DNA of 44,155 bases, from the sequence record MK931440.1; one strand, written 5' to 3'. Origin of the DNA: Escherichia phage Shashou. Made by a program: the position numbers and the translations under genes. Each line of letters starts with the position of its first letter. Within the stretch, counting starts at the first letter, position 1. Below are positions 1-44,155 of this stretch, in pieces. The notes beneath the pieces were generated by a model. That model did no database searches. It saw only the letters and a list, made by a program, of their open reading frames with translations, and was not told the DNA's origin.

Positions 1-12
1 AGGGCGCGTCTG

Positions 13-597
13 ATGCGCTCTGATGGTCAGACGCATATGTCAGGGGGTTATATGAAACTTACACTTAAGCAACCATCACCTGAGGTGGTGCAAGCTGCAC
101 ATGAAGAGGCTGTTAGTGCCAACCGTCGCCGTAAACGACCACGTGGCAAACAGAGCCTTTACCAGTCATCCCGTAATTCCGCTGCATTGTGGGACCCGGA
201 CTATTGCGACGAGTTAATCCGGTTCTTCGACCGCAACTCGTGGGAACTCGTACCTACGTCCAAAGGTGACGAACGCCCGTTGATTCAGGATAAACCCCCG
301 TCACTGGCCCGCTTCGCCTTACATATCGGCGTCACTATCCCTATTATTAAGCTGTGGTTGCGTGAAATTACCGCATTTGCCGAAGCCTATGAAACCGCTC
401 AGGCGCTGGAAGAGGCGTATTTCACCGAGACAGGCGCGGCCGGTATCTCCGCTACGTTTGCTGCCGCTAAGCTGGGCCTAAGCAAAGAGAAACCGGTTGA
501 ATCTACTGAAAAAACCGCGCCGACTGAGATTGTGTTCACTGTGGCAGAGCCCGTAGGTAAAATCGTTACCACGAACATGGGTGAGGTAGAGGAATGA
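13..597 (+). CDS. terminase small subunit (putative)
   Basis: 194-aa ORF overlapping the large terminase start (ATGA); basic N-terminal stretch RRRKRPRGK; alternative in-frame ATG starts at 37 and 52. Confidence 0.6.
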   Translation: MRSDGQTHMSGGYMKLTLKQPSPEVVQAAHEEAVSANRRRKRPRGKQSLYQSSRNSAALWDPDYCDELIRFFDRNSWELVPTSKGDERPLIQDKPPSLARFALHIGVTIPIIKLWLREITAFAEAYETAQALEEAYFTETGAAGISATFAAAKLGLSKEKPVESTEKTAPTEIVFTVAEPVGKIVTTNMGEVEE

Positions 598-1844
598 GTA
601 TTCAGCTATCAGCCCCTCAGGCGCTGTTCCTGAACTGCGATAACAAATACAAGGCCTATGTCGGTGGCTTCGGCAGCGGCAAGACGTTTGTCGGCTGCCT
701 CGACCTGCTTACGTTCATGCTTAAGCACCCAGGTACGCGCCTTGGTTACTTCGGCCCGACCTACCCGGCTATCCGCGACATCTTCTACCCGACATTCGAG
801 GAAGCTGCTAACCTCCTGGGCCTTGATGTGCTGGTTAAATCCGGCGACAAAGAGGTCGTCGTTACGCGCGGTAAGACTGTAATTGGTACAGTAATCTGCC
901 GCTCGATGGATAACCCCGGCTCGATAGTCGGCTTCAAAATCGCTGCTGCGGTAGTCGATGAATTAGACGTACTGAGCCGTGAGAAAGCGGAGCTAGCGTG
1001 GAACAAAATCGTGGCCCGTATGCGTCTGGTTATCCCTGGCGTAATTAACCACATCTCCGTCACTACGACGCCGGAGGGGTTCAAGTTCGTCTACGCCAAG
1101 TTCAAAGAGAACCCGACACCTAGCTACTCTATGGTGCAGGCGTCAACTCATGAGAACGCCAGGTTCCTGCCGCCGGATTACATCAGCTCGCTGACCGAGA
1201 CCTACCCGGCGCAGTTGATTAACGCCTACCTTAATGGTGAGTTCGTTAACCTTACTTCTGGCAGTGTCTACTACGCCTACGACCGACGAAAGCAACGCAG
1301 TAAAGAGACAATCAAACCTGGTGACACCCTGTACATCGGGCAGGACTTCAACGTTACGAAAAACGCCAGCGCCGTGTATGTGCAACGCCCTAACGGGTGG
1401 CACGCGGTAGCAGAACTGAAAGGGCTGTTCGACACTCCTGACACCGTGCGCGTTATTACCGAGAAGTGGAAGTCGCAAGGCCACCGCATCGTCGTGTATC
1501 CGGATGCCAGCGGAAAGAACCGCAAGACCAACTCGGCGTCAATCTCTGACATAGCCTTACTCCAGCAGGCCGGGTTCGATGTGCGGGCTAAATCTGCCAA
1601 TCCGCCGGTTAAGGACCGTGTTTTAGCCGTGAATACCGCGCTGGAAAAAGGTAAGCTGTGGGTTAATGACCACTTATGCCCTGAGATAGCGAAGACTCTG
1701 GAGCAACAGGCGTACGACGACAACGGTGAGCCAGCTAAAGACGGCGTCATAGACCATATGGCGGATGCGCTTGGTTATCCTGTAGTTTACGAGATGCCGG
1801 TGGTTAAACCAGTAATCAACATCCCGGTGACTTTCGCACTTTAA
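594..1844 (+). CDS. terminase large subunit
   Basis: Walker A GGFGSGKTF, Walker B-like VVDELD, C-terminal acidic nuclease-like region; first gene pair of packaging module. Confidence 0.9.
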   Translation: MSIQLSAPQALFLNCDNKYKAYVGGFGSGKTFVGCLDLLTFMLKHPGTRLGYFGPTYPAIRDIFYPTFEEAANLLGLDVLVKSGDKEVVVTRGKTVIGTVICRSMDNPGSIVGFKIAAAVVDELDVLSREKAELAWNKIVARMRLVIPGVINHISVTTTPEGFKFVYAKFKENPTPSYSMVQASTHENARFLPPDYISSLTETYPAQLINAYLNGEFVNLTSGSVYYAYDRRKQRSKETIKPGDTLYIGQDFNVTKNASAVYVQRPNGWHAVAELKGLFDTPDTVRVITEKWKSQGHRIVVYPDASGKNRKTNSASISDIALLQQAGFDVRAKSANPPVKDRVLAVNTALEKGKLWVNDHLCPEIAKTLEQQAYDDNGEPAKDGVIDHMADALGYPVVYEMPVVKPVINIPVTFAL

Positions 1845-1856
1845 GAGGATTATTCA

Positions 1857-3326
1857 ATGTTAACTATGAACGGTCAGAATCAGGGTGTTAAGACAAAACA
1901 CCGGGAATGGCTGCATCACTTTGATAAATGGCAGAAGGTGCGCCATGCGCTGGAAGGCGACCTTATCCGTTACCTGCGTAACGTCGGGAAGAACGAGCCT
2001 GACCCGACTTACGCCGCCCAACGCCAGGAGGAATACGAGAACGGCGCTATCTGCTACAACTTCACCAAGCGCACCCTGTCGGGTATGGTCGGCTCAGTTA
2101 TGAGAAAAGACCCTGAGCAGATTATTCCTCGTGAACTGGAGTACCTGTTACGCAATGCCGACGGTTCTGGTGTTGGCCTGTGGCAGCACGCGCAGGATAC
2201 GCTGATGGAGATTGACTCAGTAGGCCGTGGTGGTTTGCTGGTTGACGCCCCGGAAACAGCCGCAGCAACGGCAGCCGAACAGAACGCCGGATTATTAAAC
2301 CCGGTCATCGCATTCTACACCGCAGAGAACATCATCAACTGGCGACTCACTCGCGTAGGCTCGGTTAACCGCGTCACGATGGTAGTGCTGCGCGAGGTAT
2401 GGGAGTATTCAGAACCTGGTGCGGAGTTTGAAACCAAATTCGGCGAACAATACCGCGTTCTCGACTTGACTGATGGCCGCTACCGCCAGCGCATATACCG
2501 TTTCGATGCCGAAGGTGGTGCGCAGGGTGATGTAAAAGAAATCTTCCCGGAACTGGGCGAACAGTTGCGCGGAAAAATCCCATTCACGTTTATTGGTGCG
2601 AGTAATAACGACGCGACGGTTGATGACGCACCTTTGCTGCCGTTGGCAGAACTCAATATCGGACATTTCCGCAACAGCGCAGACAATGAGGAATCTAGCT
2701 TCGTCGTAGGTCAGCCTACCCTGTTTATCGCCCCAGGCGAGAATATGAGCATGGAGCAGTGGAAAGAGGCCAACCCTCACGGCGTGCGCATGGGTTCACG
2801 TTCAGGCCACAACATCGGCTACGGCGGCAACGCGTTTCTGGTTCAGGCCGGGGAGAATAACCTCGCCAAACAGAACATGCTGGACAAGGAGAATCAGGCC
2901 ATCCAGATCGGCGCGCAGCTTATCACGCCTACCCAGCAAATCACCGCTGAATCCGCCCGCCTGCAACGTGGTGCCGATACTTCCGTAATGGCGACTATCG
3001 CGCGTAACGTAAGCATGGCGTATACAGAGGCGCTGCGCTGGGTAGCTGCGATGCTGGGCCTGCGCGAAGGTGTGGAAATTGAGTTCAAGCTGAATATGGA
3101 GTTCTTCCTGCAACCGATGACTGCGCAAGACCGTGCGCAGTGGATGGCGGACATTAACGCCGGTTTACTTCCTGCAACTGCTTACTACGCCGCGTTGCGT
3201 AAGGCCGGGGTAACTGACTGGACTGACGAGGAGATTACAACGGCGATTGAGGACGCACCTGTGCCGTTAGGTGCTGTTACTCAGGTAGCTGGTGAGATTC
3301 CGCAGTCGGCGCAACAGCAGGAGTAA
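1857..3326 (+). CDS. portal protein
   Basis: 489-aa ORF directly after terminase with RBS aagagga; size and position typical of siphovirus portal. Confidence 0.75.
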   Translation: MLTMNGQNQGVKTKHREWLHHFDKWQKVRHALEGDLIRYLRNVGKNEPDPTYAAQRQEEYENGAICYNFTKRTLSGMVGSVMRKDPEQIIPRELEYLLRNADGSGVGLWQHAQDTLMEIDSVGRGGLLVDAPETAAATAAEQNAGLLNPVIAFYTAENIINWRLTRVGSVNRVTMVVLREVWEYSEPGAEFETKFGEQYRVLDLTDGRYRQRIYRFDAEGGAQGDVKEIFPELGEQLRGKIPFTFIGASNNDATVDDAPLLPLAELNIGHFRNSADNEESSFVVGQPTLFIAPGENMSMEQWKEANPHGVRMGSRSGHNIGYGGNAFLVQAGENNLAKQNMLDKENQAIQIGAQLITPTQQITAESARLQRGADTSVMATIARNVSMAYTEALRWVAAMLGLREGVEIEFKLNMEFFLQPMTAQDRAQWMADINAGLLPATAYYAALRKAGVTDWTDEEITTAIEDAPVPLGAVTQVAGEIPQSAQQQE

Positions 3327-3329
3327 AGG

Positions 3330-3356
3330 AAAAGGCCCTGTTATGGGGCCTTAGTT
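3330..3356. terminator. bidirectional hairpin terminator between portal and minus-strand moron
   Basis: aaggccc-loop-gggcctt flanked by A-run and T-run. Confidence 0.5.
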
Positions 3357-3878
3357 TTATTTAAATCGTGCGGGTATTAGCACCATAAATGCTGAGTTTG
3401 AAAATGATATTTTGCAACCTCTGGTTTGATCCTGGAAATCGAAACGAGCAATTACATTTTTGTATGCCTTAGAAATCTTGTACGCGTCAGCTAAATACTG
3501 CATAGCGAATCCTATACTATCAACCGCACCTGGCTCGATGCGCGCCACGCGCCTCCAGTCAGGAAAGTTTCCGTCTACAACATCTACCGGAAGTGTACAT
3601 ATAAGAGAACGACTATCGTCATAGAAGGAAACACTGCCGTTGGTATGGTTCACCTCCGCGTAGTTAAATTTAGATGGTTCTCTACCTTTGATGTCTATGA
3701 GAATCCCCTTCTCAACGTTTGTCTTCACATTGTCACAGAACAATCTACGACCATCCGTAGACACTATCAATCCTTCCGGGTCTATGTAAAAAGCGTTCAA
3801 ATAGTAGCGCGCATCATTTTTAGCCCTGCAGATTTTCGCCCCTACATACGCAGGGAAAGTAATAACGGTAGTAATCAT
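3357..3878 (-). CDS. hypothetical protein (AT-rich moron, opposite strand inside head module)
   Basis: Start taken at internal Met22 of track ORF 3357..3941, preceded by AGGAGG RBS; markedly lower GC than flanks; own promoter and flanking hairpins. Confidence 0.55.
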   Translation of the reverse strand: MITTVITFPAYVGAKICRAKNDARYYLNAFYIDPEGLIVSTDGRRLFCDNVKTNVEKGILIDIKGREPSKFNYAEVNHTNGSVSFYDDSRSLICTLPVDVVDGNFPDWRRVARIEPGAVDSIGFAMQYLADAYKISKAYKNVIARFDFQDQTRGCKISFSNSAFMVLIPARFK

Positions 3879-3905
3879 TTTATGCCTCCTGTTTAAGTTA
3901 ACTGA

Positions 3906-3934
3906 ATAGTACCCTATTATATTGGTGTCTGCAA
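3906..3934 (-). promoter_or_regulatory. promoter TTGCAG-N17-TACTAT (minus strand) with palindrome AATAG-tacc-CTATT
   Basis: Read on minus strand; palindrome at 3905..3918; drives moron 3357..3878. Confidence 0.45.
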
Positions 3935-3978
3935 ATATCATTTTTATGCGTTACACTGACACCACTACAGGAGGGCAT

Positions 3979-5022
3979 ATGAGCTTACTAACATCATTAA
4001 TCAGCCACCAGATTTGGCTGCAACGCACCGCATCCGGTGAAGTGAAGGACCTCACACCATTCATTCAGGAGATGCGAGATGAAATCAAAAGGCAGGTGCT
4101 GTTGTTCGGCGACGACGGGCGGAGCACAGCGCGTCTGAATAAACTATTGCGCGACCTCGAGGAAGCACTTACCGGGCTAACCGGCGACTGGCAGACTAAG
4201 CTGACAGAAGACCTTAAGGAGCTTGCAGCGTATGAGGCTGAGTGGAATGTGAAGACACTCACGGCTAACGTTAATGCGGAATTTGTTACCCCGACCGCTG
4301 AACAGGTGTGGTCCGCCGCCGTGTTTCAACCACTGGCGCTAAGCGAAAAGCCCGTTGACTTCACGAAGCTTATGGAAGGCTGGGGTGAAACGGAAGTAGC
4401 TCGCCTCGTTACCGGCGTTAAGATGGGCTTTGTGCAGGGCCGGACAACACGACAGATTATCAAGAGCGTTGTTGGCAACGGTGGGCTATCGGATAAATCA
4501 GCCAACAACGCCGCCGTTGTAATCCGCACCGCTCTTTCACACGTATCTAACGAAGCCCGTAACGAGACTTATCGACAGAACAGTGACATCATCGAGAAAT
4601 ACGAGTGGGTATCCACGCTTGACAGTCGTACCAGCACAATCTGCAAGGCCAGAGACGGCATGACGTGGGGAATCGGTAAAGGCCCTATGCCCCCAGCCCA
4701 TCCGAATTGTCGAAGTACCACAGCACCTGTAATCAGTTCAGAGTTCTATTTCCTTGACGCGGGCGCAAAACGTGCGGCTAAGGGGGCAGATGGAGGTACA
4801 CAAGTTAGCGCGGATACCACTTATTATGAGTTTCTGAAACAGCAACCAGCGTGGTTTCAGGACCAGGCGTTAGGCCCGGTGCGCGGTAAGATTTTCCGCA
4901 ACAGCGGTATATCGCCGGAAGAGTTTCGCGTAATATCTGTAGATGGTTTCGGGAATCCGCTCACGCTTAAGCAGATGGCGGAACTCGATAAACGTGTTGC
5001 TGATTATCTGAAAGGGGAATAA
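3979..5022 (+). CDS. head morphogenesis protein (Mu F / SPP1 gp7-like)
   Basis: Start at Met20 of track ORF with RBS ggaggg; position after portal; size typical of minor capsid/morphogenesis protein. Confidence 0.65.
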   Translation: MSLLTSLISHQIWLQRTASGEVKDLTPFIQEMRDEIKRQVLLFGDDGRSTARLNKLLRDLEEALTGLTGDWQTKLTEDLKELAAYEAEWNVKTLTANVNAEFVTPTAEQVWSAAVFQPLALSEKPVDFTKLMEGWGETEVARLVTGVKMGFVQGRTTRQIIKSVVGNGGLSDKSANNAAVVIRTALSHVSNEARNETYRQNSDIIEKYEWVSTLDSRTSTICKARDGMTWGIGKGPMPPAHPNCRSTTAPVISSEFYFLDAGAKRAAKGADGGTQVSADTTYYEFLKQQPAWFQDQALGPVRGKIFRNSGISPEEFRVISVDGFGNPLTLKQMAELDKRVADYLKGE

Positions 5023-5483
5023 TGATGGGCTTTTTCAAAGTAACTGATGTACCTTCGCGCCGTGTTGTCCAGTACGCCCGCGTGTCAGGCTCCGGCGAGA
5101 ACGTGACCTACGTTGAAGATGAAAGTGTACTGGGTACACCTGTAGACGAGATGCCGTATGCAGATAAAACTGGTATCGCCATCACGGCGGCAGGTATGCT
5201 TTACGAGATTCCGTATCTGGAAGACGCAGGTGACGTGTACTTCTCCGTGCAACCGAAAGACGCGGAACTGGTAGACGGAAGCGCGGTAATCACGGTAGAA
5301 GTTAAGGCGTATAAAGCACCATATTCGCTGACCTGGTACAAAGACGGGAAGGAAGTCGTTAACGCACCAGAAGAAGCTTTGTCTCTGACGGTTAACGCTG
5401 CAGGCGAATACTTCGTTAAAGTTACTGATGCCGATGGTGTAGAGGCTGTGAGTAAAGCGGCGAAGGTTACTAAGCCGGAATAA
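5022..5483 (+). CDS. Ig-like domain protein (putative virion surface/decoration)
   Basis: C-terminal SLTWYKDGKEV...GEYFVKVTDADG resembles Ig-like fold signature; paralogous to 8219..8560. Confidence 0.55.
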   Translation: MMGFFKVTDVPSRRVVQYARVSGSGENVTYVEDESVLGTPVDEMPYADKTGIAITAAGMLYEIPYLEDAGDVYFSVQPKDAELVDGSAVITVEVKAYKAPYSLTWYKDGKEVVNAPEEALSLTVNAAGEYFVKVTDADGVEAVSKAAKVTKPE

Positions 5484-5486
5484 ACT

Positions 5487-5510
5487 AAAGCCCCGAAAGG
5501 GGCTTTTTAG
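5487..5510 (+). terminator. intrinsic terminator
   Basis: aagcccc-gaaa-ggggctt followed by TTTT. Confidence 0.65.
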
Positions 5511-5571
5511 CGCCTGTGATTATTCCAGTTATTCCACTCAATTGTAAATGTTGGAATAAACTATTCGAATA

Positions 5572-5600
5572 GTTGACTTTTCACTAAAAATGTGCTAAGC
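5572..5600 (+). promoter_or_regulatory. sigma70-like promoter TTGACT-N17-(TGc)TAAGCT upstream of spanin/scaffold/capsid genes
   Basis: -35 and extended -10 with 17-nt spacer; near-identical copy at 37502..37530. Confidence 0.5.
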
Positions 5601-5800
5601 TCCACCTGAGCTTGTGAAGTATGAACAAGCGACCGCGGCGCGGGCAGGTAACGGAGCGGGACGTAAGTCCTGAGTGTAGTTACGCTGACGCGTTCGGAAG
5701 GGCCATACTCTATTGCTTGTGTAAAAAGTAACTGGTTTACTGAGATTACGCCGTTTCTATGTTTAAATGATAAGGACTAGCGCCCAGCTTTAAGGCTGGG
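5601..5800 (+). ncRNA. candidate noncoding leader/small RNA (copy 1)
   Basis: No ORF; conserved 41-nt 5' element with hairpin gcttgt-N9-acaagc shared with 37531..37571; ends near hairpin cccagc-tttaag-gctggg about 5771..5793. Confidence 0.3.
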
Positions 5801-5825
5801 CTTTACTTATCGAGAAAGGAGAAAC

Positions 5826-6212
5826 ATGAATCCTAAAGCAACTGTCGTAGCTGGAGCATGTTTCATCCTCCTGACATACGGCTACGGAATCTACCAGTAT
5901 CGCAGCGGCTGGAACGAAGGCCGGGCGAATCTCGTTTCGCAGCAACAGCAGGAAGCACAGGCTGAGTTAGCGAAGAAAACACAACGGCAGCAGCAGGACG
6001 AATCTAAGGCCGCCGCTGCTGACAACGAAGGCAAGACGAAATCAGAGGTGATTACCCGTGAAGTCGTTAAGTACATTAAAACGCCTGGCCGCAGCGTGTG
6101 CACTTTCGACGATGCTCGCGTCCTGCTCAAGTCCCACGCCGTTGCCAACGCCAATTCCATCCCCGGATACGACGATGATGCAGCCGCCGTGCAAACTGGC
6201 ACCGCCAAGTAG
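5826..6212 (+). CDS. i-spanin (Rz-like)
   Basis: N-terminal TM segment (ATVVAGACFILLTYGYGIY) followed by Q/E/K-rich coiled-coil; overlapped by lipoprotein ORF in +1 frame. Confidence 0.6.
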   Translation: MNPKATVVAGACFILLTYGYGIYQYRSGWNEGRANLVSQQQQEAQAELAKKTQRQQQDESKAAAADNEGKTKSEVITREVVKYIKTPGRSVCTFDDARVLLKSHAVANANSIPGYDDDAAAVQTGTAK

Positions 6213-6321
6213 CGACGCTGACGAGGATTTAGCTATCGACGTTCAGAACGCCGAATGTGTACGGCAACTGAGACTGAAAGTGTTCATGTTGCAGGATTAC
6301 GTGAGGAATATTCTGGAATAG
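6058..6321 (+). CDS. o-spanin (Rz1-like lipoprotein)
   Basis: GTG start; signal peptide ending in lipobox LASC; proline-rich mature region; overlaps 3' end of Rz-like ORF in a different frame. Confidence 0.6.
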   Translation: MKSLSTLKRLAAACALSTMLASCSSPTPLPTPIPSPDTTMMQPPCKLAPPSSDADEDLAIDVQNAECVRQLRLKVFMLQDYVRNILE

Positions 6322-6403
6322 TTGCCTTGCATGTTGGAATAATTTATTCTTGACATGTAAATCCGGGTGGCCCGGGTTCCAACGTCCAGGGGACATACTG
6401 AAT

Positions 6404-7105
6404 ATGAATCGTTTTTTACGTTATCCGTTCCAGGAAGAAGCTGGGGCAGAAGATAAAGCCGGTGGCGGTAGCGCACCGAAAATGTTCACCGCTGAAGAAG
6501 TTCAGGCGCTGATTGAGAAAGAAGTTGCAGGGCTTAAGGCCAATCAGGAAGCATTACTGGCAGAGAAGAAAGAAGCCGCTCGTAAAGCAAGAGAGGCTGA
6601 AGAAGAACGGCAGCGCGCGCACCAGGAGGCGTTAAAGGCCGCTGGTAAGATGGACGAGTTCGAAAAGACGATTCGTAGCCAGTATGACCCGGTGTTAGCC
6701 GAGAAAGATGGCCGCATCTCCAAAATGGCAGAGCGCATCCTCGGTAGCGAACGTAAAGCGGTGTTAGGCTCTTTCGCGGGTGACTTCATTACCCCGGAAG
6801 CAGTAGACATTCTTGCTCCGTTCGTTAAGACTGAGTTTGATGGCGATGATGTGGTTACTAAGTTTGTTGGCGCAGATGGCAACGTAATCACAACTGACCC
6901 GGAACAGTTCCGCAAATACCTGCGTGAACACAAAGCGTTTTCGCATTTGATTAAAGCAAATGCAGCTTCCGGCGGCGGGGCTTCCGGCGGCAAAGGCGGC
7001 GGGGCCGCACCAGCGTTTAAAGACATGAACGAAGCGGAGCGTTTAGCTCTGTACAAATCGAACCCTGCCGAATTTGAACGGCAACTTAAAGCCCTGAGGA
7101 AATAA
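6404..7105 (+). CDS. scaffolding protein (putative)
   Basis: Highly charged, alanine/glutamate-rich helical protein immediately upstream of major capsid gene; start codon uncertain (track ORF opens at TTG 6350). Confidence 0.55.
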   Translation: MNRFLRYPFQEEAGAEDKAGGGSAPKMFTAEEVQALIEKEVAGLKANQEALLAEKKEAARKAREAEEERQRAHQEALKAAGKMDEFEKTIRSQYDPVLAEKDGRISKMAERILGSERKAVLGSFAGDFITPEAVDILAPFVKTEFDGDDVVTKFVGADGNVITTDPEQFRKYLREHKAFSHLIKANAASGGGASGGKGGGAAPAFKDMNEAERLALYKSNPAEFERQLKALRK

Positions 7106-7107
7106 TA

Positions 7108-8157
7108 ATGGCAATTACCACTATCGGCGATATCGTAACTGGCAACGTACCCGTCCTTCTGTCCTATATGACTGAGGACCCGGTAGAGAAAACTGCGTTC
7201 TTCCAGTCCGGCATCCTGGCCCCGACCCCGTACGCTGCTGAGATTGCTCGCGGTCCGTCCAACGTCGCTAATATTCCTTTCTGGAAAGCGATTGATACCT
7301 CTATCGAGCCGAACTACTCGAACGATGTATATCAGGACATCGCCACTCCACGCAACGTACAAACCGGTGAGATGATGGCACGCGTCGCTTATCTGAACGA
7401 AGGCTTCGGACAGGCAGACCTGACTGTTGAACTGACCAGCCAGAACCCGCTGCAATCTGTTGCCGCTCGTCTGGATAACTTCTGGCAGCGTCAGGCACAG
7501 CGCCGTCTGATTGCTACCGCTCTCGGCCTGTATAACGACAACGTAACGGCAACCGATGCTTACCACGAGCAGAACGACATGGTTATCGACGTGTCTGCGA
7601 CTCTGGGCTTCGATTCTGGCGCGTTCATTGACGCTACCCAAACCATGGGTGACGCGCTGATGGGTAATGGTGGTGAAGTGCTGGGGGCAATCGCGATGCA
7701 TAGCTTCGTGTATGCGCAGGCGCGTAAGCAACAGCTTATCGACTTCATCCGCGATGCCGACAACAACACCATGTTCGCCACCTACCAGGGCTACCGCGTG
7801 ATTGTTGACGACAGCATGACCGTAGTTGGTACTGGCTCTAGCCGTAAGTTCATCTCCATCATCTTCGGCAACGGCGCTATCGGTTATGGCGAAGGCAATC
7901 CGTCCAATCCGCTGGAATACGAGCGTGAAGCGTCCCGCGGTAACGGCGGTGGTGTTGAAACCCTGTGGACCCGTAAGACCTGGTTGCTGCATCCGCTGGG
8001 TTACAGCTTCACCAGCGCGGTAATCACCGGTAACGGTACTGAAACCGTAGCCCGCTCTGCTTCCTGGCAGGACCTGGCGAACGCCTCCAACTGGAACCGC
8101 GTTGTTGACCGTAAGCATGTGCCGATTGCCTTCCTGGTAACTGGTGTAAAGGCTTAA
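7108..8157 (+). CDS. major capsid protein
   Basis: 349-aa ORF after scaffold, followed by strong intrinsic terminator; typical position and size. Confidence 0.8.
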   Translation: MAITTIGDIVTGNVPVLLSYMTEDPVEKTAFFQSGILAPTPYAAEIARGPSNVANIPFWKAIDTSIEPNYSNDVYQDIATPRNVQTGEMMARVAYLNEGFGQADLTVELTSQNPLQSVAARLDNFWQRQAQRRLIATALGLYNDNVTATDAYHEQNDMVIDVSATLGFDSGAFIDATQTMGDALMGNGGEVLGAIAMHSFVYAQARKQQLIDFIRDADNNTMFATYQGYRVIVDDSMTVVGTGSSRKFISIIFGNGAIGYGEGNPSNPLEYEREASRGNGGGVETLWTRKTWLLHPLGYSFTSAVITGNGTETVARSASWQDLANASNWNRVVDRKHVPIAFLVTGVKA

Positions 8158-8173
8158 GGTTAAGTTATAATCG

Positions 8174-8197
8174 AGAGGGACTTCGGTCCCTCTTTTC
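8174..8197 (+). terminator. intrinsic terminator after major capsid gene
   Basis: gagggac-ttcg-gtccctc followed by TTTT. Confidence 0.7.
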
Positions 8198-8218
8198 ATT
8201 TACTAAGAGGACTCCTCA

Positions 8219-8560
8219 ATGGCAGACGTATTGAAACGACGCACTACGGGTGTTTCTGCGGATACAGTTGGCGCTAAGATTGACATGGAGACTATTTCTC
8301 CAGCGTCTTTCTCCCCCGCGCTCGCTGCAACCACATCCGTCACAGCGGGTGAAACTATGACACTGACCGTAACAGTAACTGGCGGTCTGAAGCCATATTC
8401 ATATCAGTGGTACAAAGATAACAACGCTATCGCCGGGGGTACCGCGGCTACCTATGCTAAAGCGTCGACCACTGCCGCCGATTCCGGCACGTATAAAGTG
8501 GTTGTTCACGATGTGTATGGTAATATTATCTCCAGCAGCACTGTAGCAACTGTGTCTTAA
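8219..8560 (+). CDS. Ig-like domain protein (putative head decoration)
   Basis: KPYSYQWYKDNNAIAGG...SGTYKVVVHDVYG Ig-like motif; paralog of C-terminus of 5022..5483. Confidence 0.55.
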   Translation: MADVLKRRTTGVSADTVGAKIDMETISPASFSPALAATTSVTAGETMTLTVTVTGGLKPYSYQWYKDNNAIAGGTAATYAKASTTAADSGTYKVVVHDVYGNIISSSTVATVS

Positions 8561-8596
8561 TACAATGGCCCTTCGGGGCCATAATAAGGAAAGGTC

Positions 8597-8776
8597 ATGG
8601 CAGATAATTACGTAATCCGCGAAAAGTACACCCACGTTGATATTGTTGATGGTCAGGTGATGCCAGTGCGCGGTGTTGTAGATGCGGATGAGCTTGTAGC
8701 AACACAACCGGATAACGAAGGAGCACACAACAACGGTGGTGGTACTAAGCGTCGTCGCCGTAAGTCTGAGGAATAA
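8597..8776 (+). CDS. small basic protein (59 aa), hypothetical
   Basis: ATG with RBS aaggaaagg; fills gap between flanking genes; C-terminal KRRRRK; below the 60-aa track cutoff. Confidence 0.45.
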   Translation: MADNYVIREKYTHVDIVDGQVMPVRGVVDADELVATQPDNEGAHNNGGGTKRRRRKSEE

Positions 8777-8779
8777 TTT

Positions 8780-9292
8780 ATGCCGCTAATCGTGGAAGAC
8801 GGGTCAATAGTCCCGAATGCTGACAGTTACGTTAGCCTGGCCGACGCCCGCGCGTTAGCGGCTAATTATGGTCTTGAGCTACCAGCTGACGATACCACCG
8901 CAGAGGTGGCCCTGCGAAATGGTGCTACGTACGTCGGCCTGTCCGAACCGCAGATGTGTGGTCGCCGTGTGTCCGCCGAGCAGTCGCTGACATACCCGCG
9001 CACCGGGGTAACGCTGAACGGCTTCCCTGTGGCTAACAATGTAATTCCTAAGCAGGTAATTCTTGCACAGGTAATCGCCGCAGTAACATATGGCGCAGGT
9101 ACAGAGGTGAGGGCTAACTCCGACGGACGTTCAGTACAGACTGAGCGCGTAGAGGGTGCAGTAACCGTCACCTACTTCAACAACGGTAGTTCTGGCGCTA
9201 CTACGTCAATCACCGCAGCAGACGACGCCTTGCGCCCGCTTCTTTGCGGCGGCCTTAACAATGGCTTCTCATTTAACGTGTACCGGGGTTAA
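8780..9292 (+). CDS. head-tail connector protein (gp6-like, putative)
   Basis: Position after capsid genes; N-terminal SLADARALAANYGLELPADD resembles gp6-like connector N-termini. Confidence 0.45.
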   Translation: MPLIVEDGSIVPNADSYVSLADARALAANYGLELPADDTTAEVALRNGATYVGLSEPQMCGRRVSAEQSLTYPRTGVTLNGFPVANNVIPKQVILAQVIAAVTYGAGTEVRANSDGRSVQTERVEGAVTVTYFNNGSSGATTSITAADDALRPLLCGGLNNGFSFNVYRG

Positions 9293-9294
9293 AA

Positions 9295-9909
9295 ATGGCG
9301 AAGACTAAAACAGAGATATTTACGCTAATCGGGTCTGAATTACCGGATAACACAACCGGGCTAATCACCCCAGCTAAGTTACGCGGGGTGCTAACCCAAA
9401 TGGCTGACTCGCCGATTTATGTCACACCCGGCGTGAAAGAGGTTGAGGTGCTACGTGCCGCATCGACCATAGCACAAGCGCCAACCGCAGTAGATACCGC
9501 ATTGCAGTTAACTTTCGGCTCTGCTCAGGGAAGCGCATCCGACCCCGTGATGATTAACACGGCAGGTTTGGTTACGTTCAACACCGCAGGTAACTACGCC
9601 GTTCGCATCAAGTTACAGGCGGGGCGCACGGGTGCTAGCGGTACATCAATCCTGTTATCGCGTATTCTTCCGAACGGCTCTCAGTACGGCTCGCCAGCTG
9701 CCACGAAACTGGTAAGCGCGGACGTGACCATCCCGATTGAATCCCGCGTCGTTATTAACCCAACCGCGGGCCAGACTTTTGCCGTTCAGATTATGCGGGA
9801 TAGCGCCGGGAGTAACTTCGGTGGCGTATACCCTCAAGCGGCTACCGTAACTGCATGGGGTACCGCACCGTCCGCGCTACTGGTTATCTCGAGACTGGAG
9901 GCTGCGTAA
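9295..9909 (+). CDS. hypothetical structural protein
   Basis: Tightly packed ORF in head-tail joining region. Confidence 0.5.
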   Translation: MAKTKTEIFTLIGSELPDNTTGLITPAKLRGVLTQMADSPIYVTPGVKEVEVLRAASTIAQAPTAVDTALQLTFGSAQGSASDPVMINTAGLVTFNTAGNYAVRIKLQAGRTGASGTSILLSRILPNGSQYGSPAATKLVSADVTIPIESRVVINPTAGQTFAVQIMRDSAGSNFGGVYPQAATVTAWGTAPSALLVISRLEAA

Positions 9910-10268
9910 TGGGTACAGCTTTCAGTAAACGTATGCAAGGCGTGGGCACACGCCTGCTAACCAAATTTGGTAGCACGGTGTCTCTGGTTCGCTCTGGCTC
10001 GAAAGTGTGGGACGAAGTTCTCGGCGAGTACGTCTGGTCTGACGATGAAGTGTTGCCGTTGAAGGCTGTTCCGGTTCCGGTTAACGCAGGACTGGTAAAC
10101 GGTACGACGATTCGGGCTGGCGACATGATTGTTAAAGCCGATTACAGCGTCGTTCCGAAGATGGAAGACAAGGTGCAATTCGGCGGTGAGCAGTGGTCGG
10201 TAGTAGCCATCGAGAAGAAGATGGTTAACAATGATGTCGTGGCCTACTTTATTCAGGTGAGAAAATGA
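9909..10268 (+). CDS. head-tail joining / head closure protein (putative)
   Basis: Start at Met19 of track ORF overlapping previous stop (TAATG); synteny. Confidence 0.45.
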   Translation: MGTAFSKRMQGVGTRLLTKFGSTVSLVRSGSKVWDEVLGEYVWSDDEVLPLKAVPVPVNAGLVNGTTIRAGDMIVKADYSVVPKMEDKVQFGGEQWSVVAIEKKMVNNDVVAYFIQVRK

Positions 10269-10660
10269 GTTTCGCGCTTGATGTCTCTAAGTTCGTTGAG
10301 AAGGCGAAGAAGAACCCTGAAACGGTTATGCGTCAGGTGTCTATCAAGCTGTTTTCCGCTATTATAAAGGTGAGTCCGGTAGACAAAGGGCGTTTTCGTA
10401 TGAACTGGATGGCGTCGGGAGGAACCCCCGCTTCCGGAACTACAGACGCTACCGACAAGTCTGGTAACATCGCAATAGGAAACGCCACTAGTTTTGTGCT
10501 GAAAGCCGCAGACTGGTACGAGTTTACGCTGACTAATAACCTGCCGTATGCGCAACGGCTGGAGTACGGTTGGTCGCAACAGGCCCCGCAAGGTATGGTC
10601 AGGACTAACGTGTCACGTTTCCAGCAACTAATTAATGAAGAAGCCAATAAGGTAAAATGA
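10265..10660 (+). CDS. tail completion protein (HK97 gp10-like, putative)
   Basis: ATGA overlap with upstream gene; KGRFRMNW motif region; synteny. Confidence 0.5.
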   Translation: MSFALDVSKFVEKAKKNPETVMRQVSIKLFSAIIKVSPVDKGRFRMNWMASGGTPASGTTDATDKSGNIAIGNATSFVLKAADWYEFTLTNNLPYAQRLEYGWSQQAPQGMVRTNVSRFQQLINEEANKVK

Positions 10661-11073
10661 TGGGCTACTTTGAAGACTTAACCAAAGCGTTCGACGTGCC
10701 GCTGGTAGCCTTCGGAAACACCAACGGCATCAAGATAGCGCTTGAGAACATCGACGCTCCGACGTCAACCGATACGCCATACCTTGCGAGTTACATGCTA
10801 CTGGCGGATACCGAGCAGGCCGACTTATTTTTCACAGAGCAACGCGCCGGTGTTTATCAGGTGGACATTAACTACGCATCGGTGAAAGGTAGCGCGCCAA
10901 TCAATAAAATGGCAGACTTACTTAACACGACATTCAAAGCAGGTAAGTCTTTTTCACGTAACGACATCTGCGCCGAAGTGCAATCGGTTAGCCTGGGGCC
11001 GCTGATTGTAGAAAATGGATGGGCTAAAAGACCATTGTCGATTAACTTTATTGCATTCACCAAGAGGCTGTGA
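10657..11073 (+). CDS. tail terminator protein (putative)
   Basis: Immediately upstream of major tail protein; ATGA coupling. Confidence 0.45.
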   Translation: MMGYFEDLTKAFDVPLVAFGNTNGIKIALENIDAPTSTDTPYLASYMLLADTEQADLFFTEQRAGVYQVDINYASVKGSAPINKMADLLNTTFKAGKSFSRNDICAEVQSVSLGPLIVENGWAKRPLSINFIAFTKRL

Positions 11074-11075
11074 AT

Positions 11076-12242
11076 ATGGCTACAACTCCTTTTAAGGGCG
11101 CGAATACCGCGCAATTCTATGTGGCGGAAACTACCCCGGGCGTGACACCGACTTCCCCGGTATGGTCGCCGTTGCGTAATACTGGCGGCGTTCCCGCGAT
11201 TACCCGCGACACTTTGACCTCCAACGAACTGGACGGCAGCCGCGAAACTACGTCAATTCGCACTGGTAACAAACAGGTTAGCGGTGAATACGCCATCGAG
11301 CTTAGCTCTAAAAGTCAGGATGACTGGCTGGCAGGTGCTTTAGGCTCTACGTGGCAATCAGGTGTATCCTTAACTGACCTGTCAATTACCGTCGCACCGG
11401 CAGGCAAGACGTTCACCCGTGCTGATGGTAGCTTTATTAAAGACGGCGTTGAAGTAGGCGACCTGATTGCGTTTACCAACTTAACGGGAGATAACGCAAA
11501 ACCGTTCATCGTCACTGCGGTAGAGGCACTGGTAGTGACCGGTGCGGGCATCCAGCACACTCTCACCACAGAGACCGCTACTACTGCTGCTAAGACCGGC
11601 GACAAACTGGAAACCGGTAGCCAGTGTAAGACGTTCTCTATTCTCACATGGTACAAAGGCCAGTGCGGCGGGACTGACGCGTACACGCTTACCAAAGGTG
11701 TAGAAGTTTCTGGTTTCACTGTTGAGCAGGCCGTTAACGCGATGGTAACGGGCAGCTTCCCGTTCATCGGGCGCAGCCAGGAGATTCTCACCGAGCTGCC
11801 GTCTGGTTCTGATTTCTCCTCTGTTACGTTTGGTGATGAGCCGTTCTCCTCAGTTGACGTTTCTGTGTTCGATGGCTCTACGCCGTTGCGTTGTGATAGC
11901 TTTACCATCACCAACGACAACAGCGCGTCCGCGCAGTTCGAACTCGGCAACACTAACGTTGCGTTTGTGGAACGTAGCCGCGCGGCCAACACCTTCTCCA
12001 TCTCCGGTAAGCTGTACGACATGGTGATGATTCAGAAGTTTATCAACGAACAGCAGGTAGAGATTAACTCTATTCTGGCGGGGGTAAACGGGGCTATGTC
12101 TTTCAGTCTGAAACGTGCAGAACTCACGGCGGTTACGCCAGAGATTGGTGGTCCTGAGTCAATCACTCAGAGCATAGAAGGACAGTCCACAGGCAATCAA
12201 TATCAATCTTCTATTGTAATACAGCGCATTAGCTACGCGTAA
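11076..12242 (+). CDS. major tail protein
   Basis: ATG at 11076 with RBS aagagg (track ORF opens at GTG 11070); T/S/G-rich 389-aa protein followed by strong bidirectional terminator. Confidence 0.7.
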   Translation: MATTPFKGANTAQFYVAETTPGVTPTSPVWSPLRNTGGVPAITRDTLTSNELDGSRETTSIRTGNKQVSGEYAIELSSKSQDDWLAGALGSTWQSGVSLTDLSITVAPAGKTFTRADGSFIKDGVEVGDLIAFTNLTGDNAKPFIVTAVEALVVTGAGIQHTLTTETATTAAKTGDKLETGSQCKTFSILTWYKGQCGGTDAYTLTKGVEVSGFTVEQAVNAMVTGSFPFIGRSQEILTELPSGSDFSSVTFGDEPFSSVDVSVFDGSTPLRCDSFTITNDNSASAQFELGNTNVAFVERSRAANTFSISGKLYDMVMIQKFINEQQVEINSILAGVNGAMSFSLKRAELTAVTPEIGGPESITQSIEGQSTGNQYQSSIVIQRISYA

Positions 12243-12244
12243 GG

Positions 12245-12270
12245 AAAAGGCCCCGAAAGGGGCCTTTTCC
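12245..12270. terminator. bidirectional intrinsic terminator between major tail gene and leftward accessory operon
   Basis: aaaaggcccc-gaaa-ggggcctttt, perfect stem with A-run and T-run. Confidence 0.7.
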
Positions 12271-12429
12271 TTATTCCTTCAATTGCATTGGGTAGAAGTT
12301 AACGAGTTCTCCTTTATCCCGAAGCCGTGAATATTCATCTAACGCATCTTGCTGGCTACTCACTGCATAGATATCGTTCCACTCGTCCCATTCTTTGTCG
12401 TATACGCGGATTACATATATTGTTTTCAT
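12271..12429 (-). CDS. small hypothetical protein (52 aa), last gene of leftward accessory operon
   Basis: ATG a few nt downstream of the stop of 12437..12667; ends just before bidirectional terminator; not in ORF track. Confidence 0.35.
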   Translation of the reverse strand: MKTIYVIRVYDKEWDEWNDIYAVSSQQDALDEYSRLRDKGELVNFYPMQLKE

Positions 12430-12436
12430 AATATTT

Positions 12437-12667
12437 TCACACATCAATGTTACTCCTGTACTCCCGTAACTTCTCCAGGCTTTCGATTGCCTCAGCTAAG
12501 TCTGTCCAGGCGTCCTTGTGACCACGTAAACCCATACACAATAGCTTCTTCAATGCGTGCTGTAACGCCGGGTCGCGTATGTCGAAGGCGCGTAGCACGT
12601 CGTAAACGTCTACAGTCATAGTGCTGCCGTAGGTGTTTGTCATTGTGCGGTTGTATTTATTTGTCAC
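12437..12667 (-). CDS. hypothetical protein
   Basis: 76-aa ORF overlapping upstream gene; part of leftward operon. Confidence 0.5.
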   Translation of the reverse strand: MTNKYNRTMTNTYGSTMTVDVYDVLRAFDIRDPALQHALKKLLCMGLRGHKDAWTDLAEAIESLEKLREYRSNIDV

Positions 12668-12857
12668 TGTTAACTCTCTTAAATCTGGCTATGCCTGACT
12701 CGTTAATGTTGCCTATTTCAAAGAAGCTGCGATATTTAGGCGAATACATTCTTACATCGCCATTCTCTAGGGTGACTCCTTCGTACACCGCACCTACTTC
12801 GAACCCATTTTTCTCTGCATACGGACTTACCTCGGTGCATTCATACATGTCTTTCAT
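12657..12857 (-). CDS. hypothetical protein
   Basis: 66-aa ORF with ATGA overlap to phosphoesterase gene stop. Confidence 0.5.
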   Translation of the reverse strand: MKDMYECTEVSPYAEKNGFEVGAVYEGVTLENGDVRMYSPKYRSFFEIGNINESGIARFKRVNSDK

Positions 12858-13984
12858 CCCAGCATCTCCGGTGAAATAGTTAAACGTGCGACCTCGCCGT
12901 ATTCGGCGCTATAAGTAATTACATTTGCACTGCGGCCTGACATCCACCCGCCGCGGGAGGCGTAGGCATCTTTAGCCGCCAGGGTGCGGTGTTGTTCAAC
13001 AATCATGTTACGGCTTTCTACAATCTTTTGGTGGTGCAGGTGACCTACGTGGGCGTAGCTGTAAACACTCTCGCCGAACGCTTTGCGGAACTTGGCAATC
13101 ATAACCGGTTCGATAATGTCGAATCGCGCCTTATGCCCGTGATGAAAGAACAGCGTCGTTTTGCCGTGTTGCACCATCTTGTAAACATCCGGCGACGTGT
13201 CGACAATCACTCGGCTGTCGTTTGAGTATAAAGTCGCGAACATTTCCGCCAGCCATACGGACCCTACAGGATCGTGATTTCCTTGCACGATAAGCAAGCG
13301 AACGGTTTTATGTTTAACCAGCGCCATATCTACAACACGGCGGACCATACGAATCATGTAGCGGACAAGTTTCTGGTAGCGAGTGTCCGCGTCCAGCACA
13401 TGACGTGACTCAGGTGTAACGGCGTCCAGACTATCGAAGTGTACGAAGTCTCCTAGCAGATTAATAACCCCTGTTCCTGCATCCGGTGCTTTCTGAAACG
13501 CCGCATCGAACCATCGAGAGAACAGGTCTTCCGCAATCTTCATATCCCAGTCGTCGCCGCTCTCGTCGGCCCATGCCAGCATACCAAGATGAAAATCAGA
13601 CACGGTGTAAAGATTGAGTAGCTTGTCGTCGCGTTTGGCTCGAGTCGCTTTAACAGGAGCAACGGGCGTAATCTCTGACTTCATGCCTTCGATCACGGCT
13701 TTCATCAATTCAACCTGACGTTCGGCATCGGTGTCGGTCTTAACCCATTGCAACTTAGTGTTGCCGAACTCATCCACAAGTGACGACGTTCCTTTAATCT
13801 TGTAGCCGTCCGGCACAAGGTGGCTAACGTCGCGCCCGTGACCTACGCCTTTCTTCGCCAGCTTCGCTTTACGGATACGGATAACGCGGTCTGAGATTCC
13901 ATACTTACGTGCGATATCAATAATTTTTGTTCCGGCGTTCAATTCTTCCCGTAACTGTTCGTCGGTTATTTTCTTATGAGCCAT
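12854..13984 (-). CDS. HTH domain fused to calcineurin-like metallophosphoesterase
   Basis: N-terminal HTH-like KIIDIARKYGISDRVIRIRKAKL; ordered MPP motifs SDFHLG, GDFVHFD, GNHD, HHGH, GHLHH. Confidence 0.7.
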   Translation of the reverse strand: MAHKKITDEQLREELNAGTKIIDIARKYGISDRVIRIRKAKLAKKGVGHGRDVSHLVPDGYKIKGTSSLVDEFGNTKLQWVKTDTDAERQVELMKAVIEGMKSEITPVAPVKATRAKRDDKLLNLYTVSDFHLGMLAWADESGDDWDMKIAEDLFSRWFDAAFQKAPDAGTGVINLLGDFVHFDSLDAVTPESRHVLDADTRYQKLVRYMIRMVRRVVDMALVKHKTVRLLIVQGNHDPVGSVWLAEMFATLYSNDSRVIVDTSPDVYKMVQHGKTTLFFHHGHKARFDIIEPVMIAKFRKAFGESVYSYAHVGHLHHQKIVESRNMIVEQHRTLAAKDAYASRGGWMSGRSANVITYSAEYGEVARLTISPEMLG

Positions 13985-14023
13985 GCTTTACTTCCTCGTG
14001 TTTAGGATTTGTCCTATACTAGC

Positions 14024-14215
14024 TCACTTCTCTTTGACATTCGAGTTGCACGCCCAGATTAAAATAAATACCCACGGCAGCAGAACCCAACCGAGAAACA
14101 GATTAGCCATGAATATCGCTAATTTAGCTTTATGGTTGCGCATATGCGCCACGAGAAATGGGATAAAATAAACTAAAACGATAACGATTAAGAAGAACAT
14201 AGTAATACCTGTCAT
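14024..14215 (-). CDS. superinfection-immunity-like small membrane protein
   Basis: Start at Met47 of track ORF with AGGAG RBS; 63 aa with two hydrophobic segments flanking HMRNHKAK; resembles Imm-type small membrane proteins. Confidence 0.55.
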   Translation of the reverse strand: MTGITMFFLIVIVLVYFIPFLVAHMRNHKAKLAIFMANLFLGWVLLPWVFILIWACNSNVKEK

Positions 14216-14256
14216 GGTGTAGCTCCTGTTCGAGTTAACATTGTTGGTGTAAGTGA

Positions 14257-14285
14257 ATAGTATCCTATTATGTTGGGGTGCGCAA
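14257..14285 (-). promoter_or_regulatory. promoter TTGCGC-N17-TACTAT (minus strand) with palindrome AATAG-tatc-CTATT
   Basis: Palindrome at 14256..14269; region is reverse-complement homologous to 37799..37835; drives Imm-like/phosphoesterase operon. Confidence 0.5.
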
Positions 14286-14393
14286 GTAATGTGATAGAAT
14301 AATTTTGCGCCTAGTGTCGCACACGAAAAGCGGGTGGTTCCCGTCTGGCGCATTTACCATTAACCTGTAACCTCTTAACCAAAGGATTAAAGA

Positions 14394-14810
14394 ATGAAAC
14401 TTTCTGATTTTTATTACGAAGCTGAGGCAGAAAAAGGCGCCCGTATGCCGATACCACTGAAAGACGGCACCGATTCAGGGGAGTGGCTGAACGTTGTTTC
14501 ACCGGAGGCAGACGTTGCTGTTAAAGCTATGAGGGCGTTTACACTTGCGTACCGCGCGGCATTAGGTAAATTGAAACCGCTTCGCGATAAATGCGAGGAA
14601 CTGAAAGATTTCTCGGAATACAACATCAAGATGGAAGACGCCGCAACGGACCTTAACCGCCAGTTAGCGCTTGAACTGGTTAACGGTTGGAGTCTCGACG
14701 ATGAATTTAATAAAGAGAACCTGAATACTCTTTTCTCACAATATAAACGACTCGCTGAACACGTTGTTGTTTTCCACAATGAACAGCTTCACCAATTGCA
14801 GGAAAAGTAG
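14394..14810 (+). CDS. tail assembly chaperone
   Basis: Acidic 138-aa protein immediately upstream of tape measure gene; synteny. Confidence 0.55.
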   Translation: MKLSDFYYEAEAEKGARMPIPLKDGTDSGEWLNVVSPEADVAVKAMRAFTLAYRAALGKLKPLRDKCEELKDFSEYNIKMEDAATDLNRQLALELVNGWSLDDEFNKENLNTLFSQYKRLAEHVVVFHNEQLHQLQEK

Positions 14811-14815
14811 ACGCG

Positions 14816-15175
14816 TTGCTCCAGTTTGCCCGTTGGAACTTCATAACCCGCCACAAACGGCGGGAGTTTGACAGTATCGCCGACGGGCATAAAGCCGCGC
14901 TAATTGCTATGGGGGTTATGCAAGACGCGCCGGAAGCAACGCAGGACACAGGGCCGGAATGCCCCCCTGAGCTATTAACCACCTTCGAGAAGTACAGGGA
15001 AATCAAATTCACCCGCCGAGTGGACGATGATGGCATCAAGATGTACCCGCGCGAACAGTTAAGATGGTCGGATTTAGTGGCATACAGCACCGTTTCAGGC
15101 CAGAATATAGGCATGTTCGAATCTGACATCATCATGAGCTTAGACGCTATTTTCGAGGGTAGAAACGATGGCTGA
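14816..15175 (+). CDS. tail assembly chaperone extension (putative -1 frameshift product)
   Basis: Frame is -1 relative to 14394..14810 and opens at 14783, upstream of the chaperone stop; overlaps tape measure start; no classical slippery heptamer identified. Confidence 0.35.
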   Translation: MLQFARWNFITRHKRREFDSIADGHKAALIAMGVMQDAPEATQDTGPECPPELLTTFEKYREIKFTRRVDDDGIKMYPREQLRWSDLVAYSTVSGQNIGMFESDIIMSLDAIFEGRNDG

Positions 15176-17504
15176 TGTAGCTAGTTTAGTTGTAAAAGTA
15201 TCAGAGCAAGGCGCGAAAGCTACATCAGACCGTCTTGATAACCTTTCCAAGTCTGCAAAGGTAGCCGGAGCTGCGGTAGCGGGCCTCGCTTCCATCGTCG
15301 CCGCTACCGCGTACAAGGCCGCACAGGAACTGGTAGACTCCCAACGGCAACTGGACAAGATGTCCGCCAGCCTGAAAACACTAACCGGAAGCACGCAGGG
15401 TGCAAGACAGGCGTTAAGCATCCTGCAAGACTTCGCGCGCGACACCCCGTATGGTCTTGAACAGGCGGTAGAGGGATTCCGTAAACTGGTGGCTCTCGGC
15501 CTTACACCGTCAGAAGAAGCGTTGCGCTCCTATGGCAACACTGCCGCTGCTATGGGTAAAGACCTTAATCAGATGATTGAGGCCGTTGCGGACGCCAGTA
15601 CATTTGAATTTGAGCGCCTTAAAGAATTCGGCATCAAGGCCAAGCAAAACAAAGACGATGTTGAATTTACATTCCAGGGCACCACTACGGTAGTTAAGAA
15701 GAGCGCTGCCGACATCGAGCAATACCTGCTCAACATTGGTAACGTAAACTTCGCGGGGGCTATGGCGGACCAGGCCAACACACTTAACGGCGCCATCGCC
15801 AGTGCCAGCGACTCATGGTCGCAGTTAAAAATGACACTGGCTACCAGCCTTGATGTTGGTGCTCTTGCGGAGCCTATCCGGTACATCGATGATTTAATCC
15901 AGGAACTTAACGCACAGGTAGCATCCGGCGAACTCGCTGCTGAGATGCGTATGTGGGGCGACATCGCGTCAGAAGTGGGAAGCGCGATAGAGATGTCGTT
16001 CGACGCGGCATTTGGTTTCGTAGGCGACGCAATAAACGGGCTGAATGAACTTTGGGACTTTAGCAGTAAAAGTATCACCGATAGCGGTGAACAAACGGCG
16101 ACAACCATCGCGGAATCAGCCGCCGATGCGCTCGATTTCATTGCGGAAGAATTTACCGCGATGGAGCGATTCTTTGAAGATATGGTTAAAGGGGCACAGG
16201 ACGCTGGCCGGTTGGTGAAAGCTGCCTTCACACCAGGGGAATCTGTAGACGTAGCAAAAAACATTAACTTCCAGTTAGGGATGGCACTGGATACTCAGCG
16301 CGATGTTGCGGACCTGACCCGTAAAAGTTTCCGCGAACAGGTGGAGGCTCAGCAAAATATTGTCGCGCTTAAACGCGCGGCATATGACATCGACAAAGAA
16401 GCCGCTAAGGGAGAAGGTCTTAGTAAATTTAAGGTAACTGGTACTGGTGGCGGATCCGAAGATGATAGCGCAGGTGCAAAAGCCGCTAAGAAAGCCGCAG
16501 ATGCGTTCGAGCGCCAGAAGAAAGCCGCTGAGGATTTCTACTACCAGTCGATTCATCTCAATGATGACGTATTCCAGAAAATAGAAGCCAACCAGGAACA
16601 GCAGCTAACCAAGCTACAGGAGTTTTACGGCAATCAGCTTCTTAGCGACCAGCAATACGAGAACGCTAAAACTCAGATTATGCTGGAGGCGGACACTGCA
16701 CGTCAGGAAGAACTCGCCAAGCGAGAGAAAGAACGGCAGGAAAAGAACCAGAAAGGCGAGGACTTCATGGCTCAGATTATGGGTCAGAATGCCGCAGAGC
16801 TTGAGCTTTTGGAGATTCAGGAACAACAAAAACTTGACGTTGCAGACCGATATCGCGAACAGAACCTTATTAACGAGGAGCAGTACCAGGCTGCGGTTAA
16901 TGCTATAAACGACCAGTATGCTTTGAAACGTGCCAACGCTACCGGTAACGCTTTCGGAATGATGGCGGATAACATGAAGGCCTCACTAGGGGAGGCGTCT
17001 GCCGCATACAAAGCGTTTGCCATTGCGCAGGCCACCATCGCCACATACACATCCGCCATCGAGGCTTATAAATCTGCATCGGCTATCCCTATTGTTGGAT
17101 GGGTGCTCGGGCCTGTAGCAGCAGCTACAGCGGTAGCGGCAGGTCTCGCTAACATCAGCAAGATTCGTTCGGCCCGTGAGCAGGGCGGTAACTTAGCCGC
17201 AGGTCAGTTATCTACTATCGCGGAACGTAACAAGCCAGAAGTTATTATGCCTGCAGGGGCGTCACGCGTACGTACCGCGGAACAGATGCGCCAGATTATG
17301 GGCGAGAACGGCAACAAGTCAGGCGGTGACAGCGTGACAATCGTCAACAACACCACCGGACGAGTTGATTCCGCCGTTACAGAGCGTGACGACGAAGGGC
17401 GGTTACGTGTTATCATCAGTGAAACAGTATCGGCGGCGTTACAAGACAGCAACAGTGCAATCTCCAAGTCCCGCCGGGCTACACGAAACCAGCCGGGGTA
17501 TTAA
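15168..17504 (+). CDS. tail tape measure protein
   Basis: 778-aa Ala/Gln/Glu-rich helical protein with C-terminal hydrophobic and Gly-rich region; canonical position. Confidence 0.85.
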   Translation: MADVASLVVKVSEQGAKATSDRLDNLSKSAKVAGAAVAGLASIVAATAYKAAQELVDSQRQLDKMSASLKTLTGSTQGARQALSILQDFARDTPYGLEQAVEGFRKLVALGLTPSEEALRSYGNTAAAMGKDLNQMIEAVADASTFEFERLKEFGIKAKQNKDDVEFTFQGTTTVVKKSAADIEQYLLNIGNVNFAGAMADQANTLNGAIASASDSWSQLKMTLATSLDVGALAEPIRYIDDLIQELNAQVASGELAAEMRMWGDIASEVGSAIEMSFDAAFGFVGDAINGLNELWDFSSKSITDSGEQTATTIAESAADALDFIAEEFTAMERFFEDMVKGAQDAGRLVKAAFTPGESVDVAKNINFQLGMALDTQRDVADLTRKSFREQVEAQQNIVALKRAAYDIDKEAAKGEGLSKFKVTGTGGGSEDDSAGAKAAKKAADAFERQKKAAEDFYYQSIHLNDDVFQKIEANQEQQLTKLQEFYGNQLLSDQQYENAKTQIMLEADTARQEELAKREKERQEKNQKGEDFMAQIMGQNAAELELLEIQEQQKLDVADRYREQNLINEEQYQAAVNAINDQYALKRANATGNAFGMMADNMKASLGEASAAYKAFAIAQATIATYTSAIEAYKSASAIPIVGWVLGPVAAATAVAAGLANISKIRSAREQGGNLAAGQLSTIAERNKPEVIMPAGASRVRTAEQMRQIMGENGNKSGGDSVTIVNNTTGRVDSAVTERDDEGRLRVIISETVSAALQDSNSAISKSRRATRNQPGY

Positions 17505-17507
17505 CCA

Positions 17508-18908
17508 ATGAGTGATTTGAGATTCCCTATGTCCCTTCGACCAATAGTGTCGAAGGGGTACTCCCAAACGCGAGGGAGTAATATCTGGCGTACAGAAGTG
17601 CAAGGTGGCGTACCGCGACAGGGGCGTGATACATACTTTGAGCCAGTGCCGATTAGCGTTACGCTCGTCGTATCGTCGCTCGGGCGACAGGCGTTCTATA
17701 GCTTCCTGAACAACATAGACGGCGGTGCGTCTTCATTTATCATGCCGCACGATACGGGTTTAGGTCTCGAAGACCACCAGGTACTTATTACGTCGGACAT
17801 TAGCGACAGCACCGACGATGGTAAAAACTGGGTAATTACTTTCACAGCAACCGCGGAGCGGACTGCGATTCAGGAAGATACCTGCCTTACGAAGAATCTA
17901 CCGGATTTGTTCGGTTGTTATGGGGATTGCTTAGGTGGATTCCTTAAAGCATACGGAGCCGCGCAATCAACGTTTCCACGAATTTGGAGCAATGAAGGGC
18001 CTGCCGGATACCCGCCGATTAACCTTCTGGCGCCCACGCTGGATAGCCGTATTGTGTACGACGGACCGCAGGTTTACTACATCAACCGAAACGGCAATCT
18101 TGTGCAGTCCGCCGTCAATGAATGGCCTCTTACGTTTATTGATGGGGTCGCTGTTGGGCGTGTGCCGCCGGAGGTTGGTGGTCTAAACCTACTAAAAATG
18201 TCAGAGGACTTATCGGATCCCGTATGGGCAAAAACAAGGACTACTGTTACATACGGCGGAACGCAAGACCCTACCGGCGGAACGGGCGCATCCAAACTAG
18301 TCCCAACAACAACCACTGGTACTCACAACGTTTTACAATTGATAACCCCGGAAGCATCTACGGCATACACCTATTCTGTTTTTGTGAAAGCAAATGGGTA
18401 CAATAATGCTATTGTTCAGATCGGAGTATTTGCTAGTCAGGTGGCAAGTAATCCTGTTTATGTAGACCTATCTACGGGGGTGATAACATCAGCTAATGAC
18501 TATTCAAGATGCGGGATAATAGCAGTAGGTGATGGCTGGTTTAGAGTATGGGTGCGAGTTATTACTAATTCCTCCCCGACAAGGATAAACGCGTCTGTGT
18601 GGGCCTCTGACGCTGCTAACAACACGTCTTTCCCAGGTGATGGTGTTAGTGCTATATCAGTTTTTGGCGCCCAAATGGAGAAATCTAATAATTCATCGTC
18701 GTATGTTAAAACCGAAGAAAATTTAATTACACGCCCCGCGGCATCGGCAAAAGTAACCATGAATGGTGCGGCAAGCATTGACATTACCTATTCCGACGGC
18801 ACTGTGGTAAACGTTCCGTCTGTTGACGGTTACGCCACCATCCCCCAAGCGGATTCTGCGTGGGGTAGCAAATATATCACCCGTATTGATTTTAATGTGG
18901 ACGGTTAA
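17508..18908 (+). CDS. minor/distal tail protein with AT-rich C-terminal extension
   Basis: First gene after tape measure; C-terminal half (about 18250..18750) is distinctly AT-rich, suggesting an acquired domain. Confidence 0.6.
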   Translation: MSDLRFPMSLRPIVSKGYSQTRGSNIWRTEVQGGVPRQGRDTYFEPVPISVTLVVSSLGRQAFYSFLNNIDGGASSFIMPHDTGLGLEDHQVLITSDISDSTDDGKNWVITFTATAERTAIQEDTCLTKNLPDLFGCYGDCLGGFLKAYGAAQSTFPRIWSNEGPAGYPPINLLAPTLDSRIVYDGPQVYYINRNGNLVQSAVNEWPLTFIDGVAVGRVPPEVGGLNLLKMSEDLSDPVWAKTRTTVTYGGTQDPTGGTGASKLVPTTTTGTHNVLQLITPEASTAYTYSVFVKANGYNNAIVQIGVFASQVASNPVYVDLSTGVITSANDYSRCGIIAVGDGWFRVWVRVITNSSPTRINASVWASDAANNTSFPGDGVSAISVFGAQMEKSNNSSSYVKTEENLITRPAASAKVTMNGAASIDITYSDGTVVNVPSVDGYATIPQADSAWGSKYITRIDFNVDG

Positions 18909-18911
18909 CTT

Positions 18912-19427
18912 ATGAGTCAGGAATCAGTAGAAGCAGCCTATCGCCGTAAGCTGGCATCAAACCCCGACGGCGAGATTGACTACACGACGCTGGAGATAGT
19001 GCATCCGCTTCTTTCGAAGCGGTATTTACTTGTGCGCGGAACTTCTGACCTGACGGCAACGTTAGAGACCGGAGAAGTAGTTACGTTTGAGGCCACACCA
19101 ATGGAGGCTAAAGGGGCCGCCAACAATAACGACATGGACCAGCGAGCATCGTTCGCATTGCCCGATATTGGAAACCAGTTAGACGATGAGATGGATAGGA
19201 TACCGCCCGATAATACCGTGTTGCCTAAGTTTATATTCCGCCGTTTTGTTAGTACCGATTTGTCTTACCCGGCTGACGGGCCTGTTGTGTATGAGTTGCA
19301 GTCGATAAACCAGGAAAAGGGGCTATTTACCGCCTACGTTGGCGTTCCTATGTTGAACCAAAGGGCCACTGGTGAACTAATGACCCCTTCAGTAATCCCA
19401 TTGTTACGGGGCGTTTTGTCCACATGA
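18912..19427 (+). CDS. minor tail protein (gpL-like, putative)
   Basis: Synteny in tail tip cluster. Confidence 0.45.
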   Translation: MSQESVEAAYRRKLASNPDGEIDYTTLEIVHPLLSKRYLLVRGTSDLTATLETGEVVTFEATPMEAKGAANNNDMDQRASFALPDIGNQLDDEMDRIPPDNTVLPKFIFRRFVSTDLSYPADGPVVYELQSINQEKGLFTAYVGVPMLNQRATGELMTPSVIPLLRGVLST

Positions 19428-19789
19428 ATATTAATTCTTATACAGGGTTGCCGTACGACTTTCGCCGTCGTAATTGCTGGCACCATGTCCGTAACGTTCG
19501 TGCGGATGTAGGCCTCTTTACGCCTGAGTTTAACGTCGCTTCGCCAACACAGATTAACGACGCCTTCGAAGAAGGCCATAAAGATACTAAAGGCCTTGTA
19601 CGCGTAGAAACTCCGCAAAACTTCGATGCCGTGCTGATGGCAACACGGCACAGAAACCGTGTAATCTGGCACGCCGGAGTATACTATGACGGTATGGTTA
19701 GTCATTGCGAGCTGGCGAGTCGCCAGGTACGGTTAGACCGTCTGGAAGACTTGCGCGAAACTTATGCGGAGATAGAATTTTGGCGCTGA
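19424..19789 (+). CDS. tail assembly protein (gpK-like, putative)
   Basis: Synteny; RRNCWHH cysteine/histidine cluster. Confidence 0.4.
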   Translation: MNINSYTGLPYDFRRRNCWHHVRNVRADVGLFTPEFNVASPTQINDAFEEGHKDTKGLVRVETPQNFDAVLMATRHRNRVIWHAGVYYDGMVSHCELASRQVRLDRLEDLRETYAEIEFWR

Positions 19790-22335
19790 CATTACATTAC
19801 ACCCGTAACGAAGACGGTACTTTCGACCGCGAACGGCACAACGTACCGCCGATGGAATACGTCGTCGCTAACATCCCCGACGGGGTGCCTGTACGTATTT
19901 ACCGTGGCGAGATCGGCGAGGACACGGAAGTAACTGAAGATTTCGAAGCGCTGAAAGAAGACGATGTTTTCCATATTATCGAAGGCGCTGGTGGCGGTGG
20001 CGGTTTTCTGGGTAAACTCCTGGACCCTTTGGGTGTGCTTAAATTTGTTACCAAGTTGATTTCTCCGTCGCAGAAAACGCCTAAAACGAGTTTAGCGAAC
20101 CAGCAGGCTGAGTCCCCCAACAACAGCCTGACGGACCGAAGCAATAAACCCCGTCCATATGAACGGTCGTATGATATTTGCGGCAGAGTCCAGACTATCC
20201 CTAATGACCTCATGACTACCTATAAAATATTCGATGAATCTGGTCGCATTATTGAATACGGATACTACGATGCCGGTCGTGGGTATCTGGACATCAAGGC
20301 CGAAGATATTACCGACGGCGATACTAAGGTACAGGAGATTACGGGGACCTCTGTCGCGGTGTACGCGCCGTTTACATCCCCCAACAATACAAATACCCCG
20401 CAGCTTCTGGTGGGGGAACCTATCAATCAGAATCTTTATATAACTATCGCGTCTAATGAAGTAGATGGAGCCGTTCTTAAAGCCCAGAACGATATTCGGG
20501 TCAACCCAAGCGACACGGGCCGCGTGAGATATGACTCTGCTACAAAAATTGGATACCTGTATGACGACACGGGGGATTCTGGCTTCGCGGAAATATTATC
20601 TGTTGGTGACACCGCGTCGTTCAATAACTTTGACGTTCCGGACGTAACAAATACCAACGGCAACTTTCGTGTTCTTTATGTCGATAACTTCGAGCTGCGG
20701 GTCGACACCGGCGGCGCGTCTAATTGGGCTGCTTTAGGCTCAACCACCTATTCACTTTCCCAGAGAAGTGACACGTGGGTAGGCCCCGTGGATACGTATG
20801 AAAGAACATTAACCGACTGGACCACCTTAAACCGCCTGGAAGTTGAACGCGTAGTAGCCAACATCGCTGCCGCTAACGGTATGTATAAAGACAACGGCAG
20901 TAAATTGCGTACGTCGGTAACTATTGAACTCCAATACCAACTACTCGATGAAACCGGTGCCCCATACGGGAGTATCTATTCAAAACAGGCCGTTATATCT
21001 GGTCGGTCCGCCGACTACACCGGAGTTACTATTTACGCCGACTTGCCCATGAGGTCGAAAGTTAGGGTACGTGCCCGTCGTGTTACCAACCTGGACCTTG
21101 ATTTCGAGGGCACCGTGGTAGACGAGGTTTCCTATATCAACCTTTACGGTCAGGTCCGTGACACTACGCCACATTACGGCAATCGTACCACCGTACACTC
21201 GGCACGTAAGCAGACGCCGCGGGCCGCAGAGATTAAGCAACCACAGTTACGTATGGTCGCCACAGAGATGGTGTACAAATACCTCGGTAATGGTGTATTC
21301 GACACCGTAATGACACCGAATACTCAGGCCATTCAATCATTAATACGTCTCGCCCGTGACCCGGTAGTAGGTAATCTCAACCTAACAACATCCAATATGG
21401 ACAAGTTGTTAGCGACTCAAACCGAAATAGAAAACTATTTCGGTAACGTTGAGGCTGGGCAATTCTGCTACACTTTTGACGACTATAAAATGACCATGCA
21501 GGATATCATCAGCACAATAGCCGATGCTATTTTCTGCACTCCATATCGTAAAGGGCAAGACATATTACTGGATTTCGAGCGCCCGCGTATGGGGCCGGAA
21601 ATGGTATTCACACATCGAAGTAAGACAACAGCTTCGGAAAAGTGGACGCGCACATTCAACGACGCTCAGGTATACGATAGTCTTAAGTTCTCCTACATCG
21701 ACCCAGATACTAACGTAAAAGAGACCATCAGCATTCCCGCCGAGGGCGGTGTTAACACAGAAACGTATGACTCTAAAGGTATACGTAATTATCGTCAGGC
21801 GTACTGGGCGGCGTACCGTCGGTACCAGAAGAACCTGTTGAAGAAGGTGACGGTATCATTCACGGCGACAGAAGAAGGGGTTTTTGTGCTTCCAGGACGG
21901 GCAATAAGCGTAGTTAAAGGTTCACGCGTAGCACCCCAAGACGGTTATGTTATTGCGGTTAATGGCCTTACCCTGACGCTATCACAGCCTGTTACGTTTA
22001 CCCCAGGAGATGACCACTCCATCATCCTCAAGAAGCGAGACGGAGGAGTTCAAAGTGTTGCCGTTGTGCCGGGAAGCCACGACCGTGAAGTGGTTATGCT
22101 ATCTGCGCCACAGGAAGCAATCTACACGGGGAATAGTGCGCTAAAAACTGAGTTTTCATTCGGCAACGAAGCAAGGCATAATGCTCAGATGATTCTTGTT
22201 TCCACAGTTGACCCCGGAGATGACAGAACGGTCAAGATTACGGGTTACAACTATGACGACGGATTCTATAAATACGATGGCGTCGCGCCATACGGCAGCG
22301 GTTTCTCCGACGGATTCAGCAATGGTTTTAATTAA
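19780..22335 (+). CDS. tail tip / central fibre protein (gpJ-like) with gpI-like N-terminal region
   Basis: Long ORF; start uncertain (track opens at TTG 19705; TTG 19780 has GGAG RBS; first ATG 19852); N-terminal Gly-run GAGGGGGF. Confidence 0.6.
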   Translation: MALTLHYTRNEDGTFDRERHNVPPMEYVVANIPDGVPVRIYRGEIGEDTEVTEDFEALKEDDVFHIIEGAGGGGGFLGKLLDPLGVLKFVTKLISPSQKTPKTSLANQQAESPNNSLTDRSNKPRPYERSYDICGRVQTIPNDLMTTYKIFDESGRIIEYGYYDAGRGYLDIKAEDITDGDTKVQEITGTSVAVYAPFTSPNNTNTPQLLVGEPINQNLYITIASNEVDGAVLKAQNDIRVNPSDTGRVRYDSATKIGYLYDDTGDSGFAEILSVGDTASFNNFDVPDVTNTNGNFRVLYVDNFELRVDTGGASNWAALGSTTYSLSQRSDTWVGPVDTYERTLTDWTTLNRLEVERVVANIAAANGMYKDNGSKLRTSVTIELQYQLLDETGAPYGSIYSKQAVISGRSADYTGVTIYADLPMRSKVRVRARRVTNLDLDFEGTVVDEVSYINLYGQVRDTTPHYGNRTTVHSARKQTPRAAEIKQPQLRMVATEMVYKYLGNGVFDTVMTPNTQAIQSLIRLARDPVVGNLNLTTSNMDKLLATQTEIENYFGNVEAGQFCYTFDDYKMTMQDIISTIADAIFCTPYRKGQDILLDFERPRMGPEMVFTHRSKTTASEKWTRTFNDAQVYDSLKFSYIDPDTNVKETISIPAEGGVNTETYDSKGIRNYRQAYWAAYRRYQKNLLKKVTVSFTATEEGVFVLPGRAISVVKGSRVAPQDGYVIAVNGLTLTLSQPVTFTPGDDHSIILKKRDGGVQSVAVVPGSHDREVVMLSAPQEAIYTGNSALKTEFSFGNEARHNAQMILVSTVDPGDDRTVKITGYNYDDGFYKYDGVAPYGSGFSDGFSNGFN

Positions 22336-22347
22336 AGAGGACTCTAT

Positions 22348-24720
22348 ATGTCAAGCGGATGCGGTGACGTTTTAAGCCTGGCGGATTTACAAACCGCCAA
22401 GAAGCACCAGATTTTTGAAGTTGAGGTTATCACTGGTAAATCCGGCGGTGTCGCCAGTGGTGCGGATATCGATTATGCGACCAACGCGGTTACTGGTCAG
22501 ATGCAGAAGACTCTCCCCGCCGTGTTGCGAGATGCGGGGTTCTTCCCGGCATCTTTTGATTTCACTACCGGCGGGACATTATCGACTACAGACCGCAATA
22601 AGGTCGTTTATGACCCAGTAAGCATGGCCTGGTATTCATGGGGTGGTTCTTTACCAAAGGTCGTCCCCGCGGAAACTAACCCGTTACTGGACACAAATTG
22701 GAAACCGCAAACAGACCCGAATCTACGCAATGACCTTGAAAATGGCATGTACAGAACGGACGCAACCGCCGTTAAATATGTCCCTGGGGTGGTTATAGAT
22801 AGCACAACAGATAACCGGGCCGCATTGTATGCATTCCCTGGCAAAGTTTATATCCCAAAAGACGTCCAGCTACGCTGTAATTTCCTGCCAGATGATGATG
22901 TAACAAAATTTACTGGTGAAGGAAAAATTCTCACGCGCGACCCATGGGGTAACGAGCACATTTTCGACGTTTCACTGGCAACTCATGGGAGCAAATACAC
23001 TGCATTCAACGTAATAAACCAGTTCGCTCGCCGCAATACGCTATGTCGTGTTGGTATCGTTGGTGACTCAATCACAGACGGTGCATACGGAACCGAATGG
23101 GTAGCCAACCCAACGGATTCAAACGGGGACCTGTCCTCGACTAATTATGACCACAATAGCAATGGTGGCGCAGGCTCCTGGTTCCGTACCTTCACGGACT
23201 GGCTTAACCGATTTACAAAAAATGGTGCTTTCATCTTTAAAGCAGAAAACTGCGCATCTTCTGGAAAGCGACTTATTGACGGGTGGGCTAATCGTAATTT
23301 CGACCATGGCTTTTTCAAAAACACTGCATACGGGAATGTTCCACCGGATGTCTGCTTTATGTCTATGGGCGTTAACGATAACGGCCAACTGAATACGTTA
23401 GGGTTCGATCAGTACTTATTCCGTTTTGAGCAGTTTATCCGTAAAGCATGGGGCTATGGATGTGCTGTCTGCGTTGTTTCAATGAACCAGAATGGCTCAC
23501 AATGGGCGGCTCTCGAGGCATCAATCAAGAAGCATATTGAACGCCTGTTCCCCGCGGTAGAGTTCCTCGATCTCTCTCAGGCAGTAACTGAGATGTACAG
23601 AGATGTCGGTAGCTACACCTTAGAAGAAATTTGCCGTCGTCCTACCAATGGCTCTTTCGACTACACGCACTTTGCGCCCCTTGGTCACCAATATATTGGC
23701 GCTTATGCCGCGACCAAGGTTATGCCTTATCGCGTCCATAAGGCCACAAAAGGGAATAATTTCCTGCCGGTGTCGCCTAACGATATCCAACCATTCGGGT
23801 ACCCTTCCGGCAGTACATATGACGTTTCTATGGAGCGACTTAGCGGAAATTCATACCTGAATGGGCTTACCGGATGGGGCGTGGTTGAGCCCGCTACTGA
23901 AAATTTAACCATACGATATTTTGTCTGGTGTGATACTTCTGACATATCAATGGTTATTTTTGAACCATATAACCCTACTTACATTGGTTCCAGGCGCGCA
24001 AATACTGTATCAATACGCCAACAAGATACCCGTAATACAGCATATAGCTCCGGTAATATCGCGAGTAATGGCGTCTCATCGTTTACGAACAAACTCACCA
24101 CACGAACTGGAATCCTTAGAAAAGGACTGAATCAGATTGAGATTGTTTACGATGGTACGCCGTCGAAAGTATACCCTCCCGCTCTGTTATTCAGAGGAGA
24201 GCTGAACGAATCATGTTCTCAGAACGCCTCTGTATACTTGGCTGCAAATGCGATAAAGGGTGTTTACGGGCAGGTAAGAGATAAAGCAGATCTCTTATTA
24301 GCGTATGGTGCAGAAACAGCAAATGATGAAGCGCCGGATATGTACGGCGCTACTAAGTCATCAAATGTTCAAAATGTTGTCCTGTCAGCTTTGCCCGTTG
24401 GTTGTGGTGTTGTTTTTTACTACAAACCCACGTCACAAAGTGGAGTTGTCGCCAAGAGAGTGGCGACTGGCATCGAGATCTCGACGATGCTTTTTGGCGC
24501 ACTTACTGTTATCGGCACCTTGACTTGCGATGTGACCGGCGAAGTCATGCTCACAGCCGGCCTGGCACCTTCAGTACCTACAATAACAGTTAAACCCACT
24601 ACCGGCGGCACTGTTCAACAAGCTGTTACTGGTCACTCTGGCGGCAAGATAGCCCTGATTAACAAGGGGGCTTCCGGTAACACAATAACGGTTAAATCTT
24701 CATCTCAATTCGTCATTTAA
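22348..24720 (+). CDS. tailspike / receptor-binding protein with SGNH (GDSL) hydrolase domain
   Basis: SGNH blocks in order: GIVGDSITDG, MSMGVNDNG, FDYTHF; C-terminal third AT-rich; followed by bidirectional terminator. Confidence 0.7.
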   Translation: MSSGCGDVLSLADLQTAKKHQIFEVEVITGKSGGVASGADIDYATNAVTGQMQKTLPAVLRDAGFFPASFDFTTGGTLSTTDRNKVVYDPVSMAWYSWGGSLPKVVPAETNPLLDTNWKPQTDPNLRNDLENGMYRTDATAVKYVPGVVIDSTTDNRAALYAFPGKVYIPKDVQLRCNFLPDDDVTKFTGEGKILTRDPWGNEHIFDVSLATHGSKYTAFNVINQFARRNTLCRVGIVGDSITDGAYGTEWVANPTDSNGDLSSTNYDHNSNGGAGSWFRTFTDWLNRFTKNGAFIFKAENCASSGKRLIDGWANRNFDHGFFKNTAYGNVPPDVCFMSMGVNDNGQLNTLGFDQYLFRFEQFIRKAWGYGCAVCVVSMNQNGSQWAALEASIKKHIERLFPAVEFLDLSQAVTEMYRDVGSYTLEEICRRPTNGSFDYTHFAPLGHQYIGAYAATKVMPYRVHKATKGNNFLPVSPNDIQPFGYPSGSTYDVSMERLSGNSYLNGLTGWGVVEPATENLTIRYFVWCDTSDISMVIFEPYNPTYIGSRRANTVSIRQQDTRNTAYSSGNIASNGVSSFTNKLTTRTGILRKGLNQIEIVYDGTPSKVYPPALLFRGELNESCSQNASVYLAANAIKGVYGQVRDKADLLLAYGAETANDEAPDMYGATKSSNVQNVVLSALPVGCGVVFYYKPTSQSGVVAKRVATGIEISTMLFGALTVIGTLTCDVTGEVMLTAGLAPSVPTITVKPTTGGTVQQAVTGHSGGKIALINKGASGNTITVKSSSQFVI

Positions 24721-24724
24721 ATAC

Positions 24725-24748
24725 AAAAGGCCCCTTTCGGGGCCTTTT
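24725..24748. terminator. bidirectional intrinsic terminator between tailspike and helicase operon
   Basis: aaaaggcccc-tttc-ggggcctttt between convergent genes. Confidence 0.7.
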
Positions 24749-24750
24749 CT

Positions 24751-24888
24751 CTACTCTTCGGATAACTTCTCCAGTACAAACGCCAGTTGCGCATTAGCGG
24801 CGTCTCTCTGTTGCCGTAGTCGTAGAACCTCTTCTTCGAGTTCCTCGATACGTTTTTGCAATGCCGGAATTGGGGCTATGATGTTCAT
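24751..24888 (-). CDS. small coiled-coil protein (45 aa), hypothetical
   Basis: ATGA overlap with helicase stop; heptad-like IEELEEEVLRLRQQ; ends at terminator; not in ORF track. Confidence 0.4.
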   Translation of the reverse strand: MNIIAPIPALQKRIEELEEEVLRLRQQRDAANAQLAFVLEKLSEE

Positions 24889-27350
24889 TTCTTACCTCGT
24901 CTCTTCATGTAATTAAGCAATTCTTCCTGTACAGATTTCTTCTCGTCGGTGCGCGCGGCAACAACCTCATCCAGCGTGTCTTTAGCGACGATGTGATAGA
25001 GGAACACCGGGCGCTCGTGTCCAGCCTGTTTCTGACGAACAGGGCCTATGCGCTCGACAACCTGCAAATAGTGCTCGAGGTTCCATCCCTGACTTATAAA
25101 CGCCAGATGATGCCCTCCATCCTGTAAATTCAAACCATGGCCGGCTGACGCGGGATGAACACATAAGATTTCGATTTCACCACGGTTCCACGCTTCCATC
25201 TGCTTATTACCCTTAGCTCCTTTGGCAAACGCCTTAGCCTGCGGGAATCGCTTAAGTATGCGCTCCAGTTCGTGTTTAAACTGATAGGCCACCAGTAACG
25301 GCGCGCCCTGCAACTCCTCAACAATGGACTCCAGTGCGTCCAGTTTCGTGTCATGCACTTTCTCCCAGTCTTTCGTTGCTTCGCCATCTGGCCCTGATAC
25401 ATACACGGCACCGGACGCAATCTGGAGACACTTTGATGTCTTCGCTGCCGCGTTAGCGGCTTCAACTTCCCCGCTCTCGAGTTCCGCAAATAACTTCTCC
25501 TCCATATCGATGTACGCCTGACGCGCTTTCTTCGGCAGGTCTATTTCAACAGGAACGATAATCGGCGCTTCGCAACCGAACCACTCTGCAGCATCGATAG
25601 TGAGACTGATATCCTTCATCTTCTGATGAATCTCGGTATCCGCGCCCGGGCGAGCGTGATACTCACGCGCCATAGCCGATTTGCCTTTCTGTATCGAATT
25701 AAACCAGCGGTCGGTAAACGCCGTATACGAAGAACCAAGTCGCTCGCCTGCGTCTATAAACCAGTTCTGCCCCCACAAGTCTTTGAGGCCGTTTGGTGAC
25801 GGCGTACCGGTCAGGTTGATAAAACGCTTAACCTTACCAAACGCCACTTTACTAAGCGCCTTTGCTCGCTTGCTGCCACCAGAACGGCTGCGGAACGATT
25901 TAAGCTTCGTGCTCTCGTCGGCAACGATAACTGTGAAAGGCCAGTCGTCTTTGCCGTAGTAGTCAATCAGCCACTCGATAACTTCGTAGTTAGTGCACAC
26001 CACGTTAGCGTCGGACTCAAGCGCCGTGATGCGGCGCTTCTCCGAACCGGTCGCATCTACTACACGCAGGCACGGGAAACCCCAACGTGCCTGTTCCGCG
26101 GGCCACGTGCCAGACGCAACACGCAACGGGGCGAGGATTAACACGCGGTCGTCGTCATTAAGTTGCCCATTACGGAACAGGCGGTTGAGAACCCACAACG
26201 TTGAGCTTGTATTGTGCGTGACAGTGAAGTCCCCCAATAAAAACCTACTGTCACCGTCGATAGTGAAGCCGAAATAATCATCTACGCCGACCGGGGTTAT
26301 GGATTCTATACCAACGTTAAGCACGTTCTTATTAATATTACGCTTCGGTAAATTCTGGTGGCGTCCTCGCACGAAAGGTACCTCAGAAAAATCGCCAGAT
26401 ACCGACACACGGAAGTAGTCACCCCAAACATCAGTGTTTGCGCAACGCTTACGAGTTTTCTTCTTGTAAGCAGCAAAACCAAGAGAACGGCATAGATAGC
26501 AAAAATCATCAGCAAGTCGCTCGCTTACCGAAATCCAGTCAAAACCCGCTTTAGACAAATCGCAGTAACCATCACTATCCAGAAGCCCCGCCAGCAATTC
26601 TAACCGCTGTCGCCGGTCGCCGCATTTGTAACTATGCGGTATATGCTTATTGTTCAGGACACCCGCCGATTTCAGCGCGTGCGTAAACCCGTGCTTCTTA
26701 TGACCTGTGTTGCCGTAAGATATACTCCATGTAAGTCCTTCTTTTCGTATTTGCATCCCATTACGTGCTGCGTACGACTCAAGATAAGCCCTTATTTCCT
26801 TTTCGTTCTCTCCTGATGTTATGGCCCCCGACGACGAAGTACCGTCACCCAGCCATAACCCCATAAGGTACGGAGGCAATAAAGCCTCGTCCTGCTCTTT
26901 CCTTGTAAAATCGACAGGTACCCGCCAACCCTTAAGATACCCATTAGGTCCGGTTACATATTTCGGCAACTTAAGCCAGTCGCGGACGCTTATGTCGAAA
27001 ACGGTATTATCTGGCCATGAACCTTTTGCAATCCCTGTAGTAGTTCGCAGGGATAATATATGGCTTTCGTTGACCGTATACGACTCTCCTTTTCGCGGTT
27101 TAACCTCGTACATCATCTCCCGGCCTCTACCGAGAGACAGTACATTTCTAGGCGTTGAATCCGGCCCCATAAGCACGTCACCGACGATGACGTCTTCTAC
27201 TTTCTTGGTCGTACCGTCAAACATAATAACTTCCGTCCCGCGTTTCAGGCACTTGCCGCTGCCCATACTAGCCCAGATATTGCAACGTGGGTGCTGTAAC
27301 ATAAACGACGTCATTATTTTCTGGTATTCCCTGCGCCTAAATTTACTCAT
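24885..27350 (-). CDS. SF2 (SNF2-like) helicase interrupted by an intein
   Basis: Walker A split as MGSGK | intein | TSSTLW; DExx box VIVADEST; C-terminal helicase motifs incl QVVERIGPVRQ. Confidence 0.8.
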   Translation of the reverse strand: MSKFRRREYQKIMTSFMLQHPRCNIWASMGSGKCLKRGTEVIMFDGTTKKVEDVIVGDVLMGPDSTPRNVLSLGRGREMMYEVKPRKGESYTVNESHILSLRTTTGIAKGSWPDNTVFDISVRDWLKLPKYVTGPNGYLKGWRVPVDFTRKEQDEALLPPYLMGLWLGDGTSSSGAITSGENEKEIRAYLESYAARNGMQIRKEGLTWSISYGNTGHKKHGFTHALKSAGVLNNKHIPHSYKCGDRRQRLELLAGLLDSDGYCDLSKAGFDWISVSERLADDFCYLCRSLGFAAYKKKTRKRCANTDVWGDYFRVSVSGDFSEVPFVRGRHQNLPKRNINKNVLNVGIESITPVGVDDYFGFTIDGDSRFLLGDFTVTHNTSSTLWVLNRLFRNGQLNDDDRVLILAPLRVASGTWPAEQARWGFPCLRVVDATGSEKRRITALESDANVVCTNYEVIEWLIDYYGKDDWPFTVIVADESTKLKSFRSRSGGSKRAKALSKVAFGKVKRFINLTGTPSPNGLKDLWGQNWFIDAGERLGSSYTAFTDRWFNSIQKGKSAMAREYHARPGADTEIHQKMKDISLTIDAAEWFGCEAPIIVPVEIDLPKKARQAYIDMEEKLFAELESGEVEAANAAAKTSKCLQIASGAVYVSGPDGEATKDWEKVHDTKLDALESIVEELQGAPLLVAYQFKHELERILKRFPQAKAFAKGAKGNKQMEAWNRGEIEILCVHPASAGHGLNLQDGGHHLAFISQGWNLEHYLQVVERIGPVRQKQAGHERPVFLYHIVAKDTLDEVVAARTDEKKSVQEELLNYMKRRGKK
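26211..27251 (-). mobile_element. intein with LAGLIDADG homing endonuclease domain (about 347 aa)
   Basis: Begins with Cys after GSGK, ends THN followed by Thr; LAGLIDADG-type motifs LMGLWLGDG and LAGLLDSDG; excision restores GSGKT. Confidence 0.75.
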
Positions 27351-27538
27351 TTCAGCACCAGCACCAGCTCTTTACGCCCGAACGCCGTAACGTTACCTGT
27401 TACATCTTCAATAACCAGTTTACCGTTAGACTCGACGAACACCGTATCAACGGCAACAGGGCGACGGGTCTTAACGTTGAAAATCATATCGCCTGGTACG
27501 ATGTCACGTGCTGGTTTGCGGTCATATTCGTGTTTCAT
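27347..27538 (-). CDS. hypothetical protein
   Basis: 63-aa ORF with ATGA overlap to helicase start; downstream of promoter 27572..27600. Confidence 0.5.
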   Translation of the reverse strand: MKHEYDRKPARDIVPGDMIFNVKTRRPVAVDTVFVESNGKLVIEDVTGNVTAFGRKELVLVLK

Positions 27539-27568
27539 TTCTCAATTCCTTATATTGTTGGTGTAGGG

Positions 27569-27856
27569 CTAACTATAATAGTTCGCTATTAGGTCGTCAA
27601 CCTGTTTAAACGAACCAACGACAAAAACATTTGCACCACGTTTACGCATCCGCTCGTGCTCTCGTAGCTGGTGGGGGTCCGGCTTCGTGTTTTCATCTTT
27701 CTTAACCTCGACGAACCAGATGACGCTGCCGGGGAGGATTACCAGCAGGTCAGGGGCGCCCACTCTATTTTCGTACGACAATTTGCGTACGAGGCCCCCC
27801 AGGGCCTCGAATCGGTCTTTTGCGTATTTCTGAACAACTCCTTCTTTAGTCGCCAT
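27569..27856 (-). CDS. VRR-NUC domain nuclease
   Basis: PD-(D/E)xK signature GAPDLLV ... FVEVKK in a 95-aa protein. Confidence 0.65.
   Translation of the reverse strand: MATKEGVVQKYAKDRFEALGGLVRKLSYENRVGAPDLLVILPGSVIWFVEVKKDENTKPDPHQLREHERMRKRGANVFVVGSFKQVDDLIANYYS
27572..27600 (-). promoter_or_regulatory. promoter TTGACG-N17-TATAGT (minus strand) with palindrome AATAG-ttcg-CTATT
   Basis: Palindrome at 27577..27590 in spacer; upstream of helicase operon. Confidence 0.55.
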
Positions 27857-28346
27857 GGTTACAGAAATCTCCGTGTAGTGATTCTCTCGCCGCGCAGACT
27901 ACTTTGTACGCTTCCTCCTTTGTCGAAAAAGCACCGAAATATATGCGCTTCCCGTTCACGGTTATCCTTGCCCTAAATTTACCTCTTTCAGGTGATACCC
28001 CCTTTAAACATGAGGTGTTGTCACGCCTTACCCTTGCGTTTCTGGTATTCTCCCACCTGGTCGCTAACCGCAGGTTGCAAATCCGATTATCCGCACGGTC
28101 GCCGTTTATATGGTCAACCTCCTCCGGCGGCATATCACCGTACACCCACCACCAAGCCAATCGGTGTGCCGGATAGTGGACGTTTCTGAACACAACTTTC
28201 ATATACCCAAGGTCAGTGTAGTTATTTATAGCTTTCCCCGGAACAGACCGCGGACCACTTCGCTTAACCCATTTGAATACCCCAGTATCAGGGTCGTACG
28301 ACAGGAAATCTTTTATATCGTCACTTGGTGCTTTCATAATACGCAC
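27846..28346 (-). CDS. HNH homing endonuclease (free-standing)
   Basis: HNH core HYPAHRLAWWWVYG ... VDHINGDRADNRICNLRLATRWEN; C-terminal AP2-like DNA-binding region. Confidence 0.7.
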   Translation of the reverse strand: MRIMKAPSDDIKDFLSYDPDTGVFKWVKRSGPRSVPGKAINNYTDLGYMKVVFRNVHYPAHRLAWWWVYGDMPPEEVDHINGDRADNRICNLRLATRWENTRNARVRRDNTSCLKGVSPERGKFRARITVNGKRIYFGAFSTKEEAYKVVCAARESLHGDFCNHGD

Positions 28347-28419
28347 CCCTCACGTTTCGTATGCTCAATCCCGCAGCGCGGGCAGATTCGGCAGTCTTCT
28401 TCGTATAACCAGTAAATTT

Positions 28420-28551
28420 TCATTCCAGCACCCACATATAAATTGCGATGAACATGCCTAATACGGCAACCATCATGCCGTATTGGCCCTCGTGGCAGTA
28501 GACACCGGCGGCGAATCCTGCCAGTACCGCGATAATTAGTTTACTTAGCAT
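28420..28551 (-). CDS. small membrane protein (43 aa), hypothetical
   Basis: Overlaps DNA polymerase stop; two hydrophobic segments; not in ORF track. Confidence 0.35.
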   Translation of the reverse strand: MLSKLIIAVLAGFAAGVYCHEGQYGMMVAVLGMFIAIYMWVLE

Positions 28552-30712
28552 AACGCTTCATCTCCGCACCTTCCGCTACAAGAGGGAAGCCTTCTGCCCA
28601 CTCAGGCAGAGAACACATTAATTTTTCCAGTTCGCCCACCGTGTACTCAGATGTATCGGGGGTTTCGCAGATAATCTCATCGTGAACATGAAGTACAATT
28701 GGATAGCCGTTTGCTTCTACGTTCAGCAGGGCGTTAGCCAGCAAATCACGGCACAGCGCCTGAGTGCAGTTTTCCACGAGTTTACCGGAGTAGGTGTACT
28801 GGAAGCCCCACTGACGGGTTAACTGATTCTCTCCCTGGTACTTGATATGCACGTTAGTAGACACCTTCCCGTCTTCGTCTGTCTCTTTCGACACGCTCAA
28901 CCCGATGCCTGGATAGGACATAACGCGGCCAGACGGCAACGTCATGCGCAACCACCAACCGGCGACTTTGTTGCCGTTGTTGTCTGTATCTACGTTACGC
29001 GAAAACTTAACGCCCCGCGGCCCTGCGGTGAACTCTTTGCCTGGATTGCGGATAGCAGCCATAGCTGCGTCTTCAATATCTCGCCAGAATTGTACTATCG
29101 CTGGATTGGCCTCTCGGTACATGCGTTTCAGAGCGTCACATGTTCTCCATACTTTCTTATCAAGTATATATGATGGTCGGTCATCCTTTTCACCAGGACG
29201 TGGTGGTCGCTTGGCTTCCTGAATACGTGCCCACTCGTAACCGCGTGCAGTAGCAGCCCAAATATGGTCCGGGAAAGTTCCGTCTAAAGTGCGTGTCATA
29301 TCATTCAAATCAAGACCTAAGTTTTTAGCAAACGTGACGAAAGCACCGACACCACCCGCGTAGCCGAGGCCCAGAACCATTGCTTTGGCTATTTGTCTTT
29401 GGTCCTTTGTTACGTCGTCATAACTAACGTTGAACACGGTTGATGCGAGTTTCTTATACACATCAACCCCGTTTACAAATACTTCTATTAAATCGTCTTC
29501 ACCAGCAAGCCACGCAAGCCCGCGGCCCTCGACGTTAGAGTAATCAGCGACGACAAACTTGTGCCCTTCTTCTGGTATGATGCAGCTACGAACCGTCGAT
29601 GCCGTTAGCTTGGCTACGTCAAAACGGCGATGAGCACGGCCTTTAAGTAGCGCTGAAATACCTTTATCCAGTTCCTCATCATGGTAATACCCGCGAGCCA
29701 GGTTCTGTGGCTGGAAGCCTTTACCAGCAAATCGTAACGTACGCTTGGCCCCACCATACTGGATGCAACCCCGGCGGCGGTCGTCAGACGAGCGACCTAA
29801 CAGCAATGGGTTGTATTTCGTGGACGCCGTGGACGCGGCCCCGAGGCGCATTTCAATAATCGTACGCGCATCGTCCTGTAAATCATCATCCGCCAGCAGG
29901 TCATTCAGCGTCGACTTCTGTGCGTTGTGGATGCGGTGGGCGGGGGCGAGTTCACGCAGAATCGGCAGGAAGTCTTTACCGGTGAGTGAGCAGCCGTATT
30001 TGCGCTGGGCTTCTTCCTGCAACTGCGCCTTGTGCTTCTCTACGGCTTCAATCGCTGCTTCCGCCAGCGCAACATCAACCTTGAACCCACGGTCATTGAT
30101 TAACTGGTCCAGTTCCAGTACACGGTCTTCGAACTCAGAGTTACCCCACCGCGGCAGCTTATGGAATACTTCACGCATCGCGGTGATGTCGCTCACGGCG
30201 TACTTGATGAACAGCGCCCACTCGTCCGAGTGCGTTTCGGCGGTGTAGCGGCGGATTTTGTAGTTCTTCGGTGTCGGTTTAGAAAAACGCTTAATCAGCG
30301 CCTTGCCGCGTTTGTCTTTCGCGTTGTCTGCAGACACGCCCAGCACTTCACACAGCGCGTCAAGTGAACCCGGCAGCGCGTGACGAAATGCCCAAATCAT
30401 CGTATCAATGGTGTTGCTTACAGGAATATCAAAGCCCCAGCAGTGCTTCATGATGAGCCTATCGAACATTGAGCCGTTGTGCCACACCATCTTAATGCGG
30501 CTGTTTGGCTTAGCCAGACGGCGTAACGCGCGGTGCAAATCTCCCGGCATGTCGCTGCCGTCGGTGCAATCCCATGCCTGTACAGGCTCGTCGTCAAAAG
30601 CATAGGTACAGATGAGCACTTCGGTGGTTGGGTGTTCGGCGTAAGCGTAGGAGCCAACTTTCTTTAAATCGGCCTCGGAGAATGTTTCAAAGTCTAAGAA
30701 CAGGTAACTCAT
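28541..30712 (-). CDS. DNA polymerase, family A, with 3'-5' exonuclease domain
   Basis: Exo motif LFLDFETFS; motif A DYSNVEGR; motif B RQIAKAMVLGLGY; motif C VLHVHDEIICE. Confidence 0.85.
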   Translation of the reverse strand: MSYLFLDFETFSEADLKKVGSYAYAEHPTTEVLICTYAFDDEPVQAWDCTDGSDMPGDLHRALRRLAKPNSRIKMVWHNGSMFDRLIMKHCWGFDIPVSNTIDTMIWAFRHALPGSLDALCEVLGVSADNAKDKRGKALIKRFSKPTPKNYKIRRYTAETHSDEWALFIKYAVSDITAMREVFHKLPRWGNSEFEDRVLELDQLINDRGFKVDVALAEAAIEAVEKHKAQLQEEAQRKYGCSLTGKDFLPILRELAPAHRIHNAQKSTLNDLLADDDLQDDARTIIEMRLGAASTASTKYNPLLLGRSSDDRRRGCIQYGGAKRTLRFAGKGFQPQNLARGYYHDEELDKGISALLKGRAHRRFDVAKLTASTVRSCIIPEEGHKFVVADYSNVEGRGLAWLAGEDDLIEVFVNGVDVYKKLASTVFNVSYDDVTKDQRQIAKAMVLGLGYAGGVGAFVTFAKNLGLDLNDMTRTLDGTFPDHIWAATARGYEWARIQEAKRPPRPGEKDDRPSYILDKKVWRTCDALKRMYREANPAIVQFWRDIEDAAMAAIRNPGKEFTAGPRGVKFSRNVDTDNNGNKVAGWWLRMTLPSGRVMSYPGIGLSVSKETDEDGKVSTNVHIKYQGENQLTRQWGFQYTYSGKLVENCTQALCRDLLANALLNVEANGYPIVLHVHDEIICETPDTSEYTVGELEKLMCSLPEWAEGFPLVAEGAEMKRYAK

Positions 30713-30724
30713 TATTTTCGACCC

Positions 30725-30752
30725 TTAGTAAAAAGGCCCAATGAAGGGCCTT
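30725..30752 (-). terminator. intra-operon hairpin (putative attenuator) between SSB and DNA polymerase genes
   Basis: On minus strand aggccc-ttcatt-gggcct followed by TTTTT. Confidence 0.4.
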
Positions 30753-30771
30753 AGTTAAATCGATTCAGATA

Positions 30772-31398
30772 TTAGCGACGGCGACGTTCGCGGCGCGGTG
30801 CTGCATCTTCATCGTCGTCTTCCAGGTCATCGACACTTGCGGCGACTTTAGAACCACCGAACGCTTTACCTTCGCCAACATATTTAATTGCCAGAAGGTT
30901 AACACCGAGGACTTTGTATTTCTGGCTGAACCAGATTTCGACGCTTACGTTAGCAACGCAGCCGCTGTAAACCTGTTCACCTTCAATCTGTTCGCCGTCT
31001 ACGTTGAAGTCCTGTTCTACCTGAGTCTCACCTTTTTTAGAGGTTACAATCAGTGGCTGTTTCTGCGCCTTCGCTTTGAAGTAGAAGCCTTCCGGGAAAT
31101 CTTCAAACGGATTGTCGCGCTCGGCAATGTCTTTAATCGCGCATTTATCCATGTGCTTACCTTCGCCGTAGTTGGACTTCATCCATTTCTCGGCGGCGGC
31201 GGCACCTAATGCTTCTTCAACTACAGCATAAACAGCGTCGTATAGCGCGTCGATTTGAGCATGGTCGGACGGCAGGATAATCGTTGCGCTGTACTGGCCC
31301 TTAGTGATTGAGCCATCATCGTTTTCACGGTCTTTTTCGCGTTCGAATACGTTAACCCATGCAGTGTTTACTTTACGCAGATTTAATTTCAGTCCCAT
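30772..31398 (-). CDS. ssDNA-binding protein (T7 gp2.5-like, putative)
   Basis: N-terminal TAWVNVFEREKD...ILP and C-terminal acidic tail DDLEDDDED; position in replication module. Confidence 0.55.
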   Translation of the reverse strand: MGLKLNLRKVNTAWVNVFEREKDRENDDGSITKGQYSATIILPSDHAQIDALYDAVYAVVEEALGAAAAEKWMKSNYGEGKHMDKCAIKDIAERDNPFEDFPEGFYFKAKAQKQPLIVTSKKGETQVEQDFNVDGEQIEGEQVYSGCVANVSVEIWFSQKYKVLGVNLLAIKYVGEGKAFGGSKVAASVDDLEDDDEDAAPRRERRRR

Positions 31399-31456
31399 CG
31401 TGATTTCTCGCTTTTAAGTTTCGTTTACTCCGGGAAGCTGCCCGGCCAGTGATTTA

Positions 31457-31485
31457 ACTATAATAGTTTGCTATTCAGGTGTCAA
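31457..31485 (-). promoter_or_regulatory. promoter TTGACA-N17-TATAGT (minus strand) with palindrome AATAG-tttg-CTATT
   Basis: Palindrome at 31462..31475; upstream of SSB/DNA polymerase operon. Confidence 0.55.
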
Positions 31486-31489
31486 CACT

Positions 31490-31678
31490 TTATTTACTAT
31501 CTGGGTTAATTACATGCCTTACATCAATCTTACCTTTGTTAACCATTCGGATAATTTTACCCATCTCGTCGTGCATTACCATATTAAATACGCGGCGTAT
31601 CGTTTTGTTTTTACCTAGCTTTGCCCCGTTTCGGTACTGTTCTACGTAGCTTTTTTGCAATTCTTGAATCGTACTCAT
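31490..31678 (-). CDS. hypothetical protein
   Basis: Start at Met11 of track ORF with AGGAGG RBS; ATGA overlap with upstream exonuclease gene. Confidence 0.5.
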   Translation of the reverse strand: MSTIQELQKSYVEQYRNGAKLGKNKTIRRVFNMVMHDEMGKIIRMVNKGKIDVRHVINPDSK

Positions 31679-32931
31679 TCTAAATCCTCCTCTGTTACAC
31701 GGTCCCACTCAGGCCGTTTATCGTCTGCCGCGGCGACGCATGGCGCTCCCGGCTTACGGGTAATGAAGTCTTTCAGTTCTTCTTCCGGGATAACTTTAAC
31801 AGCTTCTGTCGGCGTCATGAGCACTTCTTTAGTCAGCTTGTCGCCGTAGAGTTCTGCTACTTTCTCTGCATCTTTCCACGCACGATTACCAGGACGACCC
31901 TCGACCAACTTGTACCCTAGCACTTTCTTACCGGAATGTAACGCAGCTGCCATCGCTTTCTCAACCTTGTCGATGTGCTGTCGTAACAGCGGTAACTTCT
32001 CATACTCAGCGACGAGTTGCTCAGGTGTCAGTTCAAGCGCAAAGTCGTCCTCCAGTTCTTCTGCCAGTACCGCGTTAACCGTCTTCGTACGTGCGGCGCA
32101 CTGTTCAGAGAACCGACACCACTGACAACCATCGACCGACGGCTTGAAGTCCGACGCTTTCAGGTTCTTCTTGCCACGGGAATAGGCATCTAACGTTAAC
32201 AGCGCACGTTTCTGCGCGAACTTAGCGAACAGTTCCAGACCTTCAACCGAGATGTCCCACTCTGACGCACCACCAGCATACGGCTGGAAGATGACAAGAC
32301 GAACGGTTGTTATGCTATAACGTCTCTTGAGTCGGCGATAAACACCGAGAGCGTAAAGCATAAGCTGTTTGTTTTCTTTCGCTTCGACACGATGTCGCCC
32401 GGTTTTCAGGTCGCCGATGATAAGCATGTACTCGTCGGTGTTGGCCCGTTCCTGAACGGCGACAAGGTCAGCGGTCCCGAACGTCTCAACGCCTTCATAG
32501 CCTGGATGCAATACCTCAGTAAGATTTACGCGCATTTCCAGCTTGGCGTAAGTCGCTACGTCGATAATCGCTTTGCAGTAATCGGTGTACTTGCGCACCT
32601 GCTCAATCATATCCGCCGTAATTAGTACCGCGCCTTTCATTGGGCTGATTAGTGCCTTAATCTGGCCTCTACCCTCATCCAGCACATAAGCGCCGACTTC
32701 GCGCTCTAACGGCAACGCAGTCCCGCGGATATAGGCGTTGAGATGGACCTCTGCTATGGTGTGGCACGCGGTCCCTGTAACGGCGGCTTTACCAGACGTG
32801 TTAGGAATATCTTTTTCACAGGCCAGTGACGCACTGCACGTCAGCCACTTCTTAGCACCCGACGGTGACAATATGGCGTGCACATCATTATTGCCCCCGC
32901 GTTCCTTTAAAATCATACCCTGTTCTCCCAC
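31675..32931 (-). CDS. PD-(D/E)xK exonuclease, Cas4/RecB-like with Cys cluster
   Basis: Nuclease core IIGDLKTG ... Q.MLYALG; C-terminal cysteines C-x2-C-x5-C (DGCQWCRFSEQC) typical of Fe-S cluster. Confidence 0.65.
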   Translation of the reverse strand: MGEQGMILKERGGNNDVHAILSPSGAKKWLTCSASLACEKDIPNTSGKAAVTGTACHTIAEVHLNAYIRGTALPLEREVGAYVLDEGRGQIKALISPMKGAVLITADMIEQVRKYTDYCKAIIDVATYAKLEMRVNLTEVLHPGYEGVETFGTADLVAVQERANTDEYMLIIGDLKTGRHRVEAKENKQLMLYALGVYRRLKRRYSITTVRLVIFQPYAGGASEWDISVEGLELFAKFAQKRALLTLDAYSRGKKNLKASDFKPSVDGCQWCRFSEQCAARTKTVNAVLAEELEDDFALELTPEQLVAEYEKLPLLRQHIDKVEKAMAAALHSGKKVLGYKLVEGRPGNRAWKDAEKVAELYGDKLTKEVLMTPTEAVKVIPEEELKDFITRKPGAPCVAAADDKRPEWDRVTEEDLE

Positions 32932-33185
32932 TGGTCAATTAAATGTCTCGTCTTATGGTCGCAATGTAAGGCCCATCCATACATCGACTCGAAGACATAA
33001 AAGTCAGGTTTGGCGAATGTCGTGCGCTTAATCTGCGACACGTGACGGCCTGTATCTTTGGGCCGTGGTGCTTTGCCTAAGTACGCCATTTCTTCCATCT
33101 GATGCGCACCGGATGGCGCACGCAATAGCCACAACGCCTCGGTGTTATCGCGCCTGTCTACGGCTCGGTAGAGTTGGTAAATCAT
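32913..33185 (-). CDS. hypothetical protein
   Basis: 90-aa ORF overlapping exonuclease start; GAGGG RBS. Confidence 0.5.
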   Translation of the reverse strand: MIYQLYRAVDRRDNTEALWLLRAPSGAHQMEEMAYLGKAPRPKDTGRHVSQIKRTTFAKPDFYVFESMYGWALHCDHKTRHLIDQWENRV

Positions 33186-33228
33186 AATTCCGACCCTCAG
33201 TTAAAGCGGCCCGGAGGCCGCAGGATAA

Positions 33229-33720
33229 TTATTCTTCTTCGAAATACTTGTTCTTGATTGCCGTCAGGCGCTCCAGGTATTCAACCAGGTCTTCGTCTTT
33301 AATCGCGGCAATCTTCATCTTCTTACCGGTGAACTCTTCCAGCAGTTCATCGGAGTCATCGCACGCGGCATCGCTCGGGCCTTCGTTAATCGCACCGTCG
33401 ATAGCCTGAATCTGGTCGCGCAGAGACTGGTAATCGACTTCTTCTTCCGGTTCTGGCGTCGGCTCCTCTACTTTAGCTTTACGCGGCTTGCGTTTCGGCT
33501 TCTCTTCTTCTTCCGGTTTAGTGTCGACTACGTCTTCACCTTCAACCGGGATTTCTTTTGTTTCTTCTTTAATACTTTCAGAGAACTGCTCAATTTTATG
33601 CGCGGCTACTGCGGCGGCCTCTTTGGCAGTAGTTGGCGCGAACTGTTTTGCACTGTTCGCAGCAATCAGTTCATGGGCAACTACGAAACGCTCCAGTAAT
33701 TTCAGAAATTGTTCTAACAT
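33229..33720 (-). CDS. hypothetical acidic protein
   Basis: 163-aa ORF with AGGAGAG RBS; highly acidic central region. Confidence 0.55.
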   Translation of the reverse strand: MLEQFLKLLERFVVAHELIAANSAKQFAPTTAKEAAAVAAHKIEQFSESIKEETKEIPVEGEDVVDTKPEEEEKPKRKPRKAKVEEPTPEPEEEVDYQSLRDQIQAIDGAINEGPSDAACDDSDELLEEFTGKKMKIAAIKDEDLVEYLERLTAIKNKYFEEE

Positions 33721-33735
33721 TTGTTTCTCTCCTGT

Positions 33736-33885
33736 TTATTTATACTTAACGGTTTTGACTAACTGGCCTGTTGCTTTGTCGAAGAAGCCAACACGATTGT
33801 TGCTTACGCTATATCGTGCGGTTTCTTTAGTTCCAAATGCGATATCAAGGCCTAACAGAATCTTTGCTTTGCGGTTGTTAACCAT
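33736..33885 (-). CDS. small hypothetical protein (49 aa)
   Basis: First ORF downstream of promoter 33916..33944 with GGAGAG RBS; not in ORF track. Confidence 0.4.
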   Translation of the reverse strand: MVNNRKAKILLGLDIAFGTKETARYSVSNNRVGFFDKATGQLVKTVKYK

Positions 33886-33915
33886 TGTGTCTCTCCTCTC
33901 GTTTGGTATGGGCTA

Positions 33916-33944
33916 ACTATAATAGCGAACTATTCACTTGTCAA
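33916..33944 (-). promoter_or_regulatory. promoter TTGACA-N17-TATAGT (minus strand) with palindrome AATAG-cgaa-CTATT
   Basis: Palindrome at 33921..33934; upstream of exonuclease operon; divergent from XRE gene. Confidence 0.55.
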
Positions 33945-33964
33945 TGGGTTTTTCTAAAATAATT

Positions 33965-33978
33965 AATATGGTACTATT
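33965..33978 (+). promoter_or_regulatory. degenerate palindrome AATAT-ggta-CTATT upstream of XRE regulator gene
   Basis: Overlaps a TACTAT -10-like hexamer about 30 nt upstream of the XRE start. Confidence 0.35.
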
Positions 33979-34008
33979 CACGCATCAACTAACTAAGGAG
34001 TAACTGAC

Positions 34009-34224
34009 ATGCAACCATCTGAACTAGGCATCCGTGTAGAACAACGCCGTAAAGAACTCGGCATCTCCCAGCGCCGTCTGGCTGTCCTGACTGGCGTTTC
34101 CCAGGGCGCGATTAACCAACTGGCACTTGGGGTAACTCAGGACGTCCGCCCGGCGACGCTGTTTAAACTGGCGGAAGTGCTGGAGATAGACGCCAAGTGG
34201 CTGGCGTTAGGTGAAGGGGCTTAA
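34009..34224 (+). CDS. HTH XRE-family transcriptional regulator
   Basis: HTH ISQRRLAVLTGVSQGAINQLALG; RBS aaggag; plus-strand gene flanked by minus-strand operons. Confidence 0.75.
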   Translation: MQPSELGIRVEQRRKELGISQRRLAVLTGVSQGAINQLALGVTQDVRPATLFKLAEVLEIDAKWLALGEGA

Positions 34225-34242
34225 TGCCCCTTTCTTTTTATA
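34212..34242 (+). terminator. intrinsic terminator overlapping XRE stop codon
   Basis: aggggc-ttaa-tgcccct followed by T-rich tract; stop codon lies in the loop. Confidence 0.55.
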
Positions 34243-34255
34243 GCAACTTATCGAG

Positions 34256-34552
34256 CTATTCCAAATTCTTAATCGTGTGTTGCACGTTCAGGTACTGAAT
34301 CCACGCAAAAAGCCATACGCTTAACGGAAAACTAACCACAGCTGCCGTTCTGAAAACAATGTGGACGGTACACGCTACAATTTCCTTTACCGTCATATCC
34401 AGAACGTGGCGCAATTCTGCAACTTCCTCTAACGCTAGCTTGCAAGCAGGCCACCATTGGTGTGCTACACAAGAAACACATGTCAGGTACGACGGGCGGT
34501 ATCCAGCCCTCACTGCTTTAAACGGGTTATCTATAAAATCGTAGATATTCAT
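34256..34552 (-). CDS. hypothetical protein
   Basis: ATGA overlap with primase-helicase stop; C-terminal hydrophobic segment. Confidence 0.45.
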   Translation of the reverse strand: MNIYDFIDNPFKAVRAGYRPSYLTCVSCVAHQWWPACKLALEEVAELRHVLDMTVKEIVACTVHIVFRTAAVVSFPLSVWLFAWIQYLNVQHTIKNLE

Positions 34553-36810
34553 TCCAAATCCTCTTCTGTCACTATCAGCATCTCATTCGGCTCGTATATT
34601 GTCTTCGGAATCTTGTTATCGTTTATGCCCCACGGCAGCCGATATTGCTTAGGTATAGGCCTGTTGTTATTATCCAGCCCAGAGACGATAACCCCGGCCT
34701 CGTGCATCTCCTCCAGTTTCTTTCGAAGGTCGTTATTAGCGTTAATCGGTACACCATAACTATCTTCTTTCACCGCTTTGACGATAGCGGACATAGAAAA
34801 CCCTCGCTTGTCGTCGCCCTGCTCCTGCAATTTACCTAATGCGTAAATAACCGTAGCTTCTTTGGTGCCCAGTTTCTCGAACTGGCCTACCTTTTCTTTA
34901 ACGGCTTCCTTCTGTTCGTCGGTCATACCTTCTACTTTCTTCACGAAGACAGAGAAGGCGTTAAAGTTAACAAAGACATCGATGTGCGGATTTCCCGCGT
35001 CAAAATCTCGTACATCGTCACTGCTATACCCTTCCGGAAGCACCATGAAGTTGTGAGTTGGTTCTTTCTTTTCCGGCGGCTCCGCTATCTGAATCTTCTG
35101 TATTACGAATCCTCTGGCTTTCTGCCGTTCTCCGTTTCGGTTCTTTATGTGATACAGGTTTATCTCTAAGTTATTGTCGTTGTCTGGTTTATGCAGGAAC
35201 ATCCCGTTATCGATGGAGTTGTGAAAGTCGCTCCCACCCTTCGGCATCATGCCGTTTTCAGACGGTACGGTTTCGTCGATGTTTTTAGTCGGGTGCACCA
35301 TAGCGCCTACCGCAGCGTTAAGCGTCGACGCTATTTCGTTAAGCGCCTGCGCCGCTTCTTTCATCGACCTGTTGTCGTTCTCGTCGAAGCCTGGTATGCA
35401 AGTTTGTAGGGTATCAAACGTAACCTTTACAATTTTCTCTTCACCGGCGACACGGCGCATCATTCTTACCGCCTGGCGGCGCCATGCTTCATCAAGTAAA
35501 TTACACCCATCGGCAACACAATCGATAATGTGCAAGCGGTCCAGGCTATCCCCGAGGGCAATCTGCAAAGACTTTTTATGTCGCTCGAACGACTGTGCGC
35601 CTTCACCGGCGAAAATGAACGCATGTCCTTCTGCAACCTCTGCCCCACCGAACGCATATCTTTTTTCGGCGGCAATAGCGGCGTCAATCGCCATACTAAA
35701 TGTCGACTTACCAGTGTGGGACTTTGCGCAAATGTAAAACGATTCGTTAGTCTGCATAAGGCCGTCTACGACGGAGTAAGCAGGTTCTTTTTCAACTTCC
35801 GGCTCGTCTTCGAGGTCTTCCAGAGTGCAAGTTACAGGCTCTTCATTCTCTGTGCGGTGTAATTCCTCAATCTCTTCGTCCGGTAAATCAGGCAGAGCCG
35901 CACGAATGCTGTTAATACTGATAGGTTGCTTGTCTACGTTAAGCTCGTCCGGAAGACCGCACATACGCAGAGCCAAATGTTGTCGGCGGTTAAGCTCGGT
36001 GCAAGCGCCGTTGTTTGTGTGCTGGCACACGAAGCGCACTTCTTTACCATCAAGCATAATGCTGGTAGAGCCTTTGCCGGTGTGCAGGTGTTCGTTAGGG
36101 CAAGGCACTTCGTACCCGCGACCGGAAGATAAAGCGTCAAGGCCAAGCTCCGCTTCGCAGAAATGCGCTATATCCGCGTTAAGCCCATGCTCATCGGCAG
36201 CAAGGGTCTTAGCTTCACGTTTACGCAACCCCATTTCTTCGGCTTTCTTGATGTACCGCTCGGCACGGATAACACGCCCTTCTGTAACCGTTATCTTCGA
36301 CTCTTTATGCGGCAGGTAGATAAGGCGGTTGCCATCTTCTGTGCAGTGGTCACGCAGCGCTTCGTCTATCTCTAACTCTGCACAAATGGCGCGTTGTACC
36401 ATCCACGCATCGTTAGAGTTAAACGGCGTGCGTGCAGGTACAAGAACGCGAAAGGCGTAATCCCCGTTTTTACACGCGTGCTGATGCGACGCCGTTGTGT
36501 GCAGAATGTTGAAGAACGGCGCGTTCTTGAATTTGCGCGTCAGGTCGCGGTACTGAGCGCGGTTGAGATGGTCAAAGTCGAACTTAACCACACTGTCTTC
36601 CAGAATCGCGTTCTTACGGCGACCGCCAACCGGCGCAATAGCTTTCTGCTTAATCTTGGCCGCGTCGTACTCTTCCTTAGTCCATGACGGGTCTACGGAC
36701 AGACGCTTCGATGTATCGCAGACATACTCTACAAACTGCTCCAGTGGCATTTCACGGGCTACCGGGTTTTTATCGAATGTGTTACGCAGCGTTGCAAAAA
36801 CAATATTCAT
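34549..36810 (-). CDS. DNA primase / RecA-like ATPase (primase-helicase)
   Basis: Cys/His cluster CPNEH...C...C in N-terminal half; Walker A AKSHTGKST and Walker B-like HIIDCV in C-terminal half. Confidence 0.6.
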   Translation of the reverse strand: MNIVFATLRNTFDKNPVAREMPLEQFVEYVCDTSKRLSVDPSWTKEEYDAAKIKQKAIAPVGGRRKNAILEDSVVKFDFDHLNRAQYRDLTRKFKNAPFFNILHTTASHQHACKNGDYAFRVLVPARTPFNSNDAWMVQRAICAELEIDEALRDHCTEDGNRLIYLPHKESKITVTEGRVIRAERYIKKAEEMGLRKREAKTLAADEHGLNADIAHFCEAELGLDALSSGRGYEVPCPNEHLHTGKGSTSIMLDGKEVRFVCQHTNNGACTELNRRQHLALRMCGLPDELNVDKQPISINSIRAALPDLPDEEIEELHRTENEEPVTCTLEDLEDEPEVEKEPAYSVVDGLMQTNESFYICAKSHTGKSTFSMAIDAAIAAEKRYAFGGAEVAEGHAFIFAGEGAQSFERHKKSLQIALGDSLDRLHIIDCVADGCNLLDEAWRRQAVRMMRRVAGEEKIVKVTFDTLQTCIPGFDENDNRSMKEAAQALNEIASTLNAAVGAMVHPTKNIDETVPSENGMMPKGGSDFHNSIDNGMFLHKPDNDNNLEINLYHIKNRNGERQKARGFVIQKIQIAEPPEKKEPTHNFMVLPEGYSSDDVRDFDAGNPHIDVFVNFNAFSVFVKKVEGMTDEQKEAVKEKVGQFEKLGTKEATVIYALGKLQEQGDDKRGFSMSAIVKAVKEDSYGVPINANNDLRKKLEEMHEAGVIVSGLDNNNRPIPKQYRLPWGINDNKIPKTIYEPNEMLIVTEEDLE

Positions 36811-37002
36811 TTCTTTTTCTCCGCACGTTCTAAGGCTTCCAGCATACGGCGCATTGCGCGTTCATCTTTACCGGTGCGAAGAAGTCTGCGCCATGTTTCT
36901 GGCGGCGTAGCTGTGGAACTATTAATTTCGCCATTGTATAATCCTTGTGCTTACTTTGATGATTTGTGCTTCGGCCCCGACGTCCTAGCGTTGGGGTTTC
37001 TT

Positions 37003-37215
37003 TTATTTATCGCCTGCAAACCACGCGTGCGCAGAATCATAGAAACGACATTTACTTAATACCTCGATTGGCATCTTAATAATGCGCGTCGGTTCCGACA
37101 AATGATTAGGCTTACATATTTCTGCATAGAATCCGCTGTCAGTAATTTCTGACGCAAACTTAAACCAGTATTTAACTTTACCGTCTTCAAAGTAACAACC
37201 CATACGCCCAATCAT
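37003..37215 (-). CDS. hypothetical protein
   Basis: 70-aa ORF, ATGA overlap with upstream HTH gene. Confidence 0.45.
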   Translation of the reverse strand: MIGRMGCYFEDGKVKYWFKFASEITDSGFYAEICKPNHLSEPTRIIKMPIEVLSKCRFYDSAHAWFAGDK

Positions 37216-37394
37216 TTCACGTTCTCCTTAATCCATGCTTCAACTTTATTACGGTCAAATGTACCCGGTAAACGGCGGCCCATTACTTTAATACAGCAGT
37301 CAGGGAATTTACCACTGCGCAGCCAGTTATTAATTGTCTGACGTGTCACACCGATACGTTCTGCTACTTCATTCTGGGTCATGTAATGTTGCAT
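37212..37394 (-). CDS. HTH DNA-binding protein (Cro/AlpA-like, putative)
   Basis: Start at Met25 of track ORF with AGGAG RBS; HTH MTQNEVAERIGVTRQTINNWLRSG; first gene of leftward operon. Confidence 0.6.
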   Translation of the reverse strand: MQHYMTQNEVAERIGVTRQTINNWLRSGKFPDCCIKVMGRRLPGTFDRNKVEAWIKENVK

Positions 37395-37501
37395 TTTTAT
37401 ATCTCCTGTTTGTTTGGTGAAGCTGAGTATAGGATAGCGGGAATGTAAAAGCAACCAAAACGCCACACAAAGTTACTAAGATACAAAAGATGCTTCAGGT
37501 A

Positions 37502-37530
37502 TTGACTTTTACTAAGAAATATGGTAAGCT
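37502..37530 (+). promoter_or_regulatory. sigma70-like promoter TTGACT-N17-(TGg)TAAGCT
   Basis: Paralog of promoter at 5572; followed by the same conserved leader. Confidence 0.5.
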
Positions 37531-37790
37531 CAGCCTGAGCTTGTGAAGTATGAACAAGCGACCGCGGCGCGCGGCAGGCGAAACGAGCACGTGTAGCGTG
37601 TGGAGTGAGGCTCGCTAGCGCGTTTGGGAGGCCCCAAGTCTATTGTAATTCCAGCCTAAGTAGCTAAGTTACTGATTTGCCGTAGGTTAGAACCGCCAGC
37701 TCACTCACTCACTCTTGGTGCCTTCGGCACCACGTTCGTTTCGTTTCGCTCGCTACCCCCTTAAACGAAAGAATCACAACGGCAACGTAA
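37531..37790 (+). ncRNA. candidate noncoding leader/small RNA (copy 2)
   Basis: No ORF of 60 aa or more; same 5' element; contains UUCG-loop hairpin ggtgcc-ttcg-gcacc and short tandem repeats. Confidence 0.3.
37699..37754 (+). repeat. short tandem repeats (ctcactcactcactc; cgtttcgtttcg) flanking a tetraloop hairpin
   Basis: Direct repeats visible in the noncoding region between divergent operons. Confidence 0.5.
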
Positions 37791-37798
37791 CTAATCTC

Positions 37799-37827
37799 TT
37801 GCACACCCCAACATAATAGGATACTAT
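37799..37827 (+). promoter_or_regulatory. promoter TTGCAC-N17-TACTAT with palindrome AATAG-gata-CTATT
   Basis: Palindrome (37815..37828) overlaps spacer and -10; drives 37862 gene block. Confidence 0.5.
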
Positions 37828-37861
37828 TCACTTATCGAAACGAGACAGAGGAGTGAGGGCT

Positions 37862-38053
37862 ATGTTTAAGAAGGGTCAGTTGGTTAAATACTCCGACGAT
37901 AAACACGGCATAATTGAATTAAAATCTGCTTTATTTCCAGGAGAGTACGTAGTTACCATGCAAAATGTGAGAGGAGTAAATTCACAAATATACGTAGCGG
38001 AGGAGAACTTAAAACTAATCGGCAACAATTTTAAATTCAAAGAGGCGAAGTGA
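37862..38053 (+). CDS. hypothetical protein
   Basis: ATG after RBS gaggag; AT-rich. Confidence 0.5.
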   Translation: MFKKGQLVKYSDDKHGIIELKSALFPGEYVVTMQNVRGVNSQIYVAEENLKLIGNNFKFKEAK

Positions 38054-38241
38054 TGGAAGAATTAATTTACGACGTATACGTCGACGGGGTTATCTCAGAA
38101 ACGACAAGTAATAAAGATTACGCAATAAAGCTGTATATGTATTACGCGGCCATTGTAGGAAAGATGGTAGAAGTGCGGGAGCGAACGGCATCGAATCATG
38201 GTGCCAGTGCCGACGACTCTGAGGGAGGTTGCCGTAAATGA
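38053..38241 (+). CDS. hypothetical protein
   Basis: Stop-start overlap with upstream gene. Confidence 0.45.
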   Translation: MEELIYDVYVDGVISETTSNKDYAIKLYMYYAAIVGKMVEVRERTASNHGASADDSEGGCRK

Positions 38242-38429
38242 GAATTCGTATAACTGATGTTGAACAAACATGCCCTGAGGAATACCAGGACGTTAGCCTT
38301 GCGTACTTTGGCGTCTCTGTTGGTGATGAGTTCGACGTAGGGATTAGTTGCGAATATGGGTTTGTTGTAAATCATCGCGGCGAGAATTTGTTCGTCCGTA
38401 ATTCTGAATGCGAAGTTCTGGAGGACTAA
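38238..38429 (+). CDS. hypothetical protein
   Basis: ATGA overlap with upstream gene. Confidence 0.45.
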   Translation: MRIRITDVEQTCPEEYQDVSLAYFGVSVGDEFDVGISCEYGFVVNHRGENLFVRNSECEVLED

Positions 38430-38432
38430 GTT

Positions 38433-38594
38433 ATGAGAGAAGCGTTCGAACGGTGGGCCGTCGTTGAGGGTCTGCCGGTTAACAAGGGTTCGAAGAAAGA
38501 GTACCTGAACGTTAAGACGCGTCTCGCGTGGCGGGCGTGGAAAGCTGGTGCGCAATATCGTGCCGGTATGACAGGTGGTGTAACAGGTCAATAG
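38433..38594 (+). CDS. small hypothetical protein (53 aa)
   Basis: GGAGG RBS; followed by intrinsic terminator; not in ORF track. Confidence 0.4.
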   Translation: MREAFERWAVVEGLPVNKGSKKEYLNVKTRLAWRAWKAGAQYRAGMTGGVTGQ

Positions 38595-38615
38595 TTTAGG
38601 ATTTTACTGAGTGAC

Positions 38616-38650
38616 TTACGCTGCTACACAGCAGCGTATCATTTTTCTCA
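38616..38650 (+). terminator. intrinsic terminator
   Basis: tacgctgct-acac-agcagcgta followed by tcatttttc. Confidence 0.6.
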
Positions 38651-38731
38651 TTTTTGTCCTATTTCACCAAACGCAACAATCGAATCGACTATTGCAGGAG
38701 ATGCAATAATACAAACACCAATAAAATTTAC

Positions 38732-38760
38732 TTGCACGCTGGGGAAGAATAGGATACTAT
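38732..38760 (+). promoter_or_regulatory. promoter TTGCAC-N17-TACTAT with palindrome AATAG-gata-CTATT
   Basis: Palindrome at 38748..38761; follows terminator 38616..38650. Confidence 0.5.
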
Positions 38761-38791
38761 TCATTTACACAAACGAGAGGAGAGGCAGAAT

Positions 38792-38941
38792 ATGGTTACT
38801 TTGATGATTATGGAGTTCGAAAACAGCGCTGCAACTTACCGCGAGATGACTATGGCGCAGGCGTACCACCTGGCTAAACACAGCAACTTCTACAAGGCTC
38901 AAATCATTAATGAGTTTGGGGTAATTGACTATGAATTTTAA
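38792..38941 (+). CDS. small hypothetical protein (49 aa)
   Basis: RBS gagaggagagg downstream of promoter 38732..38760; not in ORF track. Confidence 0.4.
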   Translation: MVTLMIMEFENSAATYREMTMAQAYHLAKHSNFYKAQIINEFGVIDYEF

Positions 38942-39203
38942 CAGCTACACCGTGACCGTTGATTTTGAGGGGCTGGAGTTGCCCCTCCCTAACAACTACC
39001 GGTACATAACGCGCGATAGTAATGGGTTTATTCAGGGGTGGAAGAACAAACCGACGGATACTGAGTTCGGGATGTCAGGAGGAGAAGAGTTGCCGGTCAC
39101 TTTCGGGCATCAGAGTAGCAATGGAGAACTTAAAACGGTGATTCGTAAGTATCGTCGCCGCGATAACACCGGGCTTATCGCAATAACAGGCGCTGTTGAA
39201 TAA
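38931..39203 (+). CDS. hypothetical protein
   Basis: ATG at Met3 of track ORF. Confidence 0.45.
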   Translation: MNFNSYTVTVDFEGLELPLPNNYRYITRDSNGFIQGWKNKPTDTEFGMSGGEELPVTFGHQSSNGELKTVIRKYRRRDNTGLIAITGAVE

Positions 39204-39222
39204 GCGAGAGGAGAGACAGAAG

Positions 39223-39711
39223 ATGAGTAACAAAAACGAAGTATTCGAGTACCTGATTGACCAACTACGGCAGCAGGTAAATAGCAACCCGTACAAGCAA
39301 CAGTGCGAAGACCTGGCGCACGAGGTGTTGTCACTCAAGAATCAGTTACGTGATGCGTCAGAACATATTAAGGAGTTGCATAAGGCGTTGGCTGCAGCTA
39401 CGGGTGACGTAGGCGCTTATATAGCAGCAGAGCAATCTGGTTGCCGTAAGGAAGATACTCAGTACAACGCCTGGAGGCCGCATTATGGTGCACGACAACC
39501 TGTGCCGGATGGGACTATGGTATTTATCCGGTATCGCAACGGGGAGGAGCTGAAACACAGTGTAGCAGCAGAAAAGAGGTTGTGGATTTGGGATGGAACA
39601 TACGCAGACATAGTGGAATACAAGATTGACACACAGGAATGCGAGCACAATTGGTTATATAGTAAACACAAAAGTGGCTTCGTTTGCTTTAATTGTGGGG
39701 CGCGTAAGTAA
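39223..39711 (+). CDS. hypothetical protein with C-terminal Cys/His cluster
   Basis: Start at Met10 of track ORF with RBS gagaggag; C-terminal CEHNW...CFNC. Confidence 0.5.
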   Translation: MSNKNEVFEYLIDQLRQQVNSNPYKQQCEDLAHEVLSLKNQLRDASEHIKELHKALAAATGDVGAYIAAEQSGCRKEDTQYNAWRPHYGARQPVPDGTMVFIRYRNGEELKHSVAAEKRLWIWDGTYADIVEYKIDTQECEHNWLYSKHKSGFVCFNCGARK

Positions 39712-39911
39712 TGACCAGCGTCCTATTTATATGGGTACTGTACGCAGGCCAGTTACAACTAGCGGCAACAGAAACGTTTTACTCACTGGATGCGTGCCAG
39801 GCTGCGGCACGCAACGCAGAGAACGCGCACTTCCTGTTTCAGGATAAGCCGATTGATACTGAGGTGCGCGCGACATGTTCAACGAAACGATTAGCTAAGC
39901 AGGAGAAATAA
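39711..39911 (+). CDS. hypothetical protein with hydrophobic N-terminus
   Basis: Stop-start overlap; N-terminal VLFIWVLYAGQLQLAA. Confidence 0.45.
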   Translation: MTSVLFIWVLYAGQLQLAATETFYSLDACQAAARNAENAHFLFQDKPIDTEVRATCSTKRLAKQEK

Positions 39912-39912
39912 G

Positions 39913-40122
39913 ATGGTACAGAGATACGAGATAATAAGATGGGGTCTGCCGGAGATGGCTAAGTACCCATACGGTGACTACGTTGAGTATGACAGCTATA
40001 AGGAACTGGAGGCCCGACTGGAAGAAGTCAACGCTGAGTTACAGAAATACAAAGACCAGTTCCCGGATTACGTCGAGTGCGCGAACTGCGGGTCGGTTAC
40101 ACATGTGGAAGGGGTGGATTGA
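39913..40122 (+). CDS. hypothetical protein (MVQRY paralog 1)
   Basis: RBS agcaggag; begins MVQRYE, shared with the next gene. Confidence 0.5.
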   Translation: MVQRYEIIRWGLPEMAKYPYGDYVEYDSYKELEARLEEVNAELQKYKDQFPDYVECANCGSVTHVEGVD

Positions 40123-40376
40123 TGGTGCAGAGATACGACTTAACAGAATACTACGTGAGTGGTGCGGTAGATATAACGCCTGTCCCGGACTCGCATGAAG
40201 GGCGTTATGTAAGCTACGAAGACTACGCGCAACTCGAAGCTGAACTCATGAAAGTAAAAGCCGCAGCCCGTTGTCTTGTGCGAGAAGCAGGTAAGGTGTA
40301 TAGCGATTATAGTGACGTTATAGCACCTGAGTTTGTAGACCAGCAAACCATACACGAACTAGGTATTCTGTTATGA
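40122..40376 (+). CDS. hypothetical protein (MVQRY paralog 2)
   Basis: Start at Met16 of track ORF; begins MVQRYD. Confidence 0.5.
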   Translation: MVQRYDLTEYYVSGAVDITPVPDSHEGRYVSYEDYAQLEAELMKVKAAARCLVREAGKVYSDYSDVIAPEFVDQQTIHELGILL

Positions 40377-40666
40377 GCCTTGCAACTGACATCCTGAAAC
40401 GCAGCGGCCTTGCGCCGCTGTCGCCGAGAGCAAACACTCAGATATACAAGCGCCGCCGTAATACGCTGTACCCAGAGATACAGGAACGACGTAAAGCTAT
40501 CCGCGCCTGTGGATTCCAGAACGGGAAGGCCGTGAATCTCGGTGAGTTTAAAACACAAGAACGCGCCGCAATCGCTAATCGACTATTTAATTACTGGAAA
40601 TCGCTGGGGTACGATGATATTCCGACGAAACCCCAGAGACGACAATACATCTGGAGGCACAAATGA
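40373..40666 (+). CDS. hypothetical basic protein
   Basis: ATGA overlap with upstream gene. Confidence 0.5.
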   Translation: MSLATDILKRSGLAPLSPRANTQIYKRRRNTLYPEIQERRKAIRACGFQNGKAVNLGEFKTQERAAIANRLFNYWKSLGYDDIPTKPQRRQYIWRHK

Positions 40667-41100
40667 CTACTATCGCGTTTGACGGAAAGACGATGGCCTG
40701 TGACACCCGAGTAACCGGAGACCACATCTACAACACAGATACCAAGATATATGAGAACGAGTTTGTTGTTATCGGTGTAGCAGGCAATGCTGAGGCTGGT
40801 ATCCTTTTAGTGAAGGACGATAGTATTTTAGTACCTAAGCACTACGATTTTGATTTCTCTGCTTTGGTGTGGGTTAAAGACATCGAAACGTTGTGCAAAG
40901 TAGAATTCTATAAATCATGGGATTGTGCACTAAGTTCGGTTATCCCTGTTGCAGATGGTTTTGCCGCCGTCGGTTCCGGTGCACCTTATGCACTGGCGGC
41001 TATGTATTTAGGTAATACGGCAACACGTGCAATTACTATAGCAGAGCAATTCGACCCTAACACCGGCGGCAATATTATTACCAAACAACTATTAGGATAA
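40663..41100 (+). CDS. HslV-like Ntn-hydrolase (proteasome beta-subunit family) peptidase homolog
   Basis: Begins MTTIAFDG (Thr directly after Met as in HslV); VVIGVAGNAEAGILL and AAVGSGAPYALAAMYLG match HslV blocks VIAGFAGGTADAFTL and IAIGSGGPYAQAAARAL. Confidence 0.6.
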   Translation: MTTIAFDGKTMACDTRVTGDHIYNTDTKIYENEFVVIGVAGNAEAGILLVKDDSILVPKHYDFDFSALVWVKDIETLCKVEFYKSWDCALSSVIPVADGFAAVGSGAPYALAAMYLGNTATRAITIAEQFDPNTGGNIITKQLLG

Positions 41101-41159
41101 TTCCTAACCGTGCTATCCTCCAGTTACTGCATACTTAATACGCACCTGGAGGATTCATC

Positions 41160-41468
41160 TTGGATAAATTTACTGAAACAGTGCCGGTGTGGCTTCTCAC
41201 CGCCGCACTGGTCGGTGGATTGGTCGGACTAAGACAACATAAAAAGTCTATATCCGGTCCAGTCGACGGACTGGTATTTCTTCTCACCGGCTTCGCGTGT
41301 GCCGTTTTCGGTGCACCTCTTGCCGCTCAATGGTTCGGTATTACCGGTGAGCGCGAGATAGCTGGCCTCGGATTCATCATTGCCGTTCTCTGGATGCCTA
41401 TCTATTCCCGCCTTTCTGGCATTGTCGCCGGAGAATACATCGCACGTCGCGGAGGTGGCAATGAATGA
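41160..41468 (+). CDS. holin (putative)
   Basis: TTG start with RBS ggagga; three hydrophobic segments; immediately upstream of endolysin. Confidence 0.55.
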   Translation: MDKFTETVPVWLLTAALVGGLVGLRQHKKSISGPVDGLVFLLTGFACAVFGAPLAAQWFGITGEREIAGLGFIIAVLWMPIYSRLSGIVAGEYIARRGGGNE

Positions 41469-41742
41469 GTTATTCTGGTTTGGCGGTATGCTCGCAATCG
41501 GGGGCGCATCGCTGTTTAACGTATACCACCCCAGTGTAGACGATGGCCTGTTTGGTCGTGTGCTGTATATTCTCACTGCTATTGTCTGCGCTGCCGGTTG
41601 TATCCACCTGTTACAGGGCAGCGTGTCACCAACGTTGCCGGAAACACTAATCACCCTGGTAGCGCTGCGACAGATTCGTCAATCGTGGCTGCATTACCAG
41701 TCGAAAGGAGGACATAAGCGTGTCTCGAAACATTTCAGATAA
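41461..41742 (+). CDS. holin/antiholin-like membrane protein (putative)
   Basis: ATG at Met28 of track ORF; two hydrophobic segments; overlaps holin end and endolysin start. Confidence 0.45.
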   Translation: MNELFWFGGMLAIGGASLFNVYHPSVDDGLFGRVLYILTAIVCAAGCIHLLQGSVSPTLPETLITLVALRQIRQSWLHYQSKGGHKRVSKHFR

Positions 41743-42223
41743 TGGATTGCAGTTCAAGAAAGCGTGGGAGAAGTTTCGTGGAACTGCGTACAAAGCCACA
41801 AAGAACGAGAAATACTGGACTATAGGCTGGGGCCATACCGGGCCAGATGTGTACGAAGGGCAGAAGATTACCGAGGGTCAGGGGTTGCTGTTACTTAACC
41901 GTGATATGCAGTGGGCGGTGAAAGCAGTAGACGAGGTGGCGCATCCATCGCTTACCCAGGCCCAGTTTGATGCCGTTGTTGACCTGGTGTTTAACGCCGG
42001 AACTGGTGTTATCGCAGCGACTACCGGAACCGGTAAGGCGCTACGGCAGGGGGACATCGCAGCCTTACGGCACAAGATGAGCCAGTTCATTAACCAGCGC
42101 AACCCTAAGACCGGTAAACTTGAACCTGTTCTGGGCCTGCGCCGTCGTGTAGCGGGTCGCCTGGCGCTGTTCGACGGTAAACCGTGGCAGGAGGCGGAGG
42201 ATATCGGGAGGGCTGTTAAATGA
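41720..42223 (+). CDS. endolysin (T4 lysozyme-like glycoside hydrolase)
   Basis: GTG start with RBS aaggagg; AWEKFRGTAYKAT...YWTIGWGHTG resembles the T4-lysozyme catalytic region. Confidence 0.8.
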   Translation: MSRNISDNGLQFKKAWEKFRGTAYKATKNEKYWTIGWGHTGPDVYEGQKITEGQGLLLLNRDMQWAVKAVDEVAHPSLTQAQFDAVVDLVFNAGTGVIAATTGTGKALRQGDIAALRHKMSQFINQRNPKTGKLEPVLGLRRRVAGRLALFDGKPWQEAEDIGRAVK

Positions 42224-42353
42224 TGGACGAATACGAAGGTGTTTAGTATTATGGTTAAGCCAAGTTTTTCGTATTTGCATACTAAGCCTTGGTAAACCTG
42301 AAGCAGCAGCCCAAGCGGTGGAGACTGCGTAGGGTTCAGAGGCTTATGACCGA

Positions 42354-42385
42354 AACCCGGACCGCGAATCCGGGTTTTATTTTAC
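42354..42385 (+). terminator. intrinsic terminator after lysis cassette (1 of 2)
   Basis: cccgg-accgcgaat-ccggg followed by TTTTATTTT. Confidence 0.6.
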
Positions 42386-42456
42386 CATTTGACACCTGAG
42401 ACTAATCCGACGATACTTAAATCACCTCCTGCTCCATCCCTCTGCTCTCCAGTTTT

Positions 42457-42492
42457 ATCCCGGCCCTGACCCAGCCGGGATTTTTTTTATCT
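42457..42492 (+). terminator. intrinsic terminator after lysis cassette (2 of 2)
   Basis: cccggc-loop-gccggg followed by run of about 9 T. Confidence 0.65.
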
Positions 42493-42510
42493 ATTTTCTG
42501 TAATGACTAG

Positions 42511-42539
42511 TTGACTATTATTCTGACACCAATTATATT
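42511..42539 (+). promoter_or_regulatory. sigma70-like promoter TTGACT-N17-TATATT
   Basis: Near-consensus hexamers with 17-nt spacer, downstream of two terminators after the endolysin gene. Confidence 0.5.
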
Positions 42540-42631
42540 TACTCCATCGACGAATCAGCTAATGTTAATATGAGCCTGGATGATTTTATGACTATTGTTG
42601 AGCAGGTTCTGGCGTTTTATGGGGATGTAAA

Positions 42632-42781
42632 ATGAAAATCACAGATATCGAAGCATTCAAAGATGCACAACTGATGGCACGTATCGCTGTCAGTAACCTG
42701 AGCACTACTGTACCAGCGGACGCGTTCTGGTTCACCGCGATGCAGACACTGAAAGCAGCTTATGCAGGAGAGAAGAAATGA
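42632..42781 (+). CDS. small hypothetical protein (49 aa)
   Basis: Downstream of promoter 42511..42539; coupled (ATGA) to next ORF; antisense to track ORF 42617..42808. Confidence 0.35.
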   Translation: MKITDIEAFKDAQLMARIAVSNLSTTVPADAFWFTAMQTLKAAYAGEKK

Positions 42782-42939
42782 GCGAACAAGGTCAAGTAAG
42801 CCAACCATTACGCGTAGGCCGTAAAGTCAGTCACACCCCGTTCCCGACACGCAAGGAACTGATGAAACGTAACAGTTTCCCGGGGCCGGACAAGAACAAG
42901 TATCTAAATCGCATGTGGGGAGAGCGTAAAAATGACTGA
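42778..42939 (+). CDS. small hypothetical protein (53 aa)
   Basis: RBS gcaggagag; overlaps start of 42932..43120. Confidence 0.35.
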   Translation: MSEQGQVSQPLRVGRKVSHTPFPTRKELMKRNSFPGPDKNKYLNRMWGERKND

Positions 42940-43120
42940 CCGTGAATACGAAAAGATGATGGTAGAGGCCGCGCACGGCAAAACGCAGAACGCTAAAGCC
43001 GAAATAGGGATACTTGATAAGTGGATAGAAGAACAGGCTCGATACCTTGACCGCCTGATGGAACGCCGCCGTGAACTGATTAACCGGTTCAACCTGAACA
43101 AAGGTGACACCAATGCCTAA
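42932..43120 (+). CDS. hypothetical protein
   Basis: 62-aa track ORF, charged helical. Confidence 0.45.
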   Translation: MTDREYEKMMVEAAHGKTQNAKAEIGILDKWIEEQARYLDRLMERRRELINRFNLNKGDTNA

Positions 43121-43352
43121 AATCACAATTGCATCGCTCGAGCGTCGTATCCTGGTGCTCGAGTCGGAGAAACAGACGTTAGGCGGGCAACTGTATATCA
43201 ATGGTGAGTTTCAACTGGAGGCGTTTAAGTTGCTTCTTGATAAGTTGAGGGAGGACGAAAAGCCTCACGAGCACGATTACTACCTACATGTGGTTGATGG
43301 GATACACCAGGCAACGTGCATTAAATGTGGTAAAGCGTATGGAGTCGCCTAA
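43113..43352 (+). CDS. hypothetical protein with Cys cluster
   Basis: ATG at Met4 of track ORF; C-terminal H...CIKCGK. Confidence 0.45.
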   Translation: MPKITIASLERRILVLESEKQTLGGQLYINGEFQLEAFKLLLDKLREDEKPHEHDYYLHVVDGIHQATCIKCGKAYGVA

Positions 43353-43521
43353 ACCAGTAGTCATTGATGGTGTCCTGTGGAAACCATACGCGGTTAACCA
43401 CATCGACGCCGACGGAAAGAAGTTCAGCTTCTACATTTTTGCGATTAGCCGTGAGCACGCCGCTTGTGTGGTAGATGATATACGAGAAACGGCGTGGCTT
43501 GGCGATGAGATAGTGGGGTGA
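43339..43521 (+). CDS. hypothetical protein
   Basis: Start at internal Met of track ORF; start uncertain. Confidence 0.35.
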   Translation: MESPKPVVIDGVLWKPYAVNHIDADGKKFSFYIFAISREHAACVVDDIRETAWLGDEIVG

Positions 43522-43523
43522 GT

Positions 43524-43694
43524 ATGTTCGATAATACTGACGCAGCAATCGAAGAAGCAATCTGGCGTCGCTACAACGGTGAGCAACAACGGCACTTCTG
43601 CCTGGTGCAGCGCGGTAACATGATTGCCGTAGTGCAGGACCGCGATAATAAATACCCAAATGCAATGTGGACGACGAGGAATTTCTTAGGATGA
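43524..43694 (+). CDS. small hypothetical protein (56 aa)
   Basis: ATG 2 nt after upstream stop; ATGA overlap with next gene; not in ORF track. Confidence 0.35.
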   Translation: MFDNTDAAIEEAIWRRYNGEQQRHFCLVQRGNMIAVVQDRDNKYPNAMWTTRNFLG

Positions 43695-43927
43695 TTACCA
43701 GCATTCCGAACCTGATTAAAGAATACGGCACGATGGCGGAGACATGCCGACAAACCGGCATCAATGAAATGACGATTCGCAAGTACAGCAAAGACGTAGA
43801 CTGCGAGCGCCATGTAATTTATAACAACCGCCTGATGACGCACGTCAGGACAAGCCCGGTGTTATTCACACGCCGTGGTATCACGAAGACTGAGCAACGT
43901 ATCGCACGAGAGGAGGGTGATGTATGA
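43691..43927 (+). CDS. hypothetical protein
   Basis: ATG at Met9 of track ORF. Confidence 0.4.
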   Translation: MITSIPNLIKEYGTMAETCRQTGINEMTIRKYSKDVDCERHVIYNNRLMTHVRTSPVLFTRRGITKTEQRIAREEGDV

Positions 43928-44079
43928 AAAAGTTAACGGTGTACTGGAAGACAGGCGCTACATCAGAACTTGATGTTTTCAGCGTAACGCAATGTGAGAA
44001 GTTCTGGTACGCCGAAACATTCAACGGTGAAGTGAGAATCCCGTTAGCACTGGTAGACGGCAGGGATATCACCGGGTAA
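43924..44079 (+). CDS. small hypothetical protein (51 aa)
   Basis: RBS gaggag; ATGA overlap with upstream gene; followed by terminator hairpin; not in ORF track. Confidence 0.35.
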   Translation: MKKLTVYWKTGATSELDVFSVTQCEKFWYAETFNGEVRIPLALVDGRDITG

Positions 44080-44087
44080 CCAACCAT

Positions 44088-44113
44088 CAAGCCCTCTACG
44101 GAGGGCTTTTCTG
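44088..44113 (+). terminator. intrinsic terminator at end of small-gene block
   Basis: agccctc-tacg-gagggct followed by TTTT. Confidence 0.55.
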
Positions 44114-44155
44114 TACATCCAGCCCAATCCCCTTATATAATCCCTTTAGACGCGT

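Follow-up and report, generated by a model that had tools for sequence, protein, structure and literature searches.

A probable PPH-family threonine hydrolase of the proteasome-beta/HslV superfamily encoded by an accessory gene of a lytic phage

The open reading frame at 40663-41100 on the plus strand, coordinates that include the stop codon, encodes a protein of 145 amino acids that is a PPH and not an HslV orthologue. Positions refer to the window, the whole stretch of 44,155 nucleotides that was analysed. The PHROG match of the protein, its identity with a protein of phage Sciku, profile comparisons and a structural model together predict an Ntn threonine hydrolase of the proteasome-beta/HslV superfamily. 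The complete reading to which we lean is that of an accessory threonine peptidase working independently of HslU.

Results

Gene and protein sequence

The protein begins MTTIAFDG and its sequence reads, in order, MTTIAFDGKTMACDTRVTGDH...AVGSGAPYALAAMYLG...FDPNTGGNIITKQLLG. The ATG at 40663 is the earliest start codon downstream of the preceding in-frame stop, and an N-terminal extension or propeptide is therefore impossible. A ribosome-binding site GGAGG was read from the sequence at 40653-40657 (+), 5 nt before the ATG, and is the one annotated for the Sciku gene CPT_Sciku_062. The frame, length and N-terminus given in the first-pass annotation match the sequence exactly. The threonine that it placed directly behind the initiator methionine and the GSG block, AVGSGAPYALAAM, are both present in the translation.

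The window matches Escherichia phage Sciku (MK931439.1; Kagunavirus, Guernseyvirinae) at 99.9% identity, and the PPH protein is 100% identical to CPT_Sciku_062, annotated in GenBank as "protease, Ntn aminohydrolase superfamily". Relatives are annotated as "peptidase HslV family" or "ATP-dependent protease". The one difference between the window and Sciku is a segment of about 1,020 bp at 38849-39868 that is absent from the Sciku record and about 94% identical to Snoke and Schulenburg. Its open reading frames are 38925-39203, 39196-39711 (171 aa, phrog_6094, unknown function) and 39711-39911. With this segment missing from the Sciku record, the window is either a Sciku-like variant or the deposited record contains a deletion.

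Sequence family

The only convincing match of the single sequence was PHROG 1040, 'peptidase HslV family' (E=1.2e-35), with the query spanning only positions 14-154 of a profile 277 positions long. The Pfam family Proteasome (PF00227), which we take to be MEROPS T1, was matched at E=0.18 and 11.9 bits, under the gathering cut-off of 22.4; some PPH relatives do have a precomputed PF00227 match. The NCBIfam HslV equivalog models TIGR03692 and NF003964 gave 15.3 and 15.1 bits against cut-offs of 157.75 and 137. A phmmer search of the PDB with the single sequence matched HslV chains over the GSG block only, and a shallow profile built from close relatives likewise recovered just this block. A deep profile was therefore needed. 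PADLOC gave no match.

An exhaustive profile search collected 4088 representatives at the 50%-identity level (E<=1e-3). The relatives are nearly all 135-160 aa long, with a median of 146 aa, and begin MTTIA[WFY]DGKT[LM]AAD. The family alignment was made from 130 diverse relatives and has a mean column identity of 24%. Compared by hhalign, the family profile matched E. coli HslV with a probability of 97.2% (E=3.7e-11, 134 columns) and the T. acidophilum proteasome beta subunit with a probability of 85.8%. Searched against the PDB with hmmsearch, it found HslV (8e-12), proteasome beta5 (2e-10) and BPH (5.6e-10) at nearly equal values, HslV being best by a narrow margin over the other two.

The resemblance of the 145-aa protein to proteasome-beta/HslV proteins is far beyond chance. 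Its proteasome-beta fold and its place in that superfamily of Ntn hydrolases are assigned with near certainty, and its membership of the PPH family is very probable. The earlier description of the protein as HslV-like stands as far as the superfamily is concerned. The part of it that points to HslV orthology falls, the score being 15 bits against a cut-off of 158 bits and beta5 and BPH being equally close. The protein is also shorter than HslV, as had been noted, with 145 against 176 aa.

Some relatives depart from the common length or architecture. Viral homologues of 260-280 aa were found (BFVD A0A1W6DWU9, A0A5B9NBU4, A0A2I7R6C7 and A0A6G5YGZ5), one of them 62% identical to the phage protein over 131 columns; these may be C-terminally extended proteins of the 'RPC' type, or reading frames called wrongly. 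Among metagenome relatives, P0210 has a C-terminus of DnaJ-like CxxCxGxG zinc-finger repeats, and the tails of P0175 and P0301 are rich in Cys. The N-terminus of P0232 resembles a signal peptide and ends in ...SANA|TTIAWDG, where cleavage by signal peptidase would expose Thr1.

Predicted structure

AlphaFold2 with the 130-sequence alignment gave a model with a proteasome-beta fold (pLDDT 90.3, pTM 0.85). A Foldseek search with this model returned proteasome beta, HslV and BPH structures at E~1e-7, TMq 0.64-0.73 and a probability of 1.00; the TMq was 0.73 for S. aureus HslV and 0.71 for BPH. The search also returned 39 viral structure clusters. The model has a short helix H1 (residues 43-51) and keeps H3 (107-115) and H4 (120-130). 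Helix H2 is absent. It is replaced by a loop of 13 residues after H1, in the 'pore-loop' region (residues 52-64; 40816-40854, +), which has the lowest confidence in the model (pLDDT about 66) and is followed by the next strand at residues 65-71.

Catalytic residues

Residues were mapped by adding HslV and T. acidophilum beta references to the family alignment; the references were matched to PDB chains 1e94 (one conservative difference) and 3c91 (identical). Family conservation and column mapping together define an N-terminal catalytic block, residues 2-28 (40666-40746, +), with Thr2, Asp14 and Lys28. Thr2 corresponds to the nucleophile Thr1 and is threonine in 127 of the 130 relatives and serine in the other three; the sequences of 127 relatives begin M-T. 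Asp14, which corresponds to Asp/Glu17, is kept in 129 relatives, and Lys28, which corresponds to Lys33, is invariant (130/130). The motif Gly38-Val-Ala-Gly41 (40774-40785, +) contains the backbone-acting oxyanion-hole position: Gly38 corresponds to Gly47 (HslV Gly45) and is glycine in 108/130 and alanine in 16/130 relatives. Gly41, the counterpart of HslV Gly48, is glycine in all relatives but one (129/130).

In the GSG block, Gly104-Ser105-Gly106 (40972-40980, +), both glycines are found in every relative (130/130 each). Ser105 corresponds to proteasome Ser129 and HslV Ser124, and is serine in 120/130 and threonine in 7/130. The last motif, Asp131-Pro-Asn-Thr134-Gly135 (41053-41067, +), is equivalent to proteasome Asp166-x-x-Ser169-Gly170. 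Asp131, corresponding to Asp166, is kept in 123/130 relatives; Thr134, corresponding to Ser169, is threonine or serine in 113/130 (87%); and Gly135, corresponding to Gly170, is glycine in 117/130. HslV carries Cys159, Thr162 and Asn163 in these three columns, where the phage protein is more proteasome-like than HslV-like.

The comparison with HslV by alignment and structure prediction thus revealed neither a non-Ntn fold nor missing catalytic residues. Thr2, Asp14, Lys28, Gly38, Ser105, Asp131 and Thr134 are all present, in agreement with the proposal of an Ntn-hydrolase of the proteasome-beta/HslV superfamily. The protein is likely to be a catalytically competent hydrolase.

Interface with HslU

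HslV offers HslU a docking surface that comprises the apical helices H1 and H2. The pocket on HslV that receives the C-terminal tail of HslU is lined by Phe54, Phe57, Ala79/Lys80 and Gln114 (PMC6429459). Arg86, Arg89 and Lys90 of HslV form a basic pore cluster; mutation of this cluster severely lowers HslV activity, and HslU binding remodels the region (PMC5777263). In the alignment, PPH has gaps at Ala79, Arg86, Arg89 and Lys90 and a proline, Pro95, at Gln114. The columns of Phe54 and Phe57 are hydrophobic, with Ile47 and Val50 in H1. Without helix H2, PPH has nothing equivalent to Ala79, to Lys80 in its helical setting or to the Arg86/Arg89/Lys90 cluster. Just two H1 positions of the pocket stay hydrophobic, and pairing with host HslU is therefore unlikely.

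No AAA+ unfoldase is found in the deposited whole-genome annotation, where the P-loop proteins are helicases only. This agrees with the first-pass observation that the window has no HslU-like partner. One of its helicase genes, a DNA helicase at 24885-27350 (-), contains an annotated intein (record 26208-27251). No ATPase gene lies beside PPH in the other phage and prophage loci examined. That PPH works independently of HslU is considered reasonably probable.

Genomic context

The PPH gene is the last in a run of small genes on the same strand that begins after a terminator-like site at 38617-38638. Directly upstream is an open reading frame of 97 aa (40373-40666, +; phrog_9632, unknown function), the stop codon of which overlaps the PPH start in the sequence ATGA. 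An identification of this 97-aa product as an AP2-type DNA-binding protein found no support in the domain and PHROG matches. Directly downstream are two holin genes (41160-41468 and 41488-41742, both +) and an endolysin gene (41720-42223, +), recognized by annotation and by the cassette's matches to phrog_2359, phrog_2508 and PF00959. The first-pass placement of PPH next to the lysis cassette is accordingly correct. The Sciku record annotates a terminator behind the endolysin gene (record 41431-41465, about 42458-42492 in the window), and PPH is probably co-transcribed with the cassette at 41160-42223. Lysis genes thus occupy two separate places in this phage: the i-spanin and o-spanin genes are found at 5826-6321, inside the head-morphogenesis module and some 35 kb away from holins and endolysin.

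The order PPH-holin-holin-endolysin is common to Kagunavirus and Jerseyvirus, with PPH proteins about 65% identical between them. Elsewhere the gene is found between lysozyme and terminase genes (locus L041), in a nin-like region (L044), immediately ahead of the genes presumed to encode terminase and portal in a prophage (L046) and beside a tRNA in Seoulvirus jumbo phages. In the prophage L046 (7473-7814), the gene two upstream of PPH has a faint Pfam match to Acb2_Tad1_hairpin, an anti-defence sponge; PPH could there sit in an anti-defence or accessory neighbourhood.

The sister phage Schulenburg (MK931438.1) is almost the same on either side of the gene but is missing about 418 bp (L050 770-990 compared with 40560-41200 of the window). 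The deletion is almost exactly the PPH reading frame. Schulenburg keeps the upstream reading frame intact with its C-terminus (IWRHK*), the last ~24 nt of PPH, the holin ribosome-binding site and the lysis cassette. Among phage records, the capsid protein was found at no less than 80% identity in 461 and PPH at no less than 60% identity in 296; with the same cut-offs, the records named Escherichia numbered 126 for the capsid protein and 31 for PPH. About a third of the Guernseyvirinae records are without PPH. The Schulenburg deletion and these counts together identify PPH as an accessory gene and not part of the lysis machinery. From the genome comparison, the gene would seem to be dispensable and its loss harmless to the phage. 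Its position beside the lysis genes is lineage-specific and incidental. The link to lysis implied by the first-pass annotation is accordingly weak, as Schulenburg lost PPH with the cassette intact and other phages place the gene elsewhere.

Homologues in bacterial chromosomes

A chromosomal, non-phage PPH homologue was found in Falsiroseomonas/Roseomonas (Acetobacteraceae), in five loci (L003, L004, L005, L006 and L010; match 8001-8420 in each). The gene order in these high-GC loci was established by targeted tblastn and direct inspection, and is pyrB, PPH, a Bug/TctC-like receptor on the opposite strand, pyrC, plsY and dprA. Additional membrane-protein paralogues are inserted in L003 and L006. 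The non-phage contexts named in 2021 were those of Pseudoalteromonas and Mesorhizobium only (PMC8665760).

Discussion

The PPH family was described in 2021 by Fuchs et al. as proteins of about 140 residues from Caudovirales and prophages of (mainly) Proteobacteria (PMC8665760). The same paper places PPH in group I, where it radiates from BPH as HslV does; it describes PPH as free of a propeptide and, with RPC, as the only homologue without H2 (PMC8665760). The protein studied here agrees with this description in its 145 aa, in having no propeptide, in the missing H2, in a beta-sandwich core with Thr1/Asp17/Lys33/Gly47 and in its distribution in tailed phages and prophages, with homologues in 348 phage records. 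No difference was found among the features compared. Since the family was described in 2021 and this protein carries a GenBank annotation, the novelty implied by the first-pass annotation is not justified; the family and the Ntn-protease annotation of this protein are already public and not new. The presence of HslV without HslU in phages had also been remarked on in a phage genome paper of 2020 (PMC7823757). No experimental study of any PPH, whether biochemistry, purification or knockout, was found in the literature.

PPH shares with HslV the fold, the MTTI start with a threonine to be exposed by methionine removal, Asp17, Lys33, the oxyanion-hole glycine and the GSG serine, and like HslV it is a compact subunit that lacks S12/H5 at the C-terminus. 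PPH differs from HslV in being about 30 residues shorter, in lacking H2, Ala79 and the Arg86/Arg89/Lys90 cluster, in having Asp/Thr/Gly where HslV has Cys159/Thr162/Asn163, and in having no adjacent hslU. HslV itself builds two hexameric rings, a dodecamer that HslU and ATP activate. The beta subunits of the 20S proteasome (T. acidophilum beta, beta5) have the same fold and the full catalytic set including Asp166/Ser169/Gly170, but differ by their propeptides, by H1 and H2 contacting the alpha ring, by a C-terminal H5 and by a length of about 200 aa or more. BPH (PDB 5ovs/5ovt) is a group-I protein that likewise lacks a propeptide, a known ATPase partner and the HslU-interface residues, and it is close to PPH both in profile (E 5.6e-10) and in structure (TMq 0.71). 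It differs in its length of about 200 aa, in having H2 and a long acidic pore loop, in forming tetradecamers and in being encoded by a chromosomal, stress-linked gene (PMC5777263). BPH cleaves neither casein nor the standard peptide substrates (PMC5777263). As it is the closest characterised stand-alone relative, hydrolytic activity of PPH cannot be assumed. Connectase is a proteasome-like protein that has also lost helices of the H1/H2 pair (PMC8665760). It differs in lacking both H1 and H2, in a helical S3/S4 insertion that lies above its active site, and in being a monomeric ligase, and it is a weak structural match only (Foldseek rank 41, E 6.5e-4).

The following mechanism is proposed. 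Host methionine aminopeptidase, which accepts threonine at the second position and also matures E. coli HslV from MTTI, would strip Met1. Thr2 would thereby be exposed as the nucleophile and work with Lys28 and Asp14; with an oxyanion hole at Gly38, the residues Ser105, Asp131 and Thr134 would support peptide-bond hydrolysis. Activity probably requires, as in other family members, that identical subunits assemble into rings stacking through H3 and H4; these two helices are the main ring-ring contacts in the proteasome-like family (PMC8665760). ATP would not be needed, and the enzyme may act on peptides, on unfolded proteins or on a single specific protein. As PPH is without H2, and hence without the basic pore cluster and some of the pocket for the HslU tail, the activity is most likely independent of HslU and ATP.

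Several other roles have to be weighed against the HslU-independent peptidase. The earlier suggestion of pairing with host HslU corresponds to a functional HslV substitute that docks on the host ATPase and redirects the ATP-dependent HslUV protease. The E. coli host encodes HslU, PPH shares the MTTI start and the GSGxPYAxAA block with E. coli HslV, HslV is narrowly its top PDB profile match, and hydrophobic residues are kept at the Phe54 and Phe57 columns. With HslU present in the host and the H1 positions hydrophobic, a weak or altered interaction is still conceivable. The suggestion is weakened by the loss of H2, by the missing counterparts of Ala79 and Arg86/Arg89/Lys90 and by the replacement of Gln114 by Pro, which deprive PPH of part of the tail pocket and of the pore cluster. 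In addition, PPH scores about ten times too low for the HslV equivalog models, beta5 and BPH are equally close in the profile search, and HslU does not associate with BPH, itself a compact homologue of group I (PMC5777263). Docking on HslU is therefore held to be improbable. A different chemistry at the same active site, either connectase-like sequence-specific transpeptidation or ligation or the hydrolysis of non-protein amides, is a little less probable still. It is suggested by connectase itself, a proteasome homologue without H1 and H2 that acts as a ligase (PMC8665760) and that is among the Foldseek matches, and by the inertness of BPH on standard peptidase substrates (PMC5777263). PPH, however, lacks the S3/S4 helical insertion that defines connectase, matches connectase far more weakly than it matches beta subunits, HslV or BPH, and all other characterised members of the family are peptidases.

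A role in the timing of lysis, by processing or degrading a holin, an antiholin or another lysis regulator, would suit the gene order kept in Kagunavirus and Jerseyvirus, the common strand, the short gaps and the lack of a strong terminator between PPH and the cassette. Schulenburg, however, lost exactly PPH and kept the cassette with its ribosome-binding site, about a third of Guernseyvirinae records are without PPH, other phages carry it in a nin-like region, before terminase or near a tRNA, and the Acetobacteraceae homologue is chromosomal, between pyrB and pyrC; such a role has a slight chance of being correct. Phages inhibit host proteases, as T4 PinA inhibits Lon, and PPH is small and without regulatory elements. 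It is nevertheless very unlikely to serve, in the manner of PinA, as a decoy for which catalysis is irrelevant and which titrates or poisons the HslV or HslU of the host, because a nucleophile and a set of catalytic residues that are near-invariant at 24% mean column identity are hard to explain without catalysis. The idea of a prohead protease for capsid maturation, to which the position just upstream of terminase and portal genes in some prophages could point, can hardly be entertained. The phage has an SPP1-type module of scaffold, capsid and gp7-like proteins that has no requirement for a protease, no prohead protease is found in the genome annotation, PPH is about 33 kb from the morphogenesis module and seemingly dispensable, and the known prohead proteases have a different fold.

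Proteases of the proteasome type usually belong to the machinery of cells. A viral version without the ATPase-coupling elements of HslV therefore raises the question whether a subunit of 145 residues can form a gated degradation chamber, and a second one, of what a lytic phage gains from a mini-proteasome. The question as such was posed already in 2021. To these questions the present analysis adds a high-confidence model, conservation figures for the whole family, residue-level evidence against HslU docking and a further non-phage chromosomal context of PPH, in Acetobacteraceae. It also adds the natural and precise deletion in Schulenburg, which provides a ready-made isogenic comparison. Beyond the HslU-independent peptidase, a more speculative proposal, doubtful as it stands, is that PPH is a free-standing, ATPase-independent mini-proteasome with which virulent phages eliminate a single specific protein. 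A factor in host defence or in the stress response, or else a protein that regulates when lysis occurs, might be that target. The accessory pattern, the location among small early or moron-type genes, the strict active site and the lack of a partner gene are compatible with this proposal. If it is true, the proteasome family would gain in PPH its first functional viral member, and no smaller self-compartmentalising protease would be known.
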